DNA of 63,980 nt, the filler included, from Intoshia linei (taxonomy: Eukaryota > Animalia > Orthonectida), in NCBI GenBank assembly GCA_001642005.1. It is 7 parts of 7 records of this genome, joined end to end, with 100 filler letters (N's around TTAATTAATTAA, not from the genome) between each part and the next. Parts side by side here need not be neighbours in the genome. Positions count along the whole stretch, not along the records: positions 4,910 to 10,634 come from LWCA01001774.1; 6 more parts are not named here. One strand, written 5' to 3'. Shown here in pieces: positions 1 through 63,980 of the stretch (the stretch's first letter is position 1; each line of letters opens with the position of its first letter). The notes under the pieces are model-generated. The model was not told the origin of the DNA. It saw nothing but the letters and a program-made list of their open reading frames with translations, and ran no database searches. The translations under genes and the position numbers were made by a program.

Positions 1-4
1 TTTT

Positions 5-156
5 TTAATTTTTATTCTAGCTGTCTTAGTTCGATTTTTATCAACGATTGAATTTTCAATACAAAATTTTTTTCACTTTACATTTATGCCCTAAATTTAA
101 GAAATTGAATCGTTGATAAAAATCAAAATAAGACAGCTAGAATGAACATTAAATAA
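5..156. repeat. Imperfect inverted repeat (foldback/MITE-like)
   Basis: 12-56 (ttattctagctgtcttagttcgatttttatcaacgattgaattt) is a near reverse complement of ~103-146 (aaattgaatcgttgataaaaatcaaaataagacagctagaatga). Confidence 0.6.
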
Positions 157-404
157 CTAATATGTTTAGTTATAAACGGTGATTAACATAAACATTAACA
201 TAATACTCTGTAAACCATGAAAATTCACTATAACACTGTTTTTAAAAAAAATAATGTTATATTTTAATTTTACTATAAGATTTGTAATGGTTTATTTAAA
301 ATGTTAAACGCACAGCGAGTAGATATCTTTGTCAAATAAAATTGTATATTAATTGTTTTTCCTTAAAATACACCATTTGCACGCTAACCATCCTTGATTA
401 TTTG

Positions 405-715
405 ATGGCTGTGACACCCTAATGTACAAACAACCTAGCTCTACCGAGAGCACATTTTTATTCTACCAAAAAAATAAATTTACGTTGAAAATCTAACTTA
501 AAACTCTTACTATTCACTATTATCAATCATTTAAAGGAGTGGTTCTCAAACTTGTTTCAGGTGGAACTGTCACATCACATTACTTTTTACTTTAAAGTGA
601 ACTATTTCATCTTAATTTTTTGTTAGTTAACATTTGCGTAAAGAATTTTAAAACAATGGTTATACCATTTTTTTAATTTATTAGACAGAATAACTATAAT
701 ATTAAAAATACATGA
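405..715 (-). mobile_element. 3' portion of non-autonomous Helitron-like repeat
   Basis: Reverse complement matches the copy at ~60300-60590 (tgtgctctcggtagagctag...tttgtac). Confidence 0.65.
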
Positions 716-719
716 AGAT

Positions 720-890
720 ATAACACCACACCAATACGCAATCCTTTTAAATTGCCAGTCAACATCTATTAGCGTTGAAAGAAGTTTCTCTATTTTACAC
801 AAAATCAAATCCAAAGGTAGAAACTTCAAACCTAAAAATTTGGGTGAATACGTGATGCTTAAATATAACCTGGATAATGAAATAATATAA
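720..890 (+). pseudogene. hAT-like transposase C-terminal (dimerisation) remnant
   Basis: + frame reads AILLNCQSTSISVERSFSILHKIKSKGRNFKPKNLGEYVMLKYN; SxSVERSFS motif. Confidence 0.65.
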
Positions 891-1589
891 AAAATTATAA
901 TGTAATATATATTTTTTACACATCTTTTTTATTTCATTAACTAAAAAACCAATATTTAAGACATTTACTTTATTTATTTTTTATTTCCTCTAGTTTCTAA
1001 AGTTTGATTTATGCAATATCTAATATTTTTCGACTTAAATACTCAAATTTTCTTCTTTTTATTTCCCTAATTTGCCAGTGTATCATAATTAGGGCACGTT
1101 TTTTAATAAACCATGGAAATTAAAAAAATAACGTCTAATTTTTGATAGCTTTAACTTTTAGAAAATTTTTTATATGCACTGCACTCCTGGAGCAACAAAG
1201 TTTTCTCAATTTTTGTGGTAGCAAACAGTTTACAATTTCCTTAATATTATATTATCTATATCACTTTCTATGTTAAGACTAACTGTATTTATTGTTTTGA
1301 AAAGTTGTCAAATTCACATAGTCATTATTGATACATTCGTGTACCTTACATTTTGAATAAAAAAAATTTTAAAAATAACTATCAAAAAAATAAATTGTTA
1401 ACTTTTTTTACAAACGTTAAATAAAAAATGACTAAAATTTTAATTAGCCAATTAATAAGCATAATATTCATATCATCATGCTAATTAACATACAATTATA
1501 TAAAATTGTATAAAAAATTAACTTTTACTTGCACTGATCATAATTTATTTAATTTTATTGCACTAATAAAAAATTTAAAATTTACAAGA

Positions 1590-3339
1590 GTGAAAAGAAC
1601 ACGATCTGGCAGCACTGTATTGTTTGCTATACACATGTACTGGGTTGTCTTGTTATAATCAATTTAATTGTCAATTTTTGGTGACCCTAGTCTTCAGCCA
1701 CAAAATTACCATTACATTTTCAAGAGGGTACACAAGTTAGAAAATGTATGCAAATGCCAGCATACGTGGAAAAAATATTTTATCAGTTAAATTAATAACT
1801 GAAACGACCAAATAATGTCAAAATTAATGAGATATTTACTGCGAATGACTTGCAGGCAAATGCTGAGCAAGAAATTGCTAAATTTTTTTATAGTTCTGGT
1901 ATTTCATTTCACTGTGTTCAAAACAAATAATTTCTATGTGTAAGGGCAGTATATAAAGAGGTACCTTCATTTAACCACCAAGTAAGCATTTTTTATGAAC
2001 CTCTCTTCTCGATGTACAGTATAACCAAATAAAAAAAATGTTGATAGTATTTTTAATGTTGCTCTGGATTATGGGGTCACATTAACGACAGATGGATGGA
2101 AAGATGTTTCTGGCAATTCAATACTCAATTTTATCATTCTCACAGCAGATGGACCTATATTTGACAGTATAGATGATATTAAATGTTTCTTGAAAAATTT
2201 AATTATCTTAAATAAAAAATAAAATAATGACTGTAATAAACAAATTAGGATCTGAAAATGTCGTTCAAATAATAACAGCCAGTGCAGCAGCTAATATAAA
2301 AGCATGTGCATTGATACGTAATGATTACCATCAGATATATCATACAAGATGTGCATCTCATTGTCTTGATCTATTTATAGAGGACTGGTCAAAATTATAT
2401 AGTATGTTTACTGAAGATTCCTTGATAATTGTCAATTTTTTCAATAATAACAATATTCCACTGGAATTATTAAACAAATCTCACACTAAAGTGTGATTGA
2501 AACCGAACATAACGAGATTTGCCACGAATTATATAATGATAAACATAATATTGGAAATGAAATGTACGCTGGTAAATATTATAAGTGGATATGATCTCCA
2601 ACAATGGGTATCTTCGAAGTTGAATATTCGTAAATTTCAAATTACTAAAGAAAAATTAACATCTCCAACATTTTGGAACAGTGTAACTGAATATATCCAT
2701 CTTGTGAACCTATTTATGATTTAATAAAAGTGGTCTATTCTAATGAACAATCCTTATCTATATTATACCACAAAATGATAAACATTAAACAAAATATTGA
2801 TCAATTAAATGTTTTATTTAATGAAATAAAGAATCATTATAATTATCGTTGGGATATGATTTATTCCGATTTACATGGTACGGCATATATACTTGATTCC
2901 TTATTTTTTACGAAAAGTCAGCACACTGCTGTTAAAGCTATGTATGGATTTTGGAATACTGTTGAAAAATTATGCCCTAATGATGTGCAAGATATAATTG
3001 AAGAAATTTCCCGATTATCGAGATAAAAAAGGCATGTTTGGTCGACAATTTATAATATCATCCATAGGGACTATTCCTGCACATCAATGGTGGAAAAATT
3101 TTGGAGCTCAAGTTCCAGCTCTTCAAAAAATGGTAATTCAAATATTAAGTCAGCCATCAAGTAGTGGAACTGCAGAAAGAAATTTGAGTTTGTGGGATTT
3201 CATCGAAAATAAAAAAAGAAATCAAATGAAACCAGAAACATTAAATAAATTAGTTTTCATTCATGCAAATGGTAGACTACATGACAAATTGACTACTTCT
3301 AAATTTAATATAAATTATAAATACAAATTTGAAAAATGA
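1590..3339 (+). mobile_element. Degenerate hAT transposase (DUF659 plus hAT dimerisation domain) with stops and frameshifts
   Basis: LTTDGWKD, ENVVQIIT, CASHCLDL, TRFATNY, HQWWKNFG...LSQPSSSGTAERNLS spread over ORFs 2227, 2497, 2730 and 2998. Confidence 0.9.
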
Positions 3340-3559
3340 ATTTTTAAAACATTGTATCATTAAATTTAATGAGCAGATATCAACCTCAACACGTCGAAAT
3401 CTAGTTTGATAAGACAAATTCCATGGATTTAATAAAGGATCCTAGTTTCTGTCAAGAAAAAAAAACCAGATATGAATGATTGAAATTAACTCATCTTTAA
3501 AATATTTAATATCATTTTAACTAATTTAAGTCTTATATCAAGGAAAAGATAAATGCAAT

Positions 3560-3800
3560 GGATCGTATAACATAATAAAAAATCTATTGTCACAATACCA
3601 TAAAATAGGATGCCTTATGAGCTTCAAAGTCCATTTGTTACAATGTCATTTAAATTACCAAATATACATCTTCATTCTGATGAACATGGGGAACGTTTCC
3701 ATCAAACTTTAAAAAAATTTTAATAAAGATTCACCGGAAAAAATATGATATCAATGATTAAAGATGTGTGGTACACAGAAAACACCAAATTGTCATAAAT
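3560..3800 (+). pseudogene. DNA transposase C-terminal remnant (Chapaev/CMC-like)
   Basis: Frameshifted KIGCLMSFKVHLLQCHLN...SDEHGERFHQ, resembling the MSLKxHFLxSHL...SDEHGERFHQ transposase motif. Confidence 0.5.
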
Positions 3801-3967
3801 AAATTTTCTTAAATATAAATGTACTTATTTTTAACGCTTTATAGATTTTTTTTGAGATCTCACCAGATTTTCATTCCTAATACAGTATAACTACACATTT
3901 TGGAGTACATGTTAATTATCAAAATTAAATTAACATCAACTTGAATATAACTAAATTCTATATATTA

Positions 3968-4730
3968 CAGTCAGACCTGTATATATTGAACACTAACATA
4001 GAAACAATAACGATGTTCATTATAGAGTTTATAGTAAATTTTTTATTATCCTTAAAATGCTGATTTTTCCACTTGACGAGTCATAACAAAGTTTGATCGA
4101 ATCAAAATATTTTTAAAAATAGTATATTACTACAACTGAATATTCACGAAAATACTAAGTAAAATTAATAATTTTAATTCAAATTATATTCAATGTTTTA
4201 AATTTTTTTTAATGTAGAAAAATAATCAGTTATTTTAGCTTGTCTTGACAATTTTTCCAATATTATATCATTTATCACTTTAAGTATATTATTAATTCTA
4301 TTCGGATAATTTTCAATGTACCATTGTTGCAACTTTTTAGAAATACATAGAGCTTCGTAAGTATGTATTGTCGTTTGAATGGGAGTCTGAGTCATTTTGA
4401 AGCCTTAAAATCTTCAATTTTAGAGCCATTTTTTTAATCATTTCGTCAGATAAAATAAAATGTTTCAACCTTTTAAATTCAATCTATTCAAATAGTTTTT
4501 CATCTATTTTAGAGGTTTAAAAGCAGCTTTTATTACGGATTATTTTATCATCTTGAATGAGAATATTGTGTGAATTTTTAATTATTCCATTAATGTAGCC
4601 CAGAGATTTAAATTTAATTTCTTAGCCATATCTCGTTGGCTATGTTTTATTTTCCTCATGAAACAATGATTTGTTTTTTTTTCCAATTAACAAATTTTTA
4701 CGCTTTTCATCGTTCATCATATAATGTAAA
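3968..4730 (-). mobile_element. Internally deleted Tigger/pogo element
   Basis: TA|CAGTCAGACCTGTATATATTGAAC terminus at 3968; C-terminal RQAKITDYF (ORF 4198-4395); HTH-like SQRDMAKKFN near 4640. Confidence 0.6.
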
Positions 4731-4809
4731 AATAAAGTGCAAATCATATTAATTTATTCAAATTACAATGAGATTATACAAAAATAGAATATTACCTTCA
4801 TTTTGAAAG

Positions 4810-4909
4810 NNNNNNNNNNNNNNNNNNNNNNNNNNNNNNNNNNNNNNNNNNNNTTAATTAATTAANNNNNNNNNNNNNNNNNNNNNNNNNNNNNNNNNNN
4901 NNNNNNNNN
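4810..4909. other. Assembly gap spacer (also 10635-10734, 35644-35743, 52796-52895, 58445-58544, 62212-62311)
   Basis: N44-TTAATTAATTAA-N44, an artificial all-frame-stop linker. Confidence 0.97.
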
Positions 4910-5616
4910 AATGAATCATTTTTAGAAAAAATTATCACAGGAGATGAAAAATGGGTATTATGGAATTATACAAAATTGAAAAAACAATGGCTTTCACCAA
5001 ATAAATTCCCATTATGTACCCCAAAACCCAATTTACACTGTAAAAAGATTATGCTATGCATTTGGTGGTATATCATGAATTTCTAAAAAACAAAAAAACC
5101 ATTAATTCTGATAAATATTGTGAACAATTAGAAAAGTTAAATCACAATATTTACCTGAAAAGACCACTAAAGTTTCATAAAGGCAATATTATTTTACAAG
5201 ACAATGTTAGACCTCACACTTCTAAAAAAATTTCTCAGCTTCTAAAGGAGTTAAAATTTGAAGTATTACCACATCCACCGTATTCACCAGACTTAGCACC
5301 ATCTGATTATTACCTATTTAAAACTATGAGTAACCATTACTATGGTAAAAAATACACTTCAAATGAAGGGTTAAAATTGGACATAGAAAAGTTTTTGTCC
5401 AATAAAGAAGCGAGTTTTTATGCTAATGGTATAAATAGACTACCGGAACGTTGGAAAAAGACTGTGGAAAGCAATGGTGAATATTTTATAATATAACTTT
5501 ATTTTTAATNACTGTGGAAAGCAATGGTGAATATTTTATAATATAACTTTATTTTTAATGTAATCAAATAAACTTTTTAATTTTGTTAAAAAAACATTAC
5601 TTATGAAACGACCTAA
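4910..5616 (+). mobile_element. Mariner (DD34D) transposon, 5'-truncated by gap, frameshifted
   Basis: IITGDEKWV, QDNVRPH, HPPYSPDLAPSDYYLF; right TIR ...cattacttatgaaacgacctaa followed by TA. Confidence 0.92.
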
Positions 5617-6125
5617 TAGTATGAGATCTCATGAGGAAAACCCAATTTTACCAAAAATTAATATTTTCAAAATAAATTAATAAATAAAATTGTTCAGAAG
5701 GCCGCACTTTCCCCACCTCTGACCTAGACGTTGTAACTTTTGAGACAAATGACTACTTTATTTAACATGTATTTAAAAATGGAATTTTATTGATATTCAA
5801 ATAATGTACAATTTTATAAAATCATTTAAAAAATGATAGGTAATAGATTGATTTTATTAACAGAATCTCGTTATAATTCACAATATGCACAAGTTTTTCC
5901 TTATGTTTTTTTGGAAATATGTTGACGGAATAGTATTGTATAAACTCACACCTTGTTTGTGATTATATGGTTTCATATTTACCCTATAATTTTTGGTTAT
6001 TTTCCATCTTCTAAAAACCCACATTTTACGTTGATTATAAAAAGACCCATTGAATCACCAAATAGCTTGGAAAATTTCCCGTCTATTGAACATATCAGTG
6101 CATGGACTAATTTATAATTTTAGAT

Positions 6126-9100
6126 GAATTAAAAATAATATTAAATGATTTAAATCTGAAACAATATTCATATATATCTCAAATACTTAATGTGAACAAC
6201 TTGTCTGATTTCTTTGAATCAATATTACTCAAAAGAAACGACGACAAAATAATATTCAACAACATTGTCGAGTTGATTATATCTATTACCAAATGTTTAC
6301 TAACCAATAATGTACATATTGATAATTTTGAAAATGTTTTGGAGGCAGTTTGTACCGGTGAAATTAGACATGTTGTAAATTTGGACGTTTTTAATGTTCA
6401 TCTATTTTCTGATTTTACTAATCATTTCATTAACCTGTTTAATAATGCTATTCAATCTTATAAATGTTCTGTAAATTGTACTGGACAATTTGGAAATTAT
6501 TTAAACAATTATTTACTTAACCCAAACTCTCGAATTTTTATTTTTTATAGATATCCCCAAAAACATGATTTATCAATTAATCACCTTGTAGATAAAATTA
6601 TACCCATTAAATTGTATAAATTGAAGGACACTGAAGCATTTAAATTTCTAAAAAATTTGGAAAATTGGGATATATTGTTTGAATCATGTGTACACGCTGA
6701 AATATGTAATAAATTCTTGGAAGAATCAAATTTGAATTTTTTGTACAAAGGAAATGTTGATTTGGTTTTATACCCTAAATTAAAGATTGATAGTTTCATT
6801 AAAACAAAAGTAACAATAACCAGTGTAATTGATGAATCTTTAATGTGGGTTCAATCTGATTTAAATTACCGTCAAAAAAATGAAAAAATTTCAGATACCT
6901 TGAAGTTTAACATTGAGTGGTTTAAACCTGTTGCAAGTAATTTGTTGTATTTAAACGAAGGAAAAGTATATGGCCACATTCCGTTGCATGGAACAGCTAA
7001 TATTGTAATTTTGTTATATTACCGTTCTGATTTAACCACTTTTATTGATATTGTCACCGGAAGACAAATCCGTGTTGAGTTGGAAAATTTATATTACTTG
7101 AAAGAAAGAGTGATTAACAATTTGGAGATTACTCCAGCAATAATGATTCGCCTGAGTAAAGCAGAACCTTTCATTAAAAATCAGTACCTTATAAACGACC
7201 TTGTCGAAATTATTTACAATTTATACGCCAACCATCCAAGTGTGATAACTGACAAAATTGTTTATTTTCTTTTAATGCCCATTGTTTGGACTAAGACCAA
7301 AAACATTAATCATCTAATGCAAATATTTAAAAGCATTTTACATTATAAAAAATCAACACATGTTAATGTTGACATTATTATTAATAAAATTATGGAGTTG
7401 ATGCTTGGTTTGATTGAATCGTTCATAATTATCCAAGAAGTTGTTCCAAATGTATATTTGCAATTTTTGTTCAATCTGCAGAGAGGTATTAATCCAGATA
7501 AATATTCATCATGTTTAAAGAAATGTGTTGAACGAATAAATGTCAGAGAATTGTGTCAAAACTTTAAAGATGAAACTGTAATTAAAAATTTTACGAATCT
7601 TGTGCGTGATATTTTGTCAGTAAAAATATGTCATCAAGAATATGACATTACTCAATACAACGAAAAATGTAGAGTTACAAATTTGCGAATTTTTGATAAT
7701 GGTACTTTTATTCAGGATGATGGACATTATTGTATTCAAAATATGCCAAATCGAAATGAAGCGGTTGATTTTATGTATGTCACTGAGAATAACAATAAAT
7801 TGAAAAATTATACTTCAAGTAACCTCTTGGAGGTTTGTGGGTATCAATGTATGGAATTTAAAAATACACGTACACAATTAGATGATAAAATTACAATTCG
7901 TTTTGATGGGAAGAAAGAATCTTATTGCTTTCAAAATTCTAGTTTTCCGGTTGACGTTAGATATTTAAATAATGATAAAGTGTGTATGAATGGGGTGACA
8001 AAAAAATTTGATAATATGAACATGAATTTTGAAGATTATAAAAATTCAAATATTTTAACAAATAATGATAATAGAGAATTAACTTTTTACGAGAGATTTC
8101 ATCCTTGTCAGCCTGATCATGTTGGAAATTTTCACCAAACAATAACTGTCAATAGGGATTCATATGAGAGACAAAATAAAAAATTTTGTCAAGGAAATAC
8201 AAAAAATAATATAGGGATTACGCATCAAAGTAGAGCTATTGAAAAGGAAAATTCGTACCAAAGAAGTAATGTAAATAATAATTACAGACTAAAAAATAAT
8301 AGAAATATTCAGCAAAATTTTCAAAATAATTCTCCTCAAAATAATAATTACAATAGAGGAAACAGAGACAATGTACCTAATAGAAATTCACAACAAAAAT
8401 TTGGAAATAATTCTCCACAAAATGATAATTATAATAGAGAAAACAGAAACAATGTATATAATAGAAATTCACAACACAAATTTGAAAATAATAACCGACA
8501 ATATGATCACTCTATTAGAGGAAATAGAAATAATGTATATAATCATAATAATAGAAATTCACAACAAAAATTGAAAAATGATTATTCTAATAAAGAAAAC
8601 AGAAATAATAAAAATTCACATCCAAAATTTGAAAATAATAATTACAATTCACATGAAAAAAACGAATCTTTGCAAAATGGAAATAATTATAAACAAAAAT
8701 TTGACAATGAAAAGTACAGAAACAATACAAGGACTTATTCATCGAAACAGAAACGGTTTGAACGTATAGATATATCTAAAGATGTGTGTTTGTTTGAAAA
8801 CAAGCAATTTCAACTTGACGAGGTTGTTGACTTTTCAAATGCCGGTATTTGTTTATTTCTCAACAAGAAAACAATATTTGATTATAACATTGCTGAAATT
8901 CAAAAACATTTATGTGCTTTGTTAAATACTGGTGGAGGTAGATTGTATTTTGGATTTGAACATTGCGATGACAATACAGCTATTGCCAAAGGTGTAAGCC
9001 TAAAAAAAGAATTTCGTGATGCGATACGGGTACAAATTGATAGATTTTATTCAGGAATTTATCCTAAACCAATGCCAAATAGTATCAACCTGTTTATCTA

Positions 9101-9228
9101 TGATATTATTGTACACAATAGTCGAGTGTTCCAGGGAATGGTTATTATTGGTAATTTTTATGTATTTCAAAAAAATCGGACCTACTTTTGAAACAGGTGA
9201 TATAGGGGTCAGAATATACTGGAATTGA
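6126..9228 (+). CDS. ~1000-aa protein: extended Tudor-like domain, helical region, N/Q-rich repeats, C-terminal Schlafen/AlbA_2 domain (5' exons unresolved)
   Basis: Large open exon 6124-9150. Tudor-like VTITSVIDESLMWVQ...FIDIVTG...LENLYYL...PAIMIRL; AlbA_2-like IQKHLCALLNTGGGRLYFG...AKGV. Probable intron 9151-9196 and last exon to 9228. Confidence 0.75.
8298..8650 (+). repeat. Coding tandem repeat, 81-nt (27-aa) period, ~3.5-4 copies
   Basis: NRNIQQNFQNNSPQNNNYNRGNRDNVP / NRNSQQKFGNNSPQNDNYNRENRNNVY / NRNSQHKFENNNRQYDHSIRGNRNNVY. Confidence 0.85.
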
Positions 9229-10449
9229 TTTTGTTCTATTCAAAGTATAAAGTTAGAATCTTAGAATTAGAATTTTTTCGAATCCGCGATATTTTTTACT
9301 TGTGATGTGCTTAAAAAATCTTAGGTTCTTTATTTCTTTGACAGAATTGGCAGTCCTAGGTTTGATTATTATATTTTTTAATGTTGCCTAATAATTTATC
9401 TTTAATGGTCCGCAATAAATTTTATAATTTATTACCTGTCCACCGTGAAAAAAGTGGGAACTCTTTTAATTATGTTATATATATTATACCATTTTAATTA
9501 TACAGTTTATAACTTAAACATTTAGAAATATTAATATTGGACAACGGTTACAAAGGAAAATTTAAAGTGAACGACGTTATTTATAATGTTATCAACAACA
9601 AAGTTGTATTTGATCAATAAATTATTTAAATATACCGTTAAATATTACGAAACATTAAATTTTAGCCCAACTTCCAACAATGTTTCACCTTATCGCGTTT
9701 ACAATAACAATATTTTTTTGAAACTTTACACCGTTAATAACGGTAAATACGTCGTACAATTTACTTATATAAATTAGAATAGTTACAAATGTATGTTTAT
9801 TGTAATGTATGTCTGTTTATTTGTTCCAGTTTACTTAAAGTAAGGGAGTAAAGTTTTACAAATTCCATATTCTTATAACCGTTTTTCCAGAGTGTTGTTT
9901 TATCGCAAATTTCAATTTCAGAAATTAAGTCCTTCCAACTTAAAAACACAAATTTTTATTTAATTTAAATGTTAGCAATGCTGAACATTGAATCTGTTTG
10001 TTTAGTTTTATTTCAATATCCAACATTATTTTAATAAAATTATAGTTTTAGTTATTTAATTTAAATTAATTAATTATTTTTTTAATTTAATATTTTCAAA
10101 AAATTACATTTCAATTAAAAAATAGGTTTACTATATAGTAAATCAGTAAATAGAATAAAATATAAATACAATTTTTTGTAAGCGTAATATACAGATTCCC
10201 TTTTTTTAAATAAATGTATTATCCCTTTGCATTATTAAACCTCCTCTTTTGCGATTTAGAAGCATTTTAAATTTAACATGATTTAAAACTTGAGTACATA
10301 AAATCGTAACTAATTTTGAAAAATGTTTTTAAAACTAGATTGCAAAGGGATTGGCGCGTTATATAATAAAATGTTAATATTTCTACATTAAAGTAATAAT
10401 CATTTAGCGAATATAGAATTGGCAGTTATAAAATTGTGGAGAGAATACT

Positions 10450-10565
10450 ATATTTGAAAAAATTAATACATTGAACACATCAATGCAAGGTCCAATTACT
10501 AATTTTATCGTTGTCAGAGACAAACTCAATGCATTAATTAAAAAAATGGATATGTGGATATGGGT
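10450..10565 (+). pseudogene. Buster/ZBED5-type hAT transposase fragment
   Basis: IFEKINTLNTSMQGPITNFIVVRDKLNALIKKMDMW resembles the DIFxxLNxLNxSLQG...DKI...KLxLW motif. Confidence 0.55.
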
Positions 10566-10981
10566 GTCACATCCATTGTGTACTTGTAATTTTTCACTTT
10601 CTTAATAAAGTGAAGTTTTAATAAATTTATATTTNNNNNNNNNNNNNNNNNNNNNNNNNNNNNNNNNNNNNNNNNNNNTTAATTAATTAANNNNNNNNNN
10701 NNNNNNNNNNNNNNNNNNNNNNNNNNNNNNNNNNCATATTTCTTAAGATATCAAAAAAACAATTATTAATTGCTTTTTTTATTGTATTCCGTATCAACTC
10801 TACTGTTAAAAAAATATCGATTGTCTTTATGGGGCGATAATTTTATTTTTGTTGAAAAATGGGCGATTCTCCAAAAAAGGTTAAGAACCACTGACATACA
10901 TTATACATGTAGTTATAAATTATAATTTATATAATTTTTGTGCTATCTGCAAAATAATTAAAGATAAAACCAATTACTTAG

Positions 10982-12764
10982 TATGACATGCTTGGTAGTT
11001 CCTTTTTTTCCATTGTGCATAAAGACGACCATTCACTATTAAAGCATCAAATAACCGACGAAAAAAATGTTCCTTTGGCGCGTAATAATTATTTAAATAC
11101 TTTTAAAAGTATGCTAGGTGGAGATAGGCGTGAATTTTTTTTGCGTATTTTGGATTCTAAGAATAAACAATATCCATGGTATCAATTTTGTCACGTAAAT
11201 GGTTTTGTCCGTAAAATCCCCCTTAATTCAAATGGTAATTTTCGTAATATATCGATTAATATAAAATCTGAAGAAAACGATAAATGTGAAAATTGTTACA
11301 TTTTCATACTTCGAGGGTTGATTAATTTAACAACTTCAATGATTTATACACCTTTCATGGAATCATCTCGATGTCAATGGTACTGCAGACATTCTGTCGA
11401 TGGCAGAATACTTCAAACAGACTCAAAGTATTTTTTTAATATTTACATATAAAAAGATACTTTTGTATTATTAACAATAAATAAATATGTAAATTAAAAT
11501 ATTTACGTAGATATCTATATTTCAAAACAATTTAGAATAAATTGGATAAGTGGATTCATGAGCAATGAAGTTCTAAATTCATCTCCTTATTTTTTCCTAC
11601 ACCATCTTGATATTGATTTTTTAATTGGAATTCATAATACTTGTAATTTTTTTTATTTTCTTAATTACATTTAGTTCTAATTACTGGTTGTGCTCCGAAA
11701 TTTGTTACACGATTTTATGATAAATCATTAAAGATTTTGTACGTTCTCACTGAACTGAAGTATATTGACGCGGGGCAATCCTACCAAATCATATCTATGA
11801 ATCAATTATTAAGGTAAATATTATTACATATACACATGTAATTATAATATATTTACATGTAAATTATACATCTTTACTTGGCAGTGTCTATTTTTAAAAA
11901 ATGTACTACAAAAAATTACCGTAAAAACCATTTTTAGAATACAGTGAAAAATTTTTTATACCACCCGCTAAAAAGAATAGTAAAATTTCTAATTATTTTT
12001 GAAACTTTTAATGGAAAATTTCTTTAAACATTAATTAAAGTGGTAAATGTTATTCCTGGATTATAGACTCTTATGATTCATAGTCTGTTTCATCAGTTTT
12101 GAGAAAAATATACATGCCAAGTAAAAACATAAAGGCGTTAATACTGATCGATATATAATTTAGTGTTAATGAAGGAACTTACATGTGGGAAAAACAACAG
12201 AGATGCATAAACAGATATAATTCAAGCAAAATAAATAACAATAGTAAATTTGTCAAAAATAGTGTTTTTTTGAGAGATAACATTCTCACAGTTATAACAA
12301 ATCAGCGTGAATATCAAATGAAAGTACATGGACATTGTCCCTATATTAAACTAAAATACACTGAACCAACATTTTTAACTTCAGATTGCACATCAAACAT
12401 ATTACCTTCATCCGTTCCAATGAAGAGTGAATTAAAATTCTCAACAAGAAAAAACTATCAGTTGCCTTTTACGAGTGATTACAAAGAAAAAGAAAACAAA
12501 GATTTTGAAAATAAATGGGCAAAGTATTATACATCAAAACATCTTTTGACCCTAAAAAACATACAGAAAAAATTAGTTACACATTTAGTCGAAACGTCAA
12601 ACGTGTACCCTTCAAACTGTAATTTTTTGTCTAATATTTGCACACAGTCAGATAACAACAAAAGCATTTGTAATCTTCTATTCCGCCAAATCGATAAAAA
12701 CATTGAAAAACCTCTTGTCGATAGCCGTATTCAATGCAGCAAATCTGTATCAAATAAACAGTAA
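10982..12764 (+). CDS. PAS-domain protein, probable bHLH-PAS transcription factor, 5'-truncated; exons ~10982-11428, 11536-11642, 11675-11812, 12164-12764
   Basis: PAS-A end MLGSSFFSIVHKDDH...EFFLRI; PAS-B WYCRHSVDGRILQTD...SGFMSNEVLNSSPYFFLHHLD; GT-AG introns. Confidence 0.8.
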
Positions 12765-12779
12765 ATAAACCATATAATT

Positions 12780-13640
12780 TTATATACAATCGGGTAAATT
12801 ATCATATTTGATATTTTCCGGTATCGAGTCTTTAATTTTAATTTTTTTCGATGATGGTTCTTCTATAGGACTGGAATTTTTCTGTTTAAGTTCATTTATG
12901 TTTTCTTCATATTCGGATATGCTTTCTTCATTTTCAAGGTCTATAACTGAATGTTCAGATTCATCGTCTTCTTCTTCTGATTCTGCTTCATCTTCGTCTT
13001 CACTAGAATCTTCCTTAATAATGAATGATTCTGTTTCTTGGTGTGGTTCTATATTATCTTCCATAATTTGGTCTTCATCGTATACATTTTCATCATTTTG
13101 AGATGTTTGATCCCAATTAATTTTAAATCTGGTCACTCGAGGAGCTTCTACCATAATACTGCGTTTCAATTTATAAATATCGACAACTGGTGGTGGATTT
13201 TCAACATAGTTTTGATCAGCATACTCATTGTTTACATAATAACCTATTCGCACAAACTCATGTTTCCCAAATGAGCAAGTCAATAAAAGAACAGTTACAC
13301 CGATAATATCGTCCTGTGGTATTATATCAGGGTTTGGTGCATTTGCCTATTAAAAAATTATTTAGATTAATATTATTCACCTCAAAAATAAACATGTGCT
13401 TTCCAGGCTCAATTGGCCCTACCAATACGGAATCAAGTACTTGATCGTAATCCGGAGCTTCTGCAGACCCAACGTATATCAGTTTCCATTCGAGATCTAA
13501 ATCGTAATACCCAAATAAATTGCATTTAAACCTTGACTAATATATTCGATACAATCAAAAGTAATTTCAAGTTTAAATGGAGACGTAAAATCGGCTTCCT
13601 TATCCATAACACTTACATTCACCACATTCACTTTGGACAT
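12780..13640 (-). CDS. ASF1: Histone chaperone ASF1 with acidic tail; introns 13497-13531 and 13347-13380
   Basis: MSKVNVVNV...[13 protein letters not shown]...[11 protein letters not shown]...[10 protein letters not shown]...[13 protein letters not shown]...[10 protein letters not shown]. Confidence 0.97.
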
Positions 13641-13925
13641 TTTTAAATTTAAAATTTCGCAAATTTTTTATCAACTTCACTGTGGTGTTTACATGGAAAA
13701 TTTAAAATAATTTTAAATTAGTGTTTCACTTTTTTCGTAGTGAATTTATTGAGTTGTTTTATACACTAACATAGATTCAAAACCATTCTTTAGATTTGTG
13801 TTGAACGTCATAACGCTGTAGTATACGTGATATTGTAAATTCAGCCTTTAAAAAAATATCTTTGAATTTACAAAATTATTATTTTCTCTGACACTCGCAC
13901 CTCATCGCATTTTTGTATCCTTTAA

Positions 13926-14136
13926 CCCTTTCACTGTCATATTATATTATACACAGCAATTTCACTTCACATGTCTGTGTATTCTATGATATACTCAGCA
14001 TAATTTTGAAAAACTTTATTCTTTTATTTTCATACATTTTCACATAGGTAATTTAAAAATAATACAAGTTTAAATTAAAAAATGAATTCCAGACGTGTGG
14101 TAATGCATCATAAAATGGTATTAGACAGTGAAAGGG
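13926..14136. mobile_element. piggyBac-type MITE
   Basis: TTAA|CCCTTTCACTGTC ... GACAGTGAAAGGG|TTAA: 13-bp perfect TIR and TTAA target duplication. Confidence 0.88.
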
Positions 14137-14239
14137 TTAATATATAAATGTTAACATTTTTTTGATACGATTAGCTATCCATTTTATTAAGGGTACCAAG
14201 GCATGAATAACTTTTTTATAAAAACTAATAGTATTATAC

Positions 14240-14518
14240 ATGGTTATATTTTTTCTATTTCAACAAATTCTCCACTTTGGTAAAAGTATTTCAAAGCCCA
14301 ACATTGGCGAACCAGATGTAACTAATATCTGTACGTAACTATTTTTACAAAATACATAAAAATGAAATAAATTTCTTGCAGTTTATTTTGTTTATATTTC
14401 TTTGGTTTTCATGTTATGTACTGGTCATATTTTTCGCACTTCCGGGAATACCAAGTTGTGGAGGTTATTGTATATAAGAAAAAACACATTTTAGTACTAC
14501 CAACGAAAAGTAAAGATG
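14240..14518 (+). CDS. Possible small multi-exon membrane protein (3' end unresolved)
   Basis: Spliced reading MVIFFLFQQILHFGKSISKPNIGEPDVTNI-FILFIFLWFSCYVLVIFFALPGIPSCG-VLPTKSKD using short GT-AG introns; no family recognised. Confidence 0.25.
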
Positions 14519-15769
14519 GTAATTTGTCTTAAAAAAAATATAAAATATATGCAAACCATACGTGATATTATATTCTGTTACTCACATACATTCATTCACA
14601 ATATTGTGAATTTATTTTTTATGCATGGAAACATAAATTTTAATCAAAATAAATACTATTATGGAAGATTTTTATCGAAACGAAATTGGCATAACGGTAA
14701 AACACAATACTTTTTAATTGATATTTGGTTTTTTTCGCGAATGACTTATATAGTGTACTTTATTATTTAAGAAAGAGTTTTTAAATTAAGAAAGATTGAT
14801 ATGTGGATTAGGAATATTTAGAAATATTGAATTATATTTTAATATTCGGTGATCTCATCAATTTACAAAAAATATAATATTAGTTAAATATCAATATGAT
14901 TGTTGAAATATAAAGTATTAACTATACTCCCACTTAAAAACAGCCAAATTCGATAAAAACAAGTGATAACATTTTATTTCAAAAATTATTTTATATTCTT
15001 TACATTTTCGTTTAACTTATAATTAATTTAAATATATAATGTAAATAATGTGGTTCTCAATCCGTAAGGATTCCTTCATTGGATGATGTTTACTATTATA
15101 ATGGAAGATTAAAATTGGTAAAGTTCCTCCCAAACCTCGTTCACCAATTTTATACAAGTTGATACTTTTTAGCGTATAAAGTGTTTTACACCGTTGATAT
15201 CGTAATATAGTATATTATACATATTGTTTTCCTTAACAATTGTAAAATGGTTTCAGCTAGATCCAGTGCCGTCTCAAGATCGAATTTGAACCAAAGTAAT
15301 TATTGACAAAATATTGTCTCAAATTTTTTTGTCGCTGTATTACAATACATGTATAATTAAAATATTAATTCGAGAAGTCTTATAATTTTACAAAACATTT
15401 ACTTTAATAAAGTAACGAGTTAAAGCATTTTAAAATTAAAGTGTTCTACATTACGTTTATACAGTGCTTAGATTTAATTAAGTTAAGCCAATTAATAAAT
15501 ATTTTATATGGGGTTCATGAAAAAAGTATCATTTAAGGGATGGCTAAAATGAGTTAAATAAATTGGGGACCACATGTCTGATATTTATTTAACACCTTAA
15601 TTACTTTTTAGTTATTTGAATATTTGATAATTCCGACTAATTTTGTTATAATTCAAGATATTTTCAATCGTTGTGTGGTTAATGCTGAAAAAAGGTACCT
15701 ACATACAATAAAATAAATCAAAATTATTTTATCTATTTAACAAACAAGTTATGAAGTTTTTCAATTGAA

Positions 15770-17335
15770 TCAAATATTGAATCTACATACTGGGTCCTGT
15801 CATCAGATAACTAAATATTTACAGAGTGGAAATGTCAACCCATATAATAAAATTGTGATTATAGTTACCACAACAATGGTATAAGTTTTCTTACATTACA
15901 GTAGTTATGCCCTATTCATTACAGTTTTTATTAATCAGCTCTAAGTGTAGTTTATAATGTAAATGGCGTACTTGTAGTCAGATGAATTAATACCGGTATA
16001 ATATTTTGAAAAAATATAGGAGCACAAGAAATGCTGTTTTATTTTTTATACTTACAACATTTTTACAAGTGTTACTGTTCACCTATTTCTCGGATTATCA
16101 ATCAATTTTATTTTTTATTTTAATGGCAATGCATGTGATTCCTTTGTCTCTACGTTTACCAAAGTTGATATCCTTGAATAAAAAGAAACTTCAACATAAT
16201 TACATACAAATATTAAAAAAATGTGTCCTCGCATTGGTCAATATTGTGAATCTTATGATATTTGCAGCTGATTTTGTTGTATTTCCTAGAAAATTTCTTA
16301 AATCAACGTCAGTTATTGGCCATACTTACTCATTAATGGTAATTAATGTATGTTTTTATTAATAAATATATTTAGGATTGTGGAACCATGTACTTCATTT
16401 TCATCAATTCAATTTTCGGAATAATTCTATTAGAAAGTAAAAAGTAAGAATATTACAAATATATATACAAATAATAGATTTAAAATCAAAATTCTCTTTA
16501 AACAGTGCACAAAACTACTTATTATTGGTTTCATTAGACTTTCCATTACGACCCTTTCTGGCTATTCTGTGCAAGTTCAAGAGTATGGAAAACATTTAAA
16601 TTTTTTTTTTATATTGGCATTCGTAAAGGTCATTTATGGCATGAACATTATTATTATTATACTTAGATTCTTTGCGGTATTCTTAACAGATACATCACAA
16701 AAACCATTATGTCAATGTTTCTGTGCGGATGTTCATTTTTTTTTATTTACGAAATTACGCTATATTATGGAGTGAAATATTTTATTCTCACTGATATTAA
16801 AAGAACCAATTTTTTAATTGCAAATAGAGAAGGTATTTTTGCTACATTTGGATATATAGCATCATACATGTTAATGTCGTGTTTGTGTAAATGCATATAT
16901 CGTACAATTATCACTGGAAAAGGAAAAGTTCTCATCTTTATTTTAATTTTCACACAAATAGCGATATTTGTACTTGGATTAATATATAATCTTAGTCATT
17001 ATCGTACTTTGGTTAATGGTCAAGAATACTTTGGCGTGGTAATTTATGAAAAATTTTTAGTTAATATATTTTAGTTTACAATTTGTTTCATTATGATGAT
17101 CCCTCTCATAATTATCAACGTATACAACACTTTAAAAAGCGAAACCTCAACAGATCGATTGATGTATTTAAAGCTATCTCACGTTTTTTTGGTGTTTTTG
17201 TTAGCAAATGTTTTAACAGGACTATTTAATATATCTATAAACACAAAAAATCTAGGAAATATAGCTGGGGTCTTAATGATAACATTACATTATGGAATAT
17301 GCAAGTCTTTTCAGATATACCTGAATGTAAAATAG
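15770..17335 (+). CDS. PIGW: GPI inositol acyltransferase PIG-W/GWT1 (multi-exon; 5' boundary uncertain)
   Basis: AADFVVFPRKFLKS...SLM-DCG, QEYGKHLNFFFILA, ANREGIFATFGY, VFLLANVLTGLFN. Confidence 0.9.
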
Positions 17336-17345
17336 TTTAATAAAA

Positions 17346-17820
17346 TTACGAATTAATACACAAACATATTCCAATTACAATTAAAGCAGTCGCGAAGCCC
17401 TGTTCTATAAATATTCTAAATATATTCTACTTAAATTACTTTTTGTTGGGATGCTTTCTCCGATTAATATTCCAACAATACTAGATATCAATATTTTTAC
17501 CGAATTAACTATTGTTGATGCCAAGACCACGTCTACGGAAAATACAGAAAATGTATTATCTATTATAATAGAAAATTTACCGTAATATTTAAGGGAGATT
17601 GCAAATAAAATCGATCCAAATTGATTGATACCAAATACAAAAAAAATCTATAATTTAATAGTTATTGTGGTATACCATGCCAGTGACATTAAGCTTAAAA
17701 TAAATTCGCGACCCATGTCCATCTAATTGTGTTACAGTGGAAATTTATTCCTTTAGATTTAAATTTTCTAAAATCATGCTTCCACATACAAAACATTTAA
17801 AGTTTATTCTAAGATTTGGC
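17346..17820 (-). CDS. TMEM234: TMEM234-like small membrane protein (5' exons uncertain)
   Basis: Spliced IFFVFGINQFGSILFAISLKYY-DVVLASTIVNSVKILISSIVGILIGE-QGFATALIVIGICLCINS* matches the NQxGS...D...NS...GE...G...CI pattern. Confidence 0.6.
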
Positions 17821-18562
17821 TACCTATAAAAAATTTCTTAAAAGTGGTTAATATCACAATGCAGTTGAGTTTTCCAGCTTAGGTCACAGTGATCTAAATC
17901 TTTTTTTCAAGTGTCTCATAACTCAGATAAGATTCTTAAAATTCTGATAAATACTAATATAAAATACTTCGACAGCAAACGGAAATGAGTGGATGAGACT
18001 GAAAATATCTTCTATCACGGAAACATAATGTGAATAAATAGTCATTATGTTCATAAAATAATTATTTTTTAAACTCATTATAATATGAATAAATTGTAGT
18101 TGTATCGGTTCAATTTCAATAGGAAAATTAACTGCTCATATCGTTCTATAAATACTTATTCACTAATTATGCGGCACACCGGTCTTTAAATTTCTAAATG
18201 TTTATTACCATCCAATTATTCTTTATAAAATGTAATTTTCCGATAACATCATAATTCGATAATTTTGAAACGCCCGTACTATATTTCTTTATGAAATTAT
18301 CTGTAACTCCCCAAATCAACGAAACTATTAATAATAGTAGCATTCTATGTTTATATTAAATTTATACAAATTACTATGAAACAGTTTTATGAATTTTTGA
18401 ATTAGATTTGTATAATGTATAACAATGATCTGGTTAAACTTTAATTAAATAGTTAAATTTAGTTAGTGTATTTATTTTTTTAATAATATATTTTCATCCT
18501 ATCTTATAGAATAAAACTAAGTTACACTTTATGAATAATTAAAATATTCAATTGTTATAAAT

Positions 18563-18989
18563 GATGTCTTCTCAACCGGTGGGTAGCAGCCGCTAAGGGA
18601 CTCGCGAGAAGTTGACATTATAAATTTAATAATTTAATCGATATTATCAATAAACATTGAAAACTGGTTTTTAAAAAAATTTGAATCCCTCTACAACCCC
18701 GTTAAAAAATTACTGAAAACACTGAAACTGTTTTATTTCAATTTTACAACTATCAAAACCCTTGTAAAATATATTCTTTGCAAAATTGAGCATCGGTATC
18801 AATTTTGTATAATTAATTCATTCTTAAAAAGTTTTTAAATGGACTTAATTCATTAATTATCGATAAAAAAAATTTATTACTTATACAAAAAATTTTCATG
18901 TTCACGGTGTTACTTATAGCCAGGTATTACTGTACTCAATGATAAGTAATATGGAAGGGATCGCGAGATTAAAAAGGTTGATAACTACT
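18563..18989. mobile_element. hAT/Charlie-like MITE
   Basis: Ends ...cttctcaacc / ggttgataactactg, flanked by ttataaat 8-bp repeats. Confidence 0.6.
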
Positions 18990-19735
18990 GTTATAAATGA
19001 TTATTTGCCATTACCACAATTATCTCATTGTCTTCCACGCCAATATCAAAAAGCAGAAACTAATTTTATGATGTATTGTCTTAAACACTGGTAGATTAGC
19101 TGGTATTAGCAAAATTAATAAAATAGTAATGACTATTTTATGAAATGCAAACATATAAATGTTTTTCTTATATAATTTTATTTCACAACTAAAATTTAAA
19201 AGATTTCCACTATTATAATGAAAGCTCTATTTGAACGACGAAAATTTTGTTGTGTTCCACGTTGCGAATCACTGGTCTAGGCTTTACCTTGATATTCGAA
19301 TAATGTATTAGAAGTACTTTCAGTCTAGAATTAAGTGTACCTTATTTACAATTGAAAATTTATCAGCAAATGTGTTAATCATAAAAATTTGAGAATTAGT
19401 TACAATTCGGTTGTAAAATTAATTCCACAGGATTTATTTTAATAGAATTTTCTTTGTTAAAGAGATTTTTAATTGATTGCGTAATATTAGTTATAGAATT
19501 GTTCTTGTTGAACAATAAAAAACTACACTGGAACAATACAAGATCAAATTGTAAATTTCATTGATAATTTACTTTCGATTAGATCTTTTCAAATATTAAG
19601 GAGGTCTCTAAATTGATTAACAGTTATTGTCCACACTGCTTGACTACTTTAAGATAAAATAGAAACCGACAAAATTGCACATTATTAATTTATTTGTACA
19701 AAATATTGTTATTTTTATTTAAATATACATTTTAA

Positions 19736-20878
19736 ATGGCTATGTTTAGAGAAATTAATGGGTTCAATTCAGATAGTTCCAAAAGCGATGTATCGTATAA
19801 AGGTAACATAATACAAGAAACTGAAATGGCACTGAATCGTTTAAATTATGACCATTTAAATTACAAGGCTGCTTTGATGCGTCGTTTTCTGAGTGATCAA
19901 CAAAATTACAGAAACAAGTGCGAACATTCGGTGAAAATCAATTCAAAAAATAGCTCTATCGCTAAAACTTTCGTTTTAGTAGATCCCTTGAGACTTAAGG
20001 GTATGCTCAAAATAAACACTGCTTTCACTAATTCCATAAGCTCTGATTCGGAAAAAAATGAAGATTCATATACTGTGCATAAACTAAATACAAATCATGC
20101 GTCTATTCTCATCAGTCATGATGGTAAAAATATTGAAAAATCACATTCAAAAAATGAGTTATACTCTAATAAAAACGAAATAAAACATTCAACAGAAAAA
20201 ATAAATGGAAAGCTTGAACCCATTAAAAAAAAATCAAATGTAAAAATTTCACCTGAATGTGGTGATAAAACGTTTTCACTTCAAAAAATGCAAAGTAATA
20301 CCGATAGAACAGGTAAACGAAACCTACTTAATATAGACAATTTTAATTCCCACCAAAAATCAGAAAGATTGTGCACCAACAGAAAAATAAATTTATCAAG
20401 AACAAATGTCAAAATAAAGAATCAAAAAAACAGTATCGATAACAAGCGTAGCTACTTTTCAAATATAATTGACAATGAACAATGTAAAGATAACAACATT
20501 ATTGATCAAGACCACATTTTTAATATATCGAATCACGAAAACCGTCAAATACGTTATTTAAATAAAACCAAACAAGATGGTTTTGTTAAACCAGACATGT
20601 GTATTAAATCAAATTTTGTTAAAGACAGATTCAAACTTAGTTACATTGACAATATTCACAAAAAACATTTTCATTTAAAACAAGGAAACTCCAAAATAAT
20701 TCATAATCAAAAATGGAATCAACCTCAAATAGAACCTATTGATTTGTCTATAAAAAAAAAAGAAAAATTTATTATTCATAAACAAAAAAATATCAACACT
20801 TATTCCTTCTCCAATGGTTTAAGAAAAGTATCTATTTTAAAAAATCCTTGCTTATATAATGTGAATCAGGTATACTAA
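19736..20878 (+). CDS. Uncharacterised 380-aa single-exon K/N/S-rich protein with a PIDLS (CtBP-binding type) motif
   Basis: Long ATG-initiated ORF in AT-rich DNA; EPIDLSIKK near the C-terminus. Confidence 0.65.
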   Translation: MAMFREINGFNSDSSKSDVSYKGNIIQETEMALNRLNYDHLNYKAALMRRFLSDQQNYRNKCEHSVKINSKNSSIAKTFVLVDPLRLKGMLKINTAFTNSISSDSEKNEDSYTVHKLNTNHASILISHDGKNIEKSHSKNELYSNKNEIKHSTEKINGKLEPIKKKSNVKISPECGDKTFSLQKMQSNTDRTGKRNLLNIDNFNSHQKSERLCTNRKINLSRTNVKIKNQKNSIDNKRSYFSNIIDNEQCKDNNIIDQDHIFNISNHENRQIRYLNKTKQDGFVKPDMCIKSNFVKDRFKLSYIDNIHKKHFHLKQGNSKIIHNQKWNQPQIEPIDLSIKKKEKFIIHKQKNINTYSFSNGLRKVSILKNPCLYNVNQVY

Positions 20879-21616
20879 ATTATTAATTTTTGATTATATT
20901 GCTTTCTATTTATAAAATTTCTTTATTTACAAGTTAATATCATGAAATAGTTGATACGTGTTTTATTTATTTTACAAAATAAAACATTTTAGATTCATAT
21001 CACTACAATATTTGACTATAAGTTTAGTATCTGATCATCTATTATTTTCTTGCGTATTTTCTAATAAAATAATTGTTGCTCAGCCCTTAAATTGAAACCA
21101 AATCTTATGAATTGTTTATTTTTATGCGAAAAAATGAGAAAATTTTTCAGTAAGTTTTTCAATGGAATGAATAATGTTAATTGCACCTTGTTTACTCATG
21201 GAATTTATTTCTTTTATGATTTTTTTTCTTATTAAATTTAGTTGTAAGGTGTCTATTTTTTGAAATATTTTAAAAAATACACCAATATTGTAATTTTATC
21301 CAGATCAAAAAAAGTAAGCATTGTAGGCTATTCTAATTGATCTAGTCAGAAATAAAAATTTTTTTATGGCGTTTCAGTCACGAAATTTCTTTAACTTTTA
21401 ATAAATTTTATGTAATAACTTTACATGTTTAATATAATTAATATATAATAACAACATTATACGGCATAATTGTTACTTTAAAATATCAAACTTTAGATAA
21501 ATTCAAGGATAAACAAATGTGTAAAGTTTAATAATCTAAATGTGGATCACAAAATTATTTAACCTGAACATTGTTTATAATAAAAAAATATTTTCATGCT
21601 TTTCATCAGATTTGTT

Positions 21617-23696
21617 TCATTTCACCTTGTTTTATAGATAAGTCATTATAATCATCAAATATCTGAAAATAAATCTTTTCTATGTTTTGCAGGATGTTAC
21701 TGTTATTATTCAATTTTACAGATAGAGGTGATTTTTTAATTTGAACAAGATGTAAATTAAAATGCTGAAATACAGATTTTCTAAATGAAAATAATTAGTG
21801 TGTTATAATTTATAAGTAGTACAAATTATTCTGTAAATTGAAGCCCTGCTTGTTTGAAACAAAAAAACTGTCATCGAATTTTTCAATATCATTGTTACGA
21901 TTAAAAACATTGTTTAAAATTGAACAAGTATTATCCTTTGATATTCCATGTAGCGTACACATGTTTAAAGCAGAATATATCCAACTTTCCAAAATTTTAT
22001 CATAACATATCGAAACATCTAATGTATTATTTAAATATGAATAACGATATATTACTGCTTTTAAGTATAGGACATGAATAATTAATGAAACTTTTATCTT
22101 GCCACAATTCTTGAAGAGTTTTATAAAAAAATAATTTAGTTTCAAAAGACTCAATAGAACTGACTAAATCTTCTCCACATGCCTTGATTACATTTGTTGT
22201 ATTCAAAGATTTAGTTATAAAACCCAAATCGTGCGAAGAACAGAAACTATATATAATTTGGTTCTGTTTGATATTTCCATATAAATCGTATCTTACAAAT
22301 TTGAATTGATCTGGTAGTACACAAATAAAGATAACTAAATAAAATTAATTGGAAACAACAAGATAGCTTACTATCACATTTTTTTGTTATCAATACATTA
22401 TCAAACATACAAATAACCCCTTGAGCCTTTAATTCATCTTTATTGCACATGTTTAAAATATATAAATATTAAAATTTACCCAACGTTTCCGGTTGTCGCG
22501 TAGATATATATAATTCATTGGTCATTATATCTCCAGGGCCTAATAGACAGTCAACCAAAACTATATCAATTAAACTTAAAATAACATACATAATATTTAT
22601 TTTATAATATTATTTTATAAATATATATGTATTACATATACATCTGTGTTTCTCAATGTTTTCTCATAGGGCACACTTGGCAGCAGTGAAAAAAATTTGG
22701 AGTTTAAGAAGATAAATATTAAAAATTCAGTTTTTTAGATCACCAGAATTTGACAATATTACGGCACATTCTTGGGCAAATTTAAACTTTACTATGATTT
22801 TTTTTGGGCAGTTATATCATACATTAATAAGGATCTCTATAGCAACAACGTTTAAAAAGTAATTAAATTAATAAATTGTTTTTAAAAAGTTTTGACAATG
22901 ACGCATCTAATTATTAACAATTAATGAATCTGTATCTTGATCTCTTTCGAAACAATATTTTAAAGAGAATTTTAATCTTAAATGATAAAAGTTTATTGAA
23001 AACATGAATTTACTCTAAATTACATGTAAAATTTATTAAACACGTTAAAATTTAAAATTTAGTTTATCTGTAACATCGTCTGTAATATTATTTAGGAATG
23101 TTTTGACTTTTTGACAATTGTGGCCCAACTTGGGATACGCTGGTTTATAGCTCGTTTTCAAATTTTCGCTGAGCACAAATAACATTTTTTGGGACACTGA
23201 TTTATAGTAATCAGAAAATTTAATAACAAAAATGATATAATAAAACTATCTTTTGAGACCCTCTAATCATCAGAGTCCAATGGATATATTTATAATGTTA
23301 AATATTTTTTAAAAATAACTTTTTCCAATAGTTCCATATCCTATAACACCAATTTTTAACCGAGAAAAAATTTCTCTGTTTAAATATGGTATCATTTTAT
23401 TAGTGTTATTTTCTTTTTCAATATATAAATTATTAGCATGATACCTAAAATGCAACATAAATAAATTTACAGAAAAATTACCAAACATCGTTAAGTAAAT
23501 TAACATAAATTGCAGCGTGATTGCATAAAATATTAGATAATAAAAATATTTTTTTTTTCGATTTTTTGAATTGGTCAATATTACTTGTATCATGGGATTC
23601 GAAAATATAGTCATTATTTATGAACATGTTCACAGAGTTTATTTTATCAAATTCTTCACTTAAATCTATTGCAATCGTTTTTCTTTTCATTTTCAT
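21617..23696 (-). CDS. NOXRED1: NADP-dependent oxidoreductase domain protein (P5C-reductase-like), multi-exon
   Basis: CNHAAIYVNLL, Rossmann LKIGVIGYGTIGK, ELYISTRQPETL, ELKAQGVICMFDN, resembling NOXRED1 [23 protein letters not shown]. Confidence 0.8.
22643..23141. mobile_element. hAT-like MITE in a NOXRED1 intron
   Basis: Ends ctgtgtttctcaa...gggcacacttgg / ggcccaacttgggatacgctg. Confidence 0.5.
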
Positions 23697-24609
23697 CTGG
23701 TTTTACAATGTTTTATAAATTCAAATAGGCAACCAGTAACAAATTGTTTATTACTTTAAAATAAATAACAGTATATTCTTACAATTAAAAATTTTGTCAT
23801 AATGCACTAATTGAAATAAAATTTTGGTTACTATTTTGATACAACTAGAAACTAATATCAGACGTAAAAAATATAATCATAAATATAATTATAGTTTCCC
23901 AAGTGAGGTTCAGTCACCAATAAAATATAATTGAACATGAAATTATGTCGATTCCTAAAAAAGACATAGTTTATGGTGGTGTATTACTTTTTTTATGTTA
24001 ATTTCTAATACAACAACGTATATTTTAAAGGGATTTGTAATAATTATATACTGATGATGCCAAGATTGTAAGGAAAGGAATCGACATAATTTTATGTTCT
24101 CAATGTTTCAATTCTCCACGGTTCTTGATTTGTCAAAGCGTTCGTCAACAAGATACCTAAATAAATAAAAACTAAAAAAAAAAATGCGACGCAAATATAG
24201 ACAAGAGTTTATCAATATGTGTGCCGCCCAAGATTTTGAATATAATATTGATAATCATGTTACTAATGTATTTAAATATGTTCAAAAAAATTTTCCTTGG
24301 CTTTGTAAATGGATTCTAAACGTTGACTATGACACTATATGATAAAGTATAAACAGCGGCCAATACAAATTATGTTGTAAATACATCATATCTTGTATGA
24401 AATCGAATATACAACTTAGTATCTCAAAATTTTTTCGTTCGTAAATTTAAGAAGCGACCGATATCGTTAAAAAGGTTGAAAAATAATGCTGTAAATTCTT
24501 ATTTTTTTGTGATGAGCCGAGAAATTTTAATTGTATTATTAGTGCACTTAACACTGCGTTAGACTAATAAATATATAAACTTTTGTTAATAAATATCTAT
24601 CGTTTAGAA

Positions 24610-25590
24610 CAGTGGCCACCAAACTTTTTGACATGGGGGCCAGAATAACTAAAAAAAAATCCGCCGGTCATCTGAAAATATACATGACGGTATTTTAAAT
24701 TACGATTAAAAATTTAAATTAATAAGTTTGAATTGAATTAATAAGTTTCTCATGATCTAGAAATGTCAAGTCCATAGTATATATTTAAAATCTAAGTCGA
24801 TGATGTATGATTACACTGCCCAACACCAAAAACATGCAAGGATGATGAATACATCATCTTTTTCGTCTCAATGAACTGGTCAACGCTATAACAATATTAT
24901 TTTTCAATCACGTCCAGATTTTTTTTTAATTGACGGTAAAGTTGCAAAAATGTTAAAAATAGGGGGTTTTCAAAGCCATCTTAAACACAATTAGAAACGC
25001 CAATTATGTATTTTATGTAGCATCATACATATATAATATATTAATTAATGTCATAATATATTTTGTTTAATAAAAAATATTATATTTAATTATTTATTTA
25101 TATTTATATTTAATATTATAATGAAAAACTAACTTATACATGTATATTATACATGTAGAATGAACTAACATTTATTTTCTTATTGAATATAATTATATTT
25201 TTTTTCATATATTTCGCTACATTTCGTTCTATAGTATTCAATTATGTTAATAATTGAATACGTTGTAACTCAAAGATTTTCCTTTTCCAATCATCTATAA
25301 TAATTCATATATGTACTTTATTTAATATTTCTATTGACCTTCAAATATGCCCATTTTAGGCACCTTTTCGAACTCGAACTTTAGGCGTATTTTAAAAAAA
25401 AATCTGGACGTAATGCAGAAACACTGATTATACCATCTTATTCAATATATAAATCTCTTCCAGGTGCACTAAATTTTATTCTTGCACCTCAAAAAAAGTT
25501 GTTATTTTGTTGAGCAGTGTTATTTGTAAGATATCACCATTGTATTTTGTAATAGGTTTGATTTCGCGAATCGTAGTTTGGTAGCCACTT
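24610..25590. mobile_element. Non-autonomous hAT element
   Basis: TIRs cagtggccaccaaact / agtttggtagccactt; perfect 8-bp TSD gtttagaa (24602-24609, 25591-25598). Confidence 0.88.
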
Positions 25591-25882
25591 GTTTAGAATC
25601 TAAACTAAAAAAACATTAGATTCTAAAGTTTACATTGAGGTTTTTTTTAGGTTAAAGAGAAACACCGTAATATAAAAATATAGTTGAATTGTGTCGCTTT
25701 ACCGATATTTAATGAATTAATTATAATAAGACGAAATTAATTATGATAAGTAACTATAATACAGTGCAGTATTATTGTTGTAACTTTGAAGGCAATAAAT
25801 AAAGTTACATTTCTTGTCAAGACTATATGAATTAAATTTTATCTTCATAATTTTCTCATTTATCATAATTAAAACTATCAAA

Positions 25883-28808
25883 ATGTCCAGAGTTGCATAT
25901 ATGCTGGACAGTGACATTGGAAATTTTTACTATGGTACAAAATATTTAATTTGTATTTAAATTATATTTTTAATAGGAGATAAGCATCCAATGAAACCTT
26001 TTCGTCTATCTTTAACGCACGCATTAGTACTAGCTTACAATTTGGACCAAAAAATGAAGGTTTATTTATAAAAAATAATAATATCAACATAATGTGTATT
26101 AGATATACGAACCGTACCAAGCCACCTTTCACGACATGATTAAATTTCATACTGAATCGCATATACGATCTCTTACTGATGAAAAAAATAAACTTAATAA
26201 TTCAGATGATTGTCCGGTTTTTACTGATTTATATGAATTTTGTTCAAGATACACTGGTGCTTCTTTAGAGTGTGTGTTTCATTTAGTCAATAATGTAATT
26301 ATGTATTATAATATTATTCAAGTTGTTTGTAGGATTGTGATATAGCAGTCAACTGGTCGGGTGGATTACATCATGCAAAAAAAGATGAGGTACTATATAT
26401 TTCATACACTTGATTTTTTTATTTTCAAAAAAATCCATATTATATTTTTTGTCATCAGTCACAATTTAATTAATTAAGAAATTAATTTTAATTTGTCATT
26501 TTAAACAATTTTTTCAATCTAAGGTTTTTAGTACAAATAATTAAACCACAAATCTTTCAGATTTTTTCAGAAACAAAAATTTGAGTCAATATGAATAATA
26601 TTCATATTTAATTGAATATGTATATTTATTGAATATATGTATTATAATTTTCAGGTTAGTGGATTTTGTTACGTAAATGACATTGTAATTGCTATACAAG
26701 AACTTTTAAGGTTAAGACTGCCCATTATAAAATAAATTGTTATATTTAGATATTACTCAAGAGTGCTATATATCGACATAGACATACACCACGGAGATGG
26801 TGTTCAAGAAGCCTTTTATCTAACGGATCGAGTTATGAGTGTAAATTTACGATACATTTTAAATATTATTATTTTTCATTTGAGGTAGTATTATATTATT
26901 GTATACCAATTGTATAGTTTATACCCGAAGTTGGAAACGTTTAACATGAGAAGGCCGATATAATTTTATAAGCCCGCACCTTCTAAAATTTGCTAGTTAA
27001 ATTATACAAAATGAATAAGTTTTAAATTTAATTGCTACAAATATTTTGTTATATATACATTATTATTATTTAAAAATTAGCAAAAATTAAAATTTTTCAG
27101 AAGCACATACTTTTCAACCTCCGATATATACATTGGGTTCGTCTCATTTTTACCCCATTCCTGTTATTTATTGAACATTCAATTGTGTCTACAGTTATAT
27201 TTTTTAAGTTTAATTTAATATATTACAATGTACGACATATTATTAATACTTCAGACCTCTTTTCATCGATATGGCAAGAACTACTTTCCGGGTACAGGTT
27301 ATTAGTTATTAGTTTAAATTATAATAACTATGTTAGGTCACATGTACGAATTTGGAGTAGATAATGGTCGGTATTATTCAGTAAATGTACCATTGAAGGA
27401 AGGAATGGACGATGAGTGTAAGATTATACTTATCAATGATTTGTATGTTATTCATACATAATGCGTTATCCTAAATTATCCAGTCGTTTTCTATTCTGGT
27501 TTTATTCATTTTTTGTAAATTTCTGCTGTGAGATCTAAGAATTTATTTTTATTTTTTCATAATTCCGGGTTTACCCGAAATTTCTTAGATCGGTTTTGGG
27601 CGAACAGTGGAGGTTACTTTATATTAAAATGAACTGATTTTTATGCACGTCACATATTTTAATACAAGCTATTTATTTTATAAAAGTTAAGGCGTTTCTA
27701 AATATCAAATTGTTTTGATATATTAATTTTAAAATATCGGATAGGTATTGTATTAAAGAACAACTACAATTGCACTCTATATTCTTAAATATATAATTTT
27801 AGCTTTTGCATATATTTTTAAATCAATTATGAGTACTGTAATTGAATTTTATCAACCAAACGTTATTGTTATGCAGGTTTTTCTATTAGAATCAACGTTT
27901 TAGTACAAATTTAGTGTGGTGCCGATTCACTTGGAGATGATAGACTGGGATGTTTCAATTTATCTGTCAAGGGACATGGGTATTCAATAATGTCTGGATA
28001 TAGTTTAATTTACTTTTTAGGGAATGCGTCAACTACATTAAGAAGGTTGGTCTACCTACAATTTTTCTAGGTGGAGGAGGTAACTTTATCGACTTATGTC
28101 ACTACTAATATATAATACTACCTATTCAGGTTATACTCCTCGAAATGTCGCAAGATGTTGGACTTACGAAACATCCATTTTGGTGGATGAAAAAGTAAAA
28201 AATGAATTACCAATGAACCGTATATAAACAGCGAATGTAATAAATATATTTTAGAATTTTACGAACATTTTGGATCTCAGAAATGTCTACATCCTGATAT
28301 TATGTACAGAATTGAAAATCAAAATTCTATGAAGGTAAATTTAAAATTTGTACATTAACACCTTGCCTAATCTTGGAATAATTCCAAAGAAATTTTTTTA
28401 CACCAGATGTGAAGCATCTCAAAGTGACTACTTAGAGGTAATTCTTTATGTAATTTTGTATTTACAAGATACAAATAATAAATTTTGGAGGTTCATCTAC
28501 AAAAATATGTATGATTAGAATATTTTTGCATATTACCTCTAAAATAATAAAATTGACATTAATTATTTAAAGTTGGTATTTTTCAGTTTGTTATAAATAT
28601 ATTGTAATGAAATTTGGAGTATTTTAAATTTTATATAAAATATTTTTTTAATCGGTGTTACCTCAGGTAACTTACCTGTATAATATTAAAGTATGAAATA
28701 TATGTATATTAATTTTAGTACCTTGATGCAATAAAACAAACTGTTACAGAAAATCTAAGAAATATAGTACATGCACCTAGTGTACAAATGACTCACATTG
28801 ACATTTAA
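25883..28808 (+). CDS. HDAC3: Class I histone deacetylase 3, many short exons
   Basis: [102 protein letters not shown]. Confidence 0.95.
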
Positions 28809-28843
28809 TTTTAAAATTCCACTGTAAAAATAACCATAAATGT

Positions 28844-29140
28844 TTAATTATTCAAAAGTTTGTTCAATAGTTTGTCCAATTGTTTTCGTTCATCACTTAA
28901 CTTTTCAATGTTAGCATAAATGTCTTCAATCTCTTTTTTTATACAAGTTATATATTGAGACTGGGTTATTTCTTTCAATTGATAATTTTTATTAATAATT
29001 TCATTACGCACTCTTTCATGGTTTTTCAGGTAACTTTTTAATTCAACATTCAAACTATTCATTATGATTTTATGATCTTTGTGTATTTTCCTTGAACGGT
29101 TAACAAAATATCTTACATTTTTATTTGATTGATTTGGCAT
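28844..29140 (-). CDS. Uncharacterised coiled-coil protein (98 aa, may have upstream exons)
   Basis: ORF with heptad pattern (IKKEIEDIYANIEKLSDERKQLDKLL). Confidence 0.4.
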   Translation of the reverse strand: MPNQSNKNVRYFVNRSRKIHKDHKIIMNSLNVELKSYLKNHERVRNEIINKNYQLKEITQSQYITCIKKEIEDIYANIEKLSDERKQLDKLLNKLLNN

Positions 29141-29529
29141 TGCGTTAACTTTTACTAATATAAATATAGCATAAATTATAATTACTGATTATCAATAAAT
29201 AATTAAATACAGGAAAACGTTAAAAATGTATGTGACATTTTGAAATGCCGAAACCATATCATTTTACCAAATAAATATATTCTTGAATGGCAATTATTTT
29301 GGGCGTTAAATGTAAAATGTCAAGTCAGGAGTTTAGAAGAGGTGATTAGGGATATATGACACTACGCATCGGTTTCCAAATTTTTTTTACAGGGTTCTAT
29401 TTTTAATTTAGGGTGGTTTCGAGCATGGTCTGATAGTTTGTATACATTCTTGGAATGGTTAGTCATACTATTTGAAGATACATTTGTATATTGCATACAT
29501 AGTAACATCGTCTACTGTATAGTTTCAAT

Positions 29530-29930
29530 CAGAGCTGTCTTAAGCCACTTCGTGGCCCTTTAAAGTTTTGAGCGAAGCGATAAAAAAATTTTAGGCCCCC
29601 TTTTTAGAAATTTAATAAGAGAAAATCAAAGACTTCCTACATTCTTTTTTGAATATTCACTTAATAGAAAGGTTTTAATGTTTAATATTATCATTTGAAA
29701 CAGTTTTTATGTCAATATTATATGATAAACATTGTAGAATATATTTTAAATTGAATATTTACCAGAACTTTGATTCTTTAAACTATTTTCTTTCTAGCTA
29801 TTTGAATTCCCCACACTTCAAAATTGTTTCTTAAGATATACGTGTAAAGTACTTTTATTAATTTGGGGGCCTTTTTTAATGAGTGGCCCTGGGCTCAGCC
29901 CATATTGTCCCATGCCTTAAAACGGTTCTG
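29530..29930. mobile_element. hAT MITE
   Basis: TIRs cagagctgtcttaag / ccttaaaacggttctg; perfect 8-bp TSD gtttcaat. Confidence 0.88.
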
Positions 29931-30072
29931 GTTTCAATACAATATACTACCGATCCTAATTTGTTCCATGGATTTATTATCATTATTTCAGATGACATTA
30001 ATTCGTAAAAATTTTTAATAGATAAAATTTTGATTATAGATTTACAAAACATGATGTTTAATACTAGTTTAA

Positions 30073-32777
30073 TCAGTAAAGAAGTTGAACGCCATTTTCA
30101 TTTTCGGATTTCATTATTTCGCCATGATAAACAATTTTCCCATTACATAACTTGAACTGTCCCTTTATAATACAATTATAAAAATAAAACAAACATTACT
30201 ATAATTTTTTCCCATAATTTTTTTTTTGGATTTAAAATAGTGGGTGTTTCAGAATTAAAATAATTTTCAATGAATATTTTTGAACCAGGTTTTGAATTTT
30301 TAAATTCTATTAAATTAACTGCATCGCTATCACTAATGAAATATAAAATGTATATTATAATAACAATATAAACGAACATTTACCTGGAACACGAAACAAT
30401 CATACCGTTCGATTCAATTCCTCTAAATTTGGTAGGCTTTAGATTACATAAAAATGCAATTTTTTTGTGGATAAGATTTTCAACTGTAAACATTTTCCTT
30501 ATGTTTGTAACAACAGGTCTAACACCACATTCCCCCATATTTACTATAAGTAAATACAAAGAGTCCACCCCTTCTGGACACTGAACTTCCTCTATGAGAC
30601 CAACTCTTAAGTCTAAAATAGTTGGATTGACAAGTATAGTATTATTAGATGGTTTCTTTTTAATTGATAATTTTGGGTAAGCTTTATTTATTATAATTTC
30701 CATTTCTTTCGTTAGTGCCTTTTCGCGAATCGGTGTCAAAATTTCATTTATGAGATTTGTGACAGTGTTTTTTAAATCACCGGGATGAATAATTTCATTT
30801 CTAAAATCATTTTCTAAGTTTTCATGTGATTTATAAACAGTAACCGTTCCATCACGTCTTGTTAAAGAAAACCCAAATTCAGGGTTCAATGGTATAAGAA
30901 CAAATTTTATAAAATCTAATAATCCATTTTTTTCAATGTTTCCAGGTTCACAAAAACATTTTTTAATTTTTCGTTTTATAGAGCTTAAATCATCCAGCAA
31001 ATCTATTTTTGAGTCTAAATCGGATGACGACATCTTCGAACCACTTATCCCTATTATATTTAAATTAAAATAGTACACTACTCACCAGGAAGCATTGGAT
31101 TCATTAAATGTATTTGTTTTGTATGACCAATAAGAGGCATATATTTTTCAGCAAATGTGAAAATTTTTCTTTGATCAACTCCTCCAAATTGAGCATCCAC
31201 CTTTAAATATTTTTCATCCAAAGCCTAATATAAACGATTTAAAATAACAAAATGGCACATTAGGAAAAATACATTTACAACTAATTCTGAAATAAAGAAG
31301 ACATTAGTGCTGGGAATTGATAACAAAATTAAAAATCTAAACTAATATTAATTTACATTATAATAATTTATTATGCTGTTTTGAAAGAATTTTTCTCTAA
31401 GGGTAAAAGTGGATTTTTCTCAAAATTAATCAAAACGTTTTTATCGATTTCCAGCACTATAATGCATAGAGTAGAAGCCGATTATAGTGGTAACATTGGA
31501 GCAGAGCAGTTTCATCACTATAAGCTAGAGGTTACCACAATTCCTTCATGACGGGCCGGTATTTTATTGTGAAATTTCTCAAGACACATTAAGAAGAAAT
31601 TACGACACAAATAAGATGACATAAATTTATTAATTATAATATTTGTAATGTAACAGATTTATTTGAAATATTTTCAAAACAATTTTCACGGACCGACATT
31701 TGGAAACCGCTGCTATAATCGACTTTTTGAATGAAGATAAAGTCATTCATAACTGTTTTTATAAATAAAAGTATTGTTAATTTATCTTCTAAATTTGATC
31801 ATTATAATCAGCTTCTACTGTACCTGTTTATAATTATTCAAAATTAAAAAACTCGATAGTAATGTAAGTTACCTGAAGGCCAGGATAAAGTAAACTGCTC
31901 AATGCAGCATTGTCAGTTTGTTTGACTACCTCCGTCCCAGCTTTTTTTGCGTCGTGTTGACTAATTACTGAGCTGAGCCGATACATATCCAAAGTATACT
32001 CTCTACATATACCATTTGTTGAAAAATAAATAAAATAGATGTAATAGTTACCAAAACTTATTTACTGAGTATATTATAACCTGTTTTTGGGTAGTTAATT
32101 TTGAAAAGTGCTCAAAACCGGGGATATTGATAATTCAATTGTTTAATTAAATGAAGTATTAATTAAACTAAATACAATGTTACATATAATGTATTATATA
32201 ACTATCAAGACAGAAAGAAGTTAAAGAAAACTTTTATTTATTAAATCGACTTTCATAGTATTTTCAAAAAAATATTTGAAATAAAAATTATATCAGAATA
32301 CTGAATAACTTTTTGAAAAATTATTATTCATAGCAATTTTTATTTTGTCAACTAAAACTTGAAATAGGTTTCTCATAATATGTATTTTATAAAGCTCGTT
32401 GAGCACACAGATAAACACTACTATGTATTAATTTACCTCGATAGTTGATAATCTGTTCCACGAACAAATTTTAATTTCGTTATTATATTTTTCAGACCTA
32501 AGCGGTTACCGATTGATTCTAACGCATTTTTTATAATTTCTTCATAATACACACTACGGTGTTGTAACATATCCCAAGGCGATTTCATGTTGTCCAAATA
32601 GCCGTGTAAATCAGCTATTAAGATAGTTACATTACACCCAGCCTGCAAAAAATCAAAAATTTTTGTTAAAGGTAAAAAATAGCCAATGTGTGGTCTTCCA
32701 GTAGTAGCTGTTCCCCAATAAATATGCAAATCACGTTCTTTCAATATATTAATCAGTCTTTCTTCACCCAAAACTTC
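30073..32777 (-). CDS. YARS1: Cytosolic tyrosyl-tRNA synthetase with C-terminal EMAP II-like domain; first exon not found
   Basis: [86 protein letters not shown]. Confidence 0.96.
31470..31820. mobile_element. Tigger/pogo-like MITE with a nested hAT MITE (31526-31712), in a YARS1 intron
   Basis: Outer ends agtagaagccgattata / tataatcagcttctactg-TA; inner element flanked by ctataagc/ctataatc. Confidence 0.65.
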
Positions 32778-32944
32778 CTAAGTATTTAAAACTTGTTATA
32801 AATAAACATAAAATGATCTATATAATTTGTTATAAAATGGTTCTACAATGTAGAATCTACATATAAAAAAATATTATACATACACAAATGTAATTGTTTT
32901 AATAACATAGTTACAAAATAAAAAAATGAATACCAAACTGTTAT

Positions 32945-33345
32945 TCTGACTGTGAAAGCTTCACTTTGTTAGATTAAAAATTTTTGTGTATGTTAACTGT
33001 ATGAGCTGGAATTTTTTTTAAATTCTAGGATTTTTTTCATTTTTAAAAAAAGGGTAATTTGTGGTCTTCGCCGTAAAGATATGATTTATTTATATAATAT
33101 TATATAAGAAATTTATTATAATGTTGATGATTGTAGAATCTTTATCAGATTGTGTAATGTTTATAATTCTAGAATTTGTTTGATTTTTAAAAAAATAATA
33201 ATAAGGTTTTTGACTTTGAAGGACTCACTTTGTGAAAATAAAATTTGCAAATTAATCTAATCGACTAAAAATTAGTAATATAAAGTGGTCTTTTTAAAAC
33301 TATACAGCTCTTACTTTCTTAAATAAACTGGAACAAACAGCTCTA
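32945..33345 (-). mobile_element. Helitron-like repeat fragment
   Basis: Similar in reverse complement to copies at ~53055-53500 and ~9790-9950. Confidence 0.55.
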
Positions 33346-33349
33346 CGTC

Positions 33350-35643
33350 TTAACTAAATTCAAATTTAAATAAATAAACAGCAACTTTTAAAATTAATCC
33401 CATTTCCGAAACTAGATCGTAGTCTAATTAAGTTAACTGGATACAACAATTCACATGTTCCATCGTATGGTGTAATTAAGCTTAAAATACACGGTTTACT
33501 CGACCCAGTAAAATTTCATGTAACTGATTACAGAAATATTTAAGGTTGTCGAATTTCCAGAAATTTAGGATTACTATCTCAAGTCAATTCTATATTTGAA
33601 AATAAACAGTTATCACTTTTGAATAATGAGAGTTTGAAATTACTGACATGCCCTCAAGTATATAAGACAGTCATTCAAAAATTTTCAACAATATTTTCTT
33701 CGAAACCCAGTCGAATCAATGATAAATTTCACTATATTACACTTAACAAAAGAGAACATTTTTCGAATGGACCAATTTATCCTATCCCTAACACTTAGAA
33801 TGCGAATTTAACGAACAAATTAGAAATATGATCACTAATAAAATTATAGAGCCATCTGATAGTCGACCTTTCGATCTCCATATTTTTTCGTTCCTAAAAA
33901 GGACGGATCACACAGACTAGTAATTGATTTTCGCCGACTAAACCGTATTACCAAACCAGATGCCTACCCCATGGCCAACCAGCAAGTTATTTTCGATTCC
34001 ATGAGTAAAAAAAGTGTTTTCTCAGTTTTTGGCAAATTCCATTATATCCCAGTGATAAACCCAAAACTGCTTTCGTCAGTGGTAAAAAGCTTTTCCAATT
34101 CAGAGTTATGCCTTTTTGGTTAGTTAATGCACCTGCAACCTGTAAAAGGATAATGAATAAATTGGCGTTTGACCTTAATAATGTTCAAGTATATATAAAT
34201 GATATTGTTGTTTCTTCTTTCTCCGAAAGGGAACATTTAACTTATTTAGAAAATTTATTTCATCGATTACATGAGAAAGGTATAACACTTAAACCTTCTA
34301 AGTGTCAAATCGGTCTTCGTGAGATAACATTTCTGGGACATGTAATTAATGGGTCCGGTATAAAAATGGACAAGGAAAAGGTGGATGCGATAGTAAATTT
34401 AAAACCACCTGAAAATGTTAGAGAAGTTCGTGGATTTTTAGGATTATGCAACTATCACAATCGATTTTTAAAAAATTTCGCCGACATCAGTCAGCCGATT
34501 CGTATGTTATTAAAGAAAAGTAAGAAATTTGCATGGAATCCGGAATGTGAAAACGCGTTTAACGAATTAAAACACATGATTTCGTCATCTACACTTGTGA
34601 GACATCCCAATTTTGATTTAACATTTCGCCTCGAAACTGATGCATCTAATACAGGCGTTGGAGCTATACTGACTCAGAATGAAGAAGTTATATATTTTGC
34701 CAGTAAAGCTTTCACACCAGCTCAAATGCGATATAGCGTTGTCGAAAAGGAATTGTACGCATTATTTTGGGTCATAAATAAATTTAAATATTATCTGTAT
34801 GGAAAAAGATTCGTGGTGATCACCGATCATAATCCTCTAGTCACAATTAAAAATACTAAGTGTTTAAACAATCGGATTATAAGATGGATTCGATGTCTCG
34901 AAGAATATGTATTTGACATAGAATATCGACCGGGTATCCTAAATAAATCAGCAGACCTTTTATCACGTATTACGCATACTAAAATAATAAAAGAATTAAA
35001 ATTAAACCTTGATTCTTTACAAATATGCGAACAACAAAAAACTGATCCCGAAATTATTGAAATTATGCAATGCTTAAAATTATCTCAAATACCAAAAAAA
35101 TCTAATAGATTGAAATATTTTTTTAAATATCTTAAACTTGAATCTGATTATGTTTTTTATTCTCCAACCTCAACACATAAAGTTCCTATTGTCCCTGAGG
35201 CCATGATAGCCGAACTTATTAAACATTATCACACTTCACCTATATATTGTCATCCAAGAAACAACAAAATGTATAATATAATAAAACAAAAATATTTCAT
35301 TACCAATCTTCTTCAAAATATTCAGCAAGTGACAAAAAAATGTGAATCGTGTAATGTCAGTAAACATCAATCTCATAGTCGTATTAAGCTCCTTAAACCA
35401 GTCATCACCCAATCTTTTAATGAGTTATGGCAGATAGATATAGTTGGACCATTCTCATGTAGCGACTCAGGTAATAGGTATGTTATCAATATGGTTGATC
35501 ATTTTACAGGTTATACTGAATTTTTAGCTGTTTCAGAAATTAGCGCTGATACAATATGCACGGAGATATGGCGCAACATTATCTTACAATATGGGCCACC
35601 AAATCGTTTGCAAACTGACCAAGGTCGTCAATTTGATTCAAAA
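33350..35643 (+). mobile_element. Degenerate Ty3/Gypsy pol (RT-RNase H-integrase), truncated by gap
   Basis: VPKKDGSHRLVIDFRRLN, MPFWLVNAPAT, mutated YIND, LETDASNTGVGA, EKELYAL, ITDHNPL, HHCC-like region, WQIDIVGPF, LQTDQGRQF; frameshifts upstream of 34108. Confidence 0.95.
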
Positions 35644-35743
35644 NNNNNNNNNNNNNNNNNNNNNNNNNNNNNNNNNNNNNNNNNNNNTTAATTAATTAAN
35701 NNNNNNNNNNNNNNNNNNNNNNNNNNNNNNNNNNNNNNNNNNN

Positions 35744-36179
35744 CCAACCAATTTAGAAGAACTGTGGAGATTTATACAAGAAGAATGGGACCGCGTATTT
35801 CTAGAAACTATTCAAGATTTGTATGCCTCATTGCCCACAAGAATTGTATCCGTTATACAAAATAAATGAGGGAATACTAAATATTGATAATTTTTTATAT
35901 ATTTATTTAATTTTTTCTTTTAATTAACATAACTAATTGAATTATTTTTAGGTGCCTAAGACTTATGTCGCTCAGAATTTTGTATTTTTAATTAAAAATA
36001 CATATACATATGTATTTAATGAATTATTAAATTTTTTCTCAAGTTTTTACTTTTTTGCGATTGTTAAATATTTGTTCTTGGTTATACACTAAATTTAATA
36101 TAAAAAAATATAAACTGATGAACTGGCGTGTGTTTAATCTAGTTACTATTTGTGTACCTAAGACTTATGTCGTGCACTG
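35744..36179 (+). mobile_element. 3' end of Tc1-like element with IR/DR-type terminus
   Basis: PTNLEELWRFIQEEWD...LPTRIVSVI...GNTKY*; direct repeat cctaagacttatgtcg at ~35955 and ~36157; terminus GTGCACTG|TA. Confidence 0.85.
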
Positions 36180-36289
36180 TAAATAATCGTTGAGTATCTA
36201 CAGTTAATGTTTTATAGTCAATATTTCAATGTAAAGTAAACCCTCCATAATTATATATTAATTTAATTATTATAATAATTAATACATAT

Positions 36290-36790
36290 AATACTATGTA
36301 TAAAACTCTTTGTTTGTCAGTGTGTCTGTATATGTTATCGTTTATTTCAATAACTAAGAGTTTTAGAATTTTATAAAGCCAAAATTTCTATTACAGTTTT
36401 TTTCGGGTGAAAGTAAGATAAATTTCAACCTCCGAAACTCACATCTTACCGGTTAAAAACCCAAATTATCCTTATTTTTGAAAACCAAATGAGTTGTAGC
36501 AATTAAAAAAAATAAACACTTTGATACAGATTTTAAAATCATAAATTTAAATTTAAAAAAACTACATCTTCATGGAAAACCCCAAATGATCCTTTTAAAA
36601 AAAATGAAAATAGTCCTAGAATTTTAAAAAATTTACAGTTCATAATGTTATCTCAAGTTATAACACATAAAAAAATTTTGATCTAATAAAGTGACGTCTT
36701 CACTGTCAAAACAGCACTTTTATAATCAAAATATGTCCTAGACGTGAATACAGTATTGAATACAATATTTTGTTCGTACATATCACCTCA
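36290..36790 (+). mobile_element. Helitron-like repeat, 5' part
   Basis: Shares ttatcgtttatttcaataact...aaatttcaacctcc...aagtgacg blocks with other copies. Confidence 0.65.
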
Positions 36791-36820
36791 ATAAGATCAT
36801 ATGCAGAACTCTAGCCTCAC

Positions 36821-37237
36821 TATTGGCGGATCTAGGATTTTCAGCCAGGGGGCGAAATACCTATAATGTACAAGTTGTGTATTTAAATATTTATAATATG
36901 TATATTAATATATTTCTATCTATAATAATAATTTATATTATTTTATTCTACTAAATTTTTCAATGTTGAACATTCAACTGCATCAAAATCGACATTTTCG
37001 GCAAGTTTTCTTTCGATTATAAACAACGTTAAGTCGGATATTTTAACTTAAACTGATTTTACATGATGATGTACTAGCATAAAAAATAATATATAGATTA
37101 ATGATCATTATATATATAAACCATGGCCCATAGAAAATTTTTTCAATTTTTCACAATGTTAATACAAAAATTAAAATATTTTAGGAGCACATTTGTCACG
37201 CTAGGCGACCGATCTATACCCACCTATATCCGCTACT
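36821..37237. mobile_element. hAT-like MITE
   Basis: Ends tattggcggatctagg / cctatatccgctactg. Confidence 0.55.
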
Positions 37238-37392
37238 GGTAATGAATTGATTTTAATTAATAAAAAAATTTCAAAATTATTTCGTGGACCGGTATTTGTG
37301 AAACGCTGGTATAACTGCATCTTGAGTTATTTAGGATAGAATTATATGTTATACACTGAAATGGTGAGTTGGTGTCATTCATAAATCAGTAA

Positions 37393-39792
37393 TTACCAAT
37401 TCCAATCAGTGTTTGATGGACGTCTTTCTGTGTCATCGGATGATTCCATTGTATTTGACTTATCAATACTATTTAGTGACTCTTTAATAGGGATTATTGG
37501 GTTATTGTGTGTATAATTTTCAACTGACTGGTGTGTCGTTCCAGAATATTCGGATATTACCTCCTATTTGTTGGATTAATTTTATAATTTAAATTTACAG
37601 GTATGGTTTCACTAGATTCTGCAATTTTTTCATACATGGTTGCAAATTGGTTAGATGTCATTTTTTTATTGATTGGAAATTCAATCATTGAAAAATAATC
37701 CTTAAAGCACGCAGCTTTATCGATGTAATCTTTTTTTTCTGGTACGGTTTTGATGGAAGAAGCAGTACTGTCTAATGATACTGGTAATTTTTCAAAATTT
37801 GCAAATGTACCTTTCCTATTTGGTATGATGGTGAGTTGAATGGATTCATTGGCAAACGAAGGGGTTTCCTCTACTAAACGAATATACGTGTTATAAAAAG
37901 TGCCAACCTCTTTTATTAAACAGATTGATACAACATGGAAATATATATTCTAACAAACCCATATTTAAAAATTTGTTATCATGGCTATTTATAATTATAA
38001 ATGTATATATGACCTACAATTTTTTTTATAGTTGAATAGATTTGGGACAATTGAACATAATACTAAATATAAATGTTTATTACATTTTGGTAATAAGTCA
38101 ATTTCCTAATAATATCTAGACTTGGACTTGTGGTGTAGAGGTTTTGAGTTGTTTGAGATTTGAAACATCATTGAGAGAATAATATTTATGTAATTCATTG
38201 AATTGGTGTGTTTTATTTTGAAAGCATTTAAATTTCTCACCAAAATACTTGAATCTGTTAATATTTTGTTTGGAATAATTATTGCAACGAATGAGATAAT
38301 ATAAAGCGTCAATCTCCGCCTCAATGTGTAAAAATGGTAAATTTTGAGTAATAAAACACGAGTTTTCTAATGTGTCACCTTTTTTGTTGACATTACCATG
38401 CACAAAACTCTGATTACTTGAAATTATGGAACTGCAACTGCTGGAATATACAATTTTGTTGCAAACAACTCGTTTCGATATTGACGTGTTTCGTATGTAC
38501 TGTGTGTTGAGATTCATTATGTTCAGCGTGCACTGGCGTTTAATCCAACTACAGAGAACATTTTCGTTCAAATTATATTTTTGAAAATTGAATTGTTTGA
38601 ACGGGTAGATACAATGTATCAATGTTGTTGTGCTAAGGAGAATGGGTTTACTTTGTTGAGAGTAATTGTACTCAATTTGCGCATTGTCATCAAGCTTGAG
38701 TAAAAATAAAGACACGTATGATTCGCAAATGTTGTCAATCACTCTGTAATTGTTAGTTTTTATTTTTTTTGATTTAAAAGGTTCATAGAAAAGATTTGAT
38801 TCGTATTTCAATTTTTGCGAATGGGAACTTTTTAATATTTTTCGTGTTTTTGTACCATTTACGTCAATTAGCTTTATATGAATAGGTAAACAAAATTCTG
38901 CCAATTTCTTAGCTTCAAAAACGCAATTATCCATTAAACTATCATCGCCAATTCCTGTAGTGAACAATTCTTTGCAATTAAAATTTCCATGGTCGGCGAT
39001 GGGACTGTAAAGACCTTTTTGCTCATATTCAAAATATACGGTGGTGCCATTGGACATGTTACAGCATATCATACTAATCTCTTTGACATTCCAATACTTG
39101 GTTTGTATTTTGGTTGTAATTTTATCCATTAAAATTAAGACTTCCCCCGCTTTGACGAGAACAGAATCTGATTCATTGTAATCAATAGAGTACACATTCT
39201 TCCTAACCAAAAACCTACCTTTCAGTTCGACAAGATGCGACAATAATTTTATCGTAGCACATGGCGGCGCTGATGTGAGAGATTGGGATAAAATTTCAAA
39301 ATAACATTGGTACTCCAGTGGTATTATGGCTAAATCTGTGGAATTTTTAGTATATTGGCCGGATTTTTGAATCAGTTCTAATTTGTGATATTTAAAGTAA
39401 TTCACATTGTGTGATTCACACTCATCTCGATGATTCAGCATTTTGCGGTTATTAGATTTGATTTGCTTACTATTGGTTATGTATGAATCTTTTTTAGACT
39501 TGTCAATAATTTTGTTCAATTTTTTCTTGCTATAATTCAAAATTCTCGTGTACGACAAATCTTCAAATTTTGATGGTATTGGCTCTACCAGTAAACCTAT
39601 TCAAATTTTAAAATATACATTACATTAAATTCAACCTTTGCAATACACAGTCTTGTTCAAATAGAAAATTTCCTTATCCGACTTTAATCCGATGGATCTC
39701 AAAAAGTGGCCATCATCTATAATGCAAAAATGCTGCTCCCCATTTTTTATAATATAATCTTGGAAATTACATTCTCTTTTATCTAAACCCAT
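37393..39792 (-). CDS. CABIT-domain protein (THEMIS/GAREM/Serrano-like); large exon ~38120-39595
   Basis: IIPLEYQCYFEILS, VKAGEVLILM, ICCNMSNGTTVYFEYEQKGLYSPIA, LPIHIKLI, EAEIDALYYLIR resemble Serrano-type CABIT motifs. Confidence 0.7.
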
Positions 39793-40369
39793 TTTTATGA
39801 TAAATCAAGATATTTGAAACAAGTTATAATAAACTAATACACTATAATGTTTGCAAACTGCGCAACTTTCTACACTGTTGTATTTGATAAAAATATAATC
39901 AATAAAATAAGGTGTTATCTAATTTTGTCTAGCCGTTTGGCAATATTGATATTTTACAAAGAGCTAATGCACTTTTGTATTCATATAAAGAACATTTCAA
40001 TTGCTCAGTTTATTATACATTTATGGAATAATGTACTTTGTCACACCGATTAATTTGGGGTGAATTCTTTAAATTATTTTCATCCATTTTAAATTGCATT
40101 TACACATGTCCTAAATAAATCAATTTTCCATTTATCATACATTTTATGTGAATTCAATCTTTTACCAGTCTGCTTTTTAGTGAAAAAATTGCAAAGTCGA
40201 TTAGATCAAATTAACTCTAATACAATGCAAGAAATATTCAGTTATAACTTATAAGCCATATAATATAAGGGTAATTAAATGTAATCATCCAATAATTAAT
40301 TTATTTTTACAACTTCAAATAAAAGATGCATTTAATGTACATATTTCATCAATATGATCGATATTTATA

Positions 40370-40800
40370 AAAACATTTTTATTTTATAAAGTTATTTTTA
40401 CCGGGAATGCGTAGATTTCTGAGGTTGAAATTTTTTATATATCCAACTGGAATAAGATGTAATAAAATTATTTAATATCCTTAAAATAAGAGTAATTGGG
40501 GTTTTGACCGTGAAGATATAAGATTTTGAAATTGAAATTTATTGCAATGTTCATAATTTTATAATATGTATGTTTGAGTATCAGAGTGTTTATTTATTTA
40601 AATTTTAGGACTCGTTTGATTTTCATAAAAAAGGATAATTGAGGTTTTTTGACCTTGAAGCACTCAATCTCTGCAAATTAAATATGCGATAAAATTTAAT
40701 GAACAAGAAATTAGAAAGTGGTTTTAAATAGAAATTTTAAAAACTTTACGCTTTTTACTTTCTTAAATAAACTGAAACAAACAAATAAACAGACTTAGAT
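40370..40800 (-). mobile_element. Helitron-like repeat fragment
   Basis: Reverse complement similarity to ~53055-53650. Confidence 0.6.
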
Positions 40801-40889
40801 TTTTTGTTTTTTGTACATAATTATAATTATAGAAATTTTAATTATTTATATTAAACTACCTATGTTGAGGTCGGACTTATCTAATTCAA

Positions 40890-42067
40890 GCAAAAAAATA
40901 AATTCAATAATAAAATCTTAATTAAAAATGCTACTCATTATTAACAATCATTTAAAGAAATTCCTAAACTGGAATTTCACATTACCTTTTAATTTATAAT
41001 GAATAATTCCCACTTAATTTTGTTTGGTTAGCATTTTTGGTATTAATTTAAAAACAATTTTGTGATCCCATTTATTCTATTTATTAGAGATAATGAGTGT
41101 ATAATCTTAAAAATAAGGCCAAAATAGTAAATCCTAAAAAATATCAAAAAAAATAAAATTGTAAATAAACCTGTATCTTCAGTATCTTTTTTCAATAAGT
41201 AAAAAATTTTAATTTTGTATCAATAATTAAGGGAAGAAGCAGTTTAAAAACATATTTCGGATAAATTTTACCTTTGCATATTGTATAAATATAAAAATGA
41301 TAATAAAAAAGTTGTCCTTTTAGTTGCTGTAGTTTTAAAATATATTTCGTTAAATTTTTTGAAAATGAAAAATTGCGTAGTAATGAAAAAAAATCCAAAG
41401 GAATAAATTATATAGATTTTTAGCAATATTTCTTTATTGGAAATGTATAGACGTTCAATGCACATTTTTTTTTCAAATTGTAAGATCAATATTTACATTT
41501 TCAATTTTTATTTTAATTGAAAAATATGAAAAATATTGGTTAACTAAAATAAATATATAATACTGGTTAAATAAAAATATCAACTGGAATAAGCTCTATC
41601 AGAATAATCTTTTTTATTAATTTTTGAACCGTTAATTATTTCATATTTTTTGTTTTAATAAAATATTTCGGAAAAAAATATGAATACTAAAATTCTTTTT
41701 TGACCGTGAAGTCGTGACTCATTCGAATTGAAATATTTTATGTATGTTAACAGGATACAACTGTACCACCTGTAAATTTTTTGAAATTCTAGGGCTGTTT
41801 TCATTAAAAAAAGAAGGGTAATTTGGGGTTTTGGCCCTGAAGATATAATTTTTTTAAATTCTCCAACTCGTTTGATTTTCAAAAAGAGGGATAACAGGGG
41901 TTTTTGACTCGTAAGATGTGAAATTTGGGGGTTCAAATTTATCTTATTATACGTCCCGGAAAAAAATGTAATTGGAATATGGTAATTAAAAAATTCTAAG
42001 ATTGATAGTTATTGAAATAAACGATAACACACACTCAGACAAACAAAGCATTTTATATAAGTAAGGA
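40890..42067 (-). mobile_element. Near full-length non-autonomous Helitron-like element
   Basis: 5' end A|TCCTTACTTATATAAAA followed by a GT-rich microsatellite; colinear with the 59345-60605 copy. Confidence 0.75.
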
Positions 42068-42341
42068 TACTGTTTTTTCAGTAATAGTTGTCAAAATATG
42101 TGTAATAAAATGGTGATTTGAAATTTTATCCGTAAAAATAAAATTTTTTGATAAACTTACCCCAGATACAGAATTTGTAAAACTGAATTAATGAAAAGAA
42201 TCCTTGGTTAAAAAAAACAAAAATATACTGCCTGCATTTATTCAATGTTTAATAAAAGTTTTATTTGTTCAGCTGAATTGTTGATAAATTGACGTGTTCA
42301 CGTAAGATTCATTTTAAACAAAAATTTATAAATTAAAAATA

Positions 42342-43210
42342 ATGTCACGTTTTACTATCTGTTTTGCTGTTTTGTTGTTGATCGGTAAGATTATTATAAG
42401 TATTGTTAATTTTAGTATATAGGTACAAATTGTTATGAGCATAATATGAGGCAAGGTCACAACGTAAACATTTTTTTAAAGTACACTCATATATTTTAGG
42501 ATTGTCAACAATTACTGGAAGTCATATCTCCTGTACGCACCAATTATTTATTTTGTACATTAATATTTTAGGAAAACGTCCAGAAATTTTGCGGTAAATT
42601 TGTGACTAACCCGAGATTGGTATTGAAAATATATTTATTGATCATGAACATTTAGTGTATCATCATCAAAAAATATGTAGTTTACTTGTCTAACAATTTG
42701 GATGTAAAATATATTTAATCTTAAACTCAATTTACTTATAGACAGATGAATTGAGCCATTTTATAAAATGTAGTAGCTTAATACAACAATCAATAATCGT
42801 TGGACCCCGTTTAATGGCATTTTTTGTAATGTTATGACATTTTTCAAACTTATTTTCATATTTAGTATAAGAGAGATCCTGAACACTTGGCATATTTGAA
42901 TGAATCTTTGCTCAATGTATATAATATAAATTAATTTTTTTAACCAAAATGTAAAAAATATAATATTTAGTTTGTCTGTTCTGTGGTGCGACCAGATTTG
43001 TACGGACTTTTGGTTTGGTTTGTAAGTCTTATCATTTAATAAACCTGAGTTAGAAATAATTAATAAAAACTGTTTATATAAATTTTTTCTTTTAAATAGT
43101 GCACGGATTACAAACCAAAAATCAACGAAAAATTGGTTAACTTTGCCAAAGAGGTTTAATTTGAGAAAATTAAATCTAAATTCATCATTTAGCAAAGCAC
43201 AAAACATTAA
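42342..43210 (+). CDS. Secreted ~156-aa Cys-containing protein, 10 exons (42342-384, 423-463, 500-532, 572-619, 656-703, 742-825, 866-916, 971-43021, 43100-153, 43193-210)
   Basis: All introns GT-AG (36-78 nt); continuous spliced frame MSRFTICFAVLLLIGTNC-YEHNMRQGHN-DCQQLLEVISP-ENVQKFCGKFVTNPRL-CIIIKK...-CTDYKPKINEKLVNFAKE-QSTKH*. Confidence 0.75.
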
Positions 43211-43235
43211 ATAATTTTATTTATTTACAATTAAA

Positions 43236-44139
43236 TCATTTTTGTTTGTTTGCTCGTAACACAGCTCCAGGTGAAGGGTAAGGTCGTTGTTGAAACAGTG
43301 GTCCACTCACTGTAGTATCAGCTCCTGTCTTGGCACTACTTTTTGTAGGCAAGCCGCTAGACCAATTCCCTCTAAATATATATACAATTATAAATTTTGA
43401 ACAATTTACACAGAAATATCAGAATAAGCAGCGGGGTCCATAGGATCTATAGAATTTATTCTTTTTCTCTTTCCTTTGCCTATATAAATTTTAAAATATC
43501 ATAAATTATCATTTTACTTTCATTTTCCTAAAAAATAATGTAAAACAGTACTGATCATGTTACCATATTAGGTTTGCTCAACCAGATTTTTACGTTAGAT
43601 TTATATTCTTCTTTATCTTTTCTATTATATGGTTTAAATCGTGGATGGATTGGAGGCAACCATGAAACACATCCAACCGATGGATTCCAATAATAATAGC
43701 GAGATCTAAACATTGAATTTTCAATTATCTTAAACCCAATGTAATAGATATGAAAAATTATTTATAAAATATATACGTATTTGGATCGCCAACTCGATAC
43801 CAATTCTCGGGTATAGGGTACATTGATTCCATACGAAGTAAATCGTCGTCCAATGATTCGTCATGATTGAAGGGCTTACATTTAAATTTTGTTATACATA
43901 CTTCATTGCATGTATGACTTTTTAATCTTAAGTGAGGACACAAGACTACTGGATAGATTAAATGGTCAGAGGTGGTATTAGTTATTATGGATTCAACATG
44001 TTTTTCTTTCTCTTTATCTGTTTCTAAAATCATTTTATAAAATATCAAAATAAAAATTAAATTAATTAAATTTACTCTGCTCTTCCTTTATTATTCCTCT
44101 GCTTTTTAAACGTTCTAATAGTGTATTAGAAATACCCAT
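43236..44139 (-). CDS. PQBP1: Polyglutamine-binding protein 1 (WW domain, C-terminal U5-15kD-binding motif)
   Basis: [19 protein letters not shown]...YYYWN...[44 protein letters not shown]. Confidence 0.95.
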
Positions 44140-44812
44140 TTTAGATTTAAATGTAATTATATTATAGTTTAAATTAAATGTATTTGTATCTATGACACTT
44201 GTAGTCGTTTTTACATTAACTTTATTCAATGAAATGTAATAGCTATATACGTGTCTAGTGCATAAAGTTTCATGAGTGTGAAACTGATGCATAGATACGT
44301 ATTATAATTTTATAAATTGACTACCAAATTTAGAGCAAGTTATTTTTATTAAATTACTATTAAATTATTAAATTAAATTATTAAGTTATTAAATATTTAT
44401 GGAAACCCACTACACTACCAAACTCATTTACATTTGTATTTATATTATCGTTTGTTAATTTTTATTTTATTTTTCTTTTATGTTAAGTTGATGGATATAC
44501 CAACAGAGATTTGTATATTTCAATTTACAATATAGGAATTCCTACAGGATATTTCCTATATGACGGAACTATTCGTAAACGGACTGTGAATTTTTCTGAA
44601 GTACAAAAATTCCGTTAAATTTTAACTTAAAATGACTAGCTCATAATTATATTATAGCTTTTTCGGTTAAAATTAAAATCTTTAGATACGTAAACATTTT
44701 ATTTTCTTTTTGATTAATAATGGTTGATTATAAATTATATGAAATAAAATAATCTGTAAAGAGAAATTAAGTTGAATGAAAATCAAAATATTTTATTTTT
44801 TCATTGTTTTAA

Positions 44813-45110
44813 TCCTAACTTATATAATATGCTACGCGATTTTTCTTTGTGTGTGTGTTCGACTTTATTTAAATAACTACCCGTCTTAGAATTTTATAAA
44901 GTCCACATTTCAATTACAGTTTTTTCCAACCTTCATAATTTCAACCTCCCAATTTCACATTTTTCAAATATTTCGATTAAAATAAAAATATTGATCCTAC
45001 AATTTTAAAAAAATGTGCATTGTACGTCTACACATTTTCAATAAAGACATATGGGTGAAAATCTATATAATTCATTCCTTCGGAAAAATTCGTTAATAAA
45101 GTGATAAACT
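44813..45110 (+). mobile_element. Internally deleted Helitron-like repeat
   Basis: 5' A|TCCTAACTTATATATAA plus (GT)n; later blocks match ~59360 and ~59840-59960. Confidence 0.65.
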
Positions 45111-45418
45111 CAATAATAAATAGGTGATTGAATCTCAGCGAACAATAAACATACAAATTAGTTATATCAGACATTGGTTATTTTATTAATAACCTGGATA
45201 ATTTCCCATAGACTCTTTACAATCCCAATGGATGGCAAAGACTCTGGACTTAATTTTTAATATTTTGGAACACCCCTAAATTAGAAAAATAAAATTTTTT
45301 TCTGAAGAATTCTCGAGAATAAGCATTACACACACCTGTTCATATATCACAAGTTTTGACTGTATACGCATTTTATGAGTAAATATTTGTATATTGTAAA
45401 ACAATTTCATTTCTCGAA

Positions 45419-46123
45419 ATGTTGTTCAAAATTTTGTTAATTTTTGCTTCAATTGGAATAGCGTACAATCTAGTTGTGAAAAAAAATAATGTCACTCCAA
45501 CTTTAGTTAATGCTAAATTACTTGTCGAAAAATACAAAGATGTTTCAATTAAAGTTAATGATATCGACGTGGGAAAATTTAAAAAAATACTGGTAAACAA
45601 CATACAATTATTGGTGGTAGAAGCAAAGCGTGTTGGTTTTGAATTTCTAGAAAATATTCAAACACTTGAATGGAATGATTTTAAAAATTCACCTGAAACA
45701 ATAATGTTTAATTTAATACGATTTTCTTCAGAAGTTAAATTAGAATTCATTCGAGGTTTAGCCACAATTACTTCAGATTTAGTTAAAGTATTTGTTCAAA
45801 ATTTGGATGTTACCGGAATCATTAAAAAGGTTATATATAGAATTGAACCGGCAAAATTAATTAAAATGATTCTTGATGTTAAATCTGAACATATAAACAA
45901 ATTAATTACCGACCTTGAAATTGATGCAAAACGGTATAAATTGCATATTTTGGCTAATAAATTAGCTACAGCTTTGGTTGAACATGTCGATACAACACAA
46001 TTGGTTAAAATTATATTATCTGATATTAATCTTAAAGAAATTGTTCGTCATAAATTGAAAACAACTGATGTTAACGATATTGTGCAAAGGATTATACACA
46101 ATGTTAACCTAAAAAAATTATAA
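45419..46123 (+). CDS. Secreted 234-aa single-exon protein with 13-residue amphipathic repeats
   Basis: Signal peptide MLFKILLIFASIGIA; repeats EHVDTTQLVKIIL/SDINLKEIVRHKL/KTTDVNDIVQRII. Confidence 0.75.
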   Translation: MLFKILLIFASIGIAYNLVVKKNNVTPTLVNAKLLVEKYKDVSIKVNDIDVGKFKKILVNNIQLLVVEAKRVGFEFLENIQTLEWNDFKNSPETIMFNLIRFSSEVKLEFIRGLATITSDLVKVFVQNLDVTGIIKKVIYRIEPAKLIKMILDVKSEHINKLITDLEIDAKRYKLHILANKLATALVEHVDTTQLVKIILSDINLKEIVRHKLKTTDVNDIVQRIIHNVNLKKL

Positions 46124-46243
46124 AAGCAATATAAAATTAAAGTATGAATAAATTCGTTATTTACATCTATTCAAATTTCCATTTCCCTTCAAAAAGTATA
46201 AGAAATAAATATTTAATGGGATAAAAAAGGTGTACACAATCGT

Positions 46244-47957
46244 TTATTTGATTAATTGGTTTATTAAATATTGTTCATCAATTTCGTCTAGTTCGTGGGT
46301 GTTGAAAGTCTAATTATCACAATCATTTCATTATCTTAATAAAATTACCTTATGTAAGTCATAAGTATGAGAAAATTCTTGTATGCATGACGTATACACC
46401 ATTATCAAATTTGTGTTACAACCTATGATAAAATGATTCACAGAATAAAGAAACTTACAAACTGGAGAATAATAAATAAGTATAATAGGGTAAGATTTTC
46501 GTCCATCATTATGGACCAATTCAAAACTGTGCACAATGAATCTAGGTTCATTTTCGTTTAAATTTTCCATAATTTCTTCAATTGGCTCATTATTCTAAAA
46601 TAATTAAATATAAAATTAGTTTAATACAAAGTACTGTATACAGGGTGGGCCGTAAGTCGCGCACCATAGCATTAAAAACAATTCTGATAATAATAAACGT
46701 TATTTTATTAAACCAAACTTAACTAATGAACTTAGAAACACGTTGTATACGCTGGTAAAATCATAAATGCTCAAAATGCTTGCCATTTGCGTTGATTCCA
46801 GTCGATGTTCAAAATTCCTATAAATTTTATCAAGTAAGTCGCTGTTTCCATCTATGTCAGTGATTTTCAATCTTTTTGTGTTTGCAACCCCCTTATAAAC
46901 ATAAAAAATTTTCTATATACTCCAAAAATCTTATCAATTTACATAAATGAAAATATTACTTATGAAAATATAAAACTGTGTTCAAATTCTCACTGTCTTA
47001 TTCATATCATGTCAAATTCTTATCTGTTGGCGAAGATGGTCGACATCTGCAATTCTTGTAGAGTAAACTATTTGTTTGAGGTGGCTCCAAAAATAAAAAT
47101 GCATTGGGGTCAAGTCAGGGGACCTTGGTGCCCATTCTACGGTGCCTCTTCGCTCAATCCAATTTTCAAAATTGCCATTCAGCCAATTTCGCACCATGAG
47201 GAGGGGCGCTAGTGAGTTAATAAACCAAAGGGGTTTTCCTTCACCGATGCGCTCCATCGGTGGCATGAGATTATTTTGTAGCATTTTCAAGTACACCTCG
47301 CCGGTCACTGTCTTGTTGAAAAAGAATGGGTCATAAACATGACTCCTCCAAAGTCTAGCACCCACATTAGAACTTTTGAACATGAGTGCTCTTTAGTAGG
47401 ACCCTTAGTATAAGCTTCCCTAAGACAATATCAAAAATTTCTTTATTAAAATATAAATTAAATTAAATTTGTGTTGTTTTCAATTCGTACTATTCGTACT
47501 TATGGTCGCATTAATTAATTTAAAGATAGTGTTTTATCAAAAATGAATTATCATTACATAAAAAGGAGTTTCTTTTATCATATAATGGAGTATTATTTAG
47601 TAAATGGAGCATACAATAGTGTTCTCTTTAAAAATTAATAATGAAATAAATTATAGTTTAGGAAAAAAATTACATAAAACTCGTCATCCACACAAATAGT
47701 GTTGAAATTTTCAATTTTTACGATAAGAGTGGCTCGTTGTTGGGATTTATTGAATCTAAATTTTCGCATGGATTTCATCAGATATTCATCCTGCTTGCAC
47801 ATTGAAATGGTTTGGGATGTCGTCTAAAAGTAGAATATTCGTTAATTTTATGCAATTTTGTAAACTTTAAAGTTTACCAAGTTTTTTATATATTTATCAA
47901 TCATTAAATTCTCAAAAAATGGATCATAGCTTTAAAAAATATATATCAAATTACCAT
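46244..47957 (-). CDS. GMF: Glia maturation factor (ADF-H family); ATG-only first exon at 47955-47957
   Basis: MRKFRFNKSQQRATLIVKIE, EPRFIVHSFELVHNDGRKSYPIILIYYSP, GCNTNLIMVY. Confidence 0.9.
46642..47400 (-). mobile_element. Tc1/mariner (DD37D/DD41D-like) remnant inside a GMF intron
   Basis: TVTGEVYLKML...WAPRSPDLTPMHFYFWSHLKQIVY; terminus TA|CAGGGTGGGCC. Confidence 0.8.
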
Positions 47958-49026
47958 TTAGTTTTTAAGTAAACTAATATTTATTTTACGTAAATAAGTA
48001 TATTTCACATCAAACTTCATTTACAGTTTGATAAGACTAATTTAAATTAATATGTATAAACAATACAATTGCTTAACGACGTTTAAAATAATGAACGATG
48101 AATTGAGATAAATGATTATACTGTTAAGTCAACCTTTTTATGTTTGAGCCATTTAGTTAAAATTATCACATTGTCATAATCACTTTGTAGTTTGTATGCA
48201 ATAATGCATTTAGTATTATTTCAGTAATACATCATTGTATTAGTACTACTGTATTAGTATATTATCAATCGTACATCTCGTCTCAAAATGTGTGACATGG
48301 TTTTGATTGTGAAAATACACCTTTTAAGGTTGTGATTTATGACAATGCTCATGATTTTAAAAACTATTCCAGAGTTTGTTTTATAAAATTTTAGAACATT
48401 TTTGCATTTTAGGTGATGCGTCATCACTGATAACCATATTGACTAGTAGTCAATTGGGTAATACCAAATATCCATGATATTCGTTAATATAAATTAATTT
48501 TTAATTTTATAGGTAGAGCAGAATGATGTAATTAATAATCGATAAACATAAAGCAATTAACCATTGTTCAATTCATTAGAAAACATTACAACCCCTCTGC
48601 ACATAAAAACTGGCTGGTTCTCAATTCCTTTCTATTTCAATATTTCAATCTCAATTTCAATGTTTAACAACAAGATATCAAAATCTTTCAGATAAAGATA
48701 AATCATTACGAGTGTAATGATTACTAAAATGTTTGTTGTAGGAGGATAATTTAAAGAGCCTTTACAATAACAATAATTTAATATAAATTCTTTACACGTG
48801 AACTATCAATATAAACAAGTAAATCTTCATATTGATCAATGTCATCACTACAACGAGGAATTTTGATTTCTTCAAAGTCAAGGCTTTCAGTCAGAAAAAA
48901 ATATGATTACAAAAAAAAAATAATAAAATGAATAGAATTTATTACACGTAAAACTAATAAAGTTAAGTTTAATTTGTATATTTACTCAAAATCTATGATT
49001 TGAAACTGATATTGATTGATAAATTT

Positions 49027-52000
49027 ATGATAAAATTAGGATTCTTTCAATATGCAGTATTTACTGCCTGTTTATTATTATCAACCTGTTCAATGCGGGA
49101 ACCATTTCATGAGATATTTATAAACAAGGTTGATTTTTTTGAAAAAAAATATATTTACATTTATTAATAATAGACGCACGTAATATCTGGATTTTATTCA
49201 TCTGAAAAGGAAGTTTACATTAGAGGTTATTATAATTATTTAATTTTAATAATTTAGTTATATCATTAAAGTCCCATTTAGAGGAATTGTTTTATAATGG
49301 AAATTTTTTTATTTTTATATGCTAAGTATAATATAATTTTTCAAATATCGATCGATATTTAAATTTTAAATAAAAGGTTCATACTCTTTTTTAAGCATTT
49401 TATTTATGAATCATAATTCATATTCATATTCTCGTTTCATTTCAATTTTTTAAAAAGTCGTGAAATGAACCAATTTGACTTCTCCTAGCAATAATATATC
49501 ATAACATTTATAAACATATTTAGCCAATAAAACAGCCAATTTATCAATAATGCTCATAAAAGCGTTAAGCTTGGATGAAAAATTAATTACAAAAGCTATA
49601 GAAAGCGTAAATAATTTTGTATTTAATTGACATTAAATTAGACCAAACTAGACAAAAACAACGTTACACTTTCTGTGAAAGATAAAATTGATTCTGATAT
49701 AAACTTTACCGTTCTAAACGATATAAATTACAATTGTAGCAACGCCAGCGATTCAAAATATGCCATTAAAAAATTTGAAAAAATTTCACACATTACAGAT
49801 TATGGATATTATTACATAGTATTAAATTCAGTAAATGGTTTTTTTTTAAAAATTTTAACTAATTTTTAAAGGTCTAGATATAAAAGGTTTTTAATTGATT
49901 ATTTTTGTTAATATTGTCAAGTTGATTTACGAATTGGAGAAGAATATAATTTTTTACTTTTGGATGATTATTACATTTATTTAGTTAATTTAAACAATTT
50001 ATATTTTAAATTTATATTTCAGTATGCCATATTTTTTTTGCTATACATTCTTGTATTGGCCATAATTTGGACTATTTTCATGATCAAACATTACAAAGAT
50101 TTGCTAAGAGTTCAATTTATGATTTCATTGCTTTTGTTATTTAGTATTTTTTTGGGAATTATTTCATCTTTATATTTTAGTTATTTTCGAAATTTGTATA
50201 GTAATTTCTAAACTCCACTATTTAAATAATAACGGGAAAAAAGGTATATCTATTTATGCTAATTTTAGTATATTTTAGAAAAAAGTGTAATATATACTCA
50301 AGTATTGTTCACTTCACTTCGTTGTGCTTACAGTCGGGCGGTTATGCTTGCTATTTGTTTGGGCTATGGAATCACAAGGTTTATTTTTCTTATTATTAGT
50401 TAGATATTAACAATTAGACCACGTTTGGATGGATTATTAAAATACATTTTTACATTATGTATAACTAATTTTGTTGGAAATTTATTCGACGATATATATT
50501 CAGTTCGAAAACTTTCCAATTTTCAGGTTTTATTTTAAGATATTATTTTGTACATCATTTCAGATCTTTAATATCGTTGCACATATCATTGTACCGCTCA
50601 GCGAATCAATTATAATTATTTGGATATCTTTTTATGAACAATATTTATTTATTTTTATTGATTTTTTTATTCTTTATTTTCCTATTTGTTTACGTCATTA
50701 AAAGCATTTTATCAATTTTTAAAATACTTCGAAACAGAAAAAATTATGTCAAAAGTCAATTATTCAAAAAATTGTTTGCATTGTTTATTTTTAGCTATTT
50801 AGGTATTTTTTTTATATATTATATTAAATTATGCATTCAGTCATTATTGGATATATTTTGGCGTTTAATTATGTAAATTCCGGACATGGAGTGGTAATTT
50901 TTATTTTAATAATTATTGACATTGAAAATCAACGTTTATTTTTTAACAAAAATCAGATTGTCAAATAAAAAAATTCAATTTGAATTTAATGTGTTTTGTA
51001 TATATAATCATTTTATTTTAAAGGCTACGATTTGGATGTATTTCATCAAAAACACCATATTTTACACTATACTGGCTGTCCAACTTACTCTTGTGATGTA
51101 TTGGATGCTCCCATCTAAATCAAATCAAAGGTAAAATATATCCTTTACTTATATAAAATTGAATGTCTGTGTTTGTTACCGTTTATTTAAAAAATTCATA
51201 GTCGTAGAATTAAAAAACACAATTTCTAATGCAATTTTTCTTAGAGCGTGTTTGTATCTATTTAGTTTCTGAATTTGAGTACTTCAGGGTAAAAAACTTA
51301 ATTTTTTTTTGTTTAAAAAAAATCAGCCAAAAATTTAATAAAACATACATTCTAGGATACGCTTTAAAACCATTAACATTGTCGTTAATTTCAGCCTTAA
51401 AAACGCATACCGTCATTGTCAAACCACAAATTACCCTTTTTGTTACTAAATTACCGAAACATGTCCTAAATTTTTTTTAAATATTTTTTAAAATCATGAA
51501 TATTACTATTTTTTTACCATTACGTTTTTTTTAATTTTTGGACCGTTAATATTATTTCACATTTTTGATTTTATATTGTTTGTTGTTTAATAAAATATTT
51601 CGAAAAAAAATATGAACACTAAAATGCTTTTTTGACAGTGAAGTCGTCACTTATTCGGATTGAAATTTTCTGTGTGTTAACAGGATACAACTGTACCACC
51701 TGTAAATTTTTTGAAATTCTAGAGTAAAAAAAGGGGCAATTTGTGGTTTTGGCACTGAAAATATAATTTTTTTAAATTTAAATTTATGATAATGTTAATG
51801 ATTTTAAAATCCGTATCAGCGTATAGATTTTTTTAAATTCTCCAACTCGTTTGATTTTCAAAAAGAGAGACAATTGGGGTTTTTGACCAGTAAAATAAAG
51901 CAAGATTTTAGAATTTTAGAAGTAAAATTATTAAGGAACCCATGATACATTTTTTTTATAAGGGGCGATAATCTTGAAAAAATATAATTTTTTTCATTTA

Positions 52001-52209
52001 GGGGGTGATAGTTCAAAAAAAGCTGAGAATCCCTGGTCTAAACTAATGTTCGACTTTTTCTATAAAAACTAGTCAAAAAGTGTTCTTATAGACATGTTTA
52101 TGGTATTATTTTTTTCTGATCACACTAATTTAATAAAATTTTAGATTTTCTTACCAAGCCTTGACAGCTACAGAGGATGATGAAGATCAACTATTTGAAA
52201 ATGATATTG
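49027..52209 (+). CDS. TMEM87: TMEM87/GPR107 (lung 7TM) family protein, many exons, 3' end uncertain
   Basis: Signal peptide from 49027; HYKDLLRVQFMI, SRAVMLAICLGYGITRPRL, RKNYVKSQLFKK, MYWMLPSKSNQRFSYQAL...EDDEDQ. Confidence 0.85.
51141..51900. mobile_element. Helitron-like repeat fragments in a TMEM87 intron (mixed orientation)
   Basis: 5' A|TCCTTTACTTATATAAAA at 51141; 51530-51900 highly similar to 41620-41910. Confidence 0.65.
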
Positions 52210-52462
52210 GTATTTATAGATCCAGTGTAGCATAGCATAGTATAGCAACCAGTGTCTCGCGTGCCAAAAGTGTCCCACAGAATAATTTTGGTGGCCCTTT
52301 GAGTAAATATGTAAATATATTTATTTTTAAACATTTTCTACTATAATTGGCTTATTTTAATAATTTTCAAATTGCCCTGTGTAATGTATTTAAAATTCGT
52401 AATGAAAAACGTTTAATTTTTAAAGCATGTTTTTATACGGTTTACAATTAATATGAAGTTTA

Positions 52463-52795
52463 TTATCTATTTTGATTTAGTGTTGGGATGATACTAATAC
52501 TACACCTTTCTCCTAAAATTTTGACGAGATGTTTTTTTTTGTATAAAAATTGTCCCTTGAATGTGATTGGATGATTTAGAGTGTAATCAAGGTCATATCT
52601 ATAATTCTTAAGATTTTTGTCATATGATTTTTTCATATTTAATGTGTATTGTTTGCGATAAGCGTTCGATTTTGCTATGAGATCGGCTAATGTAGATTTA
52701 TTGTGATTATGTAGGAAGGCATTGTAACCGGTCAGAAGTTTTAGAGATGTTTGATTTTTTTGAGTAGGTAAGAAACGCAAACTTGCAAGTACCGA
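52463..52795 (-). pseudogene. Possible LTR-retrotransposon integrase 3' remnant, cut by gap
   Basis: SVLASLRFLPTQKNQTSLKLLTGYN...MKKSYDK resembles the post-DDE integrase region. Confidence 0.35.
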
Positions 52796-53054
52796 NNNNN
52801 NNNNNNNNNNNNNNNNNNNNNNNNNNNNNNNNNNNNNNNTTAATTAATTAANNNNNNNNNNNNNNNNNNNNNNNNNNNNNNNNNNNNNNNNNNNNTCAAA
52901 CGATACTATAAAATAAAAAAATATTATTGGTATTAATTGTATAAATCATACATGCATGAAAAATAGTCTTACATTTATATAATTTATTTAAACTTTGAAT
53001 TTAAACAATAAAAACTAACTGTTCGTTTTTACGAACACTGGCCGTTAATGGGAT

Positions 53055-54150
53055 AACCCATTATTTTATAACAGTTTTTCCAGAGTGATATTTTATCGTA
53101 AATTTCAATTTCAGAAATTGAGTCCTTCAGAGTTAAAAACCATTATTACACATTCTAATAAAAAGTTTTAAAATCATCAATATTATGATAATTTTTAATT
53201 TCAAAATCTTCACGGCCAAAATCTCATATTACCCTTTTTCGTAAAAATTAAAAAAGTGGTAGAATTTGATAGAACATAAATTCTGGGATGGTTTTTAAAT
53301 TCATAAGCATTATCCTAAATAGTAACCTCAAAAAATGTAATTTTTACAGTCAAAAACCCAGATTGCCTTTTTTTTAAAAATGAAAAAAGCCATATAATTT
53401 AAAAAAAAATACATGATACAGTTATATCCAGTTAACACACACAAAAAATTTCAATCTGATTAAGTGACGTCTTCATGGTGAAAAAAGCAGTTTAATATTC
53501 ATTTTTTTATTTCGAAACTATTTTATTAACAAAAAATTTTAAATAATTAACGGTCGTACAATTAAAAAAAAGATTCTTATGATGCATCTTATTCCAGTTG
53601 ATATAAATACAAAATTTTAACCCCAGAAATCTACGTATTATCAGTGAAAAATAGTTTTTAATATACTGTCAACCAATATTTTAACCAATAAATGTTGGAT
53701 TAAAATTAAAAAGTAAATAATCATCCTATAATTTCAGAAAAAATCTGTATTGAACGTCTACACAATTCAAATAAATAAATATTGGTGGAAATCTATATAA
53801 TTGATTCCTTCGAGTTTTTTTTCATTGCTACGCAATTTTTGATTCTCAAATTCTCATTTTCAAAACATAATGTAAAATTAAATTAAAACTACAACGAAAT
53901 ACTAAAAGTACAATTTTGTTATTATCATTTTTATATTTATTAAACTCTATTAAACTCTACCATGTTATTAAAATTCATCTGAAGTTTGGGAACCATTCCA
54001 TTAAAATTTAATGATTGATAATAGTGAATAATAGAATTTTTAAGTTAGATTTTCGTATTAACATTTTTGTAAATTTATATTTTGGTAGAATAAAATTGTG
54101 CATTGGCAGATCTAGATGCTGTTTGTACGTAGTACATAACAGTCAACTAC
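53055..54150 (+). mobile_element. Non-autonomous Helitron-like element
   Basis: Colinear with 59345-60605; 3' hairpin ctgtttgtac-gta-gtacataacag. Confidence 0.75.
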
Positions 54151-54470
54151 ATAGAATCTTATAATTTTTGATATCGCCAATTTATTGATTATGGAAAAAT
54201 AATAAAAGTCAAAACGGATATACAGAATACGTATTTAGAGAAAATGCATTATAATTTATAAATCTGTGTAAATTAAATTAAAAAGTACAATTGTATTTGT
54301 AAATTTTACCTTATTTTATTTTGGGCTACGATGCGATCAAGACATTTTTACTAACTTTATTTATGTACTTATTGTATTTAGATAAATTTATCATAAATCT
54401 AGAAATTTATTTTTTCAGAAAAACGTGCGCAATTTTTAGAAAGAAACTAACACTCTCACATTCATGAACT

Positions 54471-54730
54471 TTTTTTTTTTTGCTGCGTTCCTACGTCGGT
54501 TGACACTACAGCTCATGGACTTTTAAACAGCAAAATTCCACGATTTTGGCTTTCGTTTTTGAATTAAAAGTCGACCGTTGCCAAACAAGTCGTCCACTTA
54601 TAAAGATATATACGACACTTGGTTTTCCAAGGTGGTCACTGATCCAGGTTCTAACCAAACCCAAAGATGCTTAACTTCTGTGATCAAATGAGAACAGGTG
54701 TTTCCATCTTGGTATGGCCGTATATAAGAT
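54471..54730 (-). mobile_element. 5S-headed, poly(A)-tailed retroposed element (SINE3-like)
   Basis: 5S + ~125-nt tail + A11-12, flanked by direct repeat ttcatgaact at 54461-54470 and 54731-54740. Confidence 0.7.
54606..54725 (-). rRNA. 5S rRNA sequence (probably the head of a retroposed element)
   Basis: ATATACGGCCATACC...GATCACAGAAGTTAAGC...GGTTAGAACCTGGATCAGTGACC...GTCGTATAT; terminal stem pairs. Confidence 0.9.
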
Positions 54731-55711
54731 TTCATGAACTGCCATATCTTATATGCAGTTTAAAATGTGAACTTCAAATTGACGCTAATTACTTACAGTC
54801 AGCAACAGCTAGTATTCTAGGAAAAATAAAATCTTTAATACTCAATATAAATTTCATTTAAAAAAAAAACGGATATTATTTGAGTTAAAAAAAATAGCAC
54901 AAATATTGTTGACTCTGAAATTGTTGTCATTTAAGCTGGGAGACATTTACCTAAAAAAGTAAATTAAAGCTAAAGTTAAATTTTATTTTTTTTACCATAT
55001 AAACTCAATTATTGTAAAATATAAGTACGCATTTCAATATCTCCATCGTACATTTGATTTTATCTTAATATGCATTTTTTTTATAATCTAACTAACTTTA
55101 TTTTCAATTTTATTTTAATTGAAAATTTAATTTATTAGTTTAAAAAGGTTAAATTAATAAATAAAAAGAATTGATGATATTATGTCTGCATTTAATAACA
55201 CTAAATTTATGTTCCATTCAATATAATAAAAGATTTTACCCTACCACGAAGTAAGCAATTTGATAGCCTAGAACAACTTGTGCTGTTGATATATACACCA
55301 TATCAAGAGATGTAAAGGGGTAGAAAGTTTGAATTCAATTGGGAAAGGTTACATTTTTCACCTAGCACAATAGCTGTCGCGAACTGTTAAACACAAATTT
55401 TTTACAAAAATGCACTTTTTTATACATTTTTTCATGTCACTGTGGAAATTGTTGCATCATAAAAAATAAATTTAATTTAAATTTTAAATCAAAAAATGTG
55501 AGAGTGTGAGAGTGTTTACAAACAAACATTTATGTAAAATATATATGTAAAATGTATAATAAAGATTACATTACTAACATGTAAATACAAATGTACTGAA
55601 GATTCATTATTGATGAATATTAATGTGAAACAAAGATAAACTGATGCGATCAAATACATGTATTGTATACATTATGTATTTCTTTTTAAGCATTCTTGTG
55701 GTAAATTTTTC

Positions 55712-55784
55712 AGCAGAGTGGCGCAGTGGATAGCGTGCTGGGCCCATAACCCAGAGGTCCGTGGATCGAAACCACGCTCTGCTA
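55712..55784 (+). tRNA. Initiator tRNA-Met (CAT)
   Basis: AGCAGAGTGGCGCAG...CTGGGCCCATAACCCAG...GGATCGAAACC...CTCTGCTA; A1:T72 pair, initiator-type T-loop, downstream T6 terminator. Confidence 0.97.
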
Positions 55785-56759
55785 ATTTTTTGATTAACTG
55801 GTAATAAAATCATTCTTTTGTAATGTGGACTAAGATTGTCAATTTAACGTTAATTATCTATTTACAAATGTTAATACTTATAATCTACTTTTTTATTTTT
55901 AAGGCTTTTAATTTTCCCAAAGAAAATATCTAATAACAATTGATTTGATAATATAATTTGCACAATAAACATAGAATTCTATACTATAGATCTGCACTCG
56001 ATGTCTTGAAATTTTTACATAAAAAATATAAATTACTTTATGATGTTTAACAATAAATACATGAAATTACCTGTAAGTGTAATTAAGCACTCCAATTTTA
56101 TTATTATTTTATAAAAATGAATGTATAAACAAATTTAATATGAATAAACAACTCAAATGCAACCAACAGTACAAAAGAGAAACCATAAATACAATATGTC
56201 TGAAAATGTGAAAACATTTCTCATTCTGATACACGTCAGTGGAAATGTAAAACTTTAGATTTAATTGCTCGACATATCAATATGAAATATGTAAATTTTA
56301 TTACAACTATACTCTAGTTTCATTGATTTTTATAAATGGGACGTTTTCTATAAGATTGCGTGTAATTCATATTTGTTTAATATTTATATTGATTTTTTAA
56401 TTTATTATGTACTATCTGGTGATGAAAATATTATATTCAATAAATTAAATTCATTTTTGTATTATTTAGTCAAAAATTTTATTCACACATGATTGATTTT
56501 ATATGTATCCATTATAATATATTAATGTACCGTATCTTATTGGGCAATTACTATCGTTTTAATTTATTTATTACTCATTTACAGATCCAGCTTGTATAAC
56601 ATTTTTAATAATTTATTTACATTGTTAGTACATGTACATTTAAATATTTAATATGTGGAAGTTATGAATATTAAAATTTATTCATTTGTAATACTTTTTA
56701 CTATAATATCCTTAATTATTTTCATGGTTCAATTCTTCACCATGTCTAAATTACAAAGT

Positions 56760-57272
56760 ATTTTTAAATATTAATTAAAACTATCTTTTTATTGTACTTT
56801 TAAAATATATCTTTTACTTATATAAAAATATCTAATATAAATATCAAAATTTTTATAGTTCAAATATCTGTGTAACATTTATTGAAAAAATTGAATTTTC
56901 ACTTTTTAAACATATTTCAGGCGAATTTTACCAATATATCAAAGGATTGTAATAAATATAAAAATGATAATAACAAAGTTGTATTACTTTTAGTAATATA
57001 TCGATATAATAAAAAAAATCGGATAACATTTTTTTAAAATATTTTACACAATTGTTAATAAAATAAATTTAACGTGGAATAATATACTTTAAATTAAAAG
57101 TTAATGTGATATGACGGATCCACGTGTAACAAGTTTGGAACCACTCCTTGAAATGATTTATAATAGTAAACAATAGCATTTTTAGTGACTGAATTTTTCT
57201 GGTAGAATAAAAATGTCCGCTCTCGGCAAAGCTAGGATGCTGTTTGTACGAAGTACATAACAATCAAGCTAG
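56760..57272 (+). mobile_element. Helitron-like repeat, 3' part
   Basis: Hairpin tgtttgtac-gaa-gtacataaca followed by CTAG|T. Confidence 0.7.
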
Positions 57273-57364
57273 TTCAATGTACATTGAACATTATATATTA
57301 AAAATTTTTGTACCATGTTTAAATGGAATTTTTTAGCCATATTTTAAGGATGGTATTTATTTAA

Positions 57365-58444
57365 CCCCTTACTACTCGCGCTTGACGTTTTTTATCAATG
57401 AAATTTGTAAATTGCACTATAAATTTGACATGGGCAATAAACGAGATTAAATTGGACCATATAATTGATAATAGAAATACAAGAAATGTAAATAAAATAT
57501 TTAACACAATTATTACGTGTGAATTGTATAATACGAGTGTATTCAACCACATTCAAATTATTTATCACTATGAATATTGAACTAAACTTGTTATTAAATT
57601 TATTATATAAACTGAATCTTGACAAAATGAATAAAATGATGCAAGAAAATGATGATTATTTTGATGAATCAAGCGGATCTGAAACAGATTTCGAATACTT
57701 TAGTGAACATAACACTGACTCAAACGAATCTATTTCAGACACCGATATGGAATTAACTGGAAAAGATGGATTAACTAAATGGAATAATTATTCTGTTATT
57801 CAAGATGACTTANGATATGGAATTAACTGGAAAAGATGGATTAACTAAATGGAATAATTATTCTGTTATTCAAGATGACTTACATCAATGTATCAATCAA
57901 TGGATTATAATATGAATGAATTACCTAATCTTAGTAACATTTCTATCGATGAATCATTAAGACTTCTTTTTACAGATGATATAATACAAATTATTATAAA
58001 ATCTACAAATATTAAAATTGAATCTATTATTGGCAACTTTAATAGAAAAAGAGATGCTAAGCTCACTAATAAAACTGAAATTGAAGGATTTTTTGGAGTT
58101 CTTTTGATTGCCGGTAGTTTAAGATCTTCAAGAACAAATTTTAAAGATTTGTCGGCAACAGATGGTTGCGGTGTGGATGCCATTAAAGAATTGCTATCCT
58201 ATACTAAATTCCTTTTTTTGTCTAGATGTATAACATTTAACAATATTTATACGAGAGAAGAAGAAAAGACGATAAACTTGCAGCTATTCGAGATGTTTTC
58301 GAAATAATTGTACATAATTTCAAAAAAAATTACAAACCTGGAAAAAACTTAACTTTAGACAAAACTATTATATTATTCAGGGGAAGATGTGGCTTTAAAA
58401 TGTATCTACCCTCAAAACCGTGTAAATATGGTTTGAAAATTTAT
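57365..58444 (+). mobile_element. piggyBac transposon, 5' part, degenerate and cut by gap
   Basis: TTAA|CCCCTT terminus; LFTDDIIQIIIKSTN, EIEGFFGVLLIAG, DKLAAIRDVFE, FRGRCGFKMYLPSKPCKYGLKI. Confidence 0.9.
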
Positions 58445-58849
58445 NNNNNNNNNNNNNNNNNNNNNNNNNNNNNNNNNNNNNNNNNNNNTTAATTAATTAA
58501 NNNNNNNNNNNNNNNNNNNNNNNNNNNNNNNNNNNNNNNNNNNNCAGTAAAATTTAAAATAAAATGCACGTGTAACAATTAAATATTTCAAAATGTAATA
58601 TTATAACTTCATATAAAAAATGTAAGTTATGAGGAAAAATTGTAACTTTATTAACTTTTGCTTGCCCTAATTATAAGTAATGATTTACTACAATTAGTAA
58701 ATAAAATTCAATATACACTCAATGACAAAACTATATAGTACCTACTGAAAAATATAAAGTACATTGGTCTCTGGTCGAATTAAAATAAATTTTATGCATG
58801 ATTAAATTAAGATTAAGATTAAAAGTATGATTATAAGTGCTGATTTATC

Positions 58850-61724
58850 ATTTTTAAAGAAAATTTGTTACATCGATTACATTGTAAAAACAGCAAACGT
58901 TAACGGAATCTTTGTACTTGAGAAAAATACGTCTATCTATGAACTATATAGTTTGAAGCGTTTATCGATGTTGCTGGTAATTACAGATTAACATAATTAT
59001 TTAATATAAATCCTTAATTAATAATATCGTTAATATTTAAAAATAGGTTTATCTAAACGTTCGTGCAAAAAATAGTACGACTTAATTTTACCAGTTTTGA
59101 GTATGTATGTGCTGAAATATAAAACTTAGAATCTTCAAATTGTGCAAAATGTTAACTTGCATGACCTATTACTTGAAATAGCAATATTTAAAACACAAAA
59201 AAATCTTATACGGATATCTGAGAAACTTAGTTTGTTTATTCAGTGACAGTGTTATTAGAATATATAACAAAATTTAATATACAGTATGTACCACACCACC
59301 ACATTTTTCAATTTTTGACGACAATCTAACTAATTTCAATAAATACCAATCTTAATTTTGTAAAGTCCATATTTCAATTACAGTTTTTTCTAGGGTAATA
59401 ATAAGATAAATTTCAACCTCCAAAACTCACATATTACGGGTCAAAAACCCCAATTGTCATTTTTTTGTGAAAATCAAACGAGTTGGAGAACTAAAAAAAA
59501 AAAAATATATCTGCTGATACGGATTTTAAAATCATAAATTTAAATTTATAAAAATTAAACCCCAAATAACCCTTTTTTTTAATGAAAACAGCCCTAGAAT
59601 CTAAAAAAATTTCAATCCGAATAAGTGACGACTTCAAGGTCAAAACTGCATTTTAGTATTCACATATTATTTTCCGAAATATTTTATTAAAACAAAAAAT
59701 GTGAAATAATTAATTGTCGAAAAATTAAAAAAAAGAATATTCTGATATAGCTTATTCCAGTTGAAATAAATACAAAATTTCAACCCCAGAAATCTCGCAT
59801 TCCGGGTGAAAAATAATTTTTAATATATTATCAATCAATATTTTTCAAATATTTCGATTAAAATAAAAATATTGATCCTACAATTTAAAAAAAAAAGCGC
59901 ATTGAACATCTACACATTTCCAATAAAGAAATATTGGTGAAAATCTTTGTAATTCATTCCTTCGCAATCTTTAAATTTCAAATTCTCATTTTCAAAATAT
60001 TTTGTTTCAAATTTAAACTACAACAACGAAACTAAAAGTAATACAACTTTGTTATTATCATTTTTTATTTATTACAATCCTCTGCAGTATTGGTAAAATT
60101 CGCCTGAAATATGTTTATTAAGTGAAGATTCCGTTAATTATTGATACATAATTGGTATTTGTAAGTATTTATTAAATTGGTACTGAATATATGTTATCAC
60201 ATTGAAAATGACAAAATGGGTTTTTATAATTTTATTTTTTCTGGAATTTATGCTATTTATGACAATTTTTAGGATTGGACAGTTTTTACTTTATTTTTAA
60301 TATTATACACACATTTTGTCTAATAAATTAAAAAAATGGGATAACAATTGTTTTTAAAATTCTTTACGCAAATGTTAACAAAAGAAAATTAAGATAAAAT
60401 AATTCACTTTAAAGTAAAAAGTAATGTGATATGATGGTTCCACCAGAAACAAATTTATGAACCATTCCTTTAAAGGATTGATAATAGTGAACAGTAGGAT
60501 TTTTAAATTAGATTTTCAACATGAATTTATTTTTTTGGTATAATAAAAATGTGCTCTCGGCAGAGCTAGATGCTGTTTGTACGTAGTACATAACAGTCAA
60601 ACTAGTTATATTATAATTAATACTCTTCAATAATTATAATTACTAGATAAATTTTAGACATTTTTTTAAGTACAAAATATATAAAAACATGTGATACATT
60701 TAGTGAGATCATTTTTTGAGGGTTCTTCAGTGTTATTACCTTATCATTCAAATATTGAATACAGCATCGACAATTGTACAAGGACATTATAGTGTCTGTA
60801 AAATCCATATATCGCATTCTGCAATCAATTTTAATCAAATCCATGAAAATTGAACATTTCAATCTATATTTAATGTTAATTTATATTAGTCTTGATTTTT
60901 CGAAATATTAAAAAAATGTGTTCGGATGTCAATTTGCCTTTATCACATGAAGGACAAATACAAACAATGACACATTATGAGGTATATACCAATCAGAGTC
61001 CAAAATATAATCAGGCCAATTTTATTAATTTAATTTTATGTTATTTTTCTAATTTTGATTTATCAAGTTGACAAGTTTTCACTTTCACTCTACTTTGCAC
61101 CTATTTACTTGTACTGATGTTACCGACATTTTACAATTTCAGGAAATTTACAAATTGCCTAGGGTGTTAGCAATTACAGTCCTTTTATAATTTTAAATTA
61201 ATAAATTCATTTTGACGTTGCTATTTAACCTCAAATTAATTTTGGGCTTACACTGTTAAACAATTCAATTGTTACAATCAGAGTTTGGAATTAATTAATT
61301 GCAACCAATTTAATTACAATTAATTGGTAAAAATTAAGGAAAATAAAATCAATTAATTATTTGTTCAAAAATTATTTTTCAATTAATTGCTTTATGAAAA
61401 ATAATTACATTAAATAATTAAAAAAGTGCAAACAGTCTAGGCAATTTACAAATTGCCTAAATTTTCACTTTGCCGGTAACATATATACCAGACTAAAAAA
61501 AGACCCCAATAGTGAAGTCTTAAAGTCAACCTTCGTCACAAATCCATGGTATATACTAATTCAGAAGTGGGGAAGCATTTACTGTTCGAAGGCAGCATCT
61601 TTCTATATAAAATACAGCAGTGCTTCTCATGGGGGTGACCAGTCAGCCACAATGGGTGAATAATTTTATTAGGGCTAAATACGAAAAGTTTAGATGATTT
61701 TAGTGAATGATACATTTTAAGCAT
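58850..61724 (-). CDS. Probable multi-exon gene, weakly KICSTOR subunit 2 (C12orf66)-like; structure unresolved
   Basis: Exon-like segments ILYRKMLPSNSKCFPTSEL and LKCSIFMDLIKIDCRMRYMDFTDTIMSLYNCR with splice sites; similarity judged by eye only. Confidence 0.3.
59345..60605 (+). mobile_element. Near full-length non-autonomous Helitron-like element
   Basis: Subterminal hairpin 60573-60596, then CTAG (60602-60605) followed by T; no TIR or TSD. Confidence 0.8.
61118..61481. mobile_element. MITE with TGTTACCG termini and internal palindromes
   Basis: tgttaccgaca / tgccggtaaca; subterminal aatttacaaattgccta motif at both ends. Confidence 0.7.
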
Positions 61725-61904
61725 ATATTTTATTAAATTGATTAAAATCTTATGACAAAAAAATTTTACTAACCCTTAAGGAAAAAACCGCTTTTACCAA
61801 CATTTTCCAGAAAAATCCCATTTTACCAAAAAATAATATAATAATTTTAAATGAAATAATTCAAATTATTCAGAAGGCCGCCCTTTCCTCACTTCTACTA
61901 GTGC

Positions 61905-62211
61905 AGGGGTGGGCGACGATTGAACAATCGGTGGCCAAATCTGTCTAGCGAAAATTCCTAGAGGCCACAACAAAAAATAAAAATAATTGTTGTATGTATT
62001 TACATAAATTCTTTTTCTTTCATATGTTTATCTTACAAAGAATTGGTTCTCTTAAAATCAGTTCAATGAAAAGATTAAAAATTATTTCCTCAGAAAAGTA
62101 ATTTATTTTGAACTGTTGAACTTGTTTTTGTATTTAGCTGTTGCCAAATCGTCAATTTCTGGTTCAAACTTGCTAGTTTTCAAAATCAAACTCTCTTCTA
62201 GGTGTAGGTCT
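61905..62211. mobile_element. hAT element end, cut by gap
   Basis: caggggtgggc...ggccaaatc...ggccac terminus typical of Buster/Charlie hATs. Confidence 0.5.
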
Positions 62212-63271
62212 NNNNNNNNNNNNNNNNNNNNNNNNNNNNNNNNNNNNNNNNNNNNTTAATTAATTAANNNNNNNNNNNNNNNNNNNNNNNNNNNNNNNNN
62301 NNNNNNNNNNNTATTATTTGCATGAATTGTTGTTTCAAGATCATGATTGGATGTGATTCTACCTTGATGAATATCAATTTCAATTCGATTTTATTGCAAT
62401 CTTTTAAAATACGAAAAATGCATTAAGAAATTCTAATTCTCATGTATCAAACAATTTTAAGCATGACTTAAATGCTTTATTTGAGGTTGCCAAATTCGAC
62501 CAAAGCAAGACACTTAGTGAAGATATAAATTTTCTGGAGAAGTAAAAAATCGGAACAGGATATATGGCCAGGGAAAAAAATGATAATCCACATAAAAAAG
62601 AAATATTGAGTACCAGTAAAAGTGAAAAAAAATTATTCATCTTAACAATAAATCAATAAAAATAATAATACTGCAATAAGTAATAACTTAAACGTTTCCA
62701 TCATTTTTTAATCATCAGGTTTTACAATTAATGACATTTTACAATGTGAAATACATGAAAACTATAAATGTGTTGATTAACTGTTAAATCCTTAATTAAC
62801 TTAAAGTTAAAGTAAAGTTTTCAATCAACTATAACTATAACATAAATCAGTTAAGGTATTTTCACTCTAATAGGGATATTTTTGTCTTTAGTAAATAGGT
62901 ATAATGAAAAATTAAAATCAAATTGATAATTGACATTGGAGTGTTGTTATTGTGAACACAAATTAAATCTTATTTTCTAATTAACATTTATAATACATAT
63001 ATATTAAAATACATGTATCTTGTAAACATTAAGATGTAAAATAATTAAACATATGCGTCTATAAGGTAAATTTAATAAAAACGTGGTTAATTAAATTAAA
63101 AATAAATAATTGGTTGGAATGAATAGTGCATGATTTTTAAACTTGTACTATTTATATTTATTTACAATGTAAAAAAAAAACAAATATAAATCATTGTTAT
63201 TAATTATTTTCGTTTGCTACGAAACTATTAACTTACCGAATATATATCGATCACAATAACGCAATAAAAAT

Positions 63272-63980
63272 ATGAATAAACGAAGTGGTTCAGGTTTAAA
63301 AAACAACAAAAACTCTGATGTTTTACATTTTTTACCTTCATTAACTCAGAAAGCTTCAAAGCAAAAATGGATGCACCAAAGTGGTTCTTATATTCACAAA
63401 GCATTTCAAACACTTGCCACTGATGATGATGGCATTCAATTAGTGGAAGAACTAATTCGACGTAAATTAATTTTATTTTTTTAAAACTATAAGCTCTAAT
63501 TCATTTTAATAGGAGAGAAATTTAACAAAAGTGGTAAAATACATCATAATCGTTATAAAAAAACTGGGACAACTAAATCAGCAAAATCAGCTTTAGGGAA
63601 AATGAGTCAACCGAAACGAGCTAAGGAATCGTTTCGTAAATCATTAATAGATGTCTTAATTAATAGATTTGGAGACAAGTCTGCAGAAAATAAATTTTCT
63701 GATGCACTGACTACAACGGATAAAGATATATTGGTAAAAATTTATTGAAAAATTAAAATTAAATTTTATTTACATTTTTAATTTGTTCAAATCTCAATTA
63801 TATAATTTTAGCGATATTACTATTATATTCACAACGGAATAGATACTGATCATGTGGCGCCAATGGAAGATTCTTGGTTGCAAAATGTATTTTCTCTGGT
63901 TCCGCAAAAACTGAAATCTGATAAAGAAGCTACAATTGAAAAATTATCAGAATCAATGAAGGAAGATTACCTATTGAGTG
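63272..63980 (+). CDS. DNAH7: Axonemal inner-arm dynein heavy chain 7, 5' end (runs off window)
   Basis: KESFRKSLIDVL...DKDIL-RYYYYIHNGIDTDHVAPMEDSWLQNVFSLVPQKLK...MKEDYLLS. Confidence 0.9.

Follow-up and report, generated by a model that had tools for sequence, protein, structure and literature searches.

A spliced Intoshia linei protein joining a probable extended Tudor to a likely inactive Schlafen/AlbA_2 domain

The Locus and Its Gene

The window, by which we mean the whole stretch of 63,980 nucleotides that was analysed, is AT-rich animal DNA (23-30% GC) from Intoshia linei with remnants of mariner, gypsy and IS4-type elements. The gene considered here is A3Q56_07729 (hypothetical protein, 1042 aa), the product of an open frame at 6111-9191; this frame of 1026 codons has a chance of about 1e-43 at the local base composition. 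All features of the gene lie on the plus strand, and residues are numbered throughout as in its NCBI record (P0002). Genes that neighbour it, among them ASF1, GWT1, a class I tRNA synthetase and a CABIT-like gene, are unrelated to it. A 494-codon frame on the minus strand at 38116-39600 resembles CABIT too weakly to pass the cutoff (E 4e-4), and a 246-codon frame on the plus strand at 45383-46123, with a signal-peptide-like start, helical character and no Pfam match, is possibly a secreted orphan. The plus-strand exons at 10982-12764, which by eye we take to resemble a PAS-domain gene, likewise gave no Pfam match; they stand tail to tail with ASF1, the end of the ASF1 frame being 16 bases off.

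Four runs were compared with the window over 5960-9720. In three of them (X2, X3 and X4) a single contig of 3.26-3.36 kb spans 6123-9149, jumps 375 nt with GT..AG ends and continues at 9525/9526; in X1, a DNA-type run, the intron is covered and the splice joint is absent. X2-X4 come from one study with no run type on record, and we take them to be RNA-derived because they are spliced, which is the sole ground for doing so; the contigs carry no information on level, strand or tissue. The gene thus delimited has a large internal coding exon at 6124-9150 (acceptor AG at 6122-6123, donor GT at 9151-9152), assigned from the open frame, three of the four runs and protein identity; an intron of 375 nt at 9151-9525; and a last coding exon at 9526-9620, found in the spliced contigs and the NCBI model, which completes the AlbA_2 domain and carries the stop codon (9618-9620). 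The splice from 9150 to 9526 agrees with the NCBI model.

Since three of the four runs give one spliced contig across the domains, every domain of A3Q56_07729 sits on one spliced product, and the single-chain architecture of the original prediction stands: the domains do not belong to separate genes. The one large exon that it described is also there, as a single spliced exon, but does not encode every domain in full, the end of AlbA_2 lying in the exon at 9526-9620; the boundary that it set at 9228, with a last exon at 9197-9228, was mistaken and falls inside the intron.

On the 5' side, the contigs of X2-X4 carry 155-231 extra letters upstream of 6124 that were found nowhere in the window, and at least one exon of the gene lies 5', outside the window. 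Because these letters are absent from the window and keep the frame open (through 30 of them), the protein probably extends further at its N-terminus than the NCBI model has it, by as many as ~77 residues. The contig carrying the gene begins at the gap ending at 4909, and a mariner transposase fragment identified by Pfam occupies 4910-5496, upstream of the large exon; further upstream in the window, at ~1800-3300, are what by eye we take to be decayed pieces of a hAT-type transposase. The first intron of the gene, or else an assembly gap, must lie where these transposase pieces are. At seven coding positions, the same in all four runs, the sequence departs from the window (6544, 6669, 7127, 7498, 8143, 8645 and 8718); six of these changes alter a residue, and none falls on a Schlafen motif or cage position. 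They reflect either an allele or assembly error.

A Schlafen/AlbA_2 Domain That Has Lost Its EFK Glutamate

The predicted C-terminal Schlafen/AlbA_2 domain is confirmed. Its first part (aa 893-1011) lies at 8793-9150, and Pfam assigns it to PF04326 with an E value of 1.8e-7 and 32.2 bits for the domain piece, and with 25.3 bits, the value of the cutoff (25.3), for the whole protein. A nine-sequence AlbA_2 profile matches 14 PDB Schlafen sequences, with chains of SLFN14, 11, 12, 13/8 and 5 at E 8e-12 to 2e-7. There appears to be a single AlbA_2 stretch in place of the two lobes of SLFN proteins; the protein ends with this domain, and Pfam detects no RRM.

The catalytic motif had been read at QLDEVVDFS, which is not its register. 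With a profile built from relatives only, the E-x4-E-F-K positions fall, at a posterior of 0.99, on N908 (8838), L913 (8853) and L915 (8859), so that N908-x4-L913-F-L915 replaces E, E and K. The EFK glutamate is present in 129 of 132 relatives, and K or R follows two residues later in 130 of them; the first motif Glu is E in 81 and the third acidic site D in 91 of the same 132. In the AlbA_2 profile alignment to SLFN14, N908 aligns with E206, which we identify as the first motif Glu of SLFN14 because K218, K219, V220 and R223 fall correctly, and mutation of E206 abolishes activity according to the available text of PMC13245857. A four-residue insertion at 8961-8972 makes the third acidic site, which comes after the G-x-x strand, ambiguous (posteriors: N953 0.36, D952 0.22, D951 0.21, H949 0.20; D951 or D952 jointly 0.42). 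Given the loss of the near-invariant EFK glutamate to Leu, together with N908 and L915, the domain is likely to be a pseudo-nuclease, in keeping with the earlier caveat on possible inactivity. P0003, a 596-aa AlbA_2 protein, shares the Asn and F-L replacements and is one of only two among 131 motif-covering relatives without the EFK glutamate.

A Probable Extended Tudor with a Degenerate Cage

An extended Tudor of the Tudor-SN type is probably present at aa 227-352 (6795-7172), judging from profile alignments. These coordinates fit the Tudor originally placed at ~6790-7180, but no library search detects the domain: aa 215-400 matched nothing in Pfam, NCBIfam or PDB sequence searches, and PDB sequence searches with three pieces of the protein returned chance rows only (polyubiquitin, TRAF3). 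The lead is an Atlas language-model feature search with aa 215-400, which pointed to Tudor clusters with a best score of 0.79, a range that shuffled proteins attain one third of the time; two of the three rows shown were TUDOR clusters, and all 10 of the 10 best named matches share a family or clan.

We also scored this region, which gave z values of 2.3-4.1 overall, with a Tudor profile of our own. The pattern search for it returned 0 viral, 3 genome and 120 metagenome loci; removal of 8 loci as non-extended or intron-broken took 85 domains to 77, and a redundancy filter took 106 domains to 56, the sources being metagenome contigs. All eight of the fetched frames that were checked are PF00567. 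Two frames with a eukaryote-type Tudor motif (L002 and L003) lie on short contigs of bacterial MAGs, and L002 resembles eukaryotic contamination. Local scoring with the 56-sequence profile aligned the N-terminal strand and helix only (4.9 bits, E 0.0013); hhalign gave an E value of 0.005, above all 367 decoys, with a probability of 7% over 31 columns; and with a simple PSSM applied end to end, z was 2.3-2.6 and 17 of 485 decoys scored equally high. End-to-end scoring with HMM transitions gave z 3.1-4.1 and aligned aa 227-352 across the whole profile with short gaps. None of 400 shuffles attained this glocal score, while 1 among 400 block shuffles and 1 among 386 real decoy windows did so. This null is a lenient one, as a disordered window (aa 760-920) attains z 1.9-2.5; several scoring schemes were tried. 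A possible second, more decayed Tudor-like unit at aa ~520-680 (7674-8156) scores as high as aa 227-352 against the profile, with z of 0.8-3.3 depending on the window chosen and an unstable alignment.

The alignment of aa 227-352 is held by three anchors, namely an N-terminal strand and helix, an F-I-D strand with Val/Leu spacing after it, and a C-terminal strand that closes with Pro; neither the WYRA nor the DYGN hallmark occurs in it. At what we take to be the positions of the four cage aromatics and the cage Asn, the best alignment keeps only F309, has Arg for Asn, and shows Pro, a gap or aliphatic residue, and Ile at the rest. With one of four aromatics kept and the Asn lost, it is unlikely that this Tudor, if real, would read methyl-arginine. 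(PMC10711660 refers to a YYN mutant of the cage.) The original prediction had coupled Piwi/methyl-arginine binding to RNA cleavage; that coupling is unsupported because both of the functional sites that it needs, the EFK motif and the cage, are degenerate.

The Remaining Regions

The N-terminal region (aa 4-226, 6126-6794), which continues into the upstream exon outside the window, matches no family in Pfam, NCBIfam or PDB. A degenerate P-loop domain at aa 80-200 was considered on the basis of sequence motifs and received no support from Pfam and PDB searches. The helical region expected between Tudor and low-complexity sequence falls at aa ~353-500 (7173-7620); helices are indeed predicted there, but in a model of low confidence (pLDDT 38-49). 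It matches no known family, nor the N-terminal helical profile of the protist proteins described below, and contains the highest 19-residue hydropathy of the protein (1.78 at aa 421-439, a segment that includes Lys and Glu). The predicted N/Q/R-rich region is borne out as an Asn/Arg/Gln-rich, low-complexity and basic region at aa ~700-885 (8214-8771; 34 K+R vs 16 D+E), with 30% Asn over aa 691-885 and an 81-bp repeat (27 aa, 3.1 copies) at 8296-8543.

Relatives

A word-limited search with the whole protein matched only A3Q56_07729 itself among 5912 candidates, a word-limited search of its Schlafen part against proteins of 573-1824 aa again only itself among 244 candidates, and an Atlas search with the whole protein gave no usable match. 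Searching 1.84 billion representatives with the Schlafen domain returned nine matches, the protein itself and eight AlbA_2 proteins (E 1e-4 to 9e-4), three of which also have an RRM; there was no second I. linei Schlafen, whether active partner or paralogue, among these nine (from a single query, with E values to 0.001). The AlbA_2 profile found 213 further proteins, and the 120 listed carry AlbA_2 alone or with an RRM.

The nearest relatives of the Schlafen domain are eukaryote-like helical + AlbA_2 (+RRM) proteins (P0003-P0134), at 26-46% identity. Nearly all keep the EFK glutamate; the 120 listed are ~300-640 aa long, and no Tudor is annotated in any of them. A profile of the N-terminal part of 115 protist-like members scored below 0 bits on all four pieces of A3Q56_07729. 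As a group of interest in itself, P0005-P0134 make up a large eukaryote-like family with a helical N-terminus, an AlbA_2 domain with intact EFK and often an RRM, mostly from ~2-kb contigs, and they are possibly undescribed protist Schlafen RNases. From the Tudor side, the 115 Tudor-bearing frames that were retrieved, many of them partial, carry no Schlafen domain.

Discussion

Our favoured reading, put forward tentatively, is that A3Q56_07729 may be a non-catalytic scaffold of germ-cell RNA granules. The basic Asn-rich region would drive entry into the granule; the Tudor would dock partner proteins via its SN-like face, without methyl-arginine reading, much as in TOFU-6/TOFU-1 and Vreteno/Gtsf1L; and the dead Schlafen fold would either hold on to RNA or team up with an active Schlafen, the single fold serving as the half of a two-fold RNA clamp that lacks catalysis, a part played by TOFU-1 beside TOFU-2. 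The pathway served would be small-RNA (piRNA) control of transposons. We infer each of these steps beyond the domain content; a germ-granule or small-RNA role is plausible in light of TOFU-1 and TOFU-6 as described in the available text of PMC10567574. As for the organism, the accessible supplements of PMC7943196 give I. linei three PAZ-PIWI proteins and a genome of 41.8% repeats (30.2% unclassified), and the available sections of PMC12147562 count Orthonectida as one of the parasitic groups whose Tudor set is reduced.

We favour a scaffold over three other explanations, given here in falling order of probability. The protein might be a regulator that binds RNA without catalysis and acts in mRNA, tRNA or translation control, apart from the piRNA pathway; we consider this somewhat unlikely. 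Its functional kin would then be SLFNL1 or the protist AlbA_2+RRM proteins, and the Tudor, if real, would be a generic protein-docking module. This would suit the nearest relatives, many of which have an RRM, and the portion of PMC10567574 available describes SLFNL1 as a single-fold, testis-enriched protein that is dispensable for spermatogenesis; however, the protist N-terminal profile fails to match and no RRM is detected in A3Q56_07729, and the extended (T3) Tudor genes of animals are almost all piRNA-related in the available text of PMC12147562. It is also unlikely, in our estimate, that the Tudor call is wrong and the protein a fast-evolving orphan in which folded N-terminal domains of no recognised kind are combined with disorder and a dead Schlafen fold. 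The blank library searches over aa 215-400, the missing hallmarks and the modest profile statistics would all be expected of such a protein, but not the three anchors that stand in the right order and spacing within one end-to-end alignment, nor an independent language-model search that indicates Tudor.

It is very improbable that the protein is instead an active Schlafen RNase steered by its Tudor to methylated Piwi, with E902, D905, E948, D951 and D952 rebuilding the metal site. D905, as in the originally proposed register, takes the EFK position with a posterior of 0.63 if the upstream strand is ignored, and one full-length alignment chose the same register, but this falls below 0.01 with the full profile, and three domain-level alignments give N908/L913. 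The third acidic site may be Asp, as this explanation would have it; the D905 register, however, still costs the motif its first Glu and its Lys, and of the four cage aromatics one is kept.

To our knowledge, C. elegans PUCH is the sole case of piRNA processing by a Schlafen fold, and there the Tudor belongs to a different protein, with which contact is weak. A narrower form of the scaffold reading, which we hold to be improbable, would make A3Q56_07729 a one-chain equivalent of the TOFU-6 eTudor and TOFU-1, that is, the docking, non-catalytic half of a Schlafen-based piRNA nuclease in a spiralian. If this were true, Schlafen-driven piRNA biogenesis would be no peculiarity of nematodes: it would either have an older origin or have arisen twice. 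More broadly, a likely Tudor and a dead Schlafen in one non-nematode chain would hint at wider joint working of these modules, and suggests a concrete search, in annelids and further spiralians, for Tudor + AlbA_2 genes and their active partners. It deserves notice that a parasite genome so strongly reduced retains and splices a protein of ~1100 residues, in what is a single species.

The modules are already known; what we have not found described is their union in one chain with both sites dead. A Tudor + Schlafen/AlbA_2 fusion does not appear in the available text of the literature searched (including bioRxiv 10.1101/2024.01.12.575368, PMC12680541 and PMC6396948), and the word "Tudor" is absent from the accessible portions of the first two. 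Our sequence searches, which are weak for so divergent a protein, gave no relative with this architecture.

Comparison with Known Systems

A3Q56_07729 has the AlbA_2 fold in common with vertebrate SLFN11/12/13/14 and SLFNL1, and the profile aligns over the catalytic motif. It differs from SLFN11/12/13/14 in having one fold and not two lobes, in the loss of the EFK Glu and Lys, and in the lack of a helicase. Its Schlafen domain is C-terminal, as in SLFNL1, but SLFNL1 retains the catalytic residues (bioRxiv 10.1101/2024.01.12.575368, available part). With the Vreteno, Krimper and TDRD family (PF00567) it shares a Tudor-SN unit, probable in our case, and a disordered region; in contrast to these scaffolds, its Tudor lies far below Pfam detection and its cage is degenerate. 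Cage-independent binding by eTudors is reported for Vreteno and Krimper, Vreteno binding Gtsf1L (PMC10711660, available text).

The closest likeness in design is to the nematode PUCH and PETISCO proteins, TOFU-1 being a subunit of PUCH and TOFU-6 of PETISCO. PUCH is a heterotrimer of single-fold Schlafen proteins in which one subunit is catalytic; it cleaves piRNA precursors in a cap-dependent manner and is required for piRNAs to accumulate. PUCH SLFL-3/4 have a transmembrane mitochondrial anchor; no clear membrane helix was found in the A3Q56_07729 record (which lacks the true N-terminus), and none is C-terminal. In the available text of PMC10567574, the lone Schlafen fold of C. elegans TOFU-1 shows no identifiable catalytic residues and follows low-complexity sequence, much as in A3Q56_07729. 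TOFU-1 pairs with the catalytic TOFU-2 and docks on the eTudor of TOFU-6, outside the cage; an extended Tudor belongs to the same functional unit as the TOFU-1 Schlafen. TOFU-1 and TOFU-6 are two proteins in nematodes, whereas A3Q56_07729 is one chain, and the likeness between them is one of architecture.
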